Assembly: GCA_963803805.1 (NCBI GenBank)
Contig: CAWDOD010000002.1
Coordinates: 480,001 to 544,000 of the forward strand
Source of the DNA: an uncultured cyanobacterium
GTDB taxonomy: Bacteria > Cyanobacteriota > Cyanobacteriia > Cyanobacteriales > CAWCAG01
Direction of reading: 5' to 3'
DNA: 64,000 bases
Position 1 is the first letter of the stretch, and each line of letters opens with the position of its first letter. Below, piece after piece: positions 1 to 64,000 of this stretch. The notes beneath the pieces are model-generated. The model did not search any database. It saw only the letters and a list, made by a program, of their open reading frames with translations, and was not told the origin of the DNA. The translations under genes and the position numbers were made by a program.

Positions 1-2
1 TC

Positions 3-383
3 AAACGGCTCAAACAACAGCAACCAACAGCTTTTGTAGGTGACGGGATTAACGATGCAGCAGCATTACTGGAAGCTAATATGGGTTTGGCGATTGGGGC
101 AGGAACCAATGTAGCGATTGAATCTGCGGATTTAGTTTTAATTGAAGATGATCCTTTAGATGCAGTTAAAGCTCTTAATTTAGCGAAAAAAACCTACAGT
201 AAGATGATTCAAAACCTCTTTTGGGCGACAGGTTACAATGTTATTGCTATCCCCTTAGCGGCTGGAGTGCTTTCTGCTTGGGGATTTGTGCTTTCTCCTG
301 CTATTGGGGCATTGTTGATGAGTTTATCGACAGTAATTGTGGCGATTAATGCTGTACTCTTAGGGAGAGCTAAACTTGCTTAG
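3..383 (+). CDS. Heavy-metal (probably copper) P1B-type ATPase, C-terminal part, cut by the window edge
   Basis: The frame is open from base 3 and reads [13 protein letters not shown] (hinge motif), then [10 protein letters not shown] and LMSLST, typical of Cu-ATPase terminal helices. Confidence 0.92.
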
Positions 384-406
384 TAGCTAATAGTTTAGGG
401 GAAGCT

Positions 407-1105
407 ATGCATATTCTCTTAGTTGAAGATGAACCAGACTTGGGGACAGCCATCAAACGCACTCTCCAGCAAGAAGCTTATATAGTGGATTTGGTGGGTG
501 ATGGTAACGAGGCTTGGGGGCTTTTAGAGAGTAACTGGACTGAATATACTTTGGCAATTTTTGACTGGCTGCTGCCGGGACAATCGGGGTTAGAATTGGT
601 TAAGAAAGTGCGATCGCAAGATAATCCTTTACCTGTTTTAATGTTAACTGCCAAGGATACCCAAGCAGACAAAGTGGCAGGGTTAGACGCTGGTGCAGAT
701 GATTATTTAGTTAAACCTTTTGGTATGGCAGAACTTTTGGCGAGAATGCGGGCTTTGCAACGGCGCTCTCCCCAACTGCAACCACCAAAGTTGCAAGTGG
801 GGAATTTTTGTTTAGATTATGCTACCCATCAAGTTTATTGGGAAGATACTCAAGGAGAAAGTCAGGAAATTCCCCTGACGGCTAAGGAGTTTCAGCTTTT
901 AGAATATTTTATGAGACACCCTCAACAAATTGTCACCCGCGACCAAATATTAGACCAAATTTGGGAGGTGGGAACTGAACCAATGAGTAATGTAGTGGCA
1001 GCCCAGATGCGTCTTTTACGTCGTAAACTGGCTCAATATAACTACGACTCTGTAATTGAAACGGTTTATGGTTTAGGATATCGCTTTAATATGGAAAAGG
1101 AGTAG
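407..1105 (+). CDS. rppA: OmpR-family response regulator, RppA/CopR-like
   Basis: Receiver domain (LVEDE, DWLLPG, KPF) plus winged helix (VVAAQMRLLRRKL, ETVYGLGYRF); follows the metal ATPase. Confidence 0.88.
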   Translation: MHILLVEDEPDLGTAIKRTLQQEAYIVDLVGDGNEAWGLLESNWTEYTLAIFDWLLPGQSGLELVKKVRSQDNPLPVLMLTAKDTQADKVAGLDAGADDYLVKPFGMAELLARMRALQRRSPQLQPPKLQVGNFCLDYATHQVYWEDTQGESQEIPLTAKEFQLLEYFMRHPQQIVTRDQILDQIWEVGTEPMSNVVAAQMRLLRRKLAQYNYDSVIETVYGLGYRFNMEKE

Positions 1106-1120
1106 AAAACAGGAAGTGGG

Positions 1121-2473
1121 GTGGGAAATACATTATTTAAAACAACACGCTGGCGACTTGCTAGTTGGTATGCCGGGATAACGGCTGCTATACTTAGTTT
1201 GTTTGGCTTTGCCGTTTATGAAGCAATTGCCCATGCCCATCGAGTTACAGTAGAAAGAGAACTCAAATCTGTTTCTGCTACCATCCACAACAGTTTAGAA
1301 TCAGTACTAATTGAACCAGGAAAAATAGACCTCGAAGAAGTTAGGTTTTTACCTAGTCTTTGTCTAGTAAAAACAACCTGTTCTGCTCCAAATAATCAAG
1401 CTGATCATACCCTAACTAATGCTATAGTTCAAGATGATTATTATCTAACTTTGGTAGATATTTCTGGAAATACTATTGCTTATACTGGTGCATTTCCTAA
1501 GCATTTATCAATAACATCTGTAGAAAAAAAATGGCAGACTTTACAGGACAACCAAAACCGAAATTACCGACAAACATCTCTTTTACTCCACACTAAAGAC
1601 AATCAAATCTGGGGTTATTTATTAGTAGGACGTTCTTTAGAAGAGATAGATGATTATTTAGCAATTGTCAGATTAATTTTGTTGTTAGGATTACCCTTAA
1701 CTATGCTTTTTGTGGGTGTTGCTAGTTGGTGGTTAGGGAAACTGGCGATGGAACCTGTTTACCAATCCTACCGACAAATTCAGCAATTTACTGCTGATGC
1801 AGCCCATGAGTTGCGTACTCCTTTAGCCGCAATTCGGGCGACAGTAGAATCTACCCAAAGGATGCCTCACCTGAAGGAAGTAGAAGCGAGGGAAACTCTA
1901 CAAGTTATTGCGAGGCAAAATTCTCGTTTAGTACAGCTTGTGGAAGGGTTACTACTCCTTTCACGGGTAGATAAACAAGGGATGTTATCCTTTGCTAATT
2001 TACCACAGGATACTATTTCTCTTAATGATTTGGTTGAGGATTTAACTGAAGAACTTGCCCCCTTAGCCAGAATAGCAAAGGTAGAATTAAGTGCAGAAAT
2101 ACAAGTTTCTCATGTAATTAAAGTAACAGGTAATGAAGAACAGTTATATCGTCTGGTCGCTAATTTAGTTACTAATGCTATTAATTACACTCCTGCTGGG
2201 GGTAAAGTAAAAGTGGTTTTAGATATTTCTACTTCCTCATCACAAGCTGTTATTAAGGTACAAGATACGGGCATTGGTATTGCACCGGAGCAACAAAAAA
2301 AAGTTTTTAAACGTTTTTATCGAATTGATAGCGATCGCTCTCGAAAAACAGGAGGATTTGGTTTAGGATTGCCCATTGCTTTGGCCCTAGCCCAAGCTCA
2401 TCAAGGTAGCATTGAACTGCAAAGTTCTTTAGGTAATGGTAGTACTTTTAGGGTTTACTTACCTTTTGATTGA
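1121..2473 (+). CDS. rppB: Sensor histidine kinase, RppB/CopS-like
   Basis: Two TM helices, H-box ADAAHELRTP, N box NLVTNA, DTGIG and GFGLGL; adjacent to the regulator. Confidence 0.88.
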   Translation: MGNTLFKTTRWRLASWYAGITAAILSLFGFAVYEAIAHAHRVTVERELKSVSATIHNSLESVLIEPGKIDLEEVRFLPSLCLVKTTCSAPNNQADHTLTNAIVQDDYYLTLVDISGNTIAYTGAFPKHLSITSVEKKWQTLQDNQNRNYRQTSLLLHTKDNQIWGYLLVGRSLEEIDDYLAIVRLILLLGLPLTMLFVGVASWWLGKLAMEPVYQSYRQIQQFTADAAHELRTPLAAIRATVESTQRMPHLKEVEARETLQVIARQNSRLVQLVEGLLLLSRVDKQGMLSFANLPQDTISLNDLVEDLTEELAPLARIAKVELSAEIQVSHVIKVTGNEEQLYRLVANLVTNAINYTPAGGKVKVVLDISTSSSQAVIKVQDTGIGIAPEQQKKVFKRFYRIDSDRSRKTGGFGLGLPIALALAQAHQGSIELQSSLGNGSTFRVYLPFD

Positions 2474-2562
2474 CGAGGGCGAGTTTGCCACCACATCATA
2501 ATACCTGTAACTGCCAAAAGTAATAACCCAAAAGCATTTAAAAAAGGATAAATCATCTCTAG

Positions 2563-2979
2563 ATTAATACATATACTAGTTTTGATAGGCGTAGTGATCG
2601 CTCTGCTAAGTATTACTTCACCTTAGAAATTCCTGAAGATACTGGGGAATCACTCAAGGCAGTCAAAATTAAACAGCGAGAATATTTTGCAGACGTTGTT
2701 GAATTTAAAGCAGAAAAAAGTCGTACTTTTATTGGTGATCGCTCTGCCCAAGGAAAAGAAATATCCCTAGCTGTAGTAGGGGGAGATGCTCAACCGGGGG
2801 AAACCACAGTTACTTTTGAGCAGCCCGTCTCCCCTGGTAACAGGGTGACAGTTATGGTCAAACCCAAGCGCAATCCGCAAACAGTAGGAGTTTACTTATT
2901 TGGCGTGACAGTTTATCCAGAAGGAGAAGATAGCCTTGGTATATACCTTGGCCCTGGTCGTTTGCACATTCATGATTGA
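2563..2979 (+). pseudogene. DUF2808-like protein lacking a start codon and signal peptide (absent from the ORF track)
   Basis: Frame 1 reads ...YYFTLEIPEDTGESLKAVKI...VTFEQPVSPGNRVTV...RNPQTVGVYLFGVTVYPEGEDSLGIYLGPGRL*; an in-frame TAG lies at 2560-2562. Confidence 0.7.
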
Positions 2980-3101
2980 TACCAAACCCGGCCTAGTTCC
3001 ACAGGTTATTTGCGGGAGTTGGGAGTCGATTTTGAGAACTTTATTCGGTGGATTTTATGGTAGACCTATTGTACGGGGATTTGGTATCAGTTCTCAACAA
3101 A

Positions 3102-3118
3102 TTTCATTACTGTTTCAT
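3102..3118 (+). promoter_or_regulatory. CopR-type direct-repeat box TTTCAT-N5-TTTCAT
   Basis: TTTCAT TACTG TTTCAT about 60 bp upstream of the 3178 ATG; matches the repeat described for Synechocystis CopR targets. Confidence 0.7.
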
Positions 3119-3177
3119 ATTGTTGAGTCAAGCTAAAACCATCTAGTAAATCATGGCTTCATGGACATTAAGCATCA

Positions 3178-4584
3178 ATGGGAAAACAATCAATCAAAAG
3201 CTTAGCAGCCTTGGCTTTAACCGCAGCCACAATAGTAACTAGTTTTACACCATTGGCTGCGATCGCAGAGCAAAGAAACTCTGTTGCTCATCCTCGCACC
3301 CCCTACCGTTTAGCTTTTTATAATCGCCACAGGCGTAGCTACCGAGTAGCAGGCGCTCTTCATTTTGCCCATAGTAAGTTACACGATGTCCTCTTACTAA
3401 CCCCCTTTGAGAGGCACACAGAGGAAGATAGCAAACTGTACAAAGCAATCCTCGCTTTCTACAACGACCCGCCTCGCATTGAGCCAAGTATGGAATTGTA
3501 TGCTCCTTATACCGCCCGTGCTACCTGGCGACTTTTCCGTACCATTGATTCAGTGCATCTCTTGCATGAAATGACTGAAGATGTTATGTCAGACCAGGAT
3601 GTTGCTTGGGAGGAGAAGGGAGAGACGCTTCAGGAAGCCTATGAATACTACATCTCAAAATATCCAGATATTGCCCTTTCTCCTGCCCCTTTAGATGTCA
3701 CCATGCGTCGTGCTGGGGTAATGATGAAACCCTATTTCACCCTCACTCGCAACTACTATCCCCAAAATAATAACTTCTTCTATGCTGCCCATTGGTGGCA
3801 TCCTGCGGTTTATGAATCTATGATGATTGGGGGCAATGATCAAGAGCAGGATATGATGATGGAGAAGATGGAGGAAGTTTTTCAAACTCAGGTTATACCC
3901 AACCCACCACAACGGATGATTATTAGCAGAGAAGGAATGCCTCGCTACAGTCGTCTTTCTCCAGAAACAGCTAATATTTTTGACAACCTGCATATGCTCC
4001 ATGGCATCACCTATGATATCTTTGCCTATGATGGTTGGACTGTTGAACAGAAACGGGCTGAACTTTATCGCGTCCTTGATGCGATGAGTTACCAACCAGG
4101 AGATGAAAAAATAGCTCGTAAGTTTACAACTCCGAAACCCAATCTCAATCCTCTTGCTTACGATGATTGGAGCAAAAATGTCAATGGTGCTATGACTGAG
4201 ATGATGATGGAGATGCTGGCTGAGATGATGCCGATGATGATGCAGCACGAGAATATGAATTCTGAAATGCCTCAAATGCAGCGCAGTAATATGAGTCCTG
4301 AAATGCACCAGATGCACCAACAACTCATGGCTCAGTTGAAACTAAAACTCGCTCCAGGTATTCAAGAAGGGGAAATTTCTGGTTCCTTTATGGATGCCAT
4401 GATGGAGATGATGCCAATGATGCAAATGTCTCCTGAAGCAATGGCCCCAGGGCAAATCAACCCGATGATGATCGAAGCAATGCTCAAAGGATGGCAAGAA
4501 AAATATGGCTCTTTGCCTGATATTAAACCCCTACCAATGAATAGCGAACCCTCTGCCCAGCAATATTTGTCAGGTAATAAGTAA
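3178..4584 (+). CDS. Secreted His/Met-rich protein, putative metal-binding protein
   Basis: Signal peptide, four HxxH-bearing segments and a very Met-rich C-terminal third. Confidence 0.75.
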   Translation: MGKQSIKSLAALALTAATIVTSFTPLAAIAEQRNSVAHPRTPYRLAFYNRHRRSYRVAGALHFAHSKLHDVLLLTPFERHTEEDSKLYKAILAFYNDPPRIEPSMELYAPYTARATWRLFRTIDSVHLLHEMTEDVMSDQDVAWEEKGETLQEAYEYYISKYPDIALSPAPLDVTMRRAGVMMKPYFTLTRNYYPQNNNFFYAAHWWHPAVYESMMIGGNDQEQDMMMEKMEEVFQTQVIPNPPQRMIISREGMPRYSRLSPETANIFDNLHMLHGITYDIFAYDGWTVEQKRAELYRVLDAMSYQPGDEKIARKFTTPKPNLNPLAYDDWSKNVNGAMTEMMMEMLAEMMPMMMQHENMNSEMPQMQRSNMSPEMHQMHQQLMAQLKLKLAPGIQEGEISGSFMDAMMEMMPMMQMSPEAMAPGQINPMMIEAMLKGWQEKYGSLPDIKPLPMNSEPSAQQYLSGNK

Positions 4585-4592
4585 TAGGTAAT

Positions 4593-5360
4593 ATGCAAAA
4601 ATCATACACTTTAGTTTATCTGGCGATTGTATCCCTCATCGCCACAGTTTTCCCTCAAATAGCGACAGCCGCAGACCATCTTAACTTAGAAGAAGGGCTA
4701 CCTACTGAGGTTGAAGATGCTTATCCGATTCCTTACCAGGGTATAGAGGTGCAAGGAGTGTTTCGTTATGAACGTACAGGGGAAGGGGAAGATAGTTTTG
4801 TGATTGAACCCCGTATTGAATATGGCTTTGCTCCTAATTGGCAAGGAAGGATTGCTGTACCAACGCAATTTGGTTCGGCAGAAGAAGACGGCTTGGGAGA
4901 TGTGGGGGTTGAAGTATTTTATAACTTTAATACCGAGACTTTAAATACCCCAGCTTTTGCTGTTTCTGTGGGTGCAGACTTTCCTACTAGCGAAGAGGGT
5001 GCAGGAGTTGATCCTACAGTTAAGTTGCTGATGACTAAGACTTTGGGGACTGGGGCTAATTTAGACCGTCTCCATGTTAATGTTGGTTATACTTACAACG
5101 ATGCTCGACAAGGGGGAGAAAGAAGTGATCGCATCCAAGCTATTGCAGGTTATAGTCGTCGTCTCAATTCAGAAACTATATTGGTGACAAACTTTGTTTT
5201 TGAACAAGAGGAAGAGGAAAACGAGGATGCTTATATTTTGGAGTTGGGGGTACGCCATCAGTTGTCACCTCTAACGGTTTTGTCTATTGGCGCTGGTGCT
5301 GGGTTGACTGAAGATTCTCCCGATTTCCGAATTACGGCGGGTTTTCAACAATCTTTTTAA
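4593..5360 (+). CDS. Putative outer-membrane beta-barrel/transporter-family protein
   Basis: Signal peptide, GLGD motif, alternating amphipathic strands and C-terminal Phe (GFQQSF). Confidence 0.7.
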   Translation: MQKSYTLVYLAIVSLIATVFPQIATAADHLNLEEGLPTEVEDAYPIPYQGIEVQGVFRYERTGEGEDSFVIEPRIEYGFAPNWQGRIAVPTQFGSAEEDGLGDVGVEVFYNFNTETLNTPAFAVSVGADFPTSEEGAGVDPTVKLLMTKTLGTGANLDRLHVNVGYTYNDARQGGERSDRIQAIAGYSRRLNSETILVTNFVFEQEEEENEDAYILELGVRHQLSPLTVLSIGAGAGLTEDSPDFRITAGFQQSF

Positions 5361-5428
5361 CTTCTAATACAAAAATAGTCTTGACCATGAAGATTTGAGT
5401 ATGGTGGGAAATTTGTTAATCCAAGCTT

Positions 5429-5519
5429 ATACCAATTCTCATTAACCATGCACTAAATAAAGACTGTTAACATTTGGAATGCTTTGAGTATTTAGTGCAA
5501 TCTCTGTGGTAATTGGTAT
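5429..5519. mobile_element. Small MITE-like inverted-repeat element
   Basis: Termini ATACCAATT/AATTGGTAT plus inner inverted repeat TGCACTAAATA/TATTTAGTGCA. Confidence 0.55.
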
Positions 5520-5547
5520 TAGTCGTTAAGTCTGGTAACAAATAAAT

Positions 5548-5564
5548 ATGAAATTACCATGAAA
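5548..5564. promoter_or_regulatory. ATGAAA-N5-ATGAAA direct repeat (reversed CopR-type box or ManR-like site)
   Basis: ATGAAA TTACC ATGAAA about 110 bp upstream of the permease. Confidence 0.5.
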
Positions 5565-5671
5565 TCCTGCTATCTCAATAGTTGGAAGTTGAGATTATCT
5601 CTTCTGTTAGACGCGATCGCGATTCATGATTGTCTAACATTTTATTTAGCAAAATAGTTTGAGATTGATTT

Positions 5672-6940
5672 ATGAATGATGGAGGATTTTTAAGTTCTTA
5701 TAGCGAAGCCGTACTTACTTCCCTAAGCTATTTTTGGAAGGCACTATGGGCCTTTATTATTGGCTATATTGTTAGTAGTGCCATCCAGGTATTCGTTACT
5801 CGCGAACGAATGCAAAAAACTATGGGAGAAGCAGGGAAAAAAAGTATTGCTTTAGGTACTTTCTTTGGCTTTATCTCTAGTTCCTGTAGTTTTGCTGCTT
5901 TATCTACCACTAAATCTCTCTTCAAAAAAGGTGCAGGTTTTGTACCTTCTTTAGCTTTTTTATTAGCTTCAACCAATCTTGTTATCGAACTGGGTTTTAT
6001 TATCGCCATCTTTTTAGGTTGGCAATTTGTTGTTGGGGAATATCTTGGGGGGATATTATTAATCCTTTTGACCTGGTTGATTGTTAAATATACTCGTCCT
6101 AAAAAGTTACTCAAAAAAGCGAGAAGACGCTTAAACGAAAAAGAAGGAGAAGACAAACAAAATGGAGATGCCCCTAACTGGAAAGATAAAATTACTAGCA
6201 AACAGGGATGGCAACAGGTAGCCAAAAAGTACTTCATGGAATGGGGTATGGTTTGGAAGGATGTAACTTTTGGTTTTACTGTGGCGGGAATCATTGCTGC
6301 ATTTGTACCCCGTTCTTTTTTCCAGACTCTGTTTATGGGTGCTGGTACACAAAATCCTAGCTTTTTAGCCATCTTAGAAAATACTTTAGTTGGACCAGTA
6401 GCAGCTTTTTTTACTTTTATTGGTTCGATGGGAAATATTCCTTTAGCAGCAATTTTGTTTAACAATGGGGTTAGCTTTGCGGGGGTAATGGCGTTTATTT
6501 TTAGCGATCTGGTGGTTTTTCCTGTAATTCGCGTTAATGCTAAATATTACGGTTGGAAGCTTGCTTTATATATCGTAGGTGTTTTCTTTGCAGCTTTAGT
6601 AGCAACAGCAATTGTTATGCACTACGGTTTTTCTTTGTTTGGTGTTTTACCAAAGAGTGCAGCCTCTGCCAATCCTCAATCAACAGAGCGTTTTGCCATT
6701 GATTATACCTTCTGGCTCAATTTAGCATTTTTAGCGGTTACCGGAGTTTTAGCTTGGTTGCGCTTTGGTAGTGGTAAAAAACAAAAAGGTCAACATGATC
6801 AACAACCGCATCACAATCATAAAGAACACAGCAGCGGTAAACAAGGATTTACAGAAAAGCTTCTGTTTTGGCTAGCTATCTTATCTTATATCTGGCTGGT
6901 TGGGGGTATCGTTGTTAGTTTATTTGTAAGCAGTCAGTAG
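5672..6940 (+). CDS. Permease, DUF318/ArsP-like, probable metal transporter
   Basis: Multi-TM protein with SSCSFAA and FIGSMGNIP motifs and a His-rich C-terminal loop. Confidence 0.8.
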   Translation: MNDGGFLSSYSEAVLTSLSYFWKALWAFIIGYIVSSAIQVFVTRERMQKTMGEAGKKSIALGTFFGFISSSCSFAALSTTKSLFKKGAGFVPSLAFLLASTNLVIELGFIIAIFLGWQFVVGEYLGGILLILLTWLIVKYTRPKKLLKKARRRLNEKEGEDKQNGDAPNWKDKITSKQGWQQVAKKYFMEWGMVWKDVTFGFTVAGIIAAFVPRSFFQTLFMGAGTQNPSFLAILENTLVGPVAAFFTFIGSMGNIPLAAILFNNGVSFAGVMAFIFSDLVVFPVIRVNAKYYGWKLALYIVGVFFAALVATAIVMHYGFSLFGVLPKSAASANPQSTERFAIDYTFWLNLAFLAVTGVLAWLRFGSGKKQKGQHDQQPHHNHKEHSSGKQGFTEKLLFWLAILSYIWLVGGIVVSLFVSSQ

Positions 6941-6975
6941 AATTCACCCTCATCAAAATTTATGCTGTTTGGCTC

Positions 6976-7007
6976 TTGACTCTCCAGTGAAGTAGAAAGT
7001 TTATCAT
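6976..7007 (+). promoter_or_regulatory. MerR-family-type promoter
   Basis: TTGACT, 20-bp spacer, TATCAT, with imperfect dyad ACTCTCCAGT-GA-AGTAGAAAGT. Confidence 0.7.
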
Positions 7008-7040
7008 AAATTTAATAGCTCACTCACACTAAATAAAATT

Positions 7041-7850
7041 ATGACTAATACTACAACTACAGAAAAAGTTAAACTGTATAGAATGTCTACTCCAGAACAT
7101 GAATGTCCCTGGGGATTAAAAGCCGTCAAATTACTTAAGGAAAAAGGAATTGACTTTGAGGATAACAAACTCAAATCGAAAGAAGAAACAGAGGCTTTTA
7201 AAGGGAAGCATCAAGTCTCAACCACACCGCAAATTTTCTTTGATGATCAAAGGATTGGCGGCTACACAGACTTAGCCGAAAAGTTAGATGTAGAAGCAGA
7301 AGGGGCAGAGTATTCTTATACTCCGGTTATTGCTATATTTTCTACCGCAGGGCTGATGGCATTAGCCACTACGGCAGGTGTAACCGGATTTATGGGCTTC
7401 TCCCTCTCTTTACTTGCTTCTTTAAAGCTGATGGATATTGAATCTTTTGCCGAGAGTTTTGCCAAATACGACTTGATAACCAAAAGAATTAAACCTTATG
7501 CAAAGGTGTATCCTTTTGCCGAACTTGCCATCGGACTTGGTTTTCTCTCCGGCATTGCACCCTTAGCAACGGGAATAACTTCTTTGCTTGTCGGTATTAG
7601 TGGAGGAGTTTCGGTATTTAAAGCAGTATACATCGATAAGTTGGCACTCAACTGTGCTTGTGTGGGAGGAAATTCTCAAACCCCTTTAGGAGTGGTTAGT
7701 TTTGCTGAGAATGCAATTATGGCCATTATGGGGGCAAGCCTGATTTTCTCTGCTGCCACATCAGAAGTGGAATCAACAAAGCTAAGAGAAATACAATCTG
7801 TTAGGAATATTGAAGTGCAAAATACTACTGTAGATAAGCTGGGTGACTGA
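7041..7850 (+). CDS. Glutaredoxin-like plus MauE/DoxX membrane protein
   Basis: ECPWG...TTPQIF...IGGY Grx-like domain, then TM region with YPFAEL and CACVGG. Confidence 0.82.
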   Translation: MTNTTTTEKVKLYRMSTPEHECPWGLKAVKLLKEKGIDFEDNKLKSKEETEAFKGKHQVSTTPQIFFDDQRIGGYTDLAEKLDVEAEGAEYSYTPVIAIFSTAGLMALATTAGVTGFMGFSLSLLASLKLMDIESFAESFAKYDLITKRIKPYAKVYPFAELAIGLGFLSGIAPLATGITSLLVGISGGVSVFKAVYIDKLALNCACVGGNSQTPLGVVSFAENAIMAIMGASLIFSAATSEVESTKLREIQSVRNIEVQNTTVDKLGD

Positions 7851-7869
7851 CAGAAGTTATGTAGTGTAA

Positions 7870-7901
7870 TAAGCTGTCAGGCATTTAATTTACTTGTTAG
7901 G
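7870..7901 (+). repeat. Solo end of the TAAGCTGTCAGGCATTTAA element family
   Basis: Near-identical to 39066 and to the reverse complement of 12119-12150. Confidence 0.6.
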
Positions 7902-8080
7902 GTACGGTGACGAGGAAATACCGGAGAGGCAGAATATTAACTTCTGATCTCAAAACTTACTAGTGGGGGATTTATTTTGATATCATCTTGTGGAACCGAT
8001 TAAATAGGTTCTATTAGGTCTTACCTGCATAGGCAAAGCCCACCGTAGGTATCGCAACTGTTCTTGTCAGGAACGATGAT

Positions 8081-9193
8081 ATGCGTCTATTACAAATTAC
8101 AGCTTACAGTCTCACTGCCCTTGCTGCTGTTAGTTTGACAGCCCAAGCAGGGGAAGAATCTCAACAAGCTGCTGTTGCAACTAACCAAGTAACCTCAGCC
8201 CAAATACAAACTACAGGAGAACTTCTTTCTCAGGAATTAGGAACAGAGTTTTATTTAAAAAACAACCATGATCAACCTCATGCCATAGCAGAATTATCTC
8301 CTCAGACTTCAACCCAAGCTGAGGATCTGCTATCAGAAGAGGTGAACTTAAAACCATTAGAAGTAGCGGCAGAAAATGAACTAGAGGGTAGCTTTACCTG
8401 TGCTTCTGCCCATTCTGTCACCTCACAAACAGAAGAAAATGCTACACCGCAGCAAATAGCTCAATTAAGCAATGCTACTTGCCCTCGCCCCCAACCCATT
8501 AACCTCATTGAGTTGCCGGAAGTAGAAGCAGACTATGCTGCATCTCCTAGCTTAAGCATTTATATCCCTGTTGGTTATGGTGCAGACAACAACACCATCT
8601 TTACCTCCCAAACCTATCAACCCGATGTTAGGGTTGATGAAGGAGGGGTTTACACTGGGGGAATTGGTGTAGGCATCGGTGATGCTGATGAACTGGTAGG
8701 CTTAGAATTATCCTACGCTTTTGAAACCAACGATGATTTTGGTGATGGTGGCTTCAATGCCAAAGTACATCGCCGCTTTGCTAATGATTTTTCCGTTGCT
8801 GCGGGTTGGAATGGTTTCCTGAATATTGGCCGCAATGACTTTGAACAATCTCTCTATGGGGTGGCCACCAAAGTCTTTCGTACTCGCCCTTCTTTAGATG
8901 ATCCCCTCAGCAGAGTAGCTGTTAGCTTAGGCATCGGTAACAACCAATTCCGTTCCGAAGACAACTTTAACGATGGGGAAAATGGTGTTAATGTTTTTGG
9001 CAATGTCGCCGTGCGCGTCATTCGCCCCGTTAGCTTCATTACCGAATGGACAGGACAAGACTTGGCACTAGGGCTTTCCATCGCCCCTTTCAAAGATATT
9101 CCTTTTGTAATCACCCCCGCCGTCAGAGACATTGCTGGCATCGGCGACGGAGCCAGATTTGTGCTGGGTTGGGGTGCTGCATGGCAATTTTAA
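8081..9193 (+). CDS. Secreted protein with C-terminal beta-barrel-like domain
   Basis: Signal peptide, low-complexity linker, Gly/aromatic strand pattern, terminal WQF. Confidence 0.6.
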   Translation: MRLLQITAYSLTALAAVSLTAQAGEESQQAAVATNQVTSAQIQTTGELLSQELGTEFYLKNNHDQPHAIAELSPQTSTQAEDLLSEEVNLKPLEVAAENELEGSFTCASAHSVTSQTEENATPQQIAQLSNATCPRPQPINLIELPEVEADYAASPSLSIYIPVGYGADNNTIFTSQTYQPDVRVDEGGVYTGGIGVGIGDADELVGLELSYAFETNDDFGDGGFNAKVHRRFANDFSVAAGWNGFLNIGRNDFEQSLYGVATKVFRTRPSLDDPLSRVAVSLGIGNNQFRSEDNFNDGENGVNVFGNVAVRVIRPVSFITEWTGQDLALGLSIAPFKDIPFVITPAVRDIAGIGDGARFVLGWGAAWQF

Positions 9194-9211
9194 GTAAGGA
9201 GAAATATTTCA

Positions 9212-9619
9212 ATGCGTAAGTTTGCTTATTTCAGCTTTCTCGCTGGCTTATCTTGGTTGGCTATCGGCTTAAGCCCCAACTCTGTTAACGCCCAAAGCCA
9301 GTCTGATATTTCCGGAACCAATATTTGGAACAACGTTGCCCCCATAACTTCTGGGGAAAGTGGTTTAGATCCTGCCCTTGTTAGCCGGATTAGACAGCTT
9401 AATGCCGAAGCAGAACAAACCTTTCAAGACTGCAACGCAGCTATAGTCATTGCTGAACAACAACCTACAGGAGTTCGTCGTTTTTCCCGTCGTCCTAACC
9501 AAATCGCCATCCCTGCTGCTTGCCAGCGTCTCAACACTTTGAGGGGAGAAATGGAAACTCTCAGAACTAGTTTACAAAATCAACCCCAAGCTACAAGTAC
9601 AGATTTTTTCACTTGGTAG
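9212..9619 (+). CDS. Hypothetical secreted protein
   Basis: RBS AAGGAG, signal peptide, two Cys; co-oriented with its neighbours. Confidence 0.65.
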   Translation: MRKFAYFSFLAGLSWLAIGLSPNSVNAQSQSDISGTNIWNNVAPITSGESGLDPALVSRIRQLNAEAEQTFQDCNAAIVIAEQQPTGVRRFSRRPNQIAIPAACQRLNTLRGEMETLRTSLQNQPQATSTDFFTW

Positions 9620-9663
9620 CCATTAGTTATGAGCAACCAGAGTAGTCTAGAGGAATAAAAATT

Positions 9664-10293
9664 ATGAAGGCAAAAATAGGTTGTTTAGGAAGCAAATTAC
9701 TAACCACTGCTGTAGCAACAGGGTTAGTTAGTTTCTTAGCACCTTCAGTTCAAGCACAGGAATTCTTTGATGGCAACGCGATTGCTTTCAATGAAGATAC
9801 TATAATTGAATTTGAGTTTGTTGAATCCCATGGAGCTTACCAAGCTGCTTTGGGGGTCAGAAACGAAACAACAGGTCAAGAAACCGTATTGTTCCAAGAA
9901 CTTAAACCCTATGATAGCTTTGGTCAGGGAACAACAGAAAGTAGTTCTGTGGGTAATGATAACACCGGAACAGCAACAGATTTCCTTGGTTCAGTTGAAG
10001 GGGGAACCGTAGCTACACGCTTTACTGAATTTACCTTTGAAGCAGGAGAGCGATATTCCTTTTATTTAGTATCTGTTAGTCCCACCGGACAAACAAGTAG
10101 AACAGTTCTTTCTACCCAAAACTTTGCTCGCTTTTTCGGCAGCTTAAATGGTGGGCAGCAAGGAAATGTTACCGGAGTTCGTCTTGGTTGGGAAGATGGT
10201 GGCAGGGTCGAAGTTGGTAACGACAGCGACTATGATGACTTCATTATCGAAGCTGGAGGTTATTTACTAACCAATTGCCCCCCTCTACGTTAA
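9664..10293 (+). CDS. Secreted protein resembling DUF4114/PEP-CTERM-type surface domains, without the sorting tail
   Basis: Signal peptide; FEFVESHGAYQ and GWED...DSDYDDFII motifs. Confidence 0.6.
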   Translation: MKAKIGCLGSKLLTTAVATGLVSFLAPSVQAQEFFDGNAIAFNEDTIIEFEFVESHGAYQAALGVRNETTGQETVLFQELKPYDSFGQGTTESSSVGNDNTGTATDFLGSVEGGTVATRFTEFTFEAGERYSFYLVSVSPTGQTSRTVLSTQNFARFFGSLNGGQQGNVTGVRLGWEDGGRVEVGNDSDYDDFIIEAGGYLLTNCPPLR

Positions 10294-10300
10294 ATTAATT

Positions 10301-10340
10301 AAAAAGGTAGAGAGGTTTTTAAAAACTCATCTACCTTTTT
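10301..10340. terminator. Probable bidirectional terminator hairpin
   Basis: AAAAAGGTAGA...TCTACCTTTTT between convergent genes. Confidence 0.55.
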
Positions 10341-10390
10341 AGCTTTGAACCACATAAGGTACATAGCTTTTTCTCATGCTCCCTACTCCC

Positions 10391-10419
10391 TGTAGCCTAC
10401 GGCAAGGAAGTGCGCCAAC
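10391..10419 (+). repeat. Small dispersed repeat TGTAGCC...CGCCAAC
   Basis: Related copies in reverse orientation at 11612-11639 and 50247-50277; the copies sit in or beside heptamer tandem repeats. Confidence 0.6.
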
Positions 10420-10480
10420 CCTACTCCCTACCCTCACAGATAAGTCATGTGACCCACGCCCGATTTGGTATTACCTATTA

Positions 10481-11594
10481 CTACAATCCTCTTGCTGTTT
10501 CAGTAACAATTAAATCCACAACATCTTGATAATTGCCTCGTTTTTCATAAGCTTGTCGTTGTCTTTGGGCAGCATTGCCTCGTTTAAGAGTTTGCTTAAC
10601 CAAAGTAGAAATCTCTTGCCAATCTCCTGCGGCTTCCAATGCAGGGCGAATCTCTTCTAACAAAGCTGCAACCAATTCCTTAGCGGGAACAGAATGCTGA
10701 TTAACCACATCAATTAAGTTTCCTGTCAATCCATAACGGGCAGCTTGCCAATGAGCAGATCGTAGCAATTCGTGGCGCACAGGGGCAAACTCTTTTGCTT
10801 CTACAGCTTGTTGATAACAAGTCCAAACTAAAGCCCTGGTTAACCCCGCCATCATCACTGCTTCATCTACGGTTAAGCAAATATCTGTCACCCGAAACTC
10901 AATGGTAGGAAACTTTTCCGAGATGCGGACGTCCCAATAAATTTTGGTAGGATCATTGATGGCTTCTGTGGTGATCAGGGCTTTAACTAACTGTTCATAT
11001 TCGCTATAATTAGCAAAGACTAAAGGTGGCCCAGTTAAAGGTAAACGATACCAAAGTTCTGTACGATAGCTATCATAGCCAGTATCTTTGCCTAACCAGA
11101 AAGGGGAGTTGGCTGTCAGGGCTAACAGTGTTGCTAACCAAATGCGGGCGCGGTTAATGGTTTGGATTGCTAGTTCATGATCTTCTAAGCAAACATGAAC
11201 ATGACAGCCAAAAATCACTAAATCTTTGATGATTTGTTGATATTCTTGCATCAAGCCCCTGTAACGCTCTTTGGGAGTGGTTTGTTGCTTTTGCCAATGG
11301 GAAAAAGGATGGGTTCCTGCGGCGGCGATGGTTTTCCCTTCTTGGGCAGTAGTTTCAATTAAGGTGCGTCGAGAATTGCTGACTAATTCCCGCACTTCTG
11401 CTAAATTATGACAAACAGGGGTAGCAATTTCAATTTGAGAGCGGTGCATTTCCGGTTGCACAACATCTTCTCCTAATTCTTCCCTTGCAGTCGGAATCAG
11501 TTTTTTGCCCCGTTCAATCAATTCTCGCGTTTCAGAGATCAACTACCTGATACTCTTCTTCAACACCAATTGTAAAATCTTTTATAGAAAGCAT
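10481..11594 (-). CDS. ybdK: Carboxylate-amine ligase (GCS2/YbdK family) with a frameshift near 11535
   Basis: ATG at 11594 gives MLSIKDFTIGVEEEYQVVD; one extra base then joins ETRELI..., with GCHVHV, YWDVR and TIEFRVTD motifs. Confidence 0.85.
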
Positions 11595-11922
11595 TTTAAT
11601 TATTTATCATTGTTGGCGTAAGCCTTGCCGTAGGCTACATTGAACATTAAACATTTCACCAATTTTGTAGGGTGTGTTTGTGCGGCGATAAAACTATTAA
11701 TTAAAATAGTAGATTTATGATTCAGCACTTAACGCACCATTTCCTAGTTGCTGGTTGATTTAGATTATGGGTTAAAATTTAGTTATTCTCACTAATTTAA
11801 CAGAAGAATTTAAGCAAGGAAATCGCTCTTCCGCTATGTATTTCAGGGAAAACGTCTATTTCTTCAGAGAGGGATGACTTGGAGACTGGGTGACTGGGTG
11901 ATGGGAAAGTAATAAGTAATAA

Positions 11923-11996
11923 GTAGGGGCGATCCGTTTCCCAGATGTTATTGACAAACCAGGGTTTAAATTGGGTCGCCCTTAACAAGTAATAAG
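11923..11996. repeat. REP-like GTAGGGGCGA...TGGGTCGCCC repeat
   Basis: A second copy (AAACCAGAGTTTAAATTGGGTCGCCC) lies at about 38072-38130. Confidence 0.55.
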
Positions 11997-12237
11997 TTAA
12001 GAGTATAATATTTTTTAGTTCTCTTTTCCCTGAGCTTTTTACCATTAGCGACTAGTAGTCTTTGTCGCAGATTTGCTACTGTGTTTCGGTGACAGCCAAA
12101 TGTCTTAGCTGCTTCCTTCCTAATAAGTAAATTAAATGCCTAACAGCTTACTTCTCATCACCCATATTTAATTGCTGATGCCAAATCTGCCTGGTAGCAT
12201 GGAAATGCTATATCAATACCTGAGAGATCATAACAAT

Positions 12238-13644
12238 TCAATCCCTTCTTACCAAACATTCTTTTGCTAATTCTTGGACTTGTTCATAATTCACTTTCCC
12301 TTGGGCATTGCGAGGCAAAATAGGGGTTGCTAGCCAATATTTAGGTTGCTTAAACTTACATAATTGATTAGCAATAGCGCCTTTCAATTCATTAATAGCA
12401 GTTTCTGATTGCCGGGGAACATAAACTGCTGTAACAGCTTGTCCCCAATAACTATCTGCTAAACCAATGACACAAACATCTTCAACTAACCGAGTTGAAT
12501 AAATAGCTGCTTCTACTTCATTGGGATAAACTTTCTCTCCCCCGGTAATAATCTTTTTGCTGCAACGTCCAACAATATGTAAATATCCTTCCTGATCAAA
12601 ATAACCTAAATCATCAGGTTGGAAAATATCTGTTTGAGCAAAGAGTTGGGGATAGTAACCTAAACAAACAGATTCAGCTTCGATGGTAATAGTCCCTATT
12701 TCCCCCGCCCCACATTCTCTACCCTCACGGTCAGAGATTTTTACTTGGGTATGGGGTAAAATCTGACCACAGCTATTATTCCCGGCTAAAAAGTCTTCTG
12801 GTTTTAAGGTGACGATTTGGGAAGCTGTCTCTGTCATACCGTAGGTAAGTGCCAAAGAAATTTTATTAAACCTTGCCTTAGCTAACAATTCCTGCCAAGG
12901 AGGTGCGCCCCCTAAAAGTACTGTTTGAAACTGGGATAGCCAAGTTGTGGCAGTGGAAGTGAGGAGATATTGCAGTTGGGTAGGTACTAAGGAGATGTAA
13001 AATTCTTTGGGGTCTATGTTGGGCCTAACTCCGGCTTTTAAGGCTTTGTAGGGCAAAACCAACAAACGTCCTCCAGTTAAAAAAGAGCGCAAAAATTGCA
13101 TCAAACCACTAACATGGTACAAGGGAAGAACGCAACAAGAATTAATCGCTTTAGCGCCAAAATAGCTTTGAAAACCCTTGACAGATGCACTCAAAGTTTC
13201 CCAAGTATGGATTGCAAAACGAATTTTACCTGAAGATCCTCCGGTAGGAATCATGATTTTATCTGCATAGAAATTTTTTTTTCCATCTCGAAGGGAATTA
13301 GAGAGAGGGAAATGATATTTGTCAACAGGAAAATCTAATTTTTCTCCCCAGACTAGATCCGGTTGCACTAAATCAAAAACCTGCTGCCATTCTTTAGCTA
13401 TCCAATGAGGATTGCAGAGAAACAGAGGACATCTAGCCGCCACAGCCGCTAAGAATCCGGCGATAAATTTGAGAGGATCACTTTGGGCTAAAAAAATAGT
13501 TGGCGTTTCACCATTTTTAGATAGCTGAGTTAGTTGCTGTAATAATTCTTGAGTTAAGGCATTTAGCTGATTGAGATCAAAATCAACTAACCAATTATCT
13601 TGGCTACGTTCATGTAGAGAAGTAATAATTTGTTCTACTCTCAT
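12238..13644 (-). CDS. menE: O-succinylbenzoate-CoA ligase
   Basis: AMP-binding motifs PTGGSSG and YGMTET; adjacent to menC. Confidence 0.9.
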   Translation of the reverse strand: MRVEQIITSLHERSQDNWLVDFDLNQLNALTQELLQQLTQLSKNGETPTIFLAQSDPLKFIAGFLAAVAARCPLFLCNPHWIAKEWQQVFDLVQPDLVWGEKLDFPVDKYHFPLSNSLRDGKKNFYADKIMIPTGGSSGKIRFAIHTWETLSASVKGFQSYFGAKAINSCCVLPLYHVSGLMQFLRSFLTGGRLLVLPYKALKAGVRPNIDPKEFYISLVPTQLQYLLTSTATTWLSQFQTVLLGGAPPWQELLAKARFNKISLALTYGMTETASQIVTLKPEDFLAGNNSCGQILPHTQVKISDREGRECGAGEIGTITIEAESVCLGYYPQLFAQTDIFQPDDLGYFDQEGYLHIVGRCSKKIITGGEKVYPNEVEAAIYSTRLVEDVCVIGLADSYWGQAVTAVYVPRQSETAINELKGAIANQLCKFKQPKYWLATPILPRNAQGKVNYEQVQELAKECLVRRD

Positions 13645-13701
13645 CAGTTATCAATTATTAATTATCAATTATCAGTTATCACTTGTCGTCTGGGACTTAA
13701 A

Positions 13702-14622
13702 TTATTTACAAAACCACCTATCGACACCGAAACCCACGGCACGATGGGGAGAAGAGAGTTCTGTTGCTAAGCGGAGTGCCGCTTTTCTCCCTACTTCTGT
13801 TGCCAAAACTGATGAGAAAACCGTATCAATGTGGTATTGCTGACATAGCTTTCTTAATCTTCGGGGAGATCCGGCGATCGCAGCTTTAATGACAAAGATG
13901 CTTCGCCATCCTTGGCGATAACAATCTTCTAGTTGCTTGAGGGTGGCTACCGACTCATCTAAAGCTAGAGGGGTAGCATATTCACTACTCAAAGCCAACA
14001 TTGCCATAAACTGGGAAGGAGCAAGAGGTTGTTCAAGATATTCAACAGTACCGGATGTACTGTCTGCGGCTTTTAACCATCCTTGAGCCTTTTCTAGGTT
14101 TAATCCTCCGTTGGCATCAAGGCGTAGCTTAGCTGCTGATGGCAAATTTTTGATAAGTTGGTGAAAGATGGCCAGTTCTTCTTGAACAGGGGCAAGACCA
14201 ATCTTCCATTTAAAGGTTAATTCTCTACTCTTTGAGTATAACTGTAAACTGGTTAAAGCGTCTTCCCCAGCAGGCAATAAATAGCTGTATTTTAAAGAGT
14301 GCTTTGGGTTAAGTTTATGGAGATCAGTTTCCAACTCTTCTAAAGCTGATTCAAAAGCAAACTGACAAGCTGGTAATTGCTCAGGAATGGCGAAAATTGT
14401 TGTTTTGCTAACTTGAGATGGTAATTCGCGACAAAACTTCTCTGCCGCAACTAAAGTTTCTGAACCAAACCAAGGCAAAGGGGCAATTTCTCCCCAACCT
14501 TCTTTTCCCTCACCATCGGTAAGGCAAATAATAATGCCTTCTCGTACCTCCCAAACCCCGTGACTAGTTTTTAAGGGTTGGCGAAAACGGCGTTGGTAAG
14601 GGATGAAGGTGAATTGGTACAT
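13702..14622 (-). CDS. menC: o-succinylbenzoate synthase
   Basis: Enolase-superfamily motifs FKWKIG, LRLDANG, EQP and DES. Confidence 0.92.
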   Translation of the reverse strand: MYQFTFIPYQRRFRQPLKTSHGVWEVREGIIICLTDGEGKEGWGEIAPLPWFGSETLVAAEKFCRELPSQVSKTTIFAIPEQLPACQFAFESALEELETDLHKLNPKHSLKYSYLLPAGEDALTSLQLYSKSRELTFKWKIGLAPVQEELAIFHQLIKNLPSAAKLRLDANGGLNLEKAQGWLKAADSTSGTVEYLEQPLAPSQFMAMLALSSEYATPLALDESVATLKQLEDCYRQGWRSIFVIKAAIAGSPRRLRKLCQQYHIDTVFSSVLATEVGRKAALRLATELSSPHRAVGFGVDRWFCK

Positions 14623-14693
14623 ATTGCTAGTGGCTAATCGCTAGTGGCTAGTAGCTAATTGGAAACCTTATTTTACCTTTTACCCCTTATCCC

Positions 14694-15698
14694 TTATCCC
14701 TTATCCTTTAAAAACTCATCCACTTCAACTGCCGTTGGTTGAGAGGCGATCGCGCCGGGCTTAGTTGTGGTTAAAGCCCCTACTGCACAAGCATAGGTAA
14801 CAACTTCCTTGGCTACCTGGGCATCTTTTAAGCTAGCAATACCTCGTTTTGCTAGTTGGTGAATTAAACCTGCTACAAAACTATCCCCTGCCCCAGTAGT
14901 TTCTTCCACCTCTACAGAAAAAGAAGTCAGTTTCCCTTCATTTTCTCCCAGGCAGTAACTAATATCTCCATCCCCTGCGGTGACTAAAACCCCTTCTACT
15001 GTATCAAGGCGATATTTAATTGCCCCCGCATCAGTAGTGTCAAATAACCATTCTGCTTCTTCATCAGATAATTTTAGGAAGTCTATATAGGGCCATAGCT
15101 TCTTGATCCAGCTTAGGGCAACTTCAGTATCATCCCAAAACATGGGCCGCCAGTTAACATCTAAAACCACTTTTAAGCCGTACTGTTCAGCTAATTCCAA
15201 AGCACGGAAAACTGCTGAACGAGTTTGGGGATAAGCTAATTCTAGAGTCCCAATCACCAAAAAATCTGCTGTAGCGAAGAGGTTAGTTGGTAACTTTTGC
15301 GGATCAAGAAAGGCATCGGCAAACTCATCGGCTTTTTGATCACCAAATCCAGCAAACTCGCGATCGCCTGTTTCTGAACGTAAGACATAAATTTGCCTGG
15401 TGGGGGCGCTAGGATGATGTTGAACTCCAGAAATATCAACCCCTACTTCTTGGCACAACTGCATTAACTCTTTTCCTGGTTCATCTACCCCCACACAACC
15501 AACAAAACCGGCCCTAGTCCCCAACTTAACTAAAGCACAAGCAACATTAGCAGGGGCCCCTCCTGGATAAGGAGTCCAAGCCGTCACCTCTTCTAATTTC
15601 TTGCCTCGCTCATTAGCCAAACAATCAAAGAGAATTTCCCCTAAACAAAGAACAGATAAATTACTCACTCTTATCCTAGCCCTCATACCATTCAACAT
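14694..15698 (-). CDS. PfkB-family carbohydrate kinase (fructokinase-like); real start probably GTG at 15668
   Basis: GGAPANVA, DVNWRP and TTGAGDSF motifs. Confidence 0.9.
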   Translation of the reverse strand: MLNGMRARIRVSNLSVLCLGEILFDCLANERGKKLEEVTAWTPYPGGAPANVACALVKLGTRAGFVGCVGVDEPGKELMQLCQEVGVDISGVQHHPSAPTRQIYVLRSETGDREFAGFGDQKADEFADAFLDPQKLPTNLFATADFLVIGTLELAYPQTRSAVFRALELAEQYGLKVVLDVNWRPMFWDDTEVALSWIKKLWPYIDFLKLSDEEAEWLFDTTDAGAIKYRLDTVEGVLVTAGDGDISYCLGENEGKLTSFSVEVEETTGAGDSFVAGLIHQLAKRGIASLKDAQVAKEVVTYACAVGALTTTKPGAIASQPTAVEVDEFLKDKG

Positions 15699-15734
15699 TT
15701 AACATTTAACATTTAACATTTAATATTCAACATT
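15692..15734. repeat. Heptamer tandem repeat (TTAACAT)n, STRR-type
   Basis: About six imperfect 7-bp copies; similar tracts at 35483-35540 (TTGATMA) and 46704-46735 (TAGCAAC). Confidence 0.75.
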
Positions 15735-15865
15735 GAGCAATTAGTAATCTAAAACACCCTCTGAAATAACTTTTTCCTTAAATACTGCAAAGTATTGTCT
15801 TCAAAGTGACTTATATCTTCTAAAATTGAAACGACTGTAAGTAAATATACCAAGAGTAAAAACCT

Positions 15866-16159
15866 ATGGCTGGCTGTGAATCTCATCCAACTTCGGTACT
15901 TTCTGAGCGAGAACTCCAAATTATAGAACTTGTAGCTTCCGGGTTAACTAATTTTGAAGTAGCCCAAAAGCTAGAAATTAGCAAAAGAACTGTTGATAAT
16001 CACATCAGCAATATTCTCAACAAAACTGCTACAGGCAACCGCGTAGCTATGGTTCGTTGGGCTTTGTTATCAGGAAAAGTTTGTTTAGATAACTGGAATT
16101 GCTGCTATCTACCTAACGATCAAGCTATATCTCCTAGCTTGGCTTCGGAAGCAGTTTAG
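15866..16159 (+). CDS. pedR: Small LuxR-type regulator, PedR-like
   Basis: Stand-alone LuxR HTH with C-terminal GKVCLDNWNCC cysteines. Confidence 0.8.
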   Translation: MAGCESHPTSVLSERELQIIELVASGLTNFEVAQKLEISKRTVDNHISNILNKTATGNRVAMVRWALLSGKVCLDNWNCCYLPNDQAISPSLASEAV

Positions 16160-16190
16160 GCTAATCTACACACGACTAATTCAAACCTCA

Positions 16191-16811
16191 ATGTATCTCA
16201 GATTAAGAAAATTTGGCTTGTTGTTAATGGGCAAACTAAAAAGCAAACTTCCTCATCTACAACAACTCAGTTTCTATATCTTGATGGCATTTTTGTTAAT
16301 TAATCTTAATAGTTGTAGTGATCGCGGTTTTGTTACCCCGCCAGCAAAGAATTTAGGTTCTAGCCTGAATAGCAAAGCCGCAGAAAGATATCCTCATTTT
16401 TCTTATGATGGTCGCTATCTTGTATTCGCTTCAGATCGCCGCGGACAAAGAAGTATTTTCTTTTATGAATTACTATCCCGTCGGTTATTAGAATTACCAG
16501 GACTAAACCAACCAGGTAGTATGCAAGATCAACCAGATATTAGCGCAGATGGTCGCTATATCGTCTATGTTTCCGAACAGCTTGGGAAACCAGATATCTT
16601 CATTTATGATCGCAAGATAGGCAAAGCAGAGGCAATTACCAAGGATCTTTTAGGAGAAGTACGCCATCCTTCTATGAGCGGTAATGGTCGTTTTGTTACT
16701 TTTGAGATTAATCGTGCTGGTCAATGGGATTTAGAAATTTATGATCGCGGTTCTGGTATTGAACTTTCTATTCCCCAAGCGCCAAAAATCATAGCACCCT
16801 CTGCTGAGTAA
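16191..16811 (+). CDS. TolB-like (PD40 repeat) protein, probable lipoprotein
   Basis: Repeated SxDGRYxV motifs; hydrophobic stretch ending in Cys. Confidence 0.8.
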   Translation: MYLRLRKFGLLLMGKLKSKLPHLQQLSFYILMAFLLINLNSCSDRGFVTPPAKNLGSSLNSKAAERYPHFSYDGRYLVFASDRRGQRSIFFYELLSRRLLELPGLNQPGSMQDQPDISADGRYIVYVSEQLGKPDIFIYDRKIGKAEAITKDLLGEVRHPSMSGNGRFVTFEINRAGQWDLEIYDRGSGIELSIPQAPKIIAPSAE

Positions 16812-17213
16812 TTAGGTGATAGGTAATAATAGCTAATGTTTTTGAGAAATACTTGGATTGAAAATTTTAATGAATAAAAGTTTGTTAATCAAACTATTTT
16901 ATAAATAACTCATAAAAGGAAAATATCTTACTAAAGAACAGCTATTAATTTAGTCAAATCTGTTTTTGCTATGTTAACCAAGTAACTTTTTTTGCCTATT
17001 CATTCTCAACAACAAGTTATTGTTCCTAAAAAAGAGCAAAAATATGGATATTTCTGTTTCGTTCTGAAAGAAAGTTTCTGAACTTTACACAAATTAATTT
17101 GATGAAGAGTTGATGAAGATGGCTTTTGTTGTCCACAGAAAATGTATTCTATGGTGGCTGGACTGAAAATTCAGCTCAATATCTCCATTCGGAAACTAAC
17201 TAACACGATTATT

Positions 17214-17825
17214 ATGAAAACTAGTCATTTTCTAGTCAATTCATCTTTGACCTTTCTTGGTTGCTCTTGTTTAATTGTATCACCAGCTACTGCACAAATC
17301 CTTAACTTAGAAGTACTCAGTGCTGATATCACAACAGAAGAAACTGATTTCAAATTAAATACCTTAGATATCCCCACTGCTGGGGAGTTAGATCCTACAA
17401 ATTTGTTCCGTTTTGATTGGGATATTCAAGCTCTAAATACTTTCGATTTTCCTGTACTTGCTGACCTTCTTTCCTTTGATTTATTTGAAATAGATGAAAA
17501 CGGAGAAGACGACTTTCTAGGAAATTTCGTTTTTGGTCCTCCTTCTCAGGATGTCATTATAGCACCAGGACAAATAGGTCGCGCTCCTTGTGTTTTTCCT
17601 GATACTTGTTCCCGACGTTTTAATATCCCAGGAAGTCAACTTAACCCAGCTATAGATGATTTTGAAGGCAGCCAGCTTGAGTTTGCTTTAAGAAATGTGC
17701 AAGTCACAGCTTCAAGAATTCAGGAGCCACCTTCACTGGTTCCTGAACCAGGTACAACTGCCGCTACTATCCTTGCTGGCATCACAGCAGCTTTAGTTTG
17801 TAAGCAACGTAAGGATGCGAAATAA
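17214..17825 (+). CDS. PEP-CTERM sorting-domain protein
   Basis: Signal peptide from ATG 17214; C-terminal VPEP, TM helix and basic tail. Confidence 0.8.
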   Translation: MKTSHFLVNSSLTFLGCSCLIVSPATAQILNLEVLSADITTEETDFKLNTLDIPTAGELDPTNLFRFDWDIQALNTFDFPVLADLLSFDLFEIDENGEDDFLGNFVFGPPSQDVIIAPGQIGRAPCVFPDTCSRRFNIPGSQLNPAIDDFEGSQLEFALRNVQVTASRIQEPPSLVPEPGTTAATILAGITAALVCKQRKDAK

Positions 17826-18134
17826 CTGATACCGTTTTTCTTTAGTTATGTCGGAAAGATACTGGTTTAATTAAGCAGAAAAACAAGTTTCACGAGAAAC
17901 CGAAGAAAAGCTATGAGCTAAGACACATTAAAACTATAATTTCCGGCATTAATTAAATAACTGTCAATGTCTTTACTTGTTCCCTATTCCCTGTTCCCTT
18001 ACCTCACCAACCAATTTACAAGCATAACAGCTTAAGCAGGGCTGTCTCCTTTTTAAAAAAAGAAGGTAGCCCTCATTTTAAGTAATTTTTATCAATAAAA
18101 TATCAAAGCAATATATTTTATAACATCAAAGGAA

Positions 18135-18806
18135 CTATAAACTATCAGCCACTAGCAACTGCCAAACTTGTTGAGCTTCTTGTAAAAAAGGGATAATTTC
18201 TTCTTCCTCACAACGTCTTTCTTGATGATAGTAAAGAAAGTAGTTATCTTTCACTTCACTACAAATATTCTGGGTAGAGGATTGATTTATATACAAATCT
18301 TGTACTTCTATATTGAAGCTATGGCGAATACTTTCAGCATCTTCTCCGGTTAAGCGATAATACTCGGCGAAATTGCGATTACCATCAACTTCGACACTTG
18401 CACTGCGGAATTTATCAATTAAGAGACGGAATACCTTACTATCTGGCTGTAAGGTGAAGTTCGGCAGATTAAGAGTAACGAAATCGAAACAAATTATAGT
18501 TTGGGTAATCGTCGTTTTATTACAGTAAAAAGAATAATCAAAAATATAAAAACGGGCATCTTCTAAATATCCACAGATAACATTCCTGATTTTAGGATAA
18601 ACTTGCCTACTCAAAAGCTGAAACTGGTTGATCTTCGGGAGAATGTTAGATTTGTTCTGACTATAAAAATGCCAACCCATTTTTTGAGCCAGGAGTTTTA
18701 AATTATGACTTCTCCTCAACTCTTTTAAGTAAACTAACTCAAGGGCTACTACAGTTAAACCAAGGATAATTAATAAAGCTATGCGCCGCGATTCCATAAC
18801 CTGCAC
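18135..18806 (-). CDS. Hypothetical membrane-anchored protein
   Basis: 223-aa ORF with an N-terminal TM helix. Confidence 0.6.
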   Translation of the reverse strand: MQVMESRRIALLIILGLTVVALELVYLKELRRSHNLKLLAQKMGWHFYSQNKSNILPKINQFQLLSRQVYPKIRNVICGYLEDARFYIFDYSFYCNKTTITQTIICFDFVTLNLPNFTLQPDSKVFRLLIDKFRSASVEVDGNRNFAEYYRLTGEDAESIRHSFNIEVQDLYINQSSTQNICSEVKDNYFLYYHQERRCEEEEIIPFLQEAQQVWQLLVADSL

Positions 18807-18916
18807 CCTAAATATCCTGTTTGAAAATCACAGGTAAACTTAATTCTATAACCACCACAAGTCTGTAGTTCATTTTATGTAACTGTAGTAGTAAATTTCT
18901 CCAAAGGTCTATTGTT

Positions 18917-20161
18917 TTGCTCACAAAATTCCTTTCCCAGAAACAGCTAGTTATAATCATCAGCTTTTTGATTGCGGGTAGTATTCTCAGGCTACTATGG
19001 GCAGCGGATATGCAGTGGCAAAGTGATGAAATCTGTATGTTTGAACAGGCACAGCTAATTGCTAAGGGGAATTTAACCCCAACTTTGTGGTGTACCCAAA
19101 AAAGTTCTATTCCTGTTCCTCACCCCTATGTAGGGGTATGGATTTTTGGGGCGATCGCAGTTTTTGCTAAAGATCCGGTATCTATGGTGCGTTGGGTACA
19201 ATGGTTCAATGTAGCAACAATTTGGCTATTTTTTAGCTTCATTATCTCCCAAATGACTCCAAAAAATAGAAAACCTTGGTTATGGGGGTTAGCCATTGCT
19301 GCTGTTAATCCTTGGGCAATTACCCTCTCTCGGAAAATTTGGATACCAGATTTACTTGCTCCTTTTTGTTTCTTCGTTTTTTTGGGACACTGGTTTAGAA
19401 AGAAGTTTTGGGGCAGTTTTATTTGGGGAATGGCTAGTATTTTAAGCGCCCAAGTCCACATGAGTGGCTTTTTCTTAACCGCAGGACTTTTCTTGGGAAC
19501 AATTTGGCAAGATTATCAAGAAAGAGATTTCCGCAAATTACCTTGGTTTGCTTATCTATTAGGTATGGGGGCTGGTAGTATTTTCCTAATTCCTTGGCTT
19601 TTAGCAATTTTGCCCCAAATAGGAGAACATACTGAATCAATTGAACAATCCCTTAACCTCTTTCCTCGCTTTTATTTGCAATGGTTAGAAGCTGCTTTAG
19701 GGATTAACCTTAGCAACATACTCTGGGGGGCTTTTTGGCGTGATTTTCTCAAAGAACCTTTGGTTTTTGGTATTCCCACTTATTTAATGATTCCCGCCCA
19801 TTTATTTTTAGTTGGTATTGGTTTATTTCCTTTTTACAGATGGTTCAAATCGAGACAAAACCCTCATCCTAAACAGCCTAAACTCAATTTTTACTTTAAA
19901 GCTATGGCTTTTGGTGTTGGTGGTTTGTTTACCTTAGCTAGAGTTAATGTACATTCCCACTACATCGCTATCATTTTTCCCTTTAATTACATTTGGCTTG
20001 CTCAACTTTACCAAAATCGGGTGAAATTACTATTTGCGATCGCCATAGCACAACTATTAATTAGCTTAACTTTCCTCATTTTCATTCATCGTACCGGGGG
20101 AATTCCTTTTGGTGAGTCTGTTTACGGACTTACCTACAGAGTTCAGATGTTGAATAAGTAA
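18917..20161 (+). CDS. Polytopic membrane protein, GT-C/ArnT-PMT-like glycosyltransferase (paralog 1)
   Basis: TM1 followed by W-x-x-DE, SRKIW motif and many TM helices. Confidence 0.6.
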   Translation: MLTKFLSQKQLVIIISFLIAGSILRLLWAADMQWQSDEICMFEQAQLIAKGNLTPTLWCTQKSSIPVPHPYVGVWIFGAIAVFAKDPVSMVRWVQWFNVATIWLFFSFIISQMTPKNRKPWLWGLAIAAVNPWAITLSRKIWIPDLLAPFCFFVFLGHWFRKKFWGSFIWGMASILSAQVHMSGFFLTAGLFLGTIWQDYQERDFRKLPWFAYLLGMGAGSIFLIPWLLAILPQIGEHTESIEQSLNLFPRFYLQWLEAALGINLSNILWGAFWRDFLKEPLVFGIPTYLMIPAHLFLVGIGLFPFYRWFKSRQNPHPKQPKLNFYFKAMAFGVGGLFTLARVNVHSHYIAIIFPFNYIWLAQLYQNRVKLLFAIAIAQLLISLTFLIFIHRTGGIPFGESVYGLTYRVQMLNK

Positions 20162-20180
20162 TTGCGGCGTTGCTAATACT

Positions 20181-21446
20181 ATGAAAAAGCTTGATAATCG
20201 GCAATTACACCTCATAATCATTAGCTTTTTGGTTTTTGGTAGCATTCTTCGGCTGCTATGGGCTGCCGATATGGAGTGGAAGTACGATGAAAAAACCATC
20301 TTTGAATTAGCTCAACAAATTGCTGATGGTACTGTACCTTGGCCTGTATCAGGATTTCCTAGTTCGGTTATTGTCCGTATTCCTGGCATGAGTGTCTGGT
20401 GTTTTGCTGTCATTGCTAAGTTTGTTGACAGCCCTGTAGCCATGGTGCGTTGGGTGCAATGGCTCAATGTCATCACTCTCTGGCTATTCTTTGGCTTCAT
20501 AGTTTGGCAAATCCCCAAAATTGAAAGACTTACTTGGTTATGGGGATTAGCAATTGCTAGTGTCAATCCTTTTGCCATCCTCATGTCGAGAAGAATTTGG
20601 CAACCGGATATTCTTGCTCCTTTTTGTTTCTTGATTTTTCTTGGTCACTGGTTCCGCCGCCAATTCTGGGGTAGCTTTGTGTGGGGATTTGTGGGTATTT
20701 TAAGTGGACAGGTGCAGATGGGAGGTTTCTTTTTGGTTATGGGGCTTTTCCTCTGGACTGTTTGGGTTGAGTATAAACAAAGAACCTTTAAACAAACAGC
20801 TTGGCTGGGCTGGTTTTTAGGCACTGCCATTGGCTTTATTCCTTTAATCCCTTGGTTATGGGAAGTTTTACCCCAAATGGGAGGCTACAGACGTTCTTTA
20901 GTTGCTCTCCTTGTACCCAAATTTTACAGTCAATGGTTAACCTCAGCCCTAGGAGTTAATTTAAGTTATACCCTCAAGGAGTTTTTCTGGAGCGACTTTC
21001 TCAAAGAACCCTTAATTTTTGGCATTCCCACTTACCTAATGATTCCTGCTCATTTATGTTTAGTTGCTGTTGGTATCTATCCTATTTACAGATGGTTTAA
21101 ATCAAGGAAAAAACCTGCTTTTACACCAGAAGATTCTCACTTAAGTTTTCACCTCAAAGCTATGGGTTTAGCTGTGGGTATTGTTTTTACTTTATCAAGG
21201 GTAAATGTACACCCTTACTACATAACTATTATTTTTCCCTTTACTTATATTTGGTTAGCCAGACTATATAAAAATCACCTTAAAGTTTTAATTGCGATCG
21301 CCTTAGTACAATTATCAATTAGCTGTACTTTTTTAGTTTTTGTTCATCGCACAGGTGGTATGCCTTCCTGTGGCTCTGGTTATGGAGTTTCCTATCGCTT
21401 TCAAGTAGAAAAGGGAATACCTTGTGAAGAAATTCATCATCAATAA
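20181..21446 (+). CDS. Polytopic membrane protein, GT-C-like (paralog 2)
   Basis: Collinear with the upstream gene (LRLLWAADM, APFCF, DFLKEPL, FGIPTYLMIPAHL). Confidence 0.6.
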   Translation: MKKLDNRQLHLIIISFLVFGSILRLLWAADMEWKYDEKTIFELAQQIADGTVPWPVSGFPSSVIVRIPGMSVWCFAVIAKFVDSPVAMVRWVQWLNVITLWLFFGFIVWQIPKIERLTWLWGLAIASVNPFAILMSRRIWQPDILAPFCFLIFLGHWFRRQFWGSFVWGFVGILSGQVQMGGFFLVMGLFLWTVWVEYKQRTFKQTAWLGWFLGTAIGFIPLIPWLWEVLPQMGGYRRSLVALLVPKFYSQWLTSALGVNLSYTLKEFFWSDFLKEPLIFGIPTYLMIPAHLCLVAVGIYPIYRWFKSRKKPAFTPEDSHLSFHLKAMGLAVGIVFTLSRVNVHPYYITIIFPFTYIWLARLYKNHLKVLIAIALVQLSISCTFLVFVHRTGGMPSCGSGYGVSYRFQVEKGIPCEEIHHQ

Positions 21447-21534
21447 TTGTACAACTTTGCCATTGTTGTACAGTAAATTATTTTTTCTTCTTGTATTGCA
21501 TCTTCTTATTTCAAGTAGAAGCAATTATCAATTA

Positions 21535-22635
21535 TTAAACATTTTCTATTTGTAATTTTTGCTCAATAGTTATTCCTCTATTTTGCAAAGTTTCCACAAA
21601 CAAATTTGTACTCAAAGCTTGTTCTACAGGCCAAATACCGGGTTTGTGTAATCTTCCTTTCAGTAATAATTCGGCAACACTTCCTGTTCCCATACCTGCT
21701 GCGATTGCAGTGTTTTCGTAGGTAAAAGTAGCACAACATTTTGCTTTTTGCCCGTCTTTTTCTCCCTCTATCTTTGAAGCCATAGCTACGCCGATACCGC
21801 TAAAGTGATCGCTTACTTTGGTCATAGCATAACTAACGCGGGAGAAAAATTCGATGCCTTGAGAACTTTCAATCCAAGCCGAGGGAAATATATGGGCTGT
21901 AATCCAAGTTAAATGATTATATAAATCAGGAATAGAACCAAATTTAGTAATAATATTTTTAGCAGCAAAAGATTCAGCGAAGGTATAAGCTTCTGGCATA
22001 TTAAACCAATAAACTCCCGTCTTGCCATATTTAGGAAACTCAATTATTTCGCGATCGCTGTATGGTAAAACTTTTTGCCACTTACCATCTAACCAAGCAT
22101 CAAAAGCTGCCCTCAGCCCTAAAAAGGTTGTCCGCATTACTGTCATTCCTGCTCCCCCAGAACCAGCTACCACATAACTTAAATGGATAGTTTCTATTGT
22201 GTCTAATTGTTCTACTCCTTGGCGTACCATACTATTAGAAATACCAGGGAAAATTCCGGTATTAAGTACAGCAGTGATGCCTGCATTAATAGCCTCATCT
22301 CGATATTGAATTACTTTTTGTAAAAACGAGCGATGATCGCTAACATCAACATAATCAACTTGTTGTTCAATGCAGATTTTTAAGACTCTACCATCGCGAT
22401 AATGAAAAGGCCCAGCACAATGAACTACTACATTAGCCGTGGCGATCGCAGCTTTTAATTGGTCTTGATCATCTAAATCTAATTGTAAAAAATGTAATCG
22501 TTTATTTTCCGAGATTTGCTCAATATTTGTTCTTCGTGTAACTGTAATTTCTGCATCTGTATATTGCAACAAATCCTTAGCTACACTACTACCAATTCTG
22601 CCTAAACCTCCTAGAATCAAAACGCGCTGTTTCAT
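21535..22635 (-). CDS. Saccharopine dehydrogenase-family oxidoreductase
   Basis: GGLGRIG, HCAGPF, YVDVSD and GIFPGISN motifs. Confidence 0.85.
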   Translation of the reverse strand: MKQRVLILGGLGRIGSSVAKDLLQYTDAEITVTRRTNIEQISENKRLHFLQLDLDDQDQLKAAIATANVVVHCAGPFHYRDGRVLKICIEQQVDYVDVSDHRSFLQKVIQYRDEAINAGITAVLNTGIFPGISNSMVRQGVEQLDTIETIHLSYVVAGSGGAGMTVMRTTFLGLRAAFDAWLDGKWQKVLPYSDREIIEFPKYGKTGVYWFNMPEAYTFAESFAAKNIITKFGSIPDLYNHLTWITAHIFPSAWIESSQGIEFFSRVSYAMTKVSDHFSGIGVAMASKIEGEKDGQKAKCCATFTYENTAIAAGMGTGSVAELLLKGRLHKPGIWPVEQALSTNLFVETLQNRGITIEQKLQIENV

Positions 22636-22748
22636 CTTCTCAACTTTCTCATCCCTGAATTTGTGAGCAATCTTAGCTTATTAACGAATGCTGTGAACTT
22701 ACCTGTAGTTTATGATTGATAAATAATAACTGATTGAGACTAAAGCCA

Positions 22749-23312
22749 ATGTCAGTAATGACAGTAAAAGACCTCGAACAACTACAAACTACTCTTAACA
22801 AAGCGGGTTTGGATTATCAACTAGAGTTAGAAGGTGGCAAAATAACCGTCATGAGTCCGAAGGACATTGCCTCCAGTGAAATTGGTGCTATTTTAATTCG
22901 GCTATTAGGTAACTGGGTTTATCCTCGCCTTCTAGGGAGAATTTTCGACTCTGCCGGGGGTTTCATTATGCCTGATAGTAATGTTAAAGCACCGGATGTT
23001 TCCTTTGTCAGGGCAGCAAGATTACGGCAAAGTGTTCGCTATTTTGGGGATATGGTTCCTGATTTAGTTGTAGAAATCAAATCCCAAAGTGATAGAATTA
23101 GACCTCTGGTAGAGAAAATCGAGATGTTTTTATCTTTGGGTGCAGAGGTAGGAATTCTAATTGACCCAGATAATAAAACTGTAGTTATTTATAGAAATTC
23201 TGGGGAACCAACCCAATTAACAAACAATGATACCTTGACAATACCGGAACTTTTTCCTGGTTGGGAACTACCTGTTAGAGAACTTTGGCCTCCTATATTT
23301 GAAGAAGAGTAG
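22749..23312 (+). CDS. Uma2-family endonuclease
   Basis: APDVSFV...PDLVVEIKS...LIDP motifs. Confidence 0.9.
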   Translation: MSVMTVKDLEQLQTTLNKAGLDYQLELEGGKITVMSPKDIASSEIGAILIRLLGNWVYPRLLGRIFDSAGGFIMPDSNVKAPDVSFVRAARLRQSVRYFGDMVPDLVVEIKSQSDRIRPLVEKIEMFLSLGAEVGILIDPDNKTVVIYRNSGEPTQLTNNDTLTIPELFPGWELPVRELWPPIFEEE

Positions 23313-23519
23313 AATAGTCAAAGTTTTACGGGCTAAACAGACAATCACAAAGCATAATAATGGGAAGGTGGAATCGTCTCAATCCCATAATTAATCAACT
23401 GACTTAACATTACATAGATAAACTAGGGTGCATCTTACCTTGAAAGGCATTGTATAGTTGAGATTTAGCTTCCCAATGGAAGTAATTCTCCAAATGCTAA
23501 CGTTGGCAACAAGGACATT

Positions 23520-25619
23520 ATGGAACTAAGCGAGAACCAATCTAGGTCGTTGAATTGGCGCGGAGAAAGTGCCTTAGCTGCCATTGTTTTCACAGATGTG
23601 GAGTCTTTTACTCCGATCATGGCAGCGGATGAAAAGCACGCTTTGGCCTTGATACAGAGAGATTTTCAATTAATGGCTCGCTTTTGCGAACAATGGGAAG
23701 GACAAGTACTCAAATACTTGGGAGATGGTATGTTGATGTACTTTGTTAGCGCCGAAAAAGCTGTAGATTGTGCCATTGAAATTCAAAAAGAGTTAGTAAC
23801 CACAGCAACTACTTTAGAAAAGAAAGATATTTTAACCCATCGCATCGGTATACATTTGGGAGATGTCTTCTTTAATGGTCAAGATGTCATGGGAAAAGGG
23901 GTTAATATGGCTTCTCGGTTAGAAGGACAATCTCAACCTGGAGGAATTTGTATTTCCCACACAGTTTATGAAGTGGTTAAAAATCGCCTCCAAGCCCCTA
24001 TTACCTATGCAGGGATGAGGAAATTAAAAGGTATCCGTGAACCTGCCCCTATTTATTTAATCCCCCCACCACGCCAAAAAATAGAAACAAAAACCAGGAT
24101 ATTTATAAGTTATCGTAGCCAAGAACCAGATTTAAGCCTTGCCCAGGAGTTTTACCATACTTTGATTAAAGCTGATTATGAAGCTTTTATGGCAGGGGAA
24201 AGTATTCGTTTAGGGGAAAGGTGGGCCCAAAGAATTGAAGATGAATTAAAATGCTGTGATTATTTACTACTACTTCTTTCTGAACAATCTGCTGCCAGCG
24301 AGATGGTGACAGAAGAGATTCGCCGGGCGAAGGAATTACATAACCTTAATTCCGATGGTAAGCCTTATATTTTACCCATTAGGGTTAAATTTCCCATGAG
24401 TTCACCTTTGAATTACAACCTCAAAGGTTATTTAGATAAGATTCAACAAAGAGAATGGAATTCAGAGGCTGATACTTCTCGGTTAGTGCAAGAAGTCCTG
24501 GATTTAATTCATTCTGGAAAACCACTAGAACAGCCAGAGGAAAATACTTCCCAAGCTTATGAAACTAATTGGGAAAATTCTGATCTTCCTCCTTTACCCA
24601 TAGCTGTCCCTGAATTACCCGATGGGCAAGTAGATGTCGCTTCGGTATTTTATGTTGAACGCCCTCCCATTGAAGATCGGGCCATAGAAACAGTTATTCA
24701 AGCTGGTTCTTTAATCCGGATTAAAGCCCCCAGGCAAATGGGCAAAACTTCCTTAATGGCGAGAATATTGCACCATGCCAAGCAACAAGGTTATTGTGCT
24801 GTCCCCTTAAGCTTTCAGCTAGCCGATGGTAAGATATTTCAAGATTTAGACCGTTTCTTGCGTTGGTTTTGCGCTAGCGTGGGTAGGAGGTTACGCTTAC
24901 CCAATCAGCTTAACGATTATTGGGATGAAATTTTTGGCAGCAAGGATAACTGCACAGCCTATTTTGAAGAATATCTCCTAGAAAATCTTGATGCCCCTCT
25001 GGTTTTAGGTTTGGATGAAGTAGATTGTATTTTCAGATATCCAGAAATCGCCACAGACTTTTTTGGCTTATTGCGGGCTTGGCATGAAGAAGCCAAAAAT
25101 CGCGATATTTGGAAAAAGTTACGCTTAGTGGTAGTACATTCCACAGAAGTTTATGTACCTATGGATGTCAACCAATCCCCTTTTAACGTTGGGCTACCAT
25201 TGGAATTACCAGAATTTACCCCAGAACAAGTTTGTGAACTATCTCGTTTACACGGTTTAGATTGGCAAAAGCCACAAATTATGGAACTGATGAACTTAGT
25301 GGGGGGACATCCTTATTTAATTCGTTTGGCACTCTACCATATTGCTAGGCAAGATATTACCTTAGAAGAGTTGATGCAAGTCGCCCCTACAGAAGGTGGG
25401 TTATACAACGATCACTTGCGTCGTCATTTATGGAACTTACAACAACACCCAGAATTAGCTGGGGGGATGCAAGAGGTGGTGGAAGCTGGTACAGAATCTC
25501 TGCGTTTAGGTTCTAAGTTAGCTTTCAAATTACATAGTATGGGCTTAGTTAGTTTCCAAGGCAATGAAGTTAAACCAAGGTGTAATTTATATCAGCAATA
25601 TTTTCAAGAAAGACTTTAG
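23520..25619 (+). CDS. Class III nucleotide cyclase + TIR + AAA_35 (STAND-like) ATPase fusion
   Basis: FTDV/KYLGDG/RIGIHLG/VNMASRLE; IFISY...SEMVTEEI; APRQMGKTS, LDEVD and GGHPYL. Confidence 0.85.
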   Translation: MELSENQSRSLNWRGESALAAIVFTDVESFTPIMAADEKHALALIQRDFQLMARFCEQWEGQVLKYLGDGMLMYFVSAEKAVDCAIEIQKELVTTATTLEKKDILTHRIGIHLGDVFFNGQDVMGKGVNMASRLEGQSQPGGICISHTVYEVVKNRLQAPITYAGMRKLKGIREPAPIYLIPPPRQKIETKTRIFISYRSQEPDLSLAQEFYHTLIKADYEAFMAGESIRLGERWAQRIEDELKCCDYLLLLLSEQSAASEMVTEEIRRAKELHNLNSDGKPYILPIRVKFPMSSPLNYNLKGYLDKIQQREWNSEADTSRLVQEVLDLIHSGKPLEQPEENTSQAYETNWENSDLPPLPIAVPELPDGQVDVASVFYVERPPIEDRAIETVIQAGSLIRIKAPRQMGKTSLMARILHHAKQQGYCAVPLSFQLADGKIFQDLDRFLRWFCASVGRRLRLPNQLNDYWDEIFGSKDNCTAYFEEYLLENLDAPLVLGLDEVDCIFRYPEIATDFFGLLRAWHEEAKNRDIWKKLRLVVVHSTEVYVPMDVNQSPFNVGLPLELPEFTPEQVCELSRLHGLDWQKPQIMELMNLVGGHPYLIRLALYHIARQDITLEELMQVAPTEGGLYNDHLRRHLWNLQQHPELAGGMQEVVEAGTESLRLGSKLAFKLHSMGLVSFQGNEVKPRCNLYQQYFQERL

Positions 25620-25757
25620 CAAGGAAGATGGGAACTGTTTCATTATATCTGCGATTCTGAAGACACTGAATCAAGTCAAATGGAACTTGCTAGCATAGTT
25701 CTTAATGTCTCTTTTAATCAGATTTACGAAGATATTGATCTAACTCGTGATGGCTAA
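25620..25757 (+). pseudogene. C-terminal fragment of a Uma2-family endonuclease
   Basis: Reads QGRWELFHY...MELASIVLNVSFNQIYEDIDL..*, with no start codon for the N-terminal part. Confidence 0.55.
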
Positions 25758-25773
25758 AGATCCTCAATAAACC

Positions 25774-26889
25774 ATGTCCCCCAAAACACAAAGCCAACAA
25801 CTCAACCAAGACTTAATCCTCTACGACTTTTCCCAAACTCCCCACCGTTTTTCCATCTCTTCCCTCTCTTTAACCAAACAGGAGGAGGAAATCATCGAAT
25901 GCCGCCTCACCTTGCAAATCAGTACAGAAATTTACCAACGCATCGACAGGGGAGCATTGTTCAATCTTAAACCAGAAATACGCAATTCTGCTACTGCAAA
26001 GTTCCAACCTGCCCCTGATATTGAACTTGAAGTATGCCTCAAACCTGATTTGTTACCGCAACTAGCACAACAGGTTGCAAACGTTGAAGAAGCTGTTAAC
26101 TATCTTTTCCATTTGAGTAAAGAACAAAGCGACAATCCCTTACTCTGCACTGAAAGTTGGCTTGCACTTTCGGTTAAACAACAACAAGAATCAGGGGAAG
26201 TAGGCTATCGTACTCTCTGGTCTTATATTAGTCCCCAAGCCCTTGCCCAAGCTACTATTTCTGATTCTGGTGAAGGAATTTCTGAAGCTGTTGTTAACTT
26301 TTTTCTGGAATGGACAGAATCTCATCTATCAGCAGCAACCCAGCAAAGTGCAAACCAATTGCTAGATGGCATCACCGAGTTTTTTGATGAATTGGCTGAT
26401 ACTGCTGTAGATAAGCTGGCTAAAGTTGCTACAGCTAAAGGTAGAATTTTTGAAGAGATAGTAAATTTCTTTACCCAAGAAGATTGGCAATTTACCAAAG
26501 TGCAGGGGGAGTTAAGTCTACGTTTAGCTTGCCAAGGTAGCAATGGGCAATGGCATTGCTATGCTAGTGCTAGAGAAGAGCAACAACAATTTATTTTTTA
26601 CTCCCTTTGTCCTGTCATAGTACCTAAAAAGAAACGAAGACAACTAGGAGAATTTATCTGTCGTGCCAACTACGGGGCAATTATCGGTAACTTTGAATTA
26701 GATTTCAATGACGGAGAAATTCGCTACAAAACCAGCATTGATGTCGAAGGGGATTCCCTTAGTTTTTCTCTCATTAAGCAAATGGTTTACGCCAATGTGA
26801 CTATGATGGATGAATATTTACCAGGAATTATGGCAGTGATTGATTGCAAAGCCTCCCCGGAAGAAGCTATTGCTACAATTGAAACCTAG
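25774..26889 (+). CDS. YbjN domain-containing protein
   Basis: C-terminal RANYGAIIGNFELDFNDGEIRYKTSIDV motif. Confidence 0.8.
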   Translation: MSPKTQSQQLNQDLILYDFSQTPHRFSISSLSLTKQEEEIIECRLTLQISTEIYQRIDRGALFNLKPEIRNSATAKFQPAPDIELEVCLKPDLLPQLAQQVANVEEAVNYLFHLSKEQSDNPLLCTESWLALSVKQQQESGEVGYRTLWSYISPQALAQATISDSGEGISEAVVNFFLEWTESHLSAATQQSANQLLDGITEFFDELADTAVDKLAKVATAKGRIFEEIVNFFTQEDWQFTKVQGELSLRLACQGSNGQWHCYASAREEQQQFIFYSLCPVIVPKKKRRQLGEFICRANYGAIIGNFELDFNDGEIRYKTSIDVEGDSLSFSLIKQMVYANVTMMDEYLPGIMAVIDCKASPEEAIATIET

Positions 26890-26971
26890 TACCTTGACAT
26901 TCTCATCATGTTTAAAATTAGCGATCGCCTCTTGCATATCTAAAGCCATTGTTGCGGCAAAGTATTCGACT

Positions 26972-27646
26972 TTAATCTGTTAACCTCTTTCTTGCCCCAT
27001 CCAAAGCAGTAGTCGGATTAACTGCCACCCAACCACTAGGAGTTAATTGTCGCCACTCAAAATGGAGATGGGGAAGACTGCTTTTTCCTGTCGTTCCTAC
27101 TAAACCAATCACTTGCCCTTGTTCAACTTGCTCTCCTGATTGTACTAAGATTTTGTCAAGGTGAGCATATTGAGATTCTTGACTATCTTTCTCGTGACGC
27201 AATACCACAGTTAAACCAAATTGATCTGCGTAAGCGGCGATCGCAACTGTACCAGGATAAGCAGCAATAACAGGAGTACCAACGGGGGCTGATAAGTCTG
27301 CACCTGTATTAAATTCATTCGCTTTGGTAACAGGGTTAGTACCCCAACCGAAAGGTACAGTAGTTGGGGCGGCGATGGCTAAAGGAAATTGTAAGGGCAG
27401 GTTATTATTACCCAACTGTCCTTGAGAATCAACTTTGGGTTGGTAATTCTCCACACTACCTTGAAACCCCGGTAAAGGATTAGAATACCTGCGCCCTCGG
27501 TTAACTCGAATACCTTCAGTTTCTGGTCTAGGGGTTTGTGCCTGAGCTAAATTTGTTTGGTATAACTCAATTAAACTACTACCTGCGATCGCTAAGCTAA
27601 CAACTAAGGTAATGCTAGAGATTATCAAATAACGTTTGGGAAACAT
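26972..27646 (-). CDS. M23-family peptidase-like protein (first Zn ligand His replaced by Asn)
   Basis: FNTGADL, YAHL, GQVIGLVG and PHLHFE motifs. Confidence 0.85.
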   Translation of the reverse strand: MFPKRYLIISSITLVVSLAIAGSSLIELYQTNLAQAQTPRPETEGIRVNRGRRYSNPLPGFQGSVENYQPKVDSQGQLGNNNLPLQFPLAIAAPTTVPFGWGTNPVTKANEFNTGADLSAPVGTPVIAAYPGTVAIAAYADQFGLTVVLRHEKDSQESQYAHLDKILVQSGEQVEQGQVIGLVGTTGKSSLPHLHFEWRQLTPSGWVAVNPTTALDGARKRLTD

Positions 27647-27860
27647 AAGTCAAAAGTCAAAAGTTAAAATCATTATGACTTATTCCCTACCCCCTTACTC
27701 CGTCCGCACTTTTAATAGCAGTTAGCAATTATCAATCTAGCTTTTGCGTGTTAATACTGAATCAATCTGCTATTCTGTAAATATAGTTAGTGCATATAAT
27801 GAGATGAGGTATCTATCTTCCGAATGAGAATATCAACATTCGTCAAGTTTAACTAAAATT

Positions 27861-29207
27861 ATGAACGACCAAGCCCTGAAACAAGCATTACTGAATTTAC
27901 CAAACCAGGAAAAAGAAGCAGTTGTCAACGACGTTTTTGTCCCAGATTTACTAAATGCTCTTGGTTTTGAGCTTATGGAGCGCATCCCCCAGTTTGCTAC
28001 AGGAAGGGGAAATGATGCAGTCGATTATGCCCTACGTCATAATACTCAGGATGATATCTTTCTCCAAACTAAAGCTAATCCTTCTGTGTTACTTGAACTA
28101 AAAGGTAGAGATATTAATCTTACTGAAGGTTCTTCTCAATATAAATCTACGGTTAAACAAATTCGTCGCTATTTATTATCGCCAAATTGTAAAAGCGTGC
28201 AGTGGGGAATCATTACTAACTCGGCTCATATTCAAGTTTTTAGAAAGCACGGCAAGGTTATTTATCCTGCTACCCAATGTCTAGAAATCACCACGGATAA
28301 TGTTGGTGAGATTGTCCAAAAGGTTGCCAATCAAATCCAAAATACTCCCAGAGCATTAACGGTAGCAGTTTATAACAATAAAGGAGGCGTAGGCAAAACC
28401 ACAACCACAGTGAATCTTGCTTCAATTCTTACTTTGAAGGGGAAGAAAGTTTTAGTTGTTGATTTTGATCCTAACCAACAAGATTTAACTAATTCACTAG
28501 GTGTAAAACCAGGAAAAGTAACTTTTTATTCTTGTTTAGAAGACAAAAAGAATCAAGTTCCCTTTGAGGAGGTGATGCGTCCTTATAAAATTCATTTCAA
28601 AAAGCTCAATAAGGATTTTGTTTTTGATGTTATTCCGGCTAACGAAGAATTTTCAAACATGGGAGAAGATGATTTAAGGAAAAATCTTAAGCGTTTTCGA
28701 TTGCGTCAGTTTCTAGGTAGTTTGAAATCACAATACGACTATATCTTAATTGATTCGCCTCCAAATTGGAGGTTTTTTAGTATTAGCGCAATCTATGCAG
28801 CAGATGTGGTTTTTATACCCACCAAACACAACAACATTTTTTCATTAGAAAATGCTGCTATAGCTATCAGTAAATATATTTCAGACGTGCAAGAAAAGCG
28901 TAAAGATGGAGGGCCGATTGCCCTACCGATTTTCTTCAATGGTGAAAAGATTAGTGATGCGGCTAGAAATACAGCCAACAAAGCAATACAAAATATCATT
29001 CAAAAAGCCAAAAAAGAGGATAAATTTGATTTGCTTCCCTATTTTTATCCCCGTTATACTTCCGCTAAAAAAGACCTTCACATTTTCGACGTACCAAGCT
29101 ACGCTCATATAGCTGATGCCGCCTTTTCCCGTATCCCAGCTACCTACAAAAATAAAACCGCACGGGATTATTACTTAAGCTTAGCCAAGGAGTATTTTTT
29201 ACAATGA
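27861..29207 (+). CDS. Restriction-endonuclease-like (HsdR_N-type) domain fused to a ParA/Soj ATPase
   Basis: LLNALGF...VDYAL...LLELK...QIRRYL...GIITN; deviant Walker A KGGVGKTT, VDFDPN and ILIDSPP. Confidence 0.82.
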   Translation: MNDQALKQALLNLPNQEKEAVVNDVFVPDLLNALGFELMERIPQFATGRGNDAVDYALRHNTQDDIFLQTKANPSVLLELKGRDINLTEGSSQYKSTVKQIRRYLLSPNCKSVQWGIITNSAHIQVFRKHGKVIYPATQCLEITTDNVGEIVQKVANQIQNTPRALTVAVYNNKGGVGKTTTTVNLASILTLKGKKVLVVDFDPNQQDLTNSLGVKPGKVTFYSCLEDKKNQVPFEEVMRPYKIHFKKLNKDFVFDVIPANEEFSNMGEDDLRKNLKRFRLRQFLGSLKSQYDYILIDSPPNWRFFSISAIYAADVVFIPTKHNNIFSLENAAIAISKYISDVQEKRKDGGPIALPIFFNGEKISDAARNTANKAIQNIIQKAKKEDKFDLLPYFYPRYTSAKKDLHIFDVPSYAHIADAAFSRIPATYKNKTARDYYLSLAKEYFLQ

Positions 29208-29887
29208 GTAACTTAAGCGATATTGGGAACTTAATGTACCTGTATCTAGAAGAAATCGAACCGGGTGAGGGGACAGATGCACCAGAATTTCTAATCAAAG
29301 CTACAGCCAAAACTCTCAGCGATTTTGGGGGGCGAAATTGGCTTCCTTTAATTGTTAAAGAAACTGGGGAAGATAGTTATGAAGCGATCGCCAACTTATT
29401 TATCTATGCGGTGGCAGAAGAAGCAGGTTTAGAAAAGGTTTGGTGTATTATTGCTGATGATAGCAAAGAAACTGCTCAATTAGCTAAAACCTTAGCTGGG
29501 GAAGTGATCCCCAAAATAAACCTTTCTACAGCTAGCCGTGATGAAATTCAAGCAACCCTACAATATTTAATTGAAAAACCTGGTAGCCCTCTCAAAGGGG
29601 TGAAACTTTCTGTAGCCACAAACCGCATTGATGAAGCCCCCCGGCAATATTGGCAAAACTTCAACGAAATTACCAAACTCCAATGTGGTATCACCAGGGG
29701 GAAAAAACTTGATACCCTCAAAGAAGTTTTTGAACTCACTCCCCAGCCCATGCCTGATGTAATCAAAGATCCAGCAATCTTAACCACCATGACTACAAAA
29801 GACTTAAAAACCATGGCCAAAAAGCGAGGAATGTCTGGCTACAGCAAAAAGAAAAAAGGCGAATTAGTGGAGTTACTCAGCCAGTAG
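29204..29887 (+). CDS. ParB/Srx-like domain + HhH-like domain + Rho N-terminal domain protein
   Basis: GRNWLPLIVKE..YEAIAN..AEEAGLEKVWCII; KINLSTASRDEI...; MTTKDLKTMAKKRGMSGYSKKKKGELVELL; ATGA overlap with the upstream stop. Confidence 0.7.
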   Translation: MSNLSDIGNLMYLYLEEIEPGEGTDAPEFLIKATAKTLSDFGGRNWLPLIVKETGEDSYEAIANLFIYAVAEEAGLEKVWCIIADDSKETAQLAKTLAGEVIPKINLSTASRDEIQATLQYLIEKPGSPLKGVKLSVATNRIDEAPRQYWQNFNEITKLQCGITRGKKLDTLKEVFELTPQPMPDVIKDPAILTTMTTKDLKTMAKKRGMSGYSKKKKGELVELLSQ

Positions 29888-30255
29888 GCGTAGACAAAAC
29901 CCGCCGTTAGGCATCGCGCCACAAAAAACTGTCGCCTATTGCACTCTTTGCCTGTTGCCTTTGCCCTAACATTAGTAGCCTGTAAGACTAACATAAACTT
30001 CGGCTTAGAAAATCATTAAACTTTAGGCATATTTGCTCATATAGCAATTAACTTTAAAAAAGGCCAAACTAGAGTACATTCATTAATTGTCAATAGTTAC
30101 TAACTGAGCGAACATCAAAATTTTCTTGGCTGGGGTCATAAAAAAAGGAGCAACTACCAAAGGTTTTGATCTGGTTGTCTGCCATGAAGTCAATATTACT
30201 GATTGCTTCTGACGCAATCTGACAGGATGCCTGCTGCAACAGGAGGCTAAAACTA

Positions 30256-32839
30256 ATGACCAACAGAGATAGTCTTTATAGAATAGAACAGGAGACACTT
30301 GTGAATCAAAAAACCAACCTCGTAAAACCCATCAATATTCAAGTAGAAGATGACCGCACAGGCATGAGTATTGAAACTCTGAAGCGGGCTTTTGCTGATA
30401 ATCTTTTTTATATTCAAGGCAAACATGAATCCTTAGCTACTGTCAAAGACTTCTACATGGCTTTGGCTTATACTGTCCGAGATAGACTATTACAACGTTG
30501 GTTAAAAACCTCCAAAACCTATTCTGACCGAGATGCCAAGACAGTTTGTTACCTATCAGCAGAATTTTTGATGGGTCGTCATCTCGGTAACAACCTCATT
30601 AACATGGGGCTTTATGAAAAAATGCAGCAGGTTGTCGAAGAATCAGGGTTGGATCTAGAAGATTTGATGGAACAAGAAGTAGATCCTGGTTTAGGTAATG
30701 GCGGCTTAGGAAGGCTAGCAGCTTGTTTCCTCGATTCTTTGGCTGCTTTGGAAATTCCTGCCATTGGTTATGGCATTCGCTACGAGTTTGGTATCTTTCA
30801 CCAAATTATTCAAGATGGTTGGCAAGTAGAAATTCCTGATAAATGGTTGCGTTTTACCAACCCTTGGGAAATTGCCCGTCCTGAAGATACCGTAGAGGTT
30901 CAATTTGGTGGCTACACAGAAACCTACTGTTCTAAAAAAGGACATTATCGTGTATCTTGGGTTCCTGAACGGACAGTTATAGCTGTCCCTTATGATACTC
31001 CTGTACCTGGTTACAACACCAATACTGTCAATCCCCTCCGGCTTTGGAAAGCAGAAGCTAGTGACGAATTTAACTTCGATGCTTTCAATGCCGGTAACTA
31101 TGACCACGCTGTTTCCGATAAGATGACCTCAGAGACAATCTCTAAAGTCCTTTATCCTAACGACAACACTCCCCAAGGACGGCAGTTACGTTTAGAACAA
31201 CAATTCTTCTTCGTCTCCGCCTCCTTACAGGATATTATTCGTAATCACCTACGCCATAACAACAACTTACATAACCTCCACGAAAGAGTTGCTATTCAAT
31301 TAAACGATACTCACCCAGCAGTCAGTATTGCTGAATTGATGCGTTTACTAATAGATGTACATGAGTTGCATTGGGATACAGCTTGGGAAATTACCCAACA
31401 AACTTTTGCCTATACTAACCATACTCTCCTCCCTGAAGCCCTGGAGCGCTGGCCTGTCAGCTTGTTTGAAAGCTTGTTGCCCAGGCATTTAGAAATTATT
31501 TATGAAATAAATCATCGCTTCATGGAAGATATCCACACTTGGTATCCTGGAGATGATGCACGGGCAAGCCGACTCTCAATTATTGAAGAGTCAGGGGGGA
31601 AATCCATCCGTATGGCTAACTTAGCTTGTGTGGGCAGCCACGCCGTTAATGGAGTTGCAGCACTTCATACCAAATTGCTGAAGCAAGATACCTTAAGAGA
31701 TTTTGCTGGAACTATGGCCAGAAAAATTCTTCAACATGACCAATGGTGTTACTCCCCGTCGTTGGATATTGTTAAGTAACCCTAAACTAGCGACCTTAAT
31801 TACGGAAAAAATTGGTGATGGTTGGCTAACTAATTTAGATAAACTCGAAAAATTAGCAGCCTTTATTGATGATGCTGAATTTTGTGAGCGCTGGCGAGAA
31901 ATTAAGCTAGAAAATAAGCGCAAGCTAGCTAGTTACATTTGGAAACAAAAAGGTCTGCGGGTAGATCCTGATTCCATCTTTGATGTCTTAGTTAAGCGCC
32001 TCCACGAATATAAGCGCCAACTTCTTGATGTACTGCACGTCATCACTCTCTACAACCGCATCAAGAAAAATCCCAACATTGATATTCAACCCCGAACTTT
32101 TATTTTCGGAGGCAAAGCGGCCCCCGGTTACTTCACTGCCAAACTGATTATTAAACTAATCAACTCCGTAGCAGAAGTAGTCAACAAAGATCCTGATGTC
32201 AGGGGTCGTTTAAAGGTCGTTTTTGTAGCCAATTTTAGCGTCTCCCTTGGTCAGAAAATTTATCCGGCAGCAGACCTTTCTGAGCAAATTTCCACAGCCG
32301 GTAAAGAAGCTTCTGGTACAGGTAACATGAAGTTTGCTATGAATGGCGCACTCACTATTGGTACATTAGATGGGGCGAATATCGAGATCCGGGAAGAAGC
32401 GGGTGCAGAAAACTTCTTCCTCTTTGGTTTAACGGCTGCTGAAGTACAAGAGATGAAAGCCAAAGGTTATGAACCCATGCACTACTACAGACGTAACCTT
32501 GAACTAAAAGCTGTCATTGACCGCATCTCCTCTGGCTACTTCTCCCATGGAGATACCAATCTCTTTAAGCCCCTTGTAGACTCTTTACTCTATGACGACC
32601 AATATATGCTGATGGTAGACTACCAATCTTACCTTGACTGTCAAGAACAGGTTAGTGAAGTTTATCAAGATAAAGATAAATGGACAAAGATGTCTATCCT
32701 CAACTCTGCTAACATGGGCAAATTCTCTTCTGACCGCACAATTCGAGAATATTGTCAGGATATTTGGCAAGTTAAGCCAGTGAAAATTGAGTTAGATAAG
32801 TATGTGCAGGATAATGCTGCTTTGAACGTCAATACTTAA
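30256..32839 (+). CDS. glgP: Glycogen phosphorylase, split by one extra G at about 31708
   Basis: [29 protein letters not shown] and EASGTGNMK; removing one G restores DFAELWP. Confidence 0.93.
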
Positions 32840-32867
32840 GTTTAGTGATTTCTTAAACAACTTTTTT

Positions 32868-32910
32868 GTCCCCTGAATCCCCTTCTCAAAAAGAGGCAGG
32901 GGACTTTTAT
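32868..32910 (+). terminator. Terminator-like hairpin after glgP
   Basis: GTCCCCTG...CAGGGGAC followed by TTTT. Confidence 0.55.
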
Positions 32911-33032
32911 TTTCCCTTCTTTCCTAGAAGATTAATACTAAAGAAACTTATGGTTAGGGTCGTTCTTTTTATATTTTTTGCCGAAACAGTATTCGCTTCC
33001 CGGTAAAATGGAATGCTCTTGCTAATAATCTT

Positions 33033-33827
33033 ATGTTTCTATACTTATCTAAGTTAATTCCTCTTTTTATCTACCCTTTAGGACTTGCTTGTTTATTATT
33101 ATTTATTGCTCTGATCCTAGCTTGGAAATCTACTCGCTGGGTTCCCATTCCAGTAGGTTTAGCCCTCATGATCTTATTATTATCCAGTAATGGTTGGGTC
33201 AGTAATGAAATTGTGCGATCGCTAGAATGGCAACATTTACCACCCCAAGAAGTTCCTCAAGCTGATGCCATCGTTATTTTAGGTGGTTCAACCAGACCCC
33301 AATCTCAACCCCGCGCCACAGTAGAAATTGCTGAACAAGGGGATCGTGTTATTTATGGTGGTTATTTGTACCAACAAAAAAAAGCGCCCTTAATTATTCC
33401 CGCAGGAGGGAGAATTGCTTGGAAGGGAGGAGGAGATAAATCTGAAGCAGAAGATATGGCTGCTTTATTACAATTGTTAGGCATTCCGACCGAAGATATG
33501 ATCTTAGAAGAAGAATCTTTGAACACCTACGAAAATGCAGTTAATGTGAAGAAGATTTTACAGCAAAATAAACTCAACAAAATTCTTTTAGTCACCTCTG
33601 CCCTCCATATGCCTCGGGCCATAAAAATATTTCAAAATCAAAATATTGAAGCTATTGCTGCCCCAACAGATTTTCTGGTTTCAGAACAATTATTAAAAGA
33701 ACCAAGTAGTAGCACAGAAGCAATTTTCTTGAATATTATTCCTGATGTTGACCATTTAGAATATACAACCAAAGCTATCAAAGAATATATTGGTACAATA
33801 GTTTATCGCTTAAAAGGATGGCTTTAA
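33033..33827 (+). CDS. YdcF/ElyC (DUF218) family protein
   Basis: AIVILGG, SLNTYENA, LVTSALHMPRA and KEYIG motifs. Confidence 0.9.
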   Translation: MFLYLSKLIPLFIYPLGLACLLLFIALILAWKSTRWVPIPVGLALMILLLSSNGWVSNEIVRSLEWQHLPPQEVPQADAIVILGGSTRPQSQPRATVEIAEQGDRVIYGGYLYQQKKAPLIIPAGGRIAWKGGGDKSEAEDMAALLQLLGIPTEDMILEEESLNTYENAVNVKKILQQNKLNKILLVTSALHMPRAIKIFQNQNIEAIAAPTDFLVSEQLLKEPSSSTEAIFLNIIPDVDHLEYTTKAIKEYIGTIVYRLKGWL

Positions 33828-33867
33828 AGAGATGGGGAAATGGGGAGATGGGGAGATAGAATAAATA

Positions 33868-35424
33868 ATGAGTAAATCTTCCAAGATTGGTTCTAATTAC
33901 TTAACAGAAAAGCAATTAATTCTTGGTCTATTGCTAGGTGCAATTATCCTTTACACTATCTCTGTTGGAAACTTAGCTATTAGAGACTGGGACGAGGGTT
34001 ATTATACAATTGTGGCTAGGGATATGTATCGCACAGGTAACTGGCTTTATCCCACCTATTTAGGTGATCCTTTTTTCCTCAAACCTCCTCTAATGCACTG
34101 GTTAGTAGCCTTAAGCTATTACCTGGGGGGGGTTAATGAGTTTACCTCTCGCTTACCCACTGCCTTACTCAGTGCTGGTAGTATTCCCCTGGTTTATCTC
34201 CTTGGTAAGGAAGTTTTTTCTCAACGTCTCCCTGCCCTCTTTTCTGCCTTAGTTTATCTCACCCTATTACCCGTAGTGCGTAATGGACGTTTAGCTATGT
34301 TAGATGGTATGTCCATTACCTTCTTCCTGATCGCTTTATTGTGCTTAATTAAAGCAAAAAAACAAAAAAAATGGGCCCTGGGTATTGGTATTGCTTTAGG
34401 ATTAATTGGTTTAACAAAAGGTATTTTAGTTTTATTATTAGGAGCGATCGCAGCTATATTCCTCCTAGCCAATGGTCAGTTATTAATATTAGCAAATCCT
34501 TACTTGTGGCTAGGTTTAATTGTCGGTAGCTTACCGTTATTTTCTTGGTATTTTGCCCAATGGCAACATTATGGCGACACCTTCTTACAAATTCATTTTC
34601 AGTCCCAGGGTTTTGAACGTATTAATAATGCAGTTTGGGGAAACACCGGCCCCCCCTGGTTTTATATCTTAGAACTATTAAAATACTCCTTACCCTGGCT
34701 ACTGTTCTTCCCTTCCGGTTTATATCTTGCTTGGCAAAAACGCCATGGTAGTTGGGGAAAACTAGTTTTAATTGGTTTTTGTGGCTATATGGGCATTATT
34801 TCTGTCATGGGAACCAAATTACCTTGGTATATCTTACCTGCCTATATTTTCTTCGCCTTAGCTGTAGGTTCTAGCTTAAGTAAACTTTGGCACTCCCGTC
34901 ACTACCCCCTCTGGTTAACTGTAACCCTAACTTTCCTTTCCCTTGCGGCTATAGGAGGCTTAGTTTACTTTATCTTGGCAGATCCCCAAATCCCTCTAAT
35001 TATCCTAGCCGTAGTAGTCGCTACCACCATGGCTTTAGCCGCATGGCAAGTACAAAAAAATCGTCCCACCTTCATTCCTATACTTTTTGCGGGAACTTAC
35101 CTATCTCTAGGGCTATTAATGATTTCCCAATCTTGGATTTGGGAATTAAACGAAGCCTTCCCCGTTAAACCTGTAGCTACTTTAATCAAAGAAAACACTG
35201 ATCCCCAAATACCTGTTTATATCTCCCATTACGGCAGACCAAGTTTAGAATTTTATAGCGATCGCCTAGTCATCCCCCTTACTAATCAACATCTAGAACA
35301 ACTTTGGCAAAGCAAACCTTACCTACTTCTAGATCAAAATACCCTAGAACAATTCCAGCTACCAGAAAGCCAAAGCTTAGGTACAGCCGCTGGATTTAGT
35401 CTCATTGCCCCGATGGGGAGGTAA
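33868..35424 (+). CDS. ArnT/GT39-family glycosyltransferase
   Basis: DWDEGYY, KPPL, LTKG and TKLPWY motifs; multi-TM. Confidence 0.87.
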   Translation: MSKSSKIGSNYLTEKQLILGLLLGAIILYTISVGNLAIRDWDEGYYTIVARDMYRTGNWLYPTYLGDPFFLKPPLMHWLVALSYYLGGVNEFTSRLPTALLSAGSIPLVYLLGKEVFSQRLPALFSALVYLTLLPVVRNGRLAMLDGMSITFFLIALLCLIKAKKQKKWALGIGIALGLIGLTKGILVLLLGAIAAIFLLANGQLLILANPYLWLGLIVGSLPLFSWYFAQWQHYGDTFLQIHFQSQGFERINNAVWGNTGPPWFYILELLKYSLPWLLFFPSGLYLAWQKRHGSWGKLVLIGFCGYMGIISVMGTKLPWYILPAYIFFALAVGSSLSKLWHSRHYPLWLTVTLTFLSLAAIGGLVYFILADPQIPLIILAVVVATTMALAAWQVQKNRPTFIPILFAGTYLSLGLLMISQSWIWELNEAFPVKPVATLIKENTDPQIPVYISHYGRPSLEFYSDRLVIPLTNQHLEQLWQSKPYLLLDQNTLEQFQLPESQSLGTAAGFSLIAPMGR

Positions 35425-35545
35425 GGAGATCGGGAGACGGGGAGACAGTTGTTTTTTTGAGTAGGAAATTATTCTCAACTTATTGATAATTGATCATTGA
35501 TAATTGATCATTGATAACTAACTGATAACTGATCATTGATTCTTC

Positions 35546-35866
35546 ATGTCTAACATCTACACCGTTACCATCAATCACCAAGGCCAAACCCATACTATCG
35601 AAGTTCCTGAAAGCCGGACAATTTTAGAAGTAGCTGACGAGGAAAATATTGGGTTGCCGAGTTCCTGCCATGCTGGGGTTTGTACTACCTGTGCTGCTAA
35701 AATCCTTGAAGGAGAGGTAGATCAAAGTGAGGCTATGGGAGTTTCTCCGGAACTACAAGCAGAAGGATATACCTTACTTTGCGTCGCCCATCCTCGCTCT
35801 AACCTTAAATTAGAATCAGATCAAGAAGAAGCTGTCTATCAACGCCAATTCGGTCAATCTTCCTGA
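35546..35866 (+). CDS. Plant-type [2Fe-2S] ferredoxin
   Basis: CHAGVCTTC...LLC motif. Confidence 0.92.
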   Translation: MSNIYTVTINHQGQTHTIEVPESRTILEVADEENIGLPSSCHAGVCTTCAAKILEGEVDQSEAMGVSPELQAEGYTLLCVAHPRSNLKLESDQEEAVYQRQFGQSS

Positions 35867-35884
35867 ACTAACCGTCCTAAAAAG

Positions 35885-35900
35885 GTTCGGAAAACAGCAC
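35885..35900 (+). promoter_or_regulatory. K-box upstream of dnaK
   Basis: GTTCGGAAAACAGCAC, one mismatch to the consensus GTTCGG-NNAN-CCNNAC. Confidence 0.65.
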
Positions 35901-36035
35901 TTACTCAGAACAGGCAATGGCAAGCACTATATAGGTAGTTAAATAAATTGAAGCGAGCAAACGCTGAATTATTAAACTTAACTCGGTTCGATTTTTCTTA
36001 AACCTAAATTTGTAGTTAAACTAAAACGTACTTCC

Positions 36036-37970
36036 ATGGCAAAAGTTGTTGGCATTGACTTAGGAACCACAAACTCCTGCGTAGCAGTAATGGAAGGTGG
36101 TAAACCCACCGTAATTGCTAACGCAGAAGGATTTCGTACAACACCATCTGTTGTCGCTTACGCAACCAAAAACGGCGATCGCCTAGTTGGTCAAATCGCT
36201 AAGCGTCAGGCGGTAATGAACCCACCAAATACTTTTTACTCTGTTAAACGCTTCATTGGTCGCAAGTTTAATGAAGTAACCAACGAAGCAACAGAAGTTG
36301 CTTACAAAGTTCTTCAAGATAGTAACGGTAACGTCAAGCTAGACTGTCCAGCCTTAAATAAGCAGTTTGCCCCAGAAGAAATTTCTGCTCAAGTACTACG
36401 TAAACTCGTAGAAGATGCTAGTAAATACTTAGGAGAAACTGTAACTGAAGCGGTAATCACCGTCCCTGCTTACTTTAATGACTCTCAGCGTCAAGCAACT
36501 AAAGATGCGGGGAAAGTCGCAGGTATTGAAGTTAAGCGCATCATCAACGAACCTACAGCCGCTTCCTTGGCTTATGGCTTAGACAAACAAGATAACGAAA
36601 CTATCCTTGTCTTTGACTTGGGTGGTGGAACCTTCGACGTTTCCATCCTTGAAGTAGGTGATGGGGTATTTGAAGTATTAGCTACTTCTGGTGATACTCA
36701 CCTTGGTGGTGACGACTTTGATAAGAAGATTGTCGATTATCTAGCAGCCAGTTTTAAGAGTGCAGAAGGAATTGACCTACGTAGCGATAAACAAGCCCTA
36801 CAGCGTCTTACAGAGGCTGCTGAGAAAGCTAAAATCGAGCTATCTAGCGTCACCCAAGCGGAAATCAATCTACCTTTTATTACCGCGACCCAAGATGGTC
36901 CCAAACACTTAGATACCACCATAACTAGAGCCAAATTTGAAGAAATTTGCTCTAATCTCATTGATCGTTGTCGCATTCCTGTTGAACAAGCTGTTAAGGA
37001 TGCCAAAATCGACAAAGCAGCTATCGATGAAGTTGTTATGGTCGGGGGTTCGACGAGAATTCCTGCGGTTAAAGAACTCGTTAAGCGCGTCCTTGACAAA
37101 GAACCCAACCAAGGAGTTAACCCAGATGAAGTCGTAGCTGTGGGTGCTGCTATTCAAGGCGGGGTCTTATCTGGGGAAGTTAAAGATATCCTCCTATTAG
37201 ACGTTACTCCCCTATCTTTAGGTGTAGAAACCTTGGGTGGTGTGATGACCAAAATTATTCCTCGTAACACCACTATTCCCACTAAAAAATCCGAGACTTT
37301 CTCTACTGCTGCTGACGGACAAAGCAATGTAGAAATTCAAGTCCTCCAAGGGGAAAGGGAAATGTCCAAGGATAATAAAAGCTTGGGTAATTTCCGCCTA
37401 GATGGTATTCCTCCCGCACCTCGTGGTGTACCCCAAATTGAAGTTACCTTCGATATAGATGCCAACGGTATCCTTAATGTAACGGCGAAAGATAGGGGTA
37501 CTGGCAAAGAACAGTCTATTAGTATTACTGGTGCTTCTACCCTACCAGATACCGAAGTAGATCGGATGGTCAAAGAGGCAGAAGCTAATGCTAGCGCCGA
37601 TAAAGAACGTCGCGAAAAAATTGAGCGCAAGAACCAAGCTGATTCTCTAGTTTATCAAGCTGGCAAACAAATAGAAGAGTTAGGAGATAAAGTTCCTGCT
37701 GATGATAAAACCAAAGCAGAGGGCCTAATCAAAGAACTCAGTGACGCTGTAGCTAAAGAAGATGATGAGCAAATTCAAAAGCTAACCCCAGAATTACAAC
37801 AATTGCTTTATAGCATTGGTAGTAGTGTCTATCAAGATGCTGGTGGCGGTATGCCTAACCCTGCTGATGCGGCAGGCGCAGGTACTGCCGGTGCTGGTGC
37901 TGCCCCAGGTGCTACTGATGGTGGTGAAGATGTCATTGATGCTGAATTTTCTGAAGACGACAACAAATAG
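36036..37970 (+). CDS. dnaK: Chaperone DnaK (DnaK2-type)
   Basis: [19 protein letters not shown] and C-terminal DVIDAEF. Confidence 0.98.
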
Positions 37971-37997
37971 TCACTCAACTGTGTAAAAAATGTGATT

Positions 37998-38032
37998 AGG
38001 TGTGTTGTGCTAAGGTGCAATACACCTTTTTT
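37998..38032 (+). terminator. Rho-independent terminator after dnaK
   Basis: AGGTGTGTTG...CAATACACCT followed by a T-run. Confidence 0.6.
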
Positions 38033-38178
38033 CAATTATGCCTACGGTAACGGCGATCTGCACAACCTAATGGCAACCCGTTTTCTAAATATTATCAACA
38101 AACCAGAGTTTAAATTGGGTCGCCCCTCTAAAGGAGATTAGTTAAAATTCAAGTTAAGAATTGGGAGTTGAGTAAATA

Positions 38179-38547
38179 ATGAATAATTTTGGTAATCTAG
38201 TTCAAAGAGCTTTTTATATGGGTGTTGGTATTGCTTCTTTAGCCGGGGAAAAAGCGAAGGAATTACGGGTTCAAGCGCAAAAACTGGCTGACGAAATGGT
38301 TGCGCGAGGGGAAATGAATGCAGAAGAAGCCCGCAAGTTTGTCGATGATGTAGTCAGAAATGCTCAAAAACCCCCAGTAGAACCATCCTCAACTCAGGCA
38401 GCCGATGATCGGGTTAGAGAACCTCGTCAGATTGAAATTGTTTCAGATGATGAAGAATCCTCTAATTCAGATACTGAAAACGTAGATAATCTAAGGGATC
38501 AGGTACAATCTCTACAAGATGAGTTACGTCGCCTTAGAAAAGAATAG
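38179..38547 (+). CDS. Phasin-like conserved cyanobacterial protein
   Basis: AFYMGVG...DEMVARGEMNAEEARKFVDD plus C-terminal coiled coil. Confidence 0.7.
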   Translation: MNNFGNLVQRAFYMGVGIASLAGEKAKELRVQAQKLADEMVARGEMNAEEARKFVDDVVRNAQKPPVEPSSTQAADDRVREPRQIEIVSDDEESSNSDTENVDNLRDQVQSLQDELRRLRKE

Positions 38548-38591
38548 TATCTTAGTTCAGCTAGGATGAAGTAGTTGGCATTTAAAAGCTT

Positions 38592-38999
38592 ATGGAAGAC
38601 TGGTCAAAAGATGCTTTGGAAATATTAGAAACGGTAACTGATGAAGTTGGCCAGTTTTTTCAGTACTTTTCTGATGAATTTGATTTAGTTGCTGATGAGT
38701 TTTATCAGGTAATTACTACAGAAATAGATATTTTTTGCCAAGAAGTATTAGAACCTCTTTTTGGCGGTGAGTTTGAGTTTGAAGAACCAGAAGAAGATCT
38801 CTACTCTTTCCATATTTATACTCCCCTGGTTAATAGATTAGAACCAACAACCAGTAGAAATCCTGCTTGTATTGGCTGTCGTCACTACCATGGTCATGTT
38901 TATAATGGCAATTTACTTGTTTGTGGAATGCACCCCTATGGTTGGGAGGAGGAAAGTTGTCCTGATTGGGAAAAGTTGAAAGACTGGGATTTGGGCTAG
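38592..38999 (+). CDS. Conserved hypothetical protein with Cys/His-rich C-terminus
   Basis: ACIGCRHYHG...LVCGMHPYG...CPDW motif. Confidence 0.7.
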   Translation: MEDWSKDALEILETVTDEVGQFFQYFSDEFDLVADEFYQVITTEIDIFCQEVLEPLFGGEFEFEEPEEDLYSFHIYTPLVNRLEPTTSRNPACIGCRHYHGHVYNGNLLVCGMHPYGWEEESCPDWEKLKDWDLG

Positions 39000-39065
39000 C
39001 TAATGCCTTTATGTATTCTAGAAGGTGGCCCCGATAGTTAAGACACTGGTTAGCAGCAGTATGGA

Positions 39066-39184
39066 TAAGCTGTCAGGCATTTAATGTACTTATTAGGTTT
39101 GATGGGGAGATAGGGAGATGGGGGGAGGGTTTTAGGGCTGATTTCCTAGTTTAGTAATACACAGTTTAAATGCACATCAGCTTA
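39066..39184. mobile_element. MITE-like element with TA-bounded terminal inverted repeats
   Basis: TAAGCTGTCAGGCATTTAA ... TTAAATGCACATCAGCTTA; solo ends at 7870 and 12119-12150. Confidence 0.65.
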
Positions 39185-39246
39185 GCACTATTAAAATCTG
39201 GGGAAGGCCTTAAACAGAGAGTTTCGCTTTGATGGGGAATTATAGA

Positions 39247-39840
39247 CTACCAATCATTTATTATTTCTTTAATAGAGTTAACTTTTTCTGTGTATTCCTG
39301 TTCTTTTAATACTGGCATCATTCCCTCTAAGGAAATTGTTTGTTGTAACTCAAACCAAGAACGACAACCACCATAAGATTGATGGAAAGGAATTATTTGT
39401 GGTTCGGGTAAACGATAAACTCGTAATAATAAAACGTGTAGAGGTTGCTTAGGTTTCCATTGACAACGTTCTTGGATAAATTGCTGATTCCAAATATGAT
39501 AGGGGAACAGCTTTTCAATGAGAGCAACTTCATGAAGGGGTAAGACATCTGTTATCTCAGCCCAGCTACGAAGATGAATAGTTTCTGGATGCCAGCCAGA
39601 AGTTACAGGAGTTACCTGGTTAGCATATTCTGCTTTAAGTAAATGGGGGTTTTGATGCTCGTAGGTGGGGTAAAGGATAACCTGATTATCAGGTACTTGA
39701 AAACTCTTATTCTGTTCACGTATGCCACCTTTACGCAGCAGCATAATTGTCTTTCCGTAGGTTAAAGCATCTACAGCAACAGCCCATTCTTTAAGAGCCT
39801 GTTTCGTGGGAGAAACTGTAGTAAGGGAGATCATTTTCAC
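39247..39840 (-). CDS. DUF1802 family protein
   Basis: ALKEWA, LLRKGGI, PTYEHQ and GGCRSW motifs. Confidence 0.88.
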   Translation of the reverse strand: MKMISLTTVSPTKQALKEWAVAVDALTYGKTIMLLRKGGIREQNKSFQVPDNQVILYPTYEHQNPHLLKAEYANQVTPVTSGWHPETIHLRSWAEITDVLPLHEVALIEKLFPYHIWNQQFIQERCQWKPKQPLHVLLLRVYRLPEPQIIPFHQSYGGCRSWFELQQTISLEGMMPVLKEQEYTEKVNSIKEIINDW

Positions 39841-39885
39841 CTCAATAACTGTAATAATTAATTAACCAACTTTAGTGCAAATTCT

Positions 39886-40485
39886 ATGGTCCGAGTTTCT
39901 CAAACTGAACTAATTGCTGGGGCGATCGCTGGTCAATTAGTCAGTTTTCCTACAGATACTCTACCAGCTTTAGGGGTAAGACCAGAGAGAGCAGAGCTAA
40001 TCTTTCAGGCTAAGCAACGTCCTCACCATAAGCCTTTAATTTTAATGGGAGCATCTTTAGAGGACTTGTTACCTTATATTGCTGGCAGTGCTTCCCAACT
40101 AAACATCTGGCAACAGGTAGCAAAAAAATATTGGCCAGGGGCCCTTACGTTAGTTTTACCAGCTTCTGAAGCTGTACCCCCAGCTATGAACCCTCAAGAT
40201 CATACTACCATCGGCATCAGAGTTCCTAATCAACCCTTTGCTCAAGAAATCCTCGCTGCCACAGCCCCCCTAGCTACCACCAGCGCAAATTTATCAGGAC
40301 AACCGGCCTTAACCACTATAGATGCAGTTGAAGCTACTTTCCCAGAAGTGCTAACTTGGGAATACCCTGATCTCAAAAACCATACCAATCTTATCAGTGG
40401 TGTGCCTTCCACAGTGGCAAAATGGACAGAAGGAGGTTGGAAAATTTTACGTCAAGGAGCTGTCGAGCTTGAATTGACTAATTAA
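39886..40485 (+). CDS. tsaC: L-threonylcarbamoyladenylate synthase (TsaC/Sua5/YrdC)
   Basis: FPTDT, KQRP..KPL, WPGALT and TTSANLSG motifs. Confidence 0.88.
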   Translation: MVRVSQTELIAGAIAGQLVSFPTDTLPALGVRPERAELIFQAKQRPHHKPLILMGASLEDLLPYIAGSASQLNIWQQVAKKYWPGALTLVLPASEAVPPAMNPQDHTTIGIRVPNQPFAQEILAATAPLATTSANLSGQPALTTIDAVEATFPEVLTWEYPDLKNHTNLISGVPSTVAKWTEGGWKILRQGAVELELTN

Positions 40486-40500
40486 GCCCTCGTTATACCA

Positions 40501-41526
40501 TTGATCATTTATCATCAAACATCTTTTAAACATATGCAAGAAATTAGTTGGGTATATCTATTAGTGGGATTAGGATTAGGGATTATTGGCACTCGCTTAA
40601 CAAGTAGAGCCAAACCAGCAAAAAACCCAACTGAAAGTGCAAAGCCAGATCAAGAAGTAGTTATTTCTCAACTAACTGAGCAAACTAAAAACCTGCAACA
40701 ACAGCTTCAACAAACTCAACTAGCCTATCAAATGGCTACCCAGATGAGTTCCTTTAAAGGCGGTTTTTTGGCGCGAACTTCCCACGAATTAAGATCCCCT
40801 CTAAATAGTTTGATTGGTTTGCACCAGCTAATTTTGTCAGGGCTATGTGATAGCCCTGAAGAAGAACGAGAATTTATTGAACAAGCTCACAAATCTGCCC
40901 TGAAGCTGATTAAATTAATTGATGAAATTATTTATGTTTCTAAAGTAGAACATGGTACAAGTCGTTTAGAGATACGTCCTGTAGATTTATCTATACTTCT
41001 AGATAGTCTCACTCATCTTAACCATCTCCAAGCAGCTAATAGCAATGTTAGACTAGGGGTGATTGTTCCTGAATCAGAAGTTTATGTTTTAGCCGACTCT
41101 CAATGTTTACTGCAAATCTTAACGCTTTTGGTTGATACTTCTATTGCTTTTATGGATTCAGGTACAATTTCAGTCTCTGTTTCTCCCCAAAAAGAAGAGT
41201 TTGCAGAAATACTATTGGAGATAGATTCAGAAGAAAATATTTGGTACGAACCTACCAATTTATTAGAGCAGATACCAGAACCAACTGCTGAAATGGCTCG
41301 TTCTTCTTACCAAGAAGCAGCAACAACTCCAGGAATGAAGTTGTTGATAGCTCAAACTTTATTAGAAGCAATGGGAGGTAAATTAAATATCACTATACCC
41401 CCCCAACAAGAAAACTCAAGTTCAACAGTTACACAGCTACAGTGCTTGATTTCTCTCGCTTCTGCTGAAGGTGTAAATCTTGAGTTGGCAGAGGTGGAGT
41501 TGAGCAAGAGTTATAGAGGACCATAG
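40501..41526 (+). CDS. Histidine-kinase-like protein with a degenerate ATPase domain
   Basis: H-box SHELRSPL present; N and G boxes not recognisable. Confidence 0.75.
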   Translation: MIIYHQTSFKHMQEISWVYLLVGLGLGIIGTRLTSRAKPAKNPTESAKPDQEVVISQLTEQTKNLQQQLQQTQLAYQMATQMSSFKGGFLARTSHELRSPLNSLIGLHQLILSGLCDSPEEEREFIEQAHKSALKLIKLIDEIIYVSKVEHGTSRLEIRPVDLSILLDSLTHLNHLQAANSNVRLGVIVPESEVYVLADSQCLLQILTLLVDTSIAFMDSGTISVSVSPQKEEFAEILLEIDSEENIWYEPTNLLEQIPEPTAEMARSSYQEAATTPGMKLLIAQTLLEAMGGKLNITIPPQQENSSSTVTQLQCLISLASAEGVNLELAEVELSKSYRGP

Positions 41527-41929
41527 TAGAAGTATTGTTTTCTTCAAAGCCGATATGTTCGTAGAATTTCTGCTGATGAGTTGTCATTAGGTAAACTCGT
41601 TCAACTCTACTGACATGAGGATGGCTTAATACTGTTTCTACTAGTTTTCCTCCCAAACCAAGACCGCGATATTCTGGATGAATGACTACATCCCAAATAG
41701 TGGCGCGGTAAATTCCATCGGAAGTAGCCCTAGCAAAGCCAACTAAACGTTCTCGATCCCAAACGCTAATAACTGGTTCACTATTGGCAATGGCAATTTC
41801 TAAATCCTCTCTAGTACGTTCTTTGGCCCAAAATGCACCAAGTTTAAATAGAGAAAGTAGTTGCTGAAAATCTATTTTTGACTTGCGATCGCAGAATCGG
41901 ATCTGACGACAATCCATCTTTAAACACAT
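41429..41929 (-). CDS. GNAT-family N-acetyltransferase
   Basis: VGFARA, DVVIHPEYRGLGLG and FYEHIGF motifs. Confidence 0.88.
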   Translation of the reverse strand: MCLKMDCRQIRFCDRKSKIDFQQLLSLFKLGAFWAKERTREDLEIAIANSEPVISVWDRERLVGFARATSDGIYRATIWDVVIHPEYRGLGLGGKLVETVLSHPHVSRVERVYLMTTHQQKFYEHIGFEENNTSTMVLYNSCSTPPLPTQDLHLQQKREKSSTVAV

Positions 41930-41968
41930 CCTGATCTTCTAGTTTTTTCGGACTCAGCCAGATTAAAT

Positions 41969-41984
41969 TGTAACTATATTTACA
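41969..41984. promoter_or_regulatory. Possible NtcA site TGTA-N8-TACA
   Basis: TGTAACTATATTTACA upstream of the GNAT gene. Confidence 0.4.
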
Positions 41985-42029
41985 AATAACGCAAGAGTAA
42001 AACTATAATTTTTGTCAAGATTTATTGAC

Positions 42030-42058
42030 AAAAAAACGGGTGTAGAAATTCTACACCC
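42030..42058 (-). terminator. Terminator of rplU-rpmA
   Basis: GGGTGTAGA-AAT-TCTACACCC with an A-run on its left (U-tract on the minus strand). Confidence 0.75.
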
Positions 42059-42085
42059 ATTGAGTTTTAATAATAACTTCTACTT

Positions 42086-42361
42086 TTAAGCTGTTACAGC
42101 ATCTTGAGTTGGGGCATAAACGCTGATTTTCTTACGACGCTTATCCTTTCTTTCAAAAGTAACTACACCATCAACCAAGGCAAATAGAGTATCATCTTTG
42201 CCACGACCAACATTATTACCGGGATGATACTTAGTACCGCGTTGACGCACAATAATGCTGCCAGCAGAGACAGCCTCACCGCCATAACGCTTAACCCCTA
42301 ATCGTTTTGAATTGGAGTCGCGACCGTTACGAGTACTACCAGTTCCTTTCTTGTGAGCCAT
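42086..42361 (-). CDS. rpmA: 50S ribosomal protein L27
   Basis: [17 protein letters not shown]-terminus. Confidence 0.99.
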
Positions 42362-42404
42362 TTTTTTCTTCCTTTAACAAACAATAGGTGACAAATAATA
42401 AGAA

Positions 42405-42791
42405 TTACTCTTCTTCCCCAGAAGTGTCTTGTACTGTATCTGCTTCTTCATTAGCTACAGCAGCCAAAACATCTCCATTCATAGTAATAGAATTAATCAT
42501 TAAGCGGGTTAATTCTTGACGATGGCCACGCTTTTTACGAGTTTTCTTCTTCGGTTTCATTTTATAGACAAGAACTTTACGTCCTCGGCTATGACTCATT
42601 ATTGTACCTTCTACAGTAGCTCCTTCTACTATAGGCTGACCGATAGTTACTTGATCTTCGTGGTTAACGAGTAAAACCTGATCAATGCTGTAGCTACTAT
42701 CTTCTTCACCAGTAAGACGATTGATGTCATAAAAACGACCGGGTTCAACTTTCAGTTGACTTCCCCCGATGGCGATAATTGCGTAAGTCAT
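42405..42791 (-). CDS. rplU: 50S ribosomal protein L21
   Basis: MTYAII...[10 protein letters not shown]; upstream of rpmA. Confidence 0.98.
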
Positions 42792-43114
42792 GGGATTTTT
42801 GGTAATTTGAGTTGCCGTACAGGTAGCAAAAACATTTGTTTTTACTTTTTTGATGTCTTAAACCCGATCCGAGCAGGAATTTGGAGACACGATCTCCAAT
42901 GATGTTCTATTGATGATAGTAATGTCAAGTAATTTGAGTCTTTCTGTTTGTGAAGCGTTTGGGCCGTAGTAGACATTTTTTATTTAGTTAAGAGGGTTAG
43001 CATTCCGGCTTAAAGGGAAAGGAATTATCACTACCTACATGGTTAAAAGGGAAAAAGACTACGTTAAATTGCTAAAATACTCTCAATCGTTGACCCACTA
43101 AAGTATCATACACA

Positions 43115-44228
43115 ATGGACATATCAGAACTCAAGCGAGGATTAGAAAATACGGCTGAGCGCCTGGGTAAAACCCAGGAGTATCTTTGACTTAGCCGCTT
43201 TGCAAGCTAAGATTAAAGACTTAGAACAATTAGCAGCACAACCAGAATTTTGGGACGAGCAAACTAAAGCCCAACAAATATTACAGGAACTCAACGATCT
43301 TAAATCGGGTTTAGAACAATATCAGAAATGGCAAAGTGCTTGGGAAGATAGCGAAGCGATCGCTGAGTTATTAGAATTAGAAGTTGATGAAACCTTGTTA
43401 CGAGAAGCCCTAAACTCCCTTAATAAGATTAATCAAGAGTTAGACCGTTGGGAACTGCAACAACTCCTATCTGCCCCCTATGATAGCCAGGGTGCAGTGT
43501 TAACCATCAATGCGGGGGCTGGGGGAACAGATGCCCAAGACTGGGCGGAAATGTTGTTGCGGATGTATACCCGTTGGGCAGAACAACAGGGTTATAAAGT
43601 AACCTTAGCTGAACAGTCTGATGGGGAGGAAGCAGGCATTAAATCAGCTACATTAGAAATTAGTGGTCGTTACGGCTATGGTTATTTAAAAGCAGAAAAA
43701 GGGACTCATCGCTTGGTCAGAATTTCTCCTTTTAATGCTAATGGTAAGCGTCAAACTAGCTTTGCTGGGGTAGAAGTGATGCCTAGTTTAGATAACAAAG
43801 CTATTGAGTTAGAAATCCCGGAAAAAGACTTAGATGTTAATACTTCTCGTGCCGGAGGGAAAGGAGGACAAAATGTCAACAAAGTAGAAACAGCAGTACG
43901 AATAACTCATATTCCTACCGGTATTGCTGTACGTTGTACCCAAGAACGTTCTCAACTACAAAATAAAGAAAAAGCCCTCGCTTTATTAAAAGCAAAGTTA
44001 TTAGTTATTGCTCAAGAACAAAGGGCCCAAAAAATTGCTGAGATTCGTGGTGATATGGTAGAAGCAGCTTGGGGAAATCAAATTCGCAATTATGTTTTTC
44101 ACCCCTACCAAATGGTAAAAGACCTGCGTACCAATGTAGAAACTACTGCTATAGATACGGTTATGGACGGAGACATTGATACTTTTATTGAAGCTTATTT
44201 ACGCCAAGAGAATCAGTTAGGAAACTGA
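43115..44228 (+). CDS. prfB: Peptide chain release factor 2 with programmed +1 frameshift
   Basis: ATG 43115, 24 codons, then CAGGAG-TAT-CTT-TGA-C at 43175-43190; SPF and GGQ motifs downstream. Confidence 0.97.
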
Positions 44229-44247
44229 TTTTATTAGCCTATACCCC

Positions 44248-44407
44248 CTACGAATTAATTCGTAGACTCATAGCACAAGTTATCTGAAGATAACTATGAA
44301 GTGTTTTTAAGGATTTTGCTTACACGTTGTCTTAGGGAAAATCCTATAATCTGATAGTCATCTTCAAGATGACTTCAGCTATTAGTCAAGGATTAAAATC
44401 CTTGACT
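44248..44407. repeat. REP/REPIN-like nested palindrome element
   Basis: Hairpins CTACGAATTAATTCGTAG, AGTTATCT-GA-AGATAACT, AGTCATCTTCAAGATGACT and AGTCAAGGATT-AA-AATCCTTGACT, arranged as two inverted arms. Confidence 0.7.
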
Positions 44408-44444
44408 TGACGGAGCTTGATTTCTTCTATTTTAGATAACCCTT

Positions 44445-45338
44445 ATGTCATTTGCTTCTAATTTCTCTTCACCTCAAGAGGTTAAAGTTACTATCCTACT
44501 CATCGGTGGTCATGAAAAAACTTTTTATCTGCCATCAAGTCACCCTCTGCTTGATGAATTAGTTAGTAAGTCAAGTTCCTCTTATTTACAAATTCCTCTT
44601 CAAGAAAATAGGGCAGCACTTTATTTACCCGCAGAACATTTAGTTGGGGTAATTACAGAACCGCCAATTCCCTTAAATCTCAAAAACTCTCTAACAGAGT
44701 TTCCTGAAACAAGCGCAACTTTGCTTCAGGATAAAAGTTGGTCACAACCAGAAATAATTCCTTCCAAATTTGTGCAACTTGACCATTTCTTAACCTCAGA
44801 AGAACAAGAAAAGTTACTTAAATATGTTGTTGCCAAAGAGAAAGATTTTATAGCTAGTAACACTTCCACCCAAGACATTGATTATCGCCAATCTTCAGTA
44901 CTTTATTCCTTTCCTCACTTTTCTGAAGTTGTAGTTTCTCGTATCAAAAAAGTCCTGCCTCAAGTTTGTTCTCAGTTAGGAATTAGCTTGTTTGAGCCAA
45001 CTGATATAGAAACTCAATTAACCGCCCACAATGAAGGAAACTACTATCGCATTCACAATGATAATGGTAGCCCCGATACTGCTAATCGCCTTCTAACCTA
45101 CGTCTATTATTTTTATCGTCAACCTAAACCCTTTACTGGAGGAGAGTTAGTTATTTACGATAGTAAAATAGAAAACAATTTCTATGTAGAGGCAGATTCT
45201 TCTCAAACTGTTGAACCTCGTCAAAATAGCATTGTATTTTTTCTCAGCCGCTATATGCACGAGGTACTAACCATAAATTGCCAATCCCAAGCTTTTGGCG
45301 ATAGCCGCTTTACGATTAATGGCTGGATTCGCCAGTAG
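44445..45338 (+). CDS. 2OG-Fe(II) oxygenase (prolyl-hydroxylase-like)
   Basis: HND...GGEL...HEV...RFTINGW motifs. Confidence 0.85.
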   Translation: MSFASNFSSPQEVKVTILLIGGHEKTFYLPSSHPLLDELVSKSSSSYLQIPLQENRAALYLPAEHLVGVITEPPIPLNLKNSLTEFPETSATLLQDKSWSQPEIIPSKFVQLDHFLTSEEQEKLLKYVVAKEKDFIASNTSTQDIDYRQSSVLYSFPHFSEVVVSRIKKVLPQVCSQLGISLFEPTDIETQLTAHNEGNYYRIHNDNGSPDTANRLLTYVYYFYRQPKPFTGGELVIYDSKIENNFYVEADSSQTVEPRQNSIVFFLSRYMHEVLTINCQSQAFGDSRFTINGWIRQ

Positions 45339-45542
45339 AATTTTCAACCATGGGAACAAAAATAGTATTACCCATTTATGAGAGGAGATTTACGGATATT
45401 CACCAAGATTATTAATGAACATTTAAGAATTAAAACATTTCTGCTGAAATCAGTTTATCTCCTCTAATACTGGTAAAGAAGGCCAGGATAAAAATTATTT
45501 TTTCGTACTTATCCTGCTTAGTCATAAATTACTAGCTTCCCT

Positions 45543-45836
45543 ATGAGCAGTTTGCCTAATTTCTTATTTTCTTTACTACTGACAGCCATTTTTAGTTTTT
45601 CAGCGCCAGTAATTGTAGTAGGTGCGATAGTTGTTATCCCCATCGCAGTTAGCTATATTCCCGGTTTAGCTGTTTTCGGTCAGATTTTCCTGGCTACGGT
45701 TTTTGAATTTCTTGCTACCTTTGGTAATGGTTCCCCTTTACAGGGAATATTGACGATTGCCTTAGCCTGTAGCTTAGTAGGAAGTTTGTTTAATCTTTAT
45801 ACTTTCTATCGCTATCAATATTTCCGTAGTCATTAG
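45543..45836 (+). CDS. Small hypothetical membrane protein
   Basis: Hydrophobic 97-aa ORF upstream of surE. Confidence 0.7.
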   Translation: MSSLPNFLFSLLLTAIFSFSAPVIVVGAIVVIPIAVSYIPGLAVFGQIFLATVFEFLATFGNGSPLQGILTIALACSLVGSLFNLYTFYRYQYFRSH

Positions 45837-45900
45837 ATTGATTTATTCTTTATCCCTTACCCATCAATTTTTAATTGACAGACCCCTCTCTAGTTTGTAA

Positions 45901-46578
45901 ATGAATTTAGTTTTAACGAACGACGACGGTATTGATGCCCCCGGCATACAAGCTTTACAAGGGGCTGTAGAAGGAAAAGGCATAGTGATTGCCCCCAAAG
46001 AACATCACTCTGGTTGCAGTCACCAAGTTACTACAGCAAGACCAATCTCAGTATTGCAACGTACAGAAACTGAATATGCTATTGGTGGCACTCCAGCCGA
46101 TTGTAGCCGCCTTGCGGTTAGCCATTTGTGTGGAAAAATAGATTGGCTTCTTTCTGGCATTAATGCTGGGGGCAACTTAGGAACTGATGCTTATATCTCC
46201 GGAACTGTAGCTGCTGTCAGGGAAGCTGCCATGCAAGGTGTCTCTGGAATAGCTGTTTCCCATTGGATTAAAAAACCTTTAGTAATTGATTGGGATTGGG
46301 CAACTTACTGGACTAAAAAAGTATTAGCAGATTTATTCACTCGCCCTTTGCCTCCTGGAAGTTTTTGGAATGTTAACCTACCTCACTTAGAATCAGGTTC
46401 CCCTGATCCCCAAATCGTCTTTTGCCCTCAAAGTAAAGAACCATTACCACTACAATATCGAATTGAGGGAGATTTGTACTATTATGCAGGAATTTATGAA
46501 AAGCGCGATCGCACTTCTGGTTCTGATGTAGATGTTTGTTTTTCAGGAAATATTGCTATAACCCAAATGTTTGTTTAG
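45901..46578 (+). CDS. surE: 5'/3'-nucleotidase SurE
   Basis: LTNDDGIDAPGI, GTPADC, SGINAGGNLG and SGTVAA motifs. Confidence 0.93.
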   Translation: MNLVLTNDDGIDAPGIQALQGAVEGKGIVIAPKEHHSGCSHQVTTARPISVLQRTETEYAIGGTPADCSRLAVSHLCGKIDWLLSGINAGGNLGTDAYISGTVAAVREAAMQGVSGIAVSHWIKKPLVIDWDWATYWTKKVLADLFTRPLPPGSFWNVNLPHLESGSPDPQIVFCPQSKEPLPLQYRIEGDLYYYAGIYEKRDRTSGSDVDVCFSGNIAITQMFV

Positions 46579-46739
46579 TTTAATTGTACGGGTTATTTGT
46601 AAGGGCAGGGAGTAGGGAGCAGGGGGCAGAGGATTAAAAACTTTATTTCTCGAATTTTGCCATGGGTCTTTAATAATCAGAGTTAGGTATATTGAACGAC
46701 TATTAGCAACTAGCAACTAGCAACTAGCAATTAGCCAAA

Positions 46740-47697
46740 TTACTTCTCCTCAACCTTTAACTCTGGTAATCCTTCTAGCTTTTCCACAGGCCTTTTCTGC
46801 TTTCGTCATGGGGACAAAAATAGTCAAGCTTTGGGGAATACACTTAATGGTAATAGGTGTTTTGCCAATCAATTCTCCATCAAGAACCACTTGCTGAGGA
46901 GGATTAGTAGTAACTTTGACTTGTTTAGCCCGTAGATAACCAATATCATCTCTTTCTGCTGCTTCATTACTAAAAGCAGTTTGTAATAAATGATAGGAAG
47001 CCGCTACAGCCCCAGCCCGACTATTCGGGGCTACTAAAGTTACATCAAGTAAGCCATCATCAACAATAATGCCTGCTGGCCCTTGGGCTAAAATAGACGA
47101 AGGGGGGGCAGCATTGGCAATAGTTATAGCGGTGGCAGTCACCTCAATAATTTTGTCTTCTGTCTCGATGGTAGCTTCAAAGGCTTCTAACTCTGCCAGT
47201 TGTTTGATCCCAGCAAGAACATAAGCTAACATTCCCCAACGGTTTTTAGAGGTGCGAGAGGTATCTTTGACAGTTTCTGCTTCAAAACCTACCCCTGCCA
47301 AAAGTACCATGGGTTTATCGTTACACAAAGCAGAGTCTACGACTCTAGTTTTACCGTCAAGAATCATTTGACAAGCTTCTTCGATTACATCGGGAATACC
47401 TAAAGCTGAAGCGAAAGCATTGGCAGTTCCTCTAGAAATTATACCTAAAGGAATCTTTGTTTCTACTAAAGCTTCCGCAGCAGCAGATAGAGTGCCATCT
47501 CCCCCCGAAGCGATAACAGCTTCAACCCCTCTTTCTACAGCTTCTCGTGCCAGTTGACCTGCATCAATCTCTTTTGTGGTTAATTTAATATCAAGGTCAA
47601 TTTTGGGGTCAAGAAGGGTCTTGATTTTTTCTAAATCTTGGTCAGCATCCCCTTGTCCAGCAACAGGATTGAAAATCACGCAGGCTGTACGATTCAT
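46740..47697 (-). CDS. YegS/DagK-family lipid kinase; apparent indel near 46791 alters the tail
   Basis: IFNPVAG, GGDGT, GTANAFA and DGE motifs; the alternative frame ends PVEKLEGLPELKVEEK* at 46740. Confidence 0.85.
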
Positions 47698-47895
47698 CTT
47701 AATACTTTCAGTGCGAATGAGATTGGGTCAATTGTATTTAGCTGAAACTTTCTTTCGGTCTGTATTTGCAGGCAAGAGCGAAACATCAAGTTTAGTCTTT
47801 AATACTAATTAAGTTAGGTTTTAGGTTAACACTTCCTTAAGAAAGAAGTTGCCTTCAACTCAGTAAATCAAAAGGAATAAATAAATTAACTAAAA

Positions 47896-48462
47896 ATGGA
47901 CAAGGAGTTTAGTACCCAACGCCTATTGCTTCGTCCTTGGCAACCTGAACAAGATGCTCAAGCAGCTTGGGAAATTTATAGTGATCACGAAGTAATGCGT
48001 TATATCGGCAATGGCAAAGTAGAAGAAAGCATCGCTACTGTACGCGATCGCCTGCGATTAAATTTGGATATTTATGATGCTCTTGATAATGGTACTGGTT
48101 ATTGGGCTGCTGTAGAAAAAACAACAGGGCAGCTTATTGGGGCAATTATTCTCAAGCAATTACCTGATGCGGAAGGAATATTAACTCAAGAAGTTGAAAT
48201 TGGCTGGCATTTGCGGCGTAAAAGTTGGGGTAAAGGTTATGCCACAGAAGGGGCAAGAAAACTTCTAGAGTATGGTTTTAGTACTTTAAATTTACCGATA
48301 ATTTATGGGATCACCAGAGCGGAAAACCAGCGTTCAATTCGTGTTATGGAACGCCTAGGAATGATGCCCCAGGGGACAACAGATAAATACTACGGCATCA
48401 AATGTTTGCTGTTCCAACTAAGACCCAAACAAATGACCTCACTGATCACTGAAAATAGTTAG
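47896..48462 (+). CDS. GNAT (RimJ/RimL-like) acetyltransferase
   Basis: TQRLLLRPW, EIGW...WGKGYATE and NQRSIRVMERLGM motifs. Confidence 0.88.
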   Translation: MDKEFSTQRLLLRPWQPEQDAQAAWEIYSDHEVMRYIGNGKVEESIATVRDRLRLNLDIYDALDNGTGYWAAVEKTTGQLIGAIILKQLPDAEGILTQEVEIGWHLRRKSWGKGYATEGARKLLEYGFSTLNLPIIYGITRAENQRSIRVMERLGMMPQGTTDKYYGIKCLLFQLRPKQMTSLITENS

Positions 48463-48586
48463 CTAATCTTAACAAAATTTCCAACTCTTAATCTCTTCTT
48501 TAGCCATGAATCTTGAAGATCGGGCTACTGTTGAAAGTGTAGCTTACCCCCGCACGGGATAGATATTAGAATTGGCGAAGAGTTTT

Positions 48587-50011
48587 ATGAGTAAAAGAAA
48601 TTTCGGTGTAATTGGCTTAGCTGTAATGGGGGAAAATCTTGCCCTGAATGTAGAAAGTCGCGGTTTTCCCATCGCAGTTTATAACCGAACTCCTACCAAA
48701 ACCAAGGATTTCATGGCCAATCGCGCCCAAGATAAAGACGTGAAAGCAGCCTATTCCTTGGAGGAATTTGTCAAAAGTCTAGAACGTCCGCGCCAAATCC
48801 TAGTTATGGTCAAAGCTGGTAAACCCGTAGATGCGGTTATTGAACAGCTTAAGCCTTTGCTAGAAGAAGGAGACATGATCATCGACGGCGGTAATTCTCT
48901 TTACAATGATACAGAAAGACGCACCCAAGAACTAGAAGCTACGGGGCTAGGTTATATGGGCATGGGTGTTAGTGGTGGCGAGGAAGGGGCCCTTAATGGT
49001 CCCAGTTTAATGCCTGGAGGGACAGAAGCAGCTTACCAAAAGTTAGAACCCATTTTAACTAAAATTGCTGCTCAAGTAGACGATGGCCCTTGTGTAACCT
49101 TTATCGGCCCTGGGGGTGCAGGTCATTACGTAAAAATGGTTCACAATGGCATTGAGTATGGGGATATGCAGCTTATTGCTGAAGCCTATGATTTAATGAA
49201 AAATGCTTTAGGTTTGAGCCATACTGAATTACATGAAGTTTTTGCTGAGTGGAATACCACCGATGAGCTAAACTCTTTCTTGATTGAGATTACCGCAGAC
49301 ATCTTTAAGTATATTGATCCAGAGACTGAAGGGCCTTTGGTCGAATTAATCCTTGATGCTGCTGGCCAAAAGGGAACTGGACGCTGGACGGTGGTTAGTT
49401 CTTTGGAGTTGGGCGTACCTATACCCACTATCTATGCGGCAGTTAATGCCCGTGTTATGTCTGCTTACAAAGATGAAAGGGTAGCCGCATCTAAGGTTTT
49501 AACTGGTCCTATTGGTAAGTTTGAAGGGGACAAGAAAGCTTTTGTTAATAAAATTCGAGATGCTCTTTACTGTTCTAAGATGTGTTCCTATGCCCAAGGC
49601 ATGGCTTTATTAAGTAAGGCATCAAGTGAGTTTAACTATAATCTCAATTTAAGCGAGACTTCTCGTATTTGGAAGGGAGGTTGTATTATTCGGGCTGGTT
49701 TCTTAGATAAGATTAAGGAGGCTTTTCGAGAAAATCCTCTTTTACCCAACCTACTCTTAGCCCCAGAGTTCAAGCAAAGTATCCTGGATCGCCAAGAAGC
49801 ATGGCGAGAAGTTCTAGCAACAGCTAATAGTTCAGGTATTGCTGTTCCTGCTTTTAGTGCTTCCTTGGATTACTTCGATAGCTATCGTCGCGCCAGTTTA
49901 CCCCAAAACCTAACTCAGGCACAACGGGATTATTTTGGGGCCCATACCTACGAAAGAATCGACAAGCCCAGAGGTGAGTTTACCCATACAGAGTGGATGG
50001 AACAAGCTTAA
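48587..50011 (+). CDS. gnd: 6-phosphogluconate dehydrogenase, decarboxylating
   Basis: GLAVMG, KMVHNGIEYGDMQ and QAQRDYFGAHTY motifs. Confidence 0.98.
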   Translation: MSKRNFGVIGLAVMGENLALNVESRGFPIAVYNRTPTKTKDFMANRAQDKDVKAAYSLEEFVKSLERPRQILVMVKAGKPVDAVIEQLKPLLEEGDMIIDGGNSLYNDTERRTQELEATGLGYMGMGVSGGEEGALNGPSLMPGGTEAAYQKLEPILTKIAAQVDDGPCVTFIGPGGAGHYVKMVHNGIEYGDMQLIAEAYDLMKNALGLSHTELHEVFAEWNTTDELNSFLIEITADIFKYIDPETEGPLVELILDAAGQKGTGRWTVVSSLELGVPIPTIYAAVNARVMSAYKDERVAASKVLTGPIGKFEGDKKAFVNKIRDALYCSKMCSYAQGMALLSKASSEFNYNLNLSETSRIWKGGCIIRAGFLDKIKEAFRENPLLPNLLLAPEFKQSILDRQEAWREVLATANSSGIAVPAFSASLDYFDSYRRASLPQNLTQAQRDYFGAHTYERIDKPRGEFTHTEWMEQA

Positions 50012-50027
50012 GGTTCTTGAGTTAATT

Positions 50028-50148
50028 TATAGCAATTCTCCGACTTATGAGGTGCGGCTTAGATTCTGGTTTTTTGCTAATAGCTAGTGGCTAGTTGAAA
50101 ATATGGTAATAGACCAAATTTAGGCTACTCAGCTTAAGAATTGCTATA
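50028..50148. mobile_element. MITE-like element with 12-bp terminal inverted repeats
   Basis: TATAGCAATTCT ... AGAATTGCTATA. Confidence 0.6.
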
Positions 50149-50165
50149 GTTCTCTCTCTTTGTAT

Positions 50166-50193
50166 TAGTCTCCCTTGTTGTCAAGGGGGACTA
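50166..50193. terminator. Hairpin between convergent gnd and methyltransferase genes
   Basis: TAGTCTCCCTTG-TTGT-CAAGGGGGACTA. Confidence 0.6.
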
Positions 50194-50293
50194 TTAATTT
50201 CTTCTTTCCCTATTGACTGAAATTTAGAGATTAAACATTAAACATTGTTGGCGCACTTCCATTGCGCCCTGGCTACATTAAACATTTACAGCT

Positions 50294-50919
50294 TTAGGTT
50301 TTAATTACTTGAATTACTTGAAGACTTCCTCCAGCATGGAGACTTTTCTTTTTTTCTGGAAACCAGCTTTTTCTAATTCTGCGATTAAATCTGTTTCAAT
50401 TAACTGCCAAGCGGTATCGGTTTCAAACAACCACATAAATATAGCTAAACCGGGCCAAAATAAAGGGTTAGTTGGTTTGTGTAAATCAATAAAGGCAAAT
50501 ATCCCCCCTGGCTTGAGAACTCGATACACTTCAGTAATAATTTCTTGCAGTTCCTCAGAAGTCATTTCATGGAGTGCAACACTCGTATGCACCAAATCGA
50601 AATATTGGTCTGGAAAGGGCATATCTTCGGCGTTTGCTTCTACATAATTGGCTTGAGGTACATTTTGTGCTGCCCTTTCTAAAGATAAAGGGGAAATATC
50701 TAAACCTGTCACCTGTTGAGAACTTTGCACCAAAAATTGAGTCGTTTGCCCCGATCCGCAACACATATCTAATACAAGGGTATCTTTATTGATAGTTAAC
50801 CCTTGTAAAGCTAAGTTACGAAAGCGCTTTTCTCCTCCCACACTTAATGCCCCTAAGCCAGAGATCGTATCGTAAAGTCCCTGGTATTTATAGCTCAACG
50901 GCCGCAAAAAAGTTGCCAA
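50294..50919 (-). CDS. Class I SAM-dependent methyltransferase; apparent homopolymer indel near 50350
   Basis: VLDMCCGSG and RVLKPGG; the alternative frame ends LHAGGSLQVIQVIKT*. Confidence 0.85.
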
Positions 50920-51030
50920 TTTTCCATCCCCAGTTAAGTTGTGTATCTTCGATCGCTGATTTCAGCTTAAAAAAAGATATATTGTTAAACTTAGTAAAGA
51001 ATTTGAAGTTTTTAGAAAATTATTATCGTT

Positions 51031-52194
51031 ATGAGTCGTTTAGGAGTATTATTACTTAATTTGGGCGGCCCGGACGAATTGAAAGATGTTCGTCCCTTTT
51101 TATATAATTTATTTTCCGACCCCGAAATTATTCGCATACCTTTTCCTTGGTTACAAAAGCCTTTAGCTTGGTTTATTTCCACTAGACGCACTCCTACATC
51201 TGAGGAAAATTATAAGCAAATTGGCGGCGGCTCTCCTTTAAGAAGGATTACCGAAGAACAAGCAGAGGCTCTTGAAGAAAAGTTACAACATCAAGGTCAT
51301 GATGCCAAGGTTTTCATTGGTATGCGTTATTGGCATCCTTTTACAGAAGAAGCGATCGCCCATATTAAAGAAGAACACATTCAAAAATTAGTTATACTAC
51401 CTCTTTATCCACAATTTTCTATTAGTACCAGTGGCTCTTCCTTCCGGCTATTAAAGCAAATGTGGGAAGATGATTATGAACTGAGGAAGATAGAATATAC
51501 AGTTATTCCTTCTTGGTATCAGCATCCTGGTTATTTAAAAGCCATGGCTGATTTAATTGCTAAGGAACTAGATAAAGTTAGCAATCCCAACCAAGCACAT
51601 ATCTTTTTTAGCGCTCACGGTGTTCCGGTTAGTTATGTTGAAGAAGCGGGTGATCCTTACCAAAAGGAAATTGAAGATTGTACTCGCTTAATTATGAAAA
51701 CCCTCGGCCGTTCTAATGAGCATACTTTAGCTTATCAAAGTAGAGTTGGTCCAGTGGAGTGGCTGCAACCTTACACAGAAGAAGCTTTAAAGGAGTTAGG
51801 TCAAAAGGGCATCAAAGATTTATTAGTTGTTCCGATTAGCTTTGTTTCCGAACATATTGAAACCCTCCAAGAAATTGACATTGAGTATCGGGAAATAGCC
51901 ACTGAAGCAGGGGTAGAAAACTTTTATCGCGTACCAGCTTTAGATACCCATCCTATTTTTATCGAATCTTTAGCGAACTTAGTAGAAGATGCGGTCAAGT
52001 CTCCACCCCGTACTTTCGGTGAAATTAGCCGTATGAAGAAGAAGGTGAAGATGTATCCTCCAGAGAAATGGGAATGGGGTATGACCACAGCAGCAGAGGT
52101 TTGGAATGGCCGTTTGGCGATGGTTGGTTTTATTGCTTTAGTTTTGGAGTTACTTAGTGGGCAAGGGCCTTTACATTTTGTGGGGTTATTGTAA
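51031..52194 (+). CDS. hemH: Ferrochelatase with C-terminal CAB domain
   Basis: [34 protein letters not shown] motif. Confidence 0.97.
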
Positions 52195-52298
52195 TTCTTG
52201 GGCTAGTGTTGCTGAAGGAAGGGTTGCGATCCCACTATTTTTTATTGACTAGCCCAAAGATACCTTCCAAAGCAAATGCTATCCTCTTCCTTAATTCA

Positions 52299-52487
52299 GG
52301 ACTTACGCAGCTACACTATATATAGATTCAAAATATAGATTCAAAGGTGCGTTACGCTACGCTAACACACCCTACCAATGTAAGCACCAAGACATAATTA
52401 ATTAAAAGTCATTTTCTGTTCCCCGTTCCCCGTTTCCTGTTCCCTCGCCTTCACCATCAATTTAATTTTGTCCACCTGCTTAAGTCC
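52299..52487. mobile_element. MITE-like element containing a REP-like hairpin and heptamer repeats
   Basis: GGACTTACGCAG ... CTGCTTAAGTCC termini; internal GGTGCGTTACGCTACGCTAACACACC. Confidence 0.6.
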
Positions 52488-52496
52488 CATTAATTG

Positions 52497-53486
52497 CTAA
52501 CCACCAATTTGAGACATGGTTTTACTGTAGATTCCTGTAGTTGTACCAGATTCTCTTTGTTTAAAGTTAATTTCTGGTTTAATTAAGAGAATATCGCGCA
52601 CTTTTTCCCTTATTAGTTTAGGATCTACACCATTACGCAGGGCATTTTTGAGATTAATTTGACCTGTTTCATTTAATAAGCAAGGACGTAACCAACCATC
52701 AGCAGAAAGGCGCATACGGTTACAGCGATCGCAGAAACATTCTGACATTTGGGAAATAAAACCTAAAGTTCCTTTGGCGTTAGGAATTTGAAAAACATCG
52801 GCTGGGCCATTACCTCGGACTTGAGATTCTGCAAGTCCCCACCGGGCGCGAATTTTTTGCCTGATTTCTTCAGAAGGAACCCAAGCGCGATCGCTGAATA
52901 ATTCACTGTTACCAATGGGCATGAATTCAATAAAACGAACGTGCCAGTTACGTTTAATAGTTAATTGGGCTAAATCTAAAACCTCATCTTCATTCACCCC
53001 CGGAATCACCACCACATTCAATTTTAAGGGGTTGAACCCCACCTCATAAGCGGCTTGAATCCCCTCCCAAGTTTGTTGCCAACGGCTTCTACCGCGATTA
53101 CCGATGATTTTGTCAAAAGTTTCTGAATTAAGGGAGTCTAGGCTAATATTAATACGTCGCAAACCAGCATTGTAGAGGTCTTGGGCTAAATCCTTTAGTA
53201 AGAAAGCATTAGTTGTCATCGCTAAATCTTGGGTTTCTGGCAGAGAAGCAATTTCTTCTACTAAATCTACTACACCAGGGCGCAACAAAGGTTCTCCCCC
53301 CGTTAAACGGAATTTGCGAAAACCGACGGGAATAAAGACTTCTTTGAGTAAGGTAATTATTTCTTGGGAAGCAAGTAATTCTTGTTTAAGTACATAATCT
53401 AGTTCTTCCCCTTCCGGCATACAGTATTGACAACGAAAGTTACAGCGATCTATTAAGCTAATGCGTAGATAATCTACTTGATTCAT
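52497..53486 (-). CDS. moaA: GTP 3',8-cyclase
   Basis: [17 protein letters not shown] and C-terminal MSQIGG. Confidence 0.97.
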
Positions 53487-53663
53487 TAAAGGTTAGGGTC
53501 AAATTGTGTTTTTATACTCATAAAAATGCTAACGCATATAAATAAGCTGGCGTTGCTTAAGAGTTAAAGAGTGTGATTGCAATCGCTAACTAACTTATAT
53601 TAAAAGAATTAAAAGTACTAATGCGATCGCCAAACAGAACACTTTATTAAAGGAGAGAAGAAT

Positions 53664-54095
53664 ATGTCTGAATTGAGTGTTGTCAAAGGTAGCTGCTTAT
53701 GTAATGCGGTGAAAATTTCCACAGCTAGTATCAATCCTCACGTATCAGCCTGTCATTGTAATATTTGTCGCAAATGGGGCGGGGCAGCTTTACTAGGAGT
53801 TGAATGTAACGAAGGTGTTAGTTTTGAGGGAGAAGAAAATATTGGGGTTTACCAATCATCAGAATGGGCAGAAAGGGGATTTTGTCAAAAGTGTGGTAGT
53901 CATCTATTTTATAGATTGAAAGAAAATAATCACTACTTCGTACCGGTAGGTATTTTTGATAATAGCGAAAATCTTGTCTTCAATCTTCAAGTTTTTATTG
54001 AAGAGAAACCCGACTATTACTCTTTTGCCAATGAAACCAAAAATATGACAGGGGAAGAGGTTTTTGCTATGTTTGCTTCTCTTTTTGAAAAGTAA
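53664..54095 (+). CDS. GFA/CENP-V family protein
   Basis: GSCLC, CHCNICRK and RGFCQKCGS motifs. Confidence 0.9.
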   Translation: MSELSVVKGSCLCNAVKISTASINPHVSACHCNICRKWGGAALLGVECNEGVSFEGEENIGVYQSSEWAERGFCQKCGSHLFYRLKENNHYFVPVGIFDNSENLVFNLQVFIEEKPDYYSFANETKNMTGEEVFAMFASLFEK

Positions 54096-54160
54096 TTTTC
54101 TGGTTGAATTTGCAATCCGCCATTGCTGTTAGGCATCACTGAGGAAATTAACTAAGCAAA

Positions 54161-54547
54161 CTAATTTTTGGGAAAGGAACATTCAACGGTGATTTTTAAA
54201 TGGCTATCTGCTGAACCTTCGGTGACATAGGGAACACCAACTTTTCCTCCTACCTTAATGCCGAACTCTAGAGTTACTTTATCTATGTTGGCATTGGCTA
54301 TATCTTGGAAAGCTTTAAGAGTATATTTTGTATAGGCTTTGATTGTGCCTTGGATAGCTTGGAAATTTTGGGCAATTTGTTCTTGGGGTAAAACGGGTTG
54401 TTTTCCCTGCAAAATATCCCTTAACCCTTTATCCTGTTTGCCTAATTCTTCTCTGGTTAATTCTGTTTCTTCATCAGGGGGAGTAGTTTCTGGGACAGCA
54501 ATTTCGATGTTTTCCTTCGCTTCAATATAAATCACTGTGCCGTCCAT
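54161..54547 (-). CDS. CU044_2847/Trypco1-like protein
   Basis: VTLEFGIKVGGKVGVPYVTEGSADSHLKITV pattern. Confidence 0.7.
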   Translation of the reverse strand: MDGTVIYIEAKENIEIAVPETTPPDEETELTREELGKQDKGLRDILQGKQPVLPQEQIAQNFQAIQGTIKAYTKYTLKAFQDIANANIDKVTLEFGIKVGGKVGVPYVTEGSADSHLKITVECSFPKN

Positions 54548-54548
54548 T

Positions 54549-54730
54549 ACGACTCATCGGACTTACTCTACCATTCATTTCACTTACGGAATCATTCATT
54601 TGGCTTACATTAGACCTGTCCATTAATTAAAATTTAGTCTAGATTTTGTAAGGGCTTCAGATTAATTTTTGGACAAGTCTATTACAATTCATCAGACTTA
54701 CTTTGCCATATATTTGGCTTACGGAATCAT
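54549..54730. repeat. 21-bp tandem repeat array A, interrupted by a MITE
   Basis: Core (G/C)(A/G)CTTAC at 54560, 54581, 54602, 54695 and 54716. Confidence 0.8.
54612..54680. mobile_element. 69-bp MITE with 3-bp target duplication ATT
   Basis: AGACCTGTCCA ... TGGACAAGTCT flanked by ATT on both sides; removing 72 bp restores the 21-bp period. Confidence 0.8.
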
Positions 54731-54875
54731 TTTTTGATTAATAGAGCAAATTTAATTGCGATGCTGAAGGCAAGAGAAGCTATCGTCAGGCGATACCCTA
54801 CCGGTGCAGTGAAGCGATCGCTTTAATCAACTACGTAAAAAAAGGGGAATGAAGTTTTGTAAAATAGAACTATGC

Positions 54876-54897
54876 TTATCTATTAGGTTAATACTTT
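54876..54897 (+). repeat. 22-bp direct repeat, copy 1
   Basis: TTATCTATTAGGTTAATACTTT, identical to 56925-56946. Confidence 0.85.
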
Positions 54898-55132
54898 GGT
54901 TAAAAAAATTGACATCAAAAAACAACCATTCAACCTTCAAGAACTTCTCTCTCTGTTAAATCAGCATACAGAGATTATCTTGACAGAGGGGAGCATTCCT
55001 CAAGCGCGCTTAGTTGCTTTACCCACAAAACCAAATAAGTTGAGAGTTCCAGGACTACATCCCCAGGCTTTTCGTCTGAGTGAAGATTTTGATGCTCCTT
55101 TGCCTGATAAATTTTGGCTAGGAAATATATGA
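54896..55132 (+). CDS. Antitoxin, Phd/YefM-like
   Basis: EIILTEGSIPQARLV...EDFDAPLPDKFW; ATGA overlap with the toxin start. Confidence 0.78.
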   Translation: MVKKIDIKKQPFNLQELLSLLNQHTEIILTEGSIPQARLVALPTKPNKLRVPGLHPQAFRLSEDFDAPLPDKFWLGNI

Positions 55133-55515
55133 AATTATTGTTGGATACCCATGCTTTTCTTTGGTGGGATAGTGAACCAGCAAAGCTTTCTCCTACGGCA
55201 ACTGGTTTAATACAAGATGAAACTAATGAAGTTATCCTCAGTGTTGTTAGCGTTTGGGAGATACAAATCAAATCCCAGTTGGGCAAGTTAGAGATTCAGC
55301 AACCTTTGGCGGAGATTATTAATAGCCAGCACACCAATAATGGTATAGATATCCTATCAATCACTCTTCAGCACGTTTTACTTTTAGAAAATTTGCCAAC
55401 TCCTCACAAAGATCCTTTTGATCGTCTTTTAATTGCTCAAGCAATAGCAGAAAATGCTACTTTAGTTAGTCGTGATCACATTTTTTCTGAGTATCCTGTA
55501 AGCGTAATTTGGTAA
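55129..55515 (+). CDS. vapC: VapC-family PIN toxin
   Basis: LLLDTHAFLW, SVWEIQIK, HKDPFDRLLIAQA and VSRD motifs. Confidence 0.92.
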   Translation: MKLLLDTHAFLWWDSEPAKLSPTATGLIQDETNEVILSVVSVWEIQIKSQLGKLEIQQPLAEIINSQHTNNGIDILSITLQHVLLLENLPTPHKDPFDRLLIAQAIAENATLVSRDHIFSEYPVSVIW

Positions 55516-55892
55516 GAAATTTCTTCTATTTGCTCCCTAATCCTTATATTAAACTAATGCCTTTACGCTCCCACCATTCATCTTAACCTTTGCTATGTCT
55601 TTTACCCTGATACTACTTCTTCCCAAGTAGGAACTCTTTCCCATTCACTAGCAATCGGTTCATACTTGCAGTAACAAATAATCGTTTCCCCCATTCACAA
55701 TCTTCAGACTGTCCAAAATAACGATTAACTCGCGTACCTTGCCCAGCATCAATTCACCTCCTAAATAATGGTGGTCAAGATTTGCCCACAACTTTAATCA
55801 ACAAATATACTATCTTTTGCCCACCCTACTTGAAAATTTGCTGTTGAGAGGCGGAAATAAAGCTTGGTGTATTTGATAATTTTGGCACAGTA

Positions 55893-56030
55893 AGGTTACT
55901 TTATCGTTCATTTGACTTACTCTGCCATTCATTTGGCTTACTCTGCGATATATTTCACTTACGGAATGACTTATTTGACTTACTTTATGACTCCTCGGAC
56001 TTACTGAGCGATCTATTTGACTTACGGAAC
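55893..56030. repeat. 21-bp tandem repeat array B (7 units)
   Basis: Cores at 55893, 55914, 55935, 55956, 55977, 55998 and 56019; reads as heptads such as SVSQIDR on the minus strand. Confidence 0.85.
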
Positions 56031-56155
56031 TATTTTTTGGCATTACTGGATAATGATATAGTTTCATCCCCTTACCTTTGAATCCTCTACCCCTAAATAC
56101 CCAAATGTTCGCGGAATTAGGAGTTTTTTACCTACTCTGGGAGGCGGATTTGGTT

Positions 56156-56662
56156 TCAATCAGAATCATCATCAGTCCCTTGTTCCAATGCAAAATCAAT
56201 CACACCTTGACTTAACCTAATTCCTCGGTTAACCATTCGAGAAATTGCTTCTGGTATGGAAATAGAATAACCTTCTCCCTTAGCTCGTAGCAAAATACCA
56301 ATTGAACCTGTAACAGAAAGTTGACTTAACCTCGCAATTCGCCTACCTGCTGCTTCATCAATACAGACAGTTTGGATATTCTCATTTATGGCTAGTTGAA
56401 TAACTGCCGCTTCACCTGGATCAAGGGCATTGAGGAGAAAAGGAGAAATATTTAAGGACTTTGGCTGTTTTGTTAGCCAAGTTGCTGCGGTAAATTCTTT
56501 AACAGCAAAATCACTAGAACCACCAACAAGGATTTCTTGACAGACTTCATAGGGAACTAATACTTTAGTGTAGAGAAATTGCAGTACTTTTAAGTCTCCC
56601 AAAGCAGCCACAAGAGCGATTAATGGCCCAGTGTTGATCACAATTGTCTCAGTTTTAGGCAT
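56156..56662 (-). CDS. DUF3368 PIN-like protein
   Basis: VINTGPLI, LDPGEAAVI, IDEAAGRRIA and GSIGILLRAK motifs. Confidence 0.88.
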   Translation of the reverse strand: MPKTETIVINTGPLIALVAALGDLKVLQFLYTKVLVPYEVCQEILVGGSSDFAVKEFTAATWLTKQPKSLNISPFLLNALDPGEAAVIQLAINENIQTVCIDEAAGRRIARLSQLSVTGSIGILLRAKGEGYSISIPEAISRMVNRGIRLSQGVIDFALEQGTDDDSD

Positions 56663-56909
56663 TTTCTAAATCGGCTAATAATTCCTCTTCACTAAGGTCA
56701 ATCATTGGCACACCGTAACGATGTAAACTAAGCAAAAATGAGACTCTATCAATGCTGAGTAATGCTGCTGCCATGCCAGAAGAAAGACGTTTCATTTCAA
56801 AAAGTTTGACTGCCATTGCCCATTTTGCTTCCTGTTCAAACTGTTCTCTAGTTTGTTGCAAAGCATCAGGAAAGGTTTCTGGATAGTTTATAGTTAATTG
56901 GTGGGACAT
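56655..56909 (-). CDS. UPF0175 family protein (antitoxin-like partner of DUF3368)
   Basis: AVKLFEMKRLSSGMAAALL..RVSFL; overlaps the DUF3368 start. Confidence 0.88.
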   Translation of the reverse strand: MSHQLTINYPETFPDALQQTREQFEQEAKWAMAVKLFEMKRLSSGMAAALLSIDRVSFLLSLHRYGVPMIDLSEEELLADLENA

Positions 56910-56924
56910 ATTTTTGTGTTTAAT

Positions 56925-56946
56925 TTATCTATTAGGTTAATACTTT
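56925..56946 (+). repeat. 22-bp direct repeat, copy 2
   Basis: Identical to 54876-54897. Confidence 0.85.
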
Positions 56947-56964
56947 CTGGTGGAGATTAAGGAA

Positions 56965-57256
56965 GTGAGCGCTACAAAAGAGAAAATCATTGAAAAAAAT
57001 TGATATTCTACCAGAATCATTACTCCAAGAAATTCTCATCTTTGTAGAGTTTCTCTGTTGGCAAACTAATCATCCTCAACTAAAAAGTTTGCTCCTGGAA
57101 CACCTACTTAACCCTAAAGCTCACGGTGACGAACTCAAAACTTCAGAAAATAGTCAATCTCCCCAAGAAGAAGTAGTAGATCCTATTTCTCCTTTGCTAG
57201 GCACTTTAAAATCAGAATTTACTGATATTGGCGAAAATCATGACCAATATTGTTGA
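56965..57256 (+). pseudogene. DUF2281-like antitoxin, frameshifted in an A7 run and truncated
   Basis: GTG-SATKEKIIEK/IDILPESLLQEILIFVEFL...DIGENHDQY, then an abrupt junction. Confidence 0.6.
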
Positions 57257-57393
57257 AAACCAGAACAGATAAAAGTTGGTCTTTGGTTGATGCGACTTCT
57301 TTTGTTATTATGGAGCAATTAAACTTACAACAAGCTCTAACTAGTGATCGACATTTTGAACAAGCAGGTTTTGTTCGTCTACTCAGAAATTGA
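57250..57393 (+). pseudogene. C-terminal fragment of a PIN/VapC toxin
   Basis: RTDKSWSLVDATSFVIMEQLNLQQALTSDRHFEQAGFVRLL; N-terminal part missing. Confidence 0.8.
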
Positions 57394-57419
57394 ATAATCA
57401 CTCCCTAATTTACCTTCTT

Positions 57420-58301
57420 TTAACTCTTCACTCGACTAGGACTAGGATTAGGACTCCCATCAGGCAATAAATACCCCGAATCTTGTAAAAAAGCTCTAAG
57501 GGCTGTGGGAAAATCAGTATAGGTTCCGATCACATCCCCTTGATCATTATAAATATCAAGTCCCCAATCAGAATTACGGTCATAATTAGCTAACATAAAC
57601 TCCCAGCCTTCCTCAAACTCCCCTAACAAAATCTTTTGCGCCACATACCCTGCCAGGATACCATTAGCCCCATAACCTTGAGATTGCATTTCCCGAATTG
57701 CCAAATACATTTTCCAGGCATATCCTTCCATCTCCTGGGGAAACTGCTGAGTAACATCAACAAACTGACCATCTTCTAAAGATAAAATCATCAAAGGGGG
57801 AAACGAGGCAACATAAGCATCAAAGGCGTAGAAAAAGGCATTATCGAAACTGGAGAACTCTTGAGTACCATCACCATCAAGATCCTCAAAACGTCCTGCC
57901 CCGCCATCAAGATAGCCTGTAGTTGCCTTAGCAAAACCATCTCCTTGCCAAGTATAAACTGAAAAATTTGTACAACAATGAGCGCCCCCAGAATAGGTAC
58001 GGACAATCACCTCATTGCTGCCATCATTATCGATATCATCGAGTTTAACAGCACTGTATGTAGTAGTATCCTCGGAAGTATCTACATAAAGAGTTTCCCC
58101 ATAAAAGATTTGGTATTTCAACGGCGCATCATATCTGTCTTCGGTAAGTTCGTAGTTAACCATTACACGCACCGTACCATCGGATAATTCTTCGTTGAGA
58201 ATAGTTTCGTGGTTAATTTCCAATTCTGTTGCTGCTAAAGTAGGGGTTGCTAGCAACGAAATGCCCAGGAATAGTCCAGCGACGGTTTGAATTGATTTCA
58301 T
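57420..58301 (-). CDS. Hypothetical secreted protein with DxDxDG (FG-GAP-like) motifs
   Basis: Signal peptide; DIDNDGSNE, YSGGAHCC and DLDGDGTQE motifs. Confidence 0.75.
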   Translation of the reverse strand: MKSIQTVAGLFLGISLLATPTLAATELEINHETILNEELSDGTVRVMVNYELTEDRYDAPLKYQIFYGETLYVDTSEDTTTYSAVKLDDIDNDGSNEVIVRTYSGGAHCCTNFSVYTWQGDGFAKATTGYLDGGAGRFEDLDGDGTQEFSSFDNAFFYAFDAYVASFPPLMILSLEDGQFVDVTQQFPQEMEGYAWKMYLAIREMQSQGYGANGILAGYVAQKILLGEFEEGWEFMLANYDRNSDWGLDIYNDQGDVIGTYTDFPTALRAFLQDSGYLLPDGSPNPSPSRVKS

Positions 58302-58344
58302 TTTGATAATATCAGGTAATTTAGCTTAATTTATTATTCACTTA

Positions 58345-59640
58345 GAGAAGACAACAAAAAAGATGATCCAATAATCAAGTAGGTTTACCGATGATATCGA
58401 CAAACCACTTGGGCAAAAGGGAAAATCTCTGAACTTGTTTCTCTAACTTGGCCATAGCCCTCTGAGTTAATTTAACTCCAGTGTGATAAACTTTCTCCAC
58501 GAGCCGAACGACAGGTTGCTGACCTCGAAAAGTCAAGTTTTCAGCAAAGCGTAGCACCGTTTCAACACTGTCAAGTAAGCTACCATTCCAATGTTGTTCT
58601 AACCAGCCAAAGGTACGCTCGACGGGATTATATTTGCTGTGATAGGGAGGATAGTAAGCCAAGCTAATGTGGAGTTGAGAGTGACAAGCAAACCCCACAA
58701 TTCGATGGAGAAACTGAGTACGACGGGAATGATTTTCTGGGCCATTGTCCTGGTTTAGTACCAATTTATCGATATCTCGAAAGCGGTCTTTAACCGTTGA
58801 CCACCACAACTCCAGCAAATCCACAATACAATCTGCCGTCAGTTTGGAGCTGACAAAGAACAAGTACAACTCCTGGTATTGAGGCAGAAAAATACCGTAG
58901 GGAGTTATGGTTGTAGTGGGAGTAAAGTCATGGTCTAGAGCTATTGTCCCAACTCTGGTTTTACCTCCGCGATCAAATTCCCCAATCTTGATTACTGCTT
59001 TGGCATCCATAGAAATGCGTAGGGTCTTAGGGTCTGCATCTGCTTGTTGATTGACTTGGTTGAGATGCTTAAAAATCTCTTCGGTTTCTGGTATCCGCTT
59101 TTTGGGTTTTGCTTTCTGTACTCGTTTTAAGCTATACCCCATTTCGTTTAAGCGACGGCGTATCGTCTCCACACTCGGTAATTCTTCTTCGGTATAGCCT
59201 TTGTGTTTGATTAACTGACGACGTACCTGTGCTGCACTCATCCTAGTGTATAAGCGAGTACTCTGGAAACTTGGGTCTGTTTGTGTTTGTGAGTCTACCA
59301 AGCCTCGTATATCTTCTCCCAATTGCGGCAGTTTCTTTTCTACTCGCTTACGTCCACTACGTTCATAACCATCCTTGATTTCTTCCCCACTAGTTAATTC
59401 CTTTATTCCTTTACGGATTGTTCGTCGATTCCACTTCAATTCTCTTTCTGCTAAACTTTGTCCCCCTACACCTAATTCTTTCACTACTGCTGCCATAAAC
59501 TGCCGTCTGGCACTACCTTTGAGTTGTTTGGCTGTTTTTATATAAAGAACTTTTATACTTTCGCTTAGTTTCTTCATCCACTTTTTTTACTCTCACAATT
59601 CTCCTAATTTAAACTGGATCATTCTTTTTGTGGCTCTCTC
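58345..59640 (-). mobile_element. Complete ISAzo13-family insertion sequence
   Basis: 26-bp imperfect TIRs (20/26 matching; GAGA...ACAAAAA..ATGATCCA) and a 3-bp TTA duplication at 58342-58344 and 59641-59643. Confidence 0.9.
58375..59577 (-). CDS. ISAzo13-family DDE transposase
   Basis: ISMDAK, ALDHDF, DNGPEN and YPPYHSKYNPVER motifs. Confidence 0.93.
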   Translation of the reverse strand: MKKLSESIKVLYIKTAKQLKGSARRQFMAAVVKELGVGGQSLAERELKWNRRTIRKGIKELTSGEEIKDGYERSGRKRVEKKLPQLGEDIRGLVDSQTQTDPSFQSTRLYTRMSAAQVRRQLIKHKGYTEEELPSVETIRRRLNEMGYSLKRVQKAKPKKRIPETEEIFKHLNQVNQQADADPKTLRISMDAKAVIKIGEFDRGGKTRVGTIALDHDFTPTTTITPYGIFLPQYQELYLFFVSSKLTADCIVDLLELWWSTVKDRFRDIDKLVLNQDNGPENHSRRTQFLHRIVGFACHSQLHISLAYYPPYHSKYNPVERTFGWLEQHWNGSLLDSVETVLRFAENLTFRGQQPVVRLVEKVYHTGVKLTQRAMAKLEKQVQRFSLLPKWFVDIIGKPT

Positions 59641-59768
59641 TTAGCAAACCAGGATTTTCCAAAGCTGCCTTGAGGATTAATTTTTTTTGCCAAAAGTTTT
59701 GTTAAAACATAATAATGAGCGGATTAATTTACCCTCTGAACTACCACCTAACTTAGAACCAAGTCTAT

Positions 59769-62702
59769 ATGCTTAATTTGGATGCTACACTTCTGCTTAG
59801 TTCTCCCCAAACTCCAACGCCCTTAGAAGAAATCACGGCAACAGAAGCATTTGCCCAAAGGCATATAGGCCCCAATTCTCAAGAAGTGGCACAAATGCTA
59901 GAATATCTTGGCTTTTCTAGTTTAGATGAATTAATTGACAAAGCTGTTCCTGGTACTATTGCCCTTAAACAACCTTTAAAGTTACCAAAGGCAAAAAGTG
60001 AATCTGAAGCCCTGACTCAGTTAAAAGGAATAGCAGCTAAAAATCAAGTTTTACGTTCCTTTTTGGGTATGGGTTATCACGACTGCATTACCCCACCAGT
60101 AATTCAACGCAACATCTTAGAAAATCCTGGTTGGTATACTGCTTATACCCCTTATCAAGCGGAAATTGCCCAAGGTAGATTAGAGGCACTCCTTAATTTC
60201 CAAACTGCCATTATTGAATTAACGGGTTTAGAGATTGCCAACGCTTCCCTACTTGATGAAGCCACCGCCGCAGCCGAAGCAATGGCCATGAGTTATGGTT
60301 TGTGTAAAACCAAGGCGCAAGCCTTCTTTGTTTCCAGTTGCTGCCATCCTCAAACTATTGAAGTTGTGCAAACCCGCGCCTTACCTTTAGGAATTGAGGT
60401 GATTGTCGAAGATCATCGCTTCTTCAACTTCGATGTTCCCATCTTTGGAGCATTGCTGCAATACCCTGCCACCGATGGGGCAATTTATAACTACCGGGAA
60501 TTTATTGACAATGCCCATACCGTTAAAGCTTTAGTTACTATGGCCGCAGATCCTTTAAGCCTGGCTTTATTAACTCCGCCAGGGGAGTTGGGGGCAGATA
60601 TTGCGGTGGGTAGTACTCAACGTTTTGGAGTTCCTTTAGGTTATGGTGGCCCCCATGCCGCCTATTTTGCCACCAGGGAGAAGTTTAAACGGCAAGTACC
60701 AGGGAGGATTGTGGGGGTTTCTCAAGATAGCCAGGGGAAACCAGCTTTACGTTTGGCTTTGCAAACCCGTGAACAACATATCCGTCGGGATAAAGCTACT
60801 AGTAATATTTGTACCGCCCAGGTTTTATTGGCGGTGATTGCTTCTATGTATGCGGTGTATCATGGGGCAGAAGGTATTAAACGCATTGCTACTAAGGTGC
60901 ATCGTTTAGCAATAATTCTGGCAGCAGGTTGTCAAAGATTGGGTTATAGCATCAACGACGAACCCTTTTTTGATACTGTGCGGGTTGGTGTAGGGGAAAG
61001 TAGTGCCTCGGTGGTAGTGGATGTGGCGAGGAAAGCAGGTTTTAACCTCCGGCTTTTAGATGGGGGTGCAGTGGGTATTGCTTTGGATGAAACCACCACC
61101 TTAGAAGAGTTGGTTCAACTGTGGCAGATTTTTTCCATTCGCCAAGAGTTACCCTTCAACCCAGAGGAATTAGCCAGAGAAACTTTAGCAAAAACCTGTG
61201 GTCATTTACCTTCCTATTGCTTACGTACCAGCAACTATTTAACCAACCCCGTTTTCAATACCTACCACTCCGAAACAGCATTACTTCGCTATCTCCACCA
61301 ACTAGAAACCAAGGATCTCTCCTTAACTACTTCCATGATTCCCTTGGGTTCTTGTACCATGAAACTCAACGCTACTGCTGAGATGATTCCAGTAACTTGG
61401 GCTGAGTTTGGTAAAATACATCCCTTCGCCCCCCTCTCTCAAACCCAAGGTTATCAAGAACTATTTCAACAATTAGAAGCCTGGTTGACAGAAATAACTG
61501 GCTTTGCAGCTACCTCCCTCCAACCAAATGCCGGTTCCCAAGGAGAATATGCCGGACTACAGGTAATTCGCCAGTACCACCAACAACGGGGAGAAGGACA
61601 TCGCCAAATATGCTTAATCCCAGAATCTGCCCACGGTACAAACCCTGCCAGTGCAGTGATGTGTGGTTTGAAGGTGGTGGCGGTTAAATGTGATGGTGAA
61701 GGAAATATTGCGATCGCCGATTTGCAAGCCAAAGCAGAAAAACATCAAGGTAATCTTGCTGCTTTGATGATTACCTATCCTTCTACCCATGGTGTCTTTG
61801 AAGCAGGAATTAAAGAAATTTGTACCATTGTTCATAACTGTGGTGGCCAGGTTTATATGGATGGGGCAAATATGAATGCCCAAGTTGGGTTATGTCGTCC
61901 TGGGGATATTGGGGCGGATGTTTGTCACCTTAACCTTCATAAAACCTTCTGCATTCCCCACGGCGGTGGAGGCCCGGGCATGGGACCTATTGGGGTGGCA
62001 AGTCATTTAGTTCCTTTTTTACCAGGCCATTCTGTCGTTAACTTAACAGATAGTGACCAGGCACTGGGGGCAATTTCCGCAGCCCCTTGGGGTAGTGCTA
62101 GTATATTACCCATTTCCTGGATGTACATTGCTTTAATGGGGGCAGAAGGGTTAACAGAGGCGACAAAGATAGCCATATTAAACGCCAATTATATCGCCCG
62201 TCGTCTAGATGAACATTACCCGGTTTTATTTAAAGGGGAATCTGGTTTAGTCGCCCATGAATGTATTGTAGATTTACGCCCGGTGAAAAAGAAGGCGGGG
62301 ATTGAGGTGGATGATGTTGCCAAGCGGTTAATGGATTATGGTTTCCATGCCCCGACTGTTTCTTGGCCTGTACCAGGAACTATGATGATAGAACCGACTG
62401 AAAGTGAGAGTTTAAAAGAATTAGACCGTTTTTGTGAGGCGGCGATCGCCATTCGTCAAGAAATCGCTGCTATTGAGGAAGGCAAAGCAGATCCAGAAGA
62501 TAATCTCCTGAAAAATGCCCCCCATACCGCAGAAGTGTTGTTAAAAGCCGAATGGCAACATCCCTATTCTCGCCAAGAAGCAGCCTATCCTGCTTCCTGG
62601 CTGAGGGAACACAAGTTTTGGCCCAGTGTGAGTAGGATTAATAATGCTTTCGGTGATCGCAATTTAGTTTGTTCCTGTGAAGGAATGGAAGCTTTTCAAT
62701 AA
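59769..62702 (+). CDS. gcvP: Glycine dehydrogenase (decarboxylating), P protein
   Basis: [24 protein letters not shown] and [18 protein letters not shown] motifs. Confidence 0.98.
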
Positions 62703-62891
62703 TTGATCATTACCATCTACTTCTTTTAGCTCTCTAAGTGCATAATTGTAAGATGCACGACAAGCAAATTGCTGTAACTTAAGGTAGACTCTGTTTCCTC
62801 ACCTGCGGGGGATTATCTTTAACTGGGGATTTTTTTAAGATGTGGTTGCCATCGCAATTAAAAAGAATTTTGTAAGATTTAAGAGATTTGT

Positions 62892-63758
62892 ATGACAATT
62901 TCAGCAGACCAAATTCCCGCCCAATCCCAAAAACGAAAACCTGGTTTAGAATCCAAAATGGACCCCCCGCCCCAATATGATCGTGATACCTACAAAGGTA
63001 GCGGCAAGCTTGAAGGCAAGGTGGCCCTCATTACTGGAGGAGATAGCGGTATTGGACGTTCCGTTGCTGTCCTCTATGCTAAAGAAGGGGCTGATGTGGC
63101 AGTTTCTTATCTCAATGAACATGAGGATGCTAAGGAAACTCAACGCCTTGTCCAACAACAAGGAAAGAAATGTTTCCTCCTTCCTGGGGATATTAGCGAA
63201 GAGAATTTTTGTACTGAAATCATCCAAAAGGTTGTTGATAAGTTTGGTCAACTGGATATTCTGGTTAACAATGCAGCCGAACAGTACCAAGAAGACGGAC
63301 AAACCTTAGAAAGTATTGACGCTGAACGTTTAAATAAAATCTTTGGTGTCAACATCTTCTCAATGTTTTACTTAACTAAAGCTGCCATCCCTCATCTTAA
63401 AGCGGGAAGTACGATTATCAATACCACCTCAATCAATGCCTACAAAGGTAACTCTCTCCTCATCAGCTACTCTACTACCAAAGGTGCTATCCTCGCCTTC
63501 ACCCGTTCCATCGCTGAACCTCTCCTAGAAAAAGGTATTCGCGTCAATGCCGTTGCACCAGGTCCAATTTGGACTCCCTTTATCCCCAGTACCCTCGATG
63601 CTGACGATGTAGAAGGGTTTGGCAAACAAGTACCAATGAAGCGTCCAGGGCAACCTGTGGAAGTTGCCACTTGTTTTGTCTTCCTCGCCTCAGAAGATTC
63701 TTCCTACCTTGCTGGGCAAGTTCTCCATCCTAACGGTGGTGTAGTGGTTAATGCTTGA
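62892..63758 (+). CDS. SDR oxidoreductase (general stress protein YhdF/YghA-like)
   Basis: TGGDSGIG, NNAA, YSTTK and APGPIWTP motifs. Confidence 0.92.
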   Translation: MTISADQIPAQSQKRKPGLESKMDPPPQYDRDTYKGSGKLEGKVALITGGDSGIGRSVAVLYAKEGADVAVSYLNEHEDAKETQRLVQQQGKKCFLLPGDISEENFCTEIIQKVVDKFGQLDILVNNAAEQYQEDGQTLESIDAERLNKIFGVNIFSMFYLTKAAIPHLKAGSTIINTTSINAYKGNSLLISYSTTKGAILAFTRSIAEPLLEKGIRVNAVAPGPIWTPFIPSTLDADDVEGFGKQVPMKRPGQPVEVATCFVFLASEDSSYLAGQVLHPNGGVVVNA

Positions 63759-63778
63759 TTTTTTCTAGGTAGACTTAC

Positions 63779-63825
63779 TTGACACCGACATACTCCCCGT
63801 CCTTATAGATCGGGGAGTATGTCAA
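63779..63825 (+). repeat. 13-bp perfect hairpin resembling an IS200/IS605 end remnant
   Basis: GACATACTCCCCG/CGGGGAGTATGTC, preceded by TTGAC and ending in TCAA. Confidence 0.5.
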
Positions 63826-64000
63826 CTAAGAAACTCTGCTAGGGATTTAAAATCTTTTTTCGTTTTGATAAAATTGCTATATCTTTTTGAGTAAGAAAAA
63901 TAATGATATTTTCTTTAACCTAAAGGTAGTTTTACTAAAGGATAATTATTATCAAAGATGATAGCGAATCTTACCAAAGGTCAAAAGCTACACATATTTG

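Follow-up and report, generated by a model that had tools for sequence, protein, structure and literature searches.

The window, that is, the whole 64,000-nucleotide stretch of DNA analyzed here, carries two overlapping genes that very probably form an effector-ParAB module with a restriction endonuclease (REase) as its effector, in an intact chromosomal copy. Effector-ParAB, a system of the ConB1 ParA clade, was defined by Li, Burroughs and Aravind (bioRxiv, 22 Oct 2026, 10.64898/2026.10.19.760177). A literature search for a description of the architecture returned this one preprint only, and the word "undescribed", which the sequence-only reading had applied to the pair, therefore has to be withdrawn. 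The module is widespread in cyanobacteria. As to its function, our best reading, to which we assign a probability of about 0.5, is a nuclease-armed, ParAB-derived conflict system that would attack rival replicons, whether phage or plasmid, at the level of their DNA or, as a last resort, the cell's own DNA. Two explanations, replicon maintenance and addiction, still compete with it.

Layout and conservation of the gene pair

Both genes were intact in the list of open reading frames (ORFs), gene 1 encoding 448 amino acids (aa) and gene 2 encoding 227 aa (Table 1). The ATG of gene 2 and the TGA of gene 1 share the nucleotides ATGA at 29204–29207, as the sequence-only reading had noted. It had also proposed that conservation of the pair be surveyed: a gene 1 homolog lay directly upstream of the gene 2 homolog in 76 of 78 related loci, the remaining two having no upstream DNA to examine. 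The spacing between the genes was 31 nt or less in 71 of the 76 paired loci; gaps of 175–683 nt or partial gene 1 matches were found in the other five, where the copies look broken. Pairing also held in all 14 distant loci. No third conserved gene was detected, the commonest other neighbor cluster occurring in 7 of 79 loci. Full-length cyanobacterial gene 1 homologs shared 56–82% identity among the 120 matches listed, and gene 2 homologs 59–90%, again among the 120 matches listed. A scan of positions 27600–30300 returned five promoter-like and two terminator-like sites, a count not above that in shuffled sequences, and none of them was usefully placed. The complex prediction for the two proteins scored 0.09 (mark, 0.32), values that weigh neither for nor against an interaction. 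Public runs containing the stretch or part of it comprised four DNA runs from one study, and no RNA runs were listed.

Table 1. Features of the gene pair in the window.
Feature	Position	Strand	Basis or remark
REase-ParA fusion protein (gene 1)	27861..29207	+	ORF, AAA_31, homologs, model
PD-(D/E)xK domain, HsdR_N-type restriction endonuclease fold, residues 1-165	27861..28355	+	
Catalytic codons D55, E79, K81	28023-28025, 28095-28097, 28101-28103	+	Q100, Y104 in next helix
ParA/Soj-type ATPase domain, residues 166-448	28356..29204	+	
Deviant Walker A K174-T181 (KGGVGKTT)	28380-28403	+	
Arginine-less ParB-like protein (gene 2), 227 aa	29204..29887	+	ORF, homologs, model
ParB/Srx-fold domain, residues 1-102	29204..29509	+	N-L-F-I at ParB's G-E-R-R
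ComEA-like (HhH)2 domain, residues 103-180	29510..29743	+	motif KINLSTASRDEI
Rho-N / SAP / LEM-type HeH domain, residues 188-227	29765..29884	+	

Two overlapping, strictly coupled genes that lack a third partner could also be an addiction, or toxin-antitoxin-like, module, an explanation that we regard as unlikely. In such a module, the nuclease encoded by gene 1 would be a toxin restrained by gene 2, and the plasmid would be stabilized by post-segregational killing, the nuclease being set free once either the replicon or gene 2 is lost; chromosomal copies would be domesticated or would serve in abortive infection. The five loci that look broken agree with this explanation, as do the interchangeable DNase and RNase heads (below), which recall toxin families, and the position among plasmid maintenance genes. 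However, nothing shows gene 2 inhibiting gene 1, the large multi-domain proteins with an intact ATPase would be superfluous for a simple toxin-antitoxin pair, and high conservation across orders is atypical of such pairs. The role of nucleic-acid sensor or antitoxin that the sequence-only reading had proposed for gene 2 is neither favored nor contradicted by these results.

Gene 1 joins a nuclease domain to a ParA ATPase

Pfam AAA_31 matched residues 167–346 of gene 1 at 1.4e-34. Matches to HSDR_N (4.7e-4) and HSDR_N_2 (7.5e-4) (residues 48–129) were both under the Pfam cut-off for the single protein; family-wide, at E ≤ 0.01, HSDR_N_2 was detected in 35 of 42 members and HSDR_N in 18 of 42. 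In the AlphaFold model (pLDDT 88.9, pTM 0.91), residues 2–163 aligned with the PD-(D/E)xK endonuclease domain of BpuSI, a type IIG enzyme (3s1s_A; Z 12.6, rmsd 3.2, 145 residues aligned) and residues 163–448 with ParA (8ray_A, Z 27.1) and McdA (6noo_A, Z 25.6). Foldseek placed the ATPase domain with Soj/ParA at an E-value of about 1e-14. D55, E79 and K81 were invariant in 42 of 42 sequences, with Q100 and Y104 at least 90% conserved, and the three catalytic residues were retained in all seven distant plasmid paralogs. Within the Walker A motif, K174, G175, G176, V177, G178, T180 and T181 were invariant in the 42 sequences and K179 was at least 90% conserved; D201, D203, Q206 and D298 of the ParA domain were likewise invariant. 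Mean column identity was 64%. The fold and motif comparisons, including the Foldseek check that had been proposed, bear out the sequence-only claim of a PD-(D/E)xK domain fused to an intact ParA, and conservation of the D/ExK/QxxxY residues suggests, at the sequence level, that catalysis is under selection. The nuclease domain defines a narrow family: when 1.84 billion cluster representatives were searched with phmmer, 99 matched at E ≤ 1e-3, 29 of them being 440–500 aa in length with the domain at the N-terminus, and the domain had no match at E ≤ 10 to sequences of solved structures.

Gene 1 shares its fold and the D...ExK...QxxxY signature with the N-terminal nuclease domains found in HsdR of type I systems and in type IIG enzymes (HSDR_N, HSDR_N_2; BpuSI 3s1s), but gene 1 has no helicase, methylase or specificity subunit, and its nuclease is fused to ParA instead. 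From the HsdR architecture, in which a PD-(D/E)xK domain is combined with an SF2 helicase motor and HsdM/HsdS partners, it holds only the nuclease domain in common. Of the 36 neighboring ORFs in 8–50 kb of the window, 34 were scanned with Pfam and NCBIfam, and no methylase or specificity gene was found among them. Carboxysome positioning by McdAB, to which the structural neighbor McdA belongs, was considered and rejected. McdB is a small protein that is not known to have a ParB fold, whereas gene 2 has that fold and gene 1 carries a nuclease.

Gene 2 is a ParB-like protein without the arginine box

In the model of gene 2 (pLDDT 87.9), residues 5–102 matched PadC (6ryk_B, Z 10.7), KorB (Z 9.2) and sulfiredoxin (Z 8.8), and Foldseek matched the protein to ParB 7bnk_B at an E-value of 7.5e-6. 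The fold of this region is common to ParB, Noc, KorB and PadC (7bnk, 7ol9, 8qa8, 6ryk). By sequence the likeness was faint: Pfam ParB_N scored 0.017 (15.6 bits versus a cut-off of 26.3), and the gene 2 profile gave chance-level matches only (E ≥ 0.1) to sequences of solved structures. Unlike in these four proteins, G-E-R-R is replaced in gene 2. In an hhalign comparison with the genome's own ParB, a weak match (E 0.0098), ANLFIY stood opposite AGERRY; the family version is N-(S/L)-F-I, and arginine was found in the columns corresponding to the ParB GxRR box (box II) in none of 77 family members. The replacement of GxRR within a ParB/Srx fold had been recognized in the sequence-only reading. 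In type I ParABS, a basic peptide at the N-terminus of ParB activates ParA. Such a peptide is missing from gene 2, the first 31 residues of which contain no K or R; these positions were free of K and R in 35 of 77 relatives, and no basic column was conserved. A 2025 PNAS survey of ParB folds searched PF02195 at the gathering cut-off and, in its accessible text, does not mention the gene 2 family (PMC12704722); it probably missed the family because PF02195 was searched at that cut-off.

The two C-terminal domains were also as first proposed. Residues 102–180 resembled ComEA (8dss_B) at a moderate Z of 6.8 (rmsd 2.0, 61 aligned), with further (HhH)2 matches to 2duy_A (Z 6.5) and Tex (3bzc_A, Z 5.7), and the HhH module was tandemly duplicated in relatives' ORFs of 260–306 aa. 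Pfam Rho_N matched gene 2 at 5.3e-6 (26.7 bits, above the cut-off of 24.9), and residues 188–227 aligned with Rho (1a62_A; Z 6.2, rmsd 1.2, 40 aligned) as well as with SAP and LEM domains. Mean column identity of gene 2 was 79% across 38 sequences.

The pair very probably corresponds to effector-ParAB

Effector-ParAB is described as an operonic ParA-ParB pair in which ParB is predicted to be inactive, a variable effector, most commonly an REase, lies N-terminal to ParA, and the HTH expected after the ParB domain is replaced by an HhH or a Rho-N HeH; a valine in Walker A is a marker, and Cyanobacteria are among the enriched taxa (10.64898/2026.10.19.760177). We found no architectural difference between this system and the window pair, in which every defining feature is present: operon coupling, a ParB without the arginine box, an REase N-terminal to ParA, and HhH/HeH modules. 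The effector also varies, one locus having HEPN_Swt1. Valine 177, the marker residue, occurs in 42 of 42 sequences. Window gene 2 combines the two modules, a Rho-N HeH following the HhH. The preprint also describes a ParA-HeH system, which is similar in that a ConB1 ParA is combined with an HeH-bearing partner, but there the HeH protein lacks a ParB domain and a third gene of its own encodes the effector. One ParA-HeH subtype with an HEPN effector has been characterized as anti-phage in Salmonella, according to the preprint. The immune role of effector-ParAB is a prediction from computation and context (10.64898/2026.10.19.760177).

The sequence-only view of the pair as a partition-derived module turned nuclease system, perhaps for defense, is partly upheld: the same reading is given in section 15 of the preprint, and the HEPN_Swt1 exchange agrees with it. 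Under the conflict reading, the ParB-like protein would bind DNA via its HhH and HeH modules, as their folds suggest, and would recruit or regulate the ParA fusion, a step that we infer because operon coupling is strict. Binding of ATP would drive formation of a ParA sandwich dimer on DNA, which is expected because the deviant Walker A and the catalytic aspartates are intact, and dimerization may in turn join two nuclease domains and allow ATP-gated cutting.

Several lines of evidence argue for the conflict reading, namely the published architecture, the retained catalytic residues, the HEPN swap, the loss of the arginine box, the separate canonical parA-parB operon that the genome also contains, the patchy presence of the pair and its copies on mobilizable or conjugative plasmids. 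Other observations fit an immune role poorly: there was no defense-island signal and the chromosomal neighbors were ordinary, both proteins are conserved to a degree that is unusual in an arms race, the gene tree largely tracks taxonomy, and copies reside in the plasmid maintenance backbone. The accessible part of the preprint makes no mention of the plasmid maintenance copies, the repeat arrays, the strong conservation or the missing defense-island context (10.64898/2026.10.19.760177). If the immune prediction is true, ParA, best known as a segregation ATPase, would also lie at the center of a nuclease-based defense that is widespread among multicellular cyanobacteria. Should the plasmid evidence be the better guide, the pair would be a partition or addiction machine equipped with a nuclease, and replicons would be maintained, or would compete, in a manner not known from earlier descriptions.

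Distribution and exchange of the effector

The pair was present in 59 of 401 genomes sampled and was patchy inside genera (2 of 9 genomes in g14, 2 of 5 in g8 and 1 of 5 in g11); 8 of 45 genomes in group f6 carried it. The gene tree required 14 changes of taxonomic label, compared with a minimum of 8 and a shuffled mean of 30.6, and it largely tracks taxonomy. At locus L099, which belongs to a cyanobacterium in the same order, HEPN_Swt1 (2.7e-34) was fused to ParA (1e-37), and next to this HEPN-ParA, on its downstream side, was a gene 2 relative with a weak HhH at its end. An HEPN RNase at the position of the nuclease is hard to reconcile with DNA partition. Among 50,697 phage records there were no matches. 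IMG/VR contained four loci, with the full pair in one of them (L102), where the 12 ORFs lying up to 5 kb away included no PHROGs head, portal or tail family; the remaining three represent head or portal regions of phages, in which unrelated proteins carry a similar ParB/Srx domain.

Plasmid copies adjoin maintenance genes

Gene 2 relatives were found on eight plasmid records, some of the plasmids being mobilizable or conjugative. Seven distinct plasmid loci were examined, since two Leptolyngbya boryana records had identical coordinates and one of them was viewed. These copies bear on a possible, if improbable, explanation, according to which the pair would serve replicon maintenance or partition as a functional, if unusual, par system of a type Ia-like kind: the ParB-like protein would bind a centromere through HhH/HeH, and the N-terminal domain of ParA would have a role in site-specific DNA binding or autoregulation, or in DNA processing during segregation. 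In type I ParABS, and especially in type Ia (P1 ParA/ParB, F SopA/SopB), the operon likewise encodes first a deviant Walker A ParA and then a protein with the ParB fold, and type Ia resembles the window pair further in the long N-terminal ParA extension and in its occurrence on both plasmids and chromosomes. The N-terminal HTH extension of P1 ParA and F SopA serves in site-specific DNA binding or autoregulation. In the window ParA, by contrast, the extension is not an HTH but a nuclease fold with intact catalytic residues, and strict retention of these residues would be unneeded for mere DNA binding. Moreover, among canonical ParABS features the pair has the deviant Walker A but neither the GxRR box nor a ParB_N match at threshold; gene 2 has no HTH or dimerization domain, and its lack of the CTP box and of a conserved basic N-terminal peptide argues against partition. 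The HEPN RNase in place of the nuclease argues in the same direction, as does the canonical parAB already present in the window genome.

The plasmid loci themselves speak for partition. A ParA of 449–480 aa lay directly upstream of the gene 2 relative in all seven, and the diverged copies on cyanobacterial plasmids adjoined replication, resolution and partition genes, several of them lying in maintenance regions. In Nostoc sp. UHCC 0870, three plasmids each bear a diverged copy, with gene 2 identities of 68%, 56% and 33%, and in each case a conserved ORF of 597 aa and a small integrase of the site-specific type adjoin it. Location in the maintenance backbone and three diverged copies in one strain form a pattern typical of partition systems. 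On ABRG53g, a Pseudanabaena plasmid of 12.5 kb, the pair accompanies a CyRepA1 replication gene, and no other ParA or ParB is annotated. Arrays with an 8-bp period were located just downstream of gene 2 in two of the seven loci, ABRG53g (L085:411-697, TGTAACAG-like) and Acaryochloris pREB8 (L083:7073-7822, CTGTAAGT/CGTAACT-like, at least 18 copies). The strong conservation and the taxonomy-tracking tree also favor partition, and the best partial NCBIfam match was to plasmid partition RepA (1.2e-22, far under its cut-off). Yet a second small ParA was found close to the pair in four of the seven loci, the pREB8 array could belong to such an adjacent small parA, and the Nostoc plasmids unnamed4 and unnamed9 had no repeat array.

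Nor was an array seen at the window copy: the repeat search of positions 27500–30400 gave only short two- or three-copy matches and no parS, and there was no replicon gene near the pair. The sequence-only statement that no methylase, replicon or parS-like repeat lies nearby therefore stands for the window, but it does not extend to the family, in which the plasmid copies have genes for replication, resolution and partition as neighbors. Near 77 chromosomal copies no shared motif was found, and the repeated 7-mers were mostly the HIP1 palindrome.

A combination of partition and attack is also conceivable, although we consider it quite unlikely. The ParB-like protein of a replicon would coat that replicon's own short-repeat array, for example the GTAAC-type 8-bp arrays of the two plasmids, and so mark its identity, and the ATP dimer of the cognate nuclease-ParA, traveling on DNA, would cut whatever lacks the matching mark. 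Such an arrangement would enforce incompatibility or destroy rival replicons. It would account for the diverged co-resident plasmid copies, the conserved catalytic residues and the lost CTP clamp.

Chromosomal surroundings of the pair

No defense-island signal was seen around the pair. PADLOC at 1e-10 had no match for 35 of 36 neighboring ORFs in 8–50 kb of the window, and the region around the pair consists of housekeeping genes. For gene 1 itself PADLOC returned local P-loop matches only, among them the PDC-M28B profile of the candidate system PDC-M28 (3.9e-9; residues 159–203 against profile positions 122–166 of 438), and for gene 2 no match. Of the 137 nearest neighbors in 76 loci, by our own tally, which has no baseline, about 22 were of mobile or conflict type, 37 had no Pfam family and the rest were ordinary. 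The genomic context is neutral to unfavorable for an immune function.

Such ordinary surroundings would suit a housekeeping role in DNA transactions, such as chromosome-copy control or resolution, in cyanobacteria that are polyploid and mostly filamentous, with the plasmid copies being secondary. Strong purifying selection and some local synteny are consistent with this: an M23 peptidase lies upstream of the window pair, as it does at L059, L064, L069 and L070, and the last three loci have a rhomboid gene downstream. We nevertheless hold this explanation to be very unlikely, given that the pair is absent from most sampled genomes, even inside genera and in group f6, and that an HEPN variant and plasmid copies exist. 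Near the 77 chromosomal loci, some lineage-specific tandem repeats were observed beside HIP1.

The pair encodes a nuclease–ParA fusion and a ParB-like protein without the arginine box

The two ORFs of the pair are adjacent, and the ATG of gene 2 overlaps the TGA of gene 1. They match the description in the sequence-only reading, and all of its domain calls (nuclease, ParA, a ParB fold lacking the arginine box, ComEA-like HhH and Rho-N) were borne out by Pfam searches, structural models and alignments.

Coordinates of the pair and of other features in the window and in related loci
Feature	Sequence	Coordinates	Strand	Remarks
Gene 1	window	27861–29207	+	ORF, 448 aa
Gene 2	window	29204–29887	+	ORF, 227 aa
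Cyclase–TIR_2–AAA_35 protein	window	23520–25619	+	699 aa, two genes upstream of the pair
M23 peptidase	window	26972–27646	-	directly upstream of the pair
Glycogen phosphorylase, first ORF	window	30256–31779	+	Pfam Phosphorylase positions 2–364
Glycogen phosphorylase, second ORF	window	31703–32839	+	Pfam Phosphorylase positions 358–713
prfB	window	43200–44228	+	release factor 2
Repeat array	L085 (Pseudanabaena plasmid ABRG53g)	411–697		TGTAACAG-like
Repeat array	L083 (Acaryochloris plasmid pREB8)	7073–7822		CTGTAAGT/CGTAACT-like, at least 18 copies
HEPN_Swt1–ParA fusion with its gene 2 relative	L099 (phylum sample)	3119–5129	+	fusion of 453 aa, then the 226-aa gene 2 relative
ParB/Srx-like ORF	L103 (IMG/VR contig)	4311–6083
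ParB/Srx-like ORF	L104 (IMG/VR contig)	4605–5675
ParB/Srx-like ORF	L105 (IMG/VR contig)	244–747

In gene 1, residues 167–346 matched the ParA-type ATPase family AAA_31 (Pfam, 1.4e-34), and residues 48–129 gave sub-threshold Pfam matches to HSDR_N (4.7e-4) and HSDR_N_2 (7.5e-4), which represent the nuclease domain at the N-terminus of type I restriction enzymes. These weak matches are real: at E ≤ 0.01, HSDR_N_2 was found in 35 and HSDR_N in 18 of the 42 aligned gene 1 sequences (best value, 1.2e-6). An AlphaFold model based on the 42-sequence family alignment was confident overall (pLDDT 88.9, pTM 0.91). When it was used in an all-against-representatives structure search, residues 2–163 matched the PD-(D/E)xK endonuclease domain of the type IIG enzyme BpuSI (3s1s_A; Z 12.6, rmsd 3.2, 145 aligned), and residues 163–448 matched ParA (8ray_A, Z 27.1) and McdA (6noo_A, Z 25.6). 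The nuclease signature lay where expected in the model: one strand carries D55, the strand after it ends with E79 and K81, and the helix that follows bears Q100 and Y104. Across the 42 sequences D55, E79 and K81 were invariant and Q100 and Y104 at least 90% conserved; the ATPase motifs were likewise intact, K174, G175-G178, T180, T181, D201, D203, Q206 and D298 being invariant and K179 at least 90% conserved. A phmmer search with the nuclease head among 1.84 billion proteins returned 99 cluster representatives at E ≤ 1e-3, of which 29 were 440–500 aa long with the N-terminal domain, 9 were longer and 61 shorter, many of the last probably being fragments. This is evidence, from sequence searches, that the head forms a narrow family.

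For gene 2, Pfam reported Rho_N above its cut-off (26.7 against 24.9 bits) and ParB_N far below it (15.6 against 26.3). The model (pLDDT 87.9) was divided by the structure search into three modules. Residues 5–102 adopt the ParB/Srx fold (PadC 6ryk_B, Z 10.7, rmsd 2.3; KorB, Z 9.2; sulfiredoxin, Z 8.8), to which Foldseek added ParB 7bnk_B (E 7.5e-6), and residues 188–227 the Rho-N/SAP/LEM HeH fold (1a62_A, Z 6.2, rmsd 1.2). Residues 102–180 resemble the (HhH)2 of ComEA with moderate Z scores (8dss_B, Z 6.8, rmsd 2.0; 2duy_A, Z 6.5), so that the putative HhH assignment draws on these together with the sequence motif. Profile alignment (hhalign) with the canonical ParB of the same genome placed A-N-L-F-I-Y opposite A-G-E-R-R-Y; this mapping of box II is weak by itself (E 0.0098) and in line with both the fold and the Pfam hit. 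None of the 77 family members had an arginine in the columns matching the ParB arginine box; the box has been lost. Positions 1–31 contained no conserved basic residue, and 35/77 sequences had no basic residue there at all.

The pair is of the effector-ParAB kind

Li, Burroughs and Aravind named this arrangement the "effector-ParAB system" in a bioRxiv preprint dated 22 October 2026 (10.64898/2026.10.19.760177). The preprint describes a ParA of the ConB1 clade, marked by a Walker A valine, in an operon with a ParB deemed inactive, whose ParB domain is followed by an HhH or a Rho-N HeH. A variable effector lies N-terminal to ParA, most commonly an REase and otherwise a HEPN, caspase, TOPRIM or phosphoesterase domain. 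The systems are stated there to be over-represented in multicellular taxa such as cyanobacteria, and the authors, whose work is purely computational, propose that ParB recognises invader DNA, ParA coats it, and the effector acts as a second line of defence. A literature search for effector-ParAB or nuclease–ParA systems returned nothing beyond this preprint. Since that preprint already covers the architecture, the taxon and the defence hypothesis, the pair is a rediscovery of a known, so far only predicted, kind. What the present analysis adds is independent confirmation of an effector swap within cyanobacteria, the evidence that the nuclease head is a narrow family, and observations on plasmid backbones and repeat arrays that suggest tests outside the preprint's proposals.

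The two genes are strictly coupled and patchily distributed

Among the 120 matches listed for each gene, full-length cyanobacterial homologues showed 56–82% identity to gene 1 and 59–90% to gene 2; mean column identity was 64% and 79%, respectively. In 76 of 78 loci collected via gene 2, a gene 1 homologue lay directly upstream, the remaining two having no upstream DNA. The matches were within 31 nt of each other in 71/76, and the other five had gaps of 175–683 nt or a partial gene 1 match. No conserved third gene accompanied the pair; the most frequent of the other neighbour clusters was present in 7/79 loci.

Of 401 genomes sampled evenly across the phylum, 59 had a gene 2 relative. These relatives were patchy within families (18/25, 10/20 and 8/45 genomes in f3, f7 and f6) and genera (2/9 in g14 and 2/5 in g8), and almost absent from twelve families (1/225 genomes). 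A tree of the concatenated pair was built from 63 rows, after exclusion of rows that lacked a full-length gene 1 and of a single row with a 588-aa ORF. Order labels required 14 changes on it, against a minimum of 8 and a shuffled mean of 30.6 (0/200 shuffles as low), a count that shows clustering and not proof of vertical descent, because related rows share labels. The tree largely follows taxonomy: a single branch sets Pleurocapsales apart, and Nostocales require at least two origins.

A DNase-to-RNase swap and partner variants occur in distant relatives

Fourteen loci with more distant gene 2 relatives were drawn from the phylum sample, and in all of them an ORF of 396–496 aa with a ParA domain lay directly upstream. 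In 13 of these the gene 1 match began within the first 17 residues, and the nuclease domain is therefore common to them. In the fourteenth, L099, a HEPN_Swt1 RNase domain (2.7e-34, residues 10–124) is fused to ParA (AAA_31, 1e-37), and the partner is a 226-aa gene 2 relative with a weak C-terminal HhH in place of Rho-N. The same genome also carries an REase-type gene 2 match on another contig.

The partner varied elsewhere. One relative (L089) had a C-terminal SAP domain (4.5e-5) in place of Rho_N, and variants of 260–306 aa in five loci (L088, L091, L096, L100, L101) matched query residues ~104–180 twice, a pattern that indicates a tandem duplication of the HhH module.

Plasmids carry the pair, in two cases beside repeat arrays

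Gene 2 relatives were found in 8/72,556 plasmid records, all cyanobacterial. Two Leptolyngbya boryana records had identical coordinates and one was viewed, giving seven distinct loci; in each, a ParA of 449–480 aa lay directly upstream, with an N-domain homologous to that of the window (blastp E 1e-4 to 9e-70) and D...ExK kept. One Nostoc strain had three plasmids, each with a diverged pair next to a small site-specific integrase and to a 597-aa ORF that recurs among them, and one of them additionally with KorA and a canonical ParA–ParB. Plasmid ABRG53g (12.5 kb) carried a CyRepA1 replication gene and the pair, with no other annotated ParA or ParB.

Arrays of 8-bp period lay just downstream of gene 2 on ABRG53g and pREB8. 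Both are dense and share a GTAAC/GTAAG core; that of pREB8 is flanked by gene 2 and a small parA, either of which could be its owner. As candidates, the arrays may represent a centromere, iterons or a self-mark. Searches of the other five plasmid loci and of the surroundings of the window copy turned up no such array, nor did one recur as a shared motif near 77 chromosomal copies. Location in plasmid backbones, the presence of several diverged copies within a single strain and the arrays, together with the high conservation of the pair and its lack of a defence-island context, keep two other roles live: maintenance or partition, which we regard as improbable but worth weighing, and addiction, which appears slightly less probable again.

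Phages do not typically carry the pair. It was absent from 50,697 phage records; IMG/VR yielded four loci, one with the full pair, and none of the 12 ORFs within 5 kb of that pair belonged to PHROGs head, portal or tail families. Three phage-like IMG/VR contigs with portal, head and neck genes nearby (L103, L104, L105) encode unrelated proteins whose ParB/Srx-like domain is 35–40% identical to the gene 2 N-domain; nuclease–ParA was absent from these loci.

Chromosomal surroundings and the likely role of the pair

Between positions 8 and 50 kb, the window carries ordinary chromosomal genes (menE, menC, a sugar kinase, DnaK, ferredoxin, L21, prfB, surE, gnd), and at 1e-10 no PADLOC model matched 35 of the 36 ORFs there. 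Close to the pair are the M23 peptidase, a YbjN-domain protein, the cyclase–TIR–AAA_35 protein and a split glycogen phosphorylase. In 76 other loci, 137 ORFs that flank the pair were scanned; 37 of them had no Pfam family at 1e-5 and about 22 were of mobile or conflict type (Uma2 ×4, PIN ×2, PemK, XisI ×3, integrases ×2, TnpB/IS200 ×4, HNH ×2, Tox-PL-2, Imm30, CHAT, VapE), the remainder being ordinary. As this tally is our own raw count without a background control, all it indicates is that the pair does not sit inside obvious defence islands. A canonical parA (255 aa) and parB (306 aa; ParB_N 7.2e-33 and HTH_ParB) are encoded elsewhere in the same genome.

In view of the swapped effector, the conservation of the catalytic residues, the dead ParB and this separate housekeeping parAB, we regard a conflict role as the best single reading of the pair, with a probability of roughly one half; a purely housekeeping role is the least likely and would surprise us. 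The ParB-like protein would most probably bind DNA via its HhH and HeH modules and recruit or control the ParA fusion. ATP-driven dimerisation of ParA on DNA could then pair two nuclease domains, so that cutting would be gated both by ATP and by the partner.

Several minor observations concern the neighbouring genes. The cyclase–TIR–AAA_35 protein (guanylate/adenylate cyclase, TIR_2, AAA_35 at 2e-154) has a conflict-type architecture, yet no PADLOC match at 1e-10. An M23 peptidase also lies directly upstream of the pair in L059, L064, L069 and L070, and a rhomboid gene downstream in the last three; this arrangement is local synteny within one lineage. A frameshift, which reflects a pseudogene or else a mistake in the assembly, splits glycogen phosphorylase into its overlapping ORFs. 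The release factor 2 model matched the prfB ORF only from profile position 21 on, presumably as expected if the usual programmed frameshift site is just upstream.
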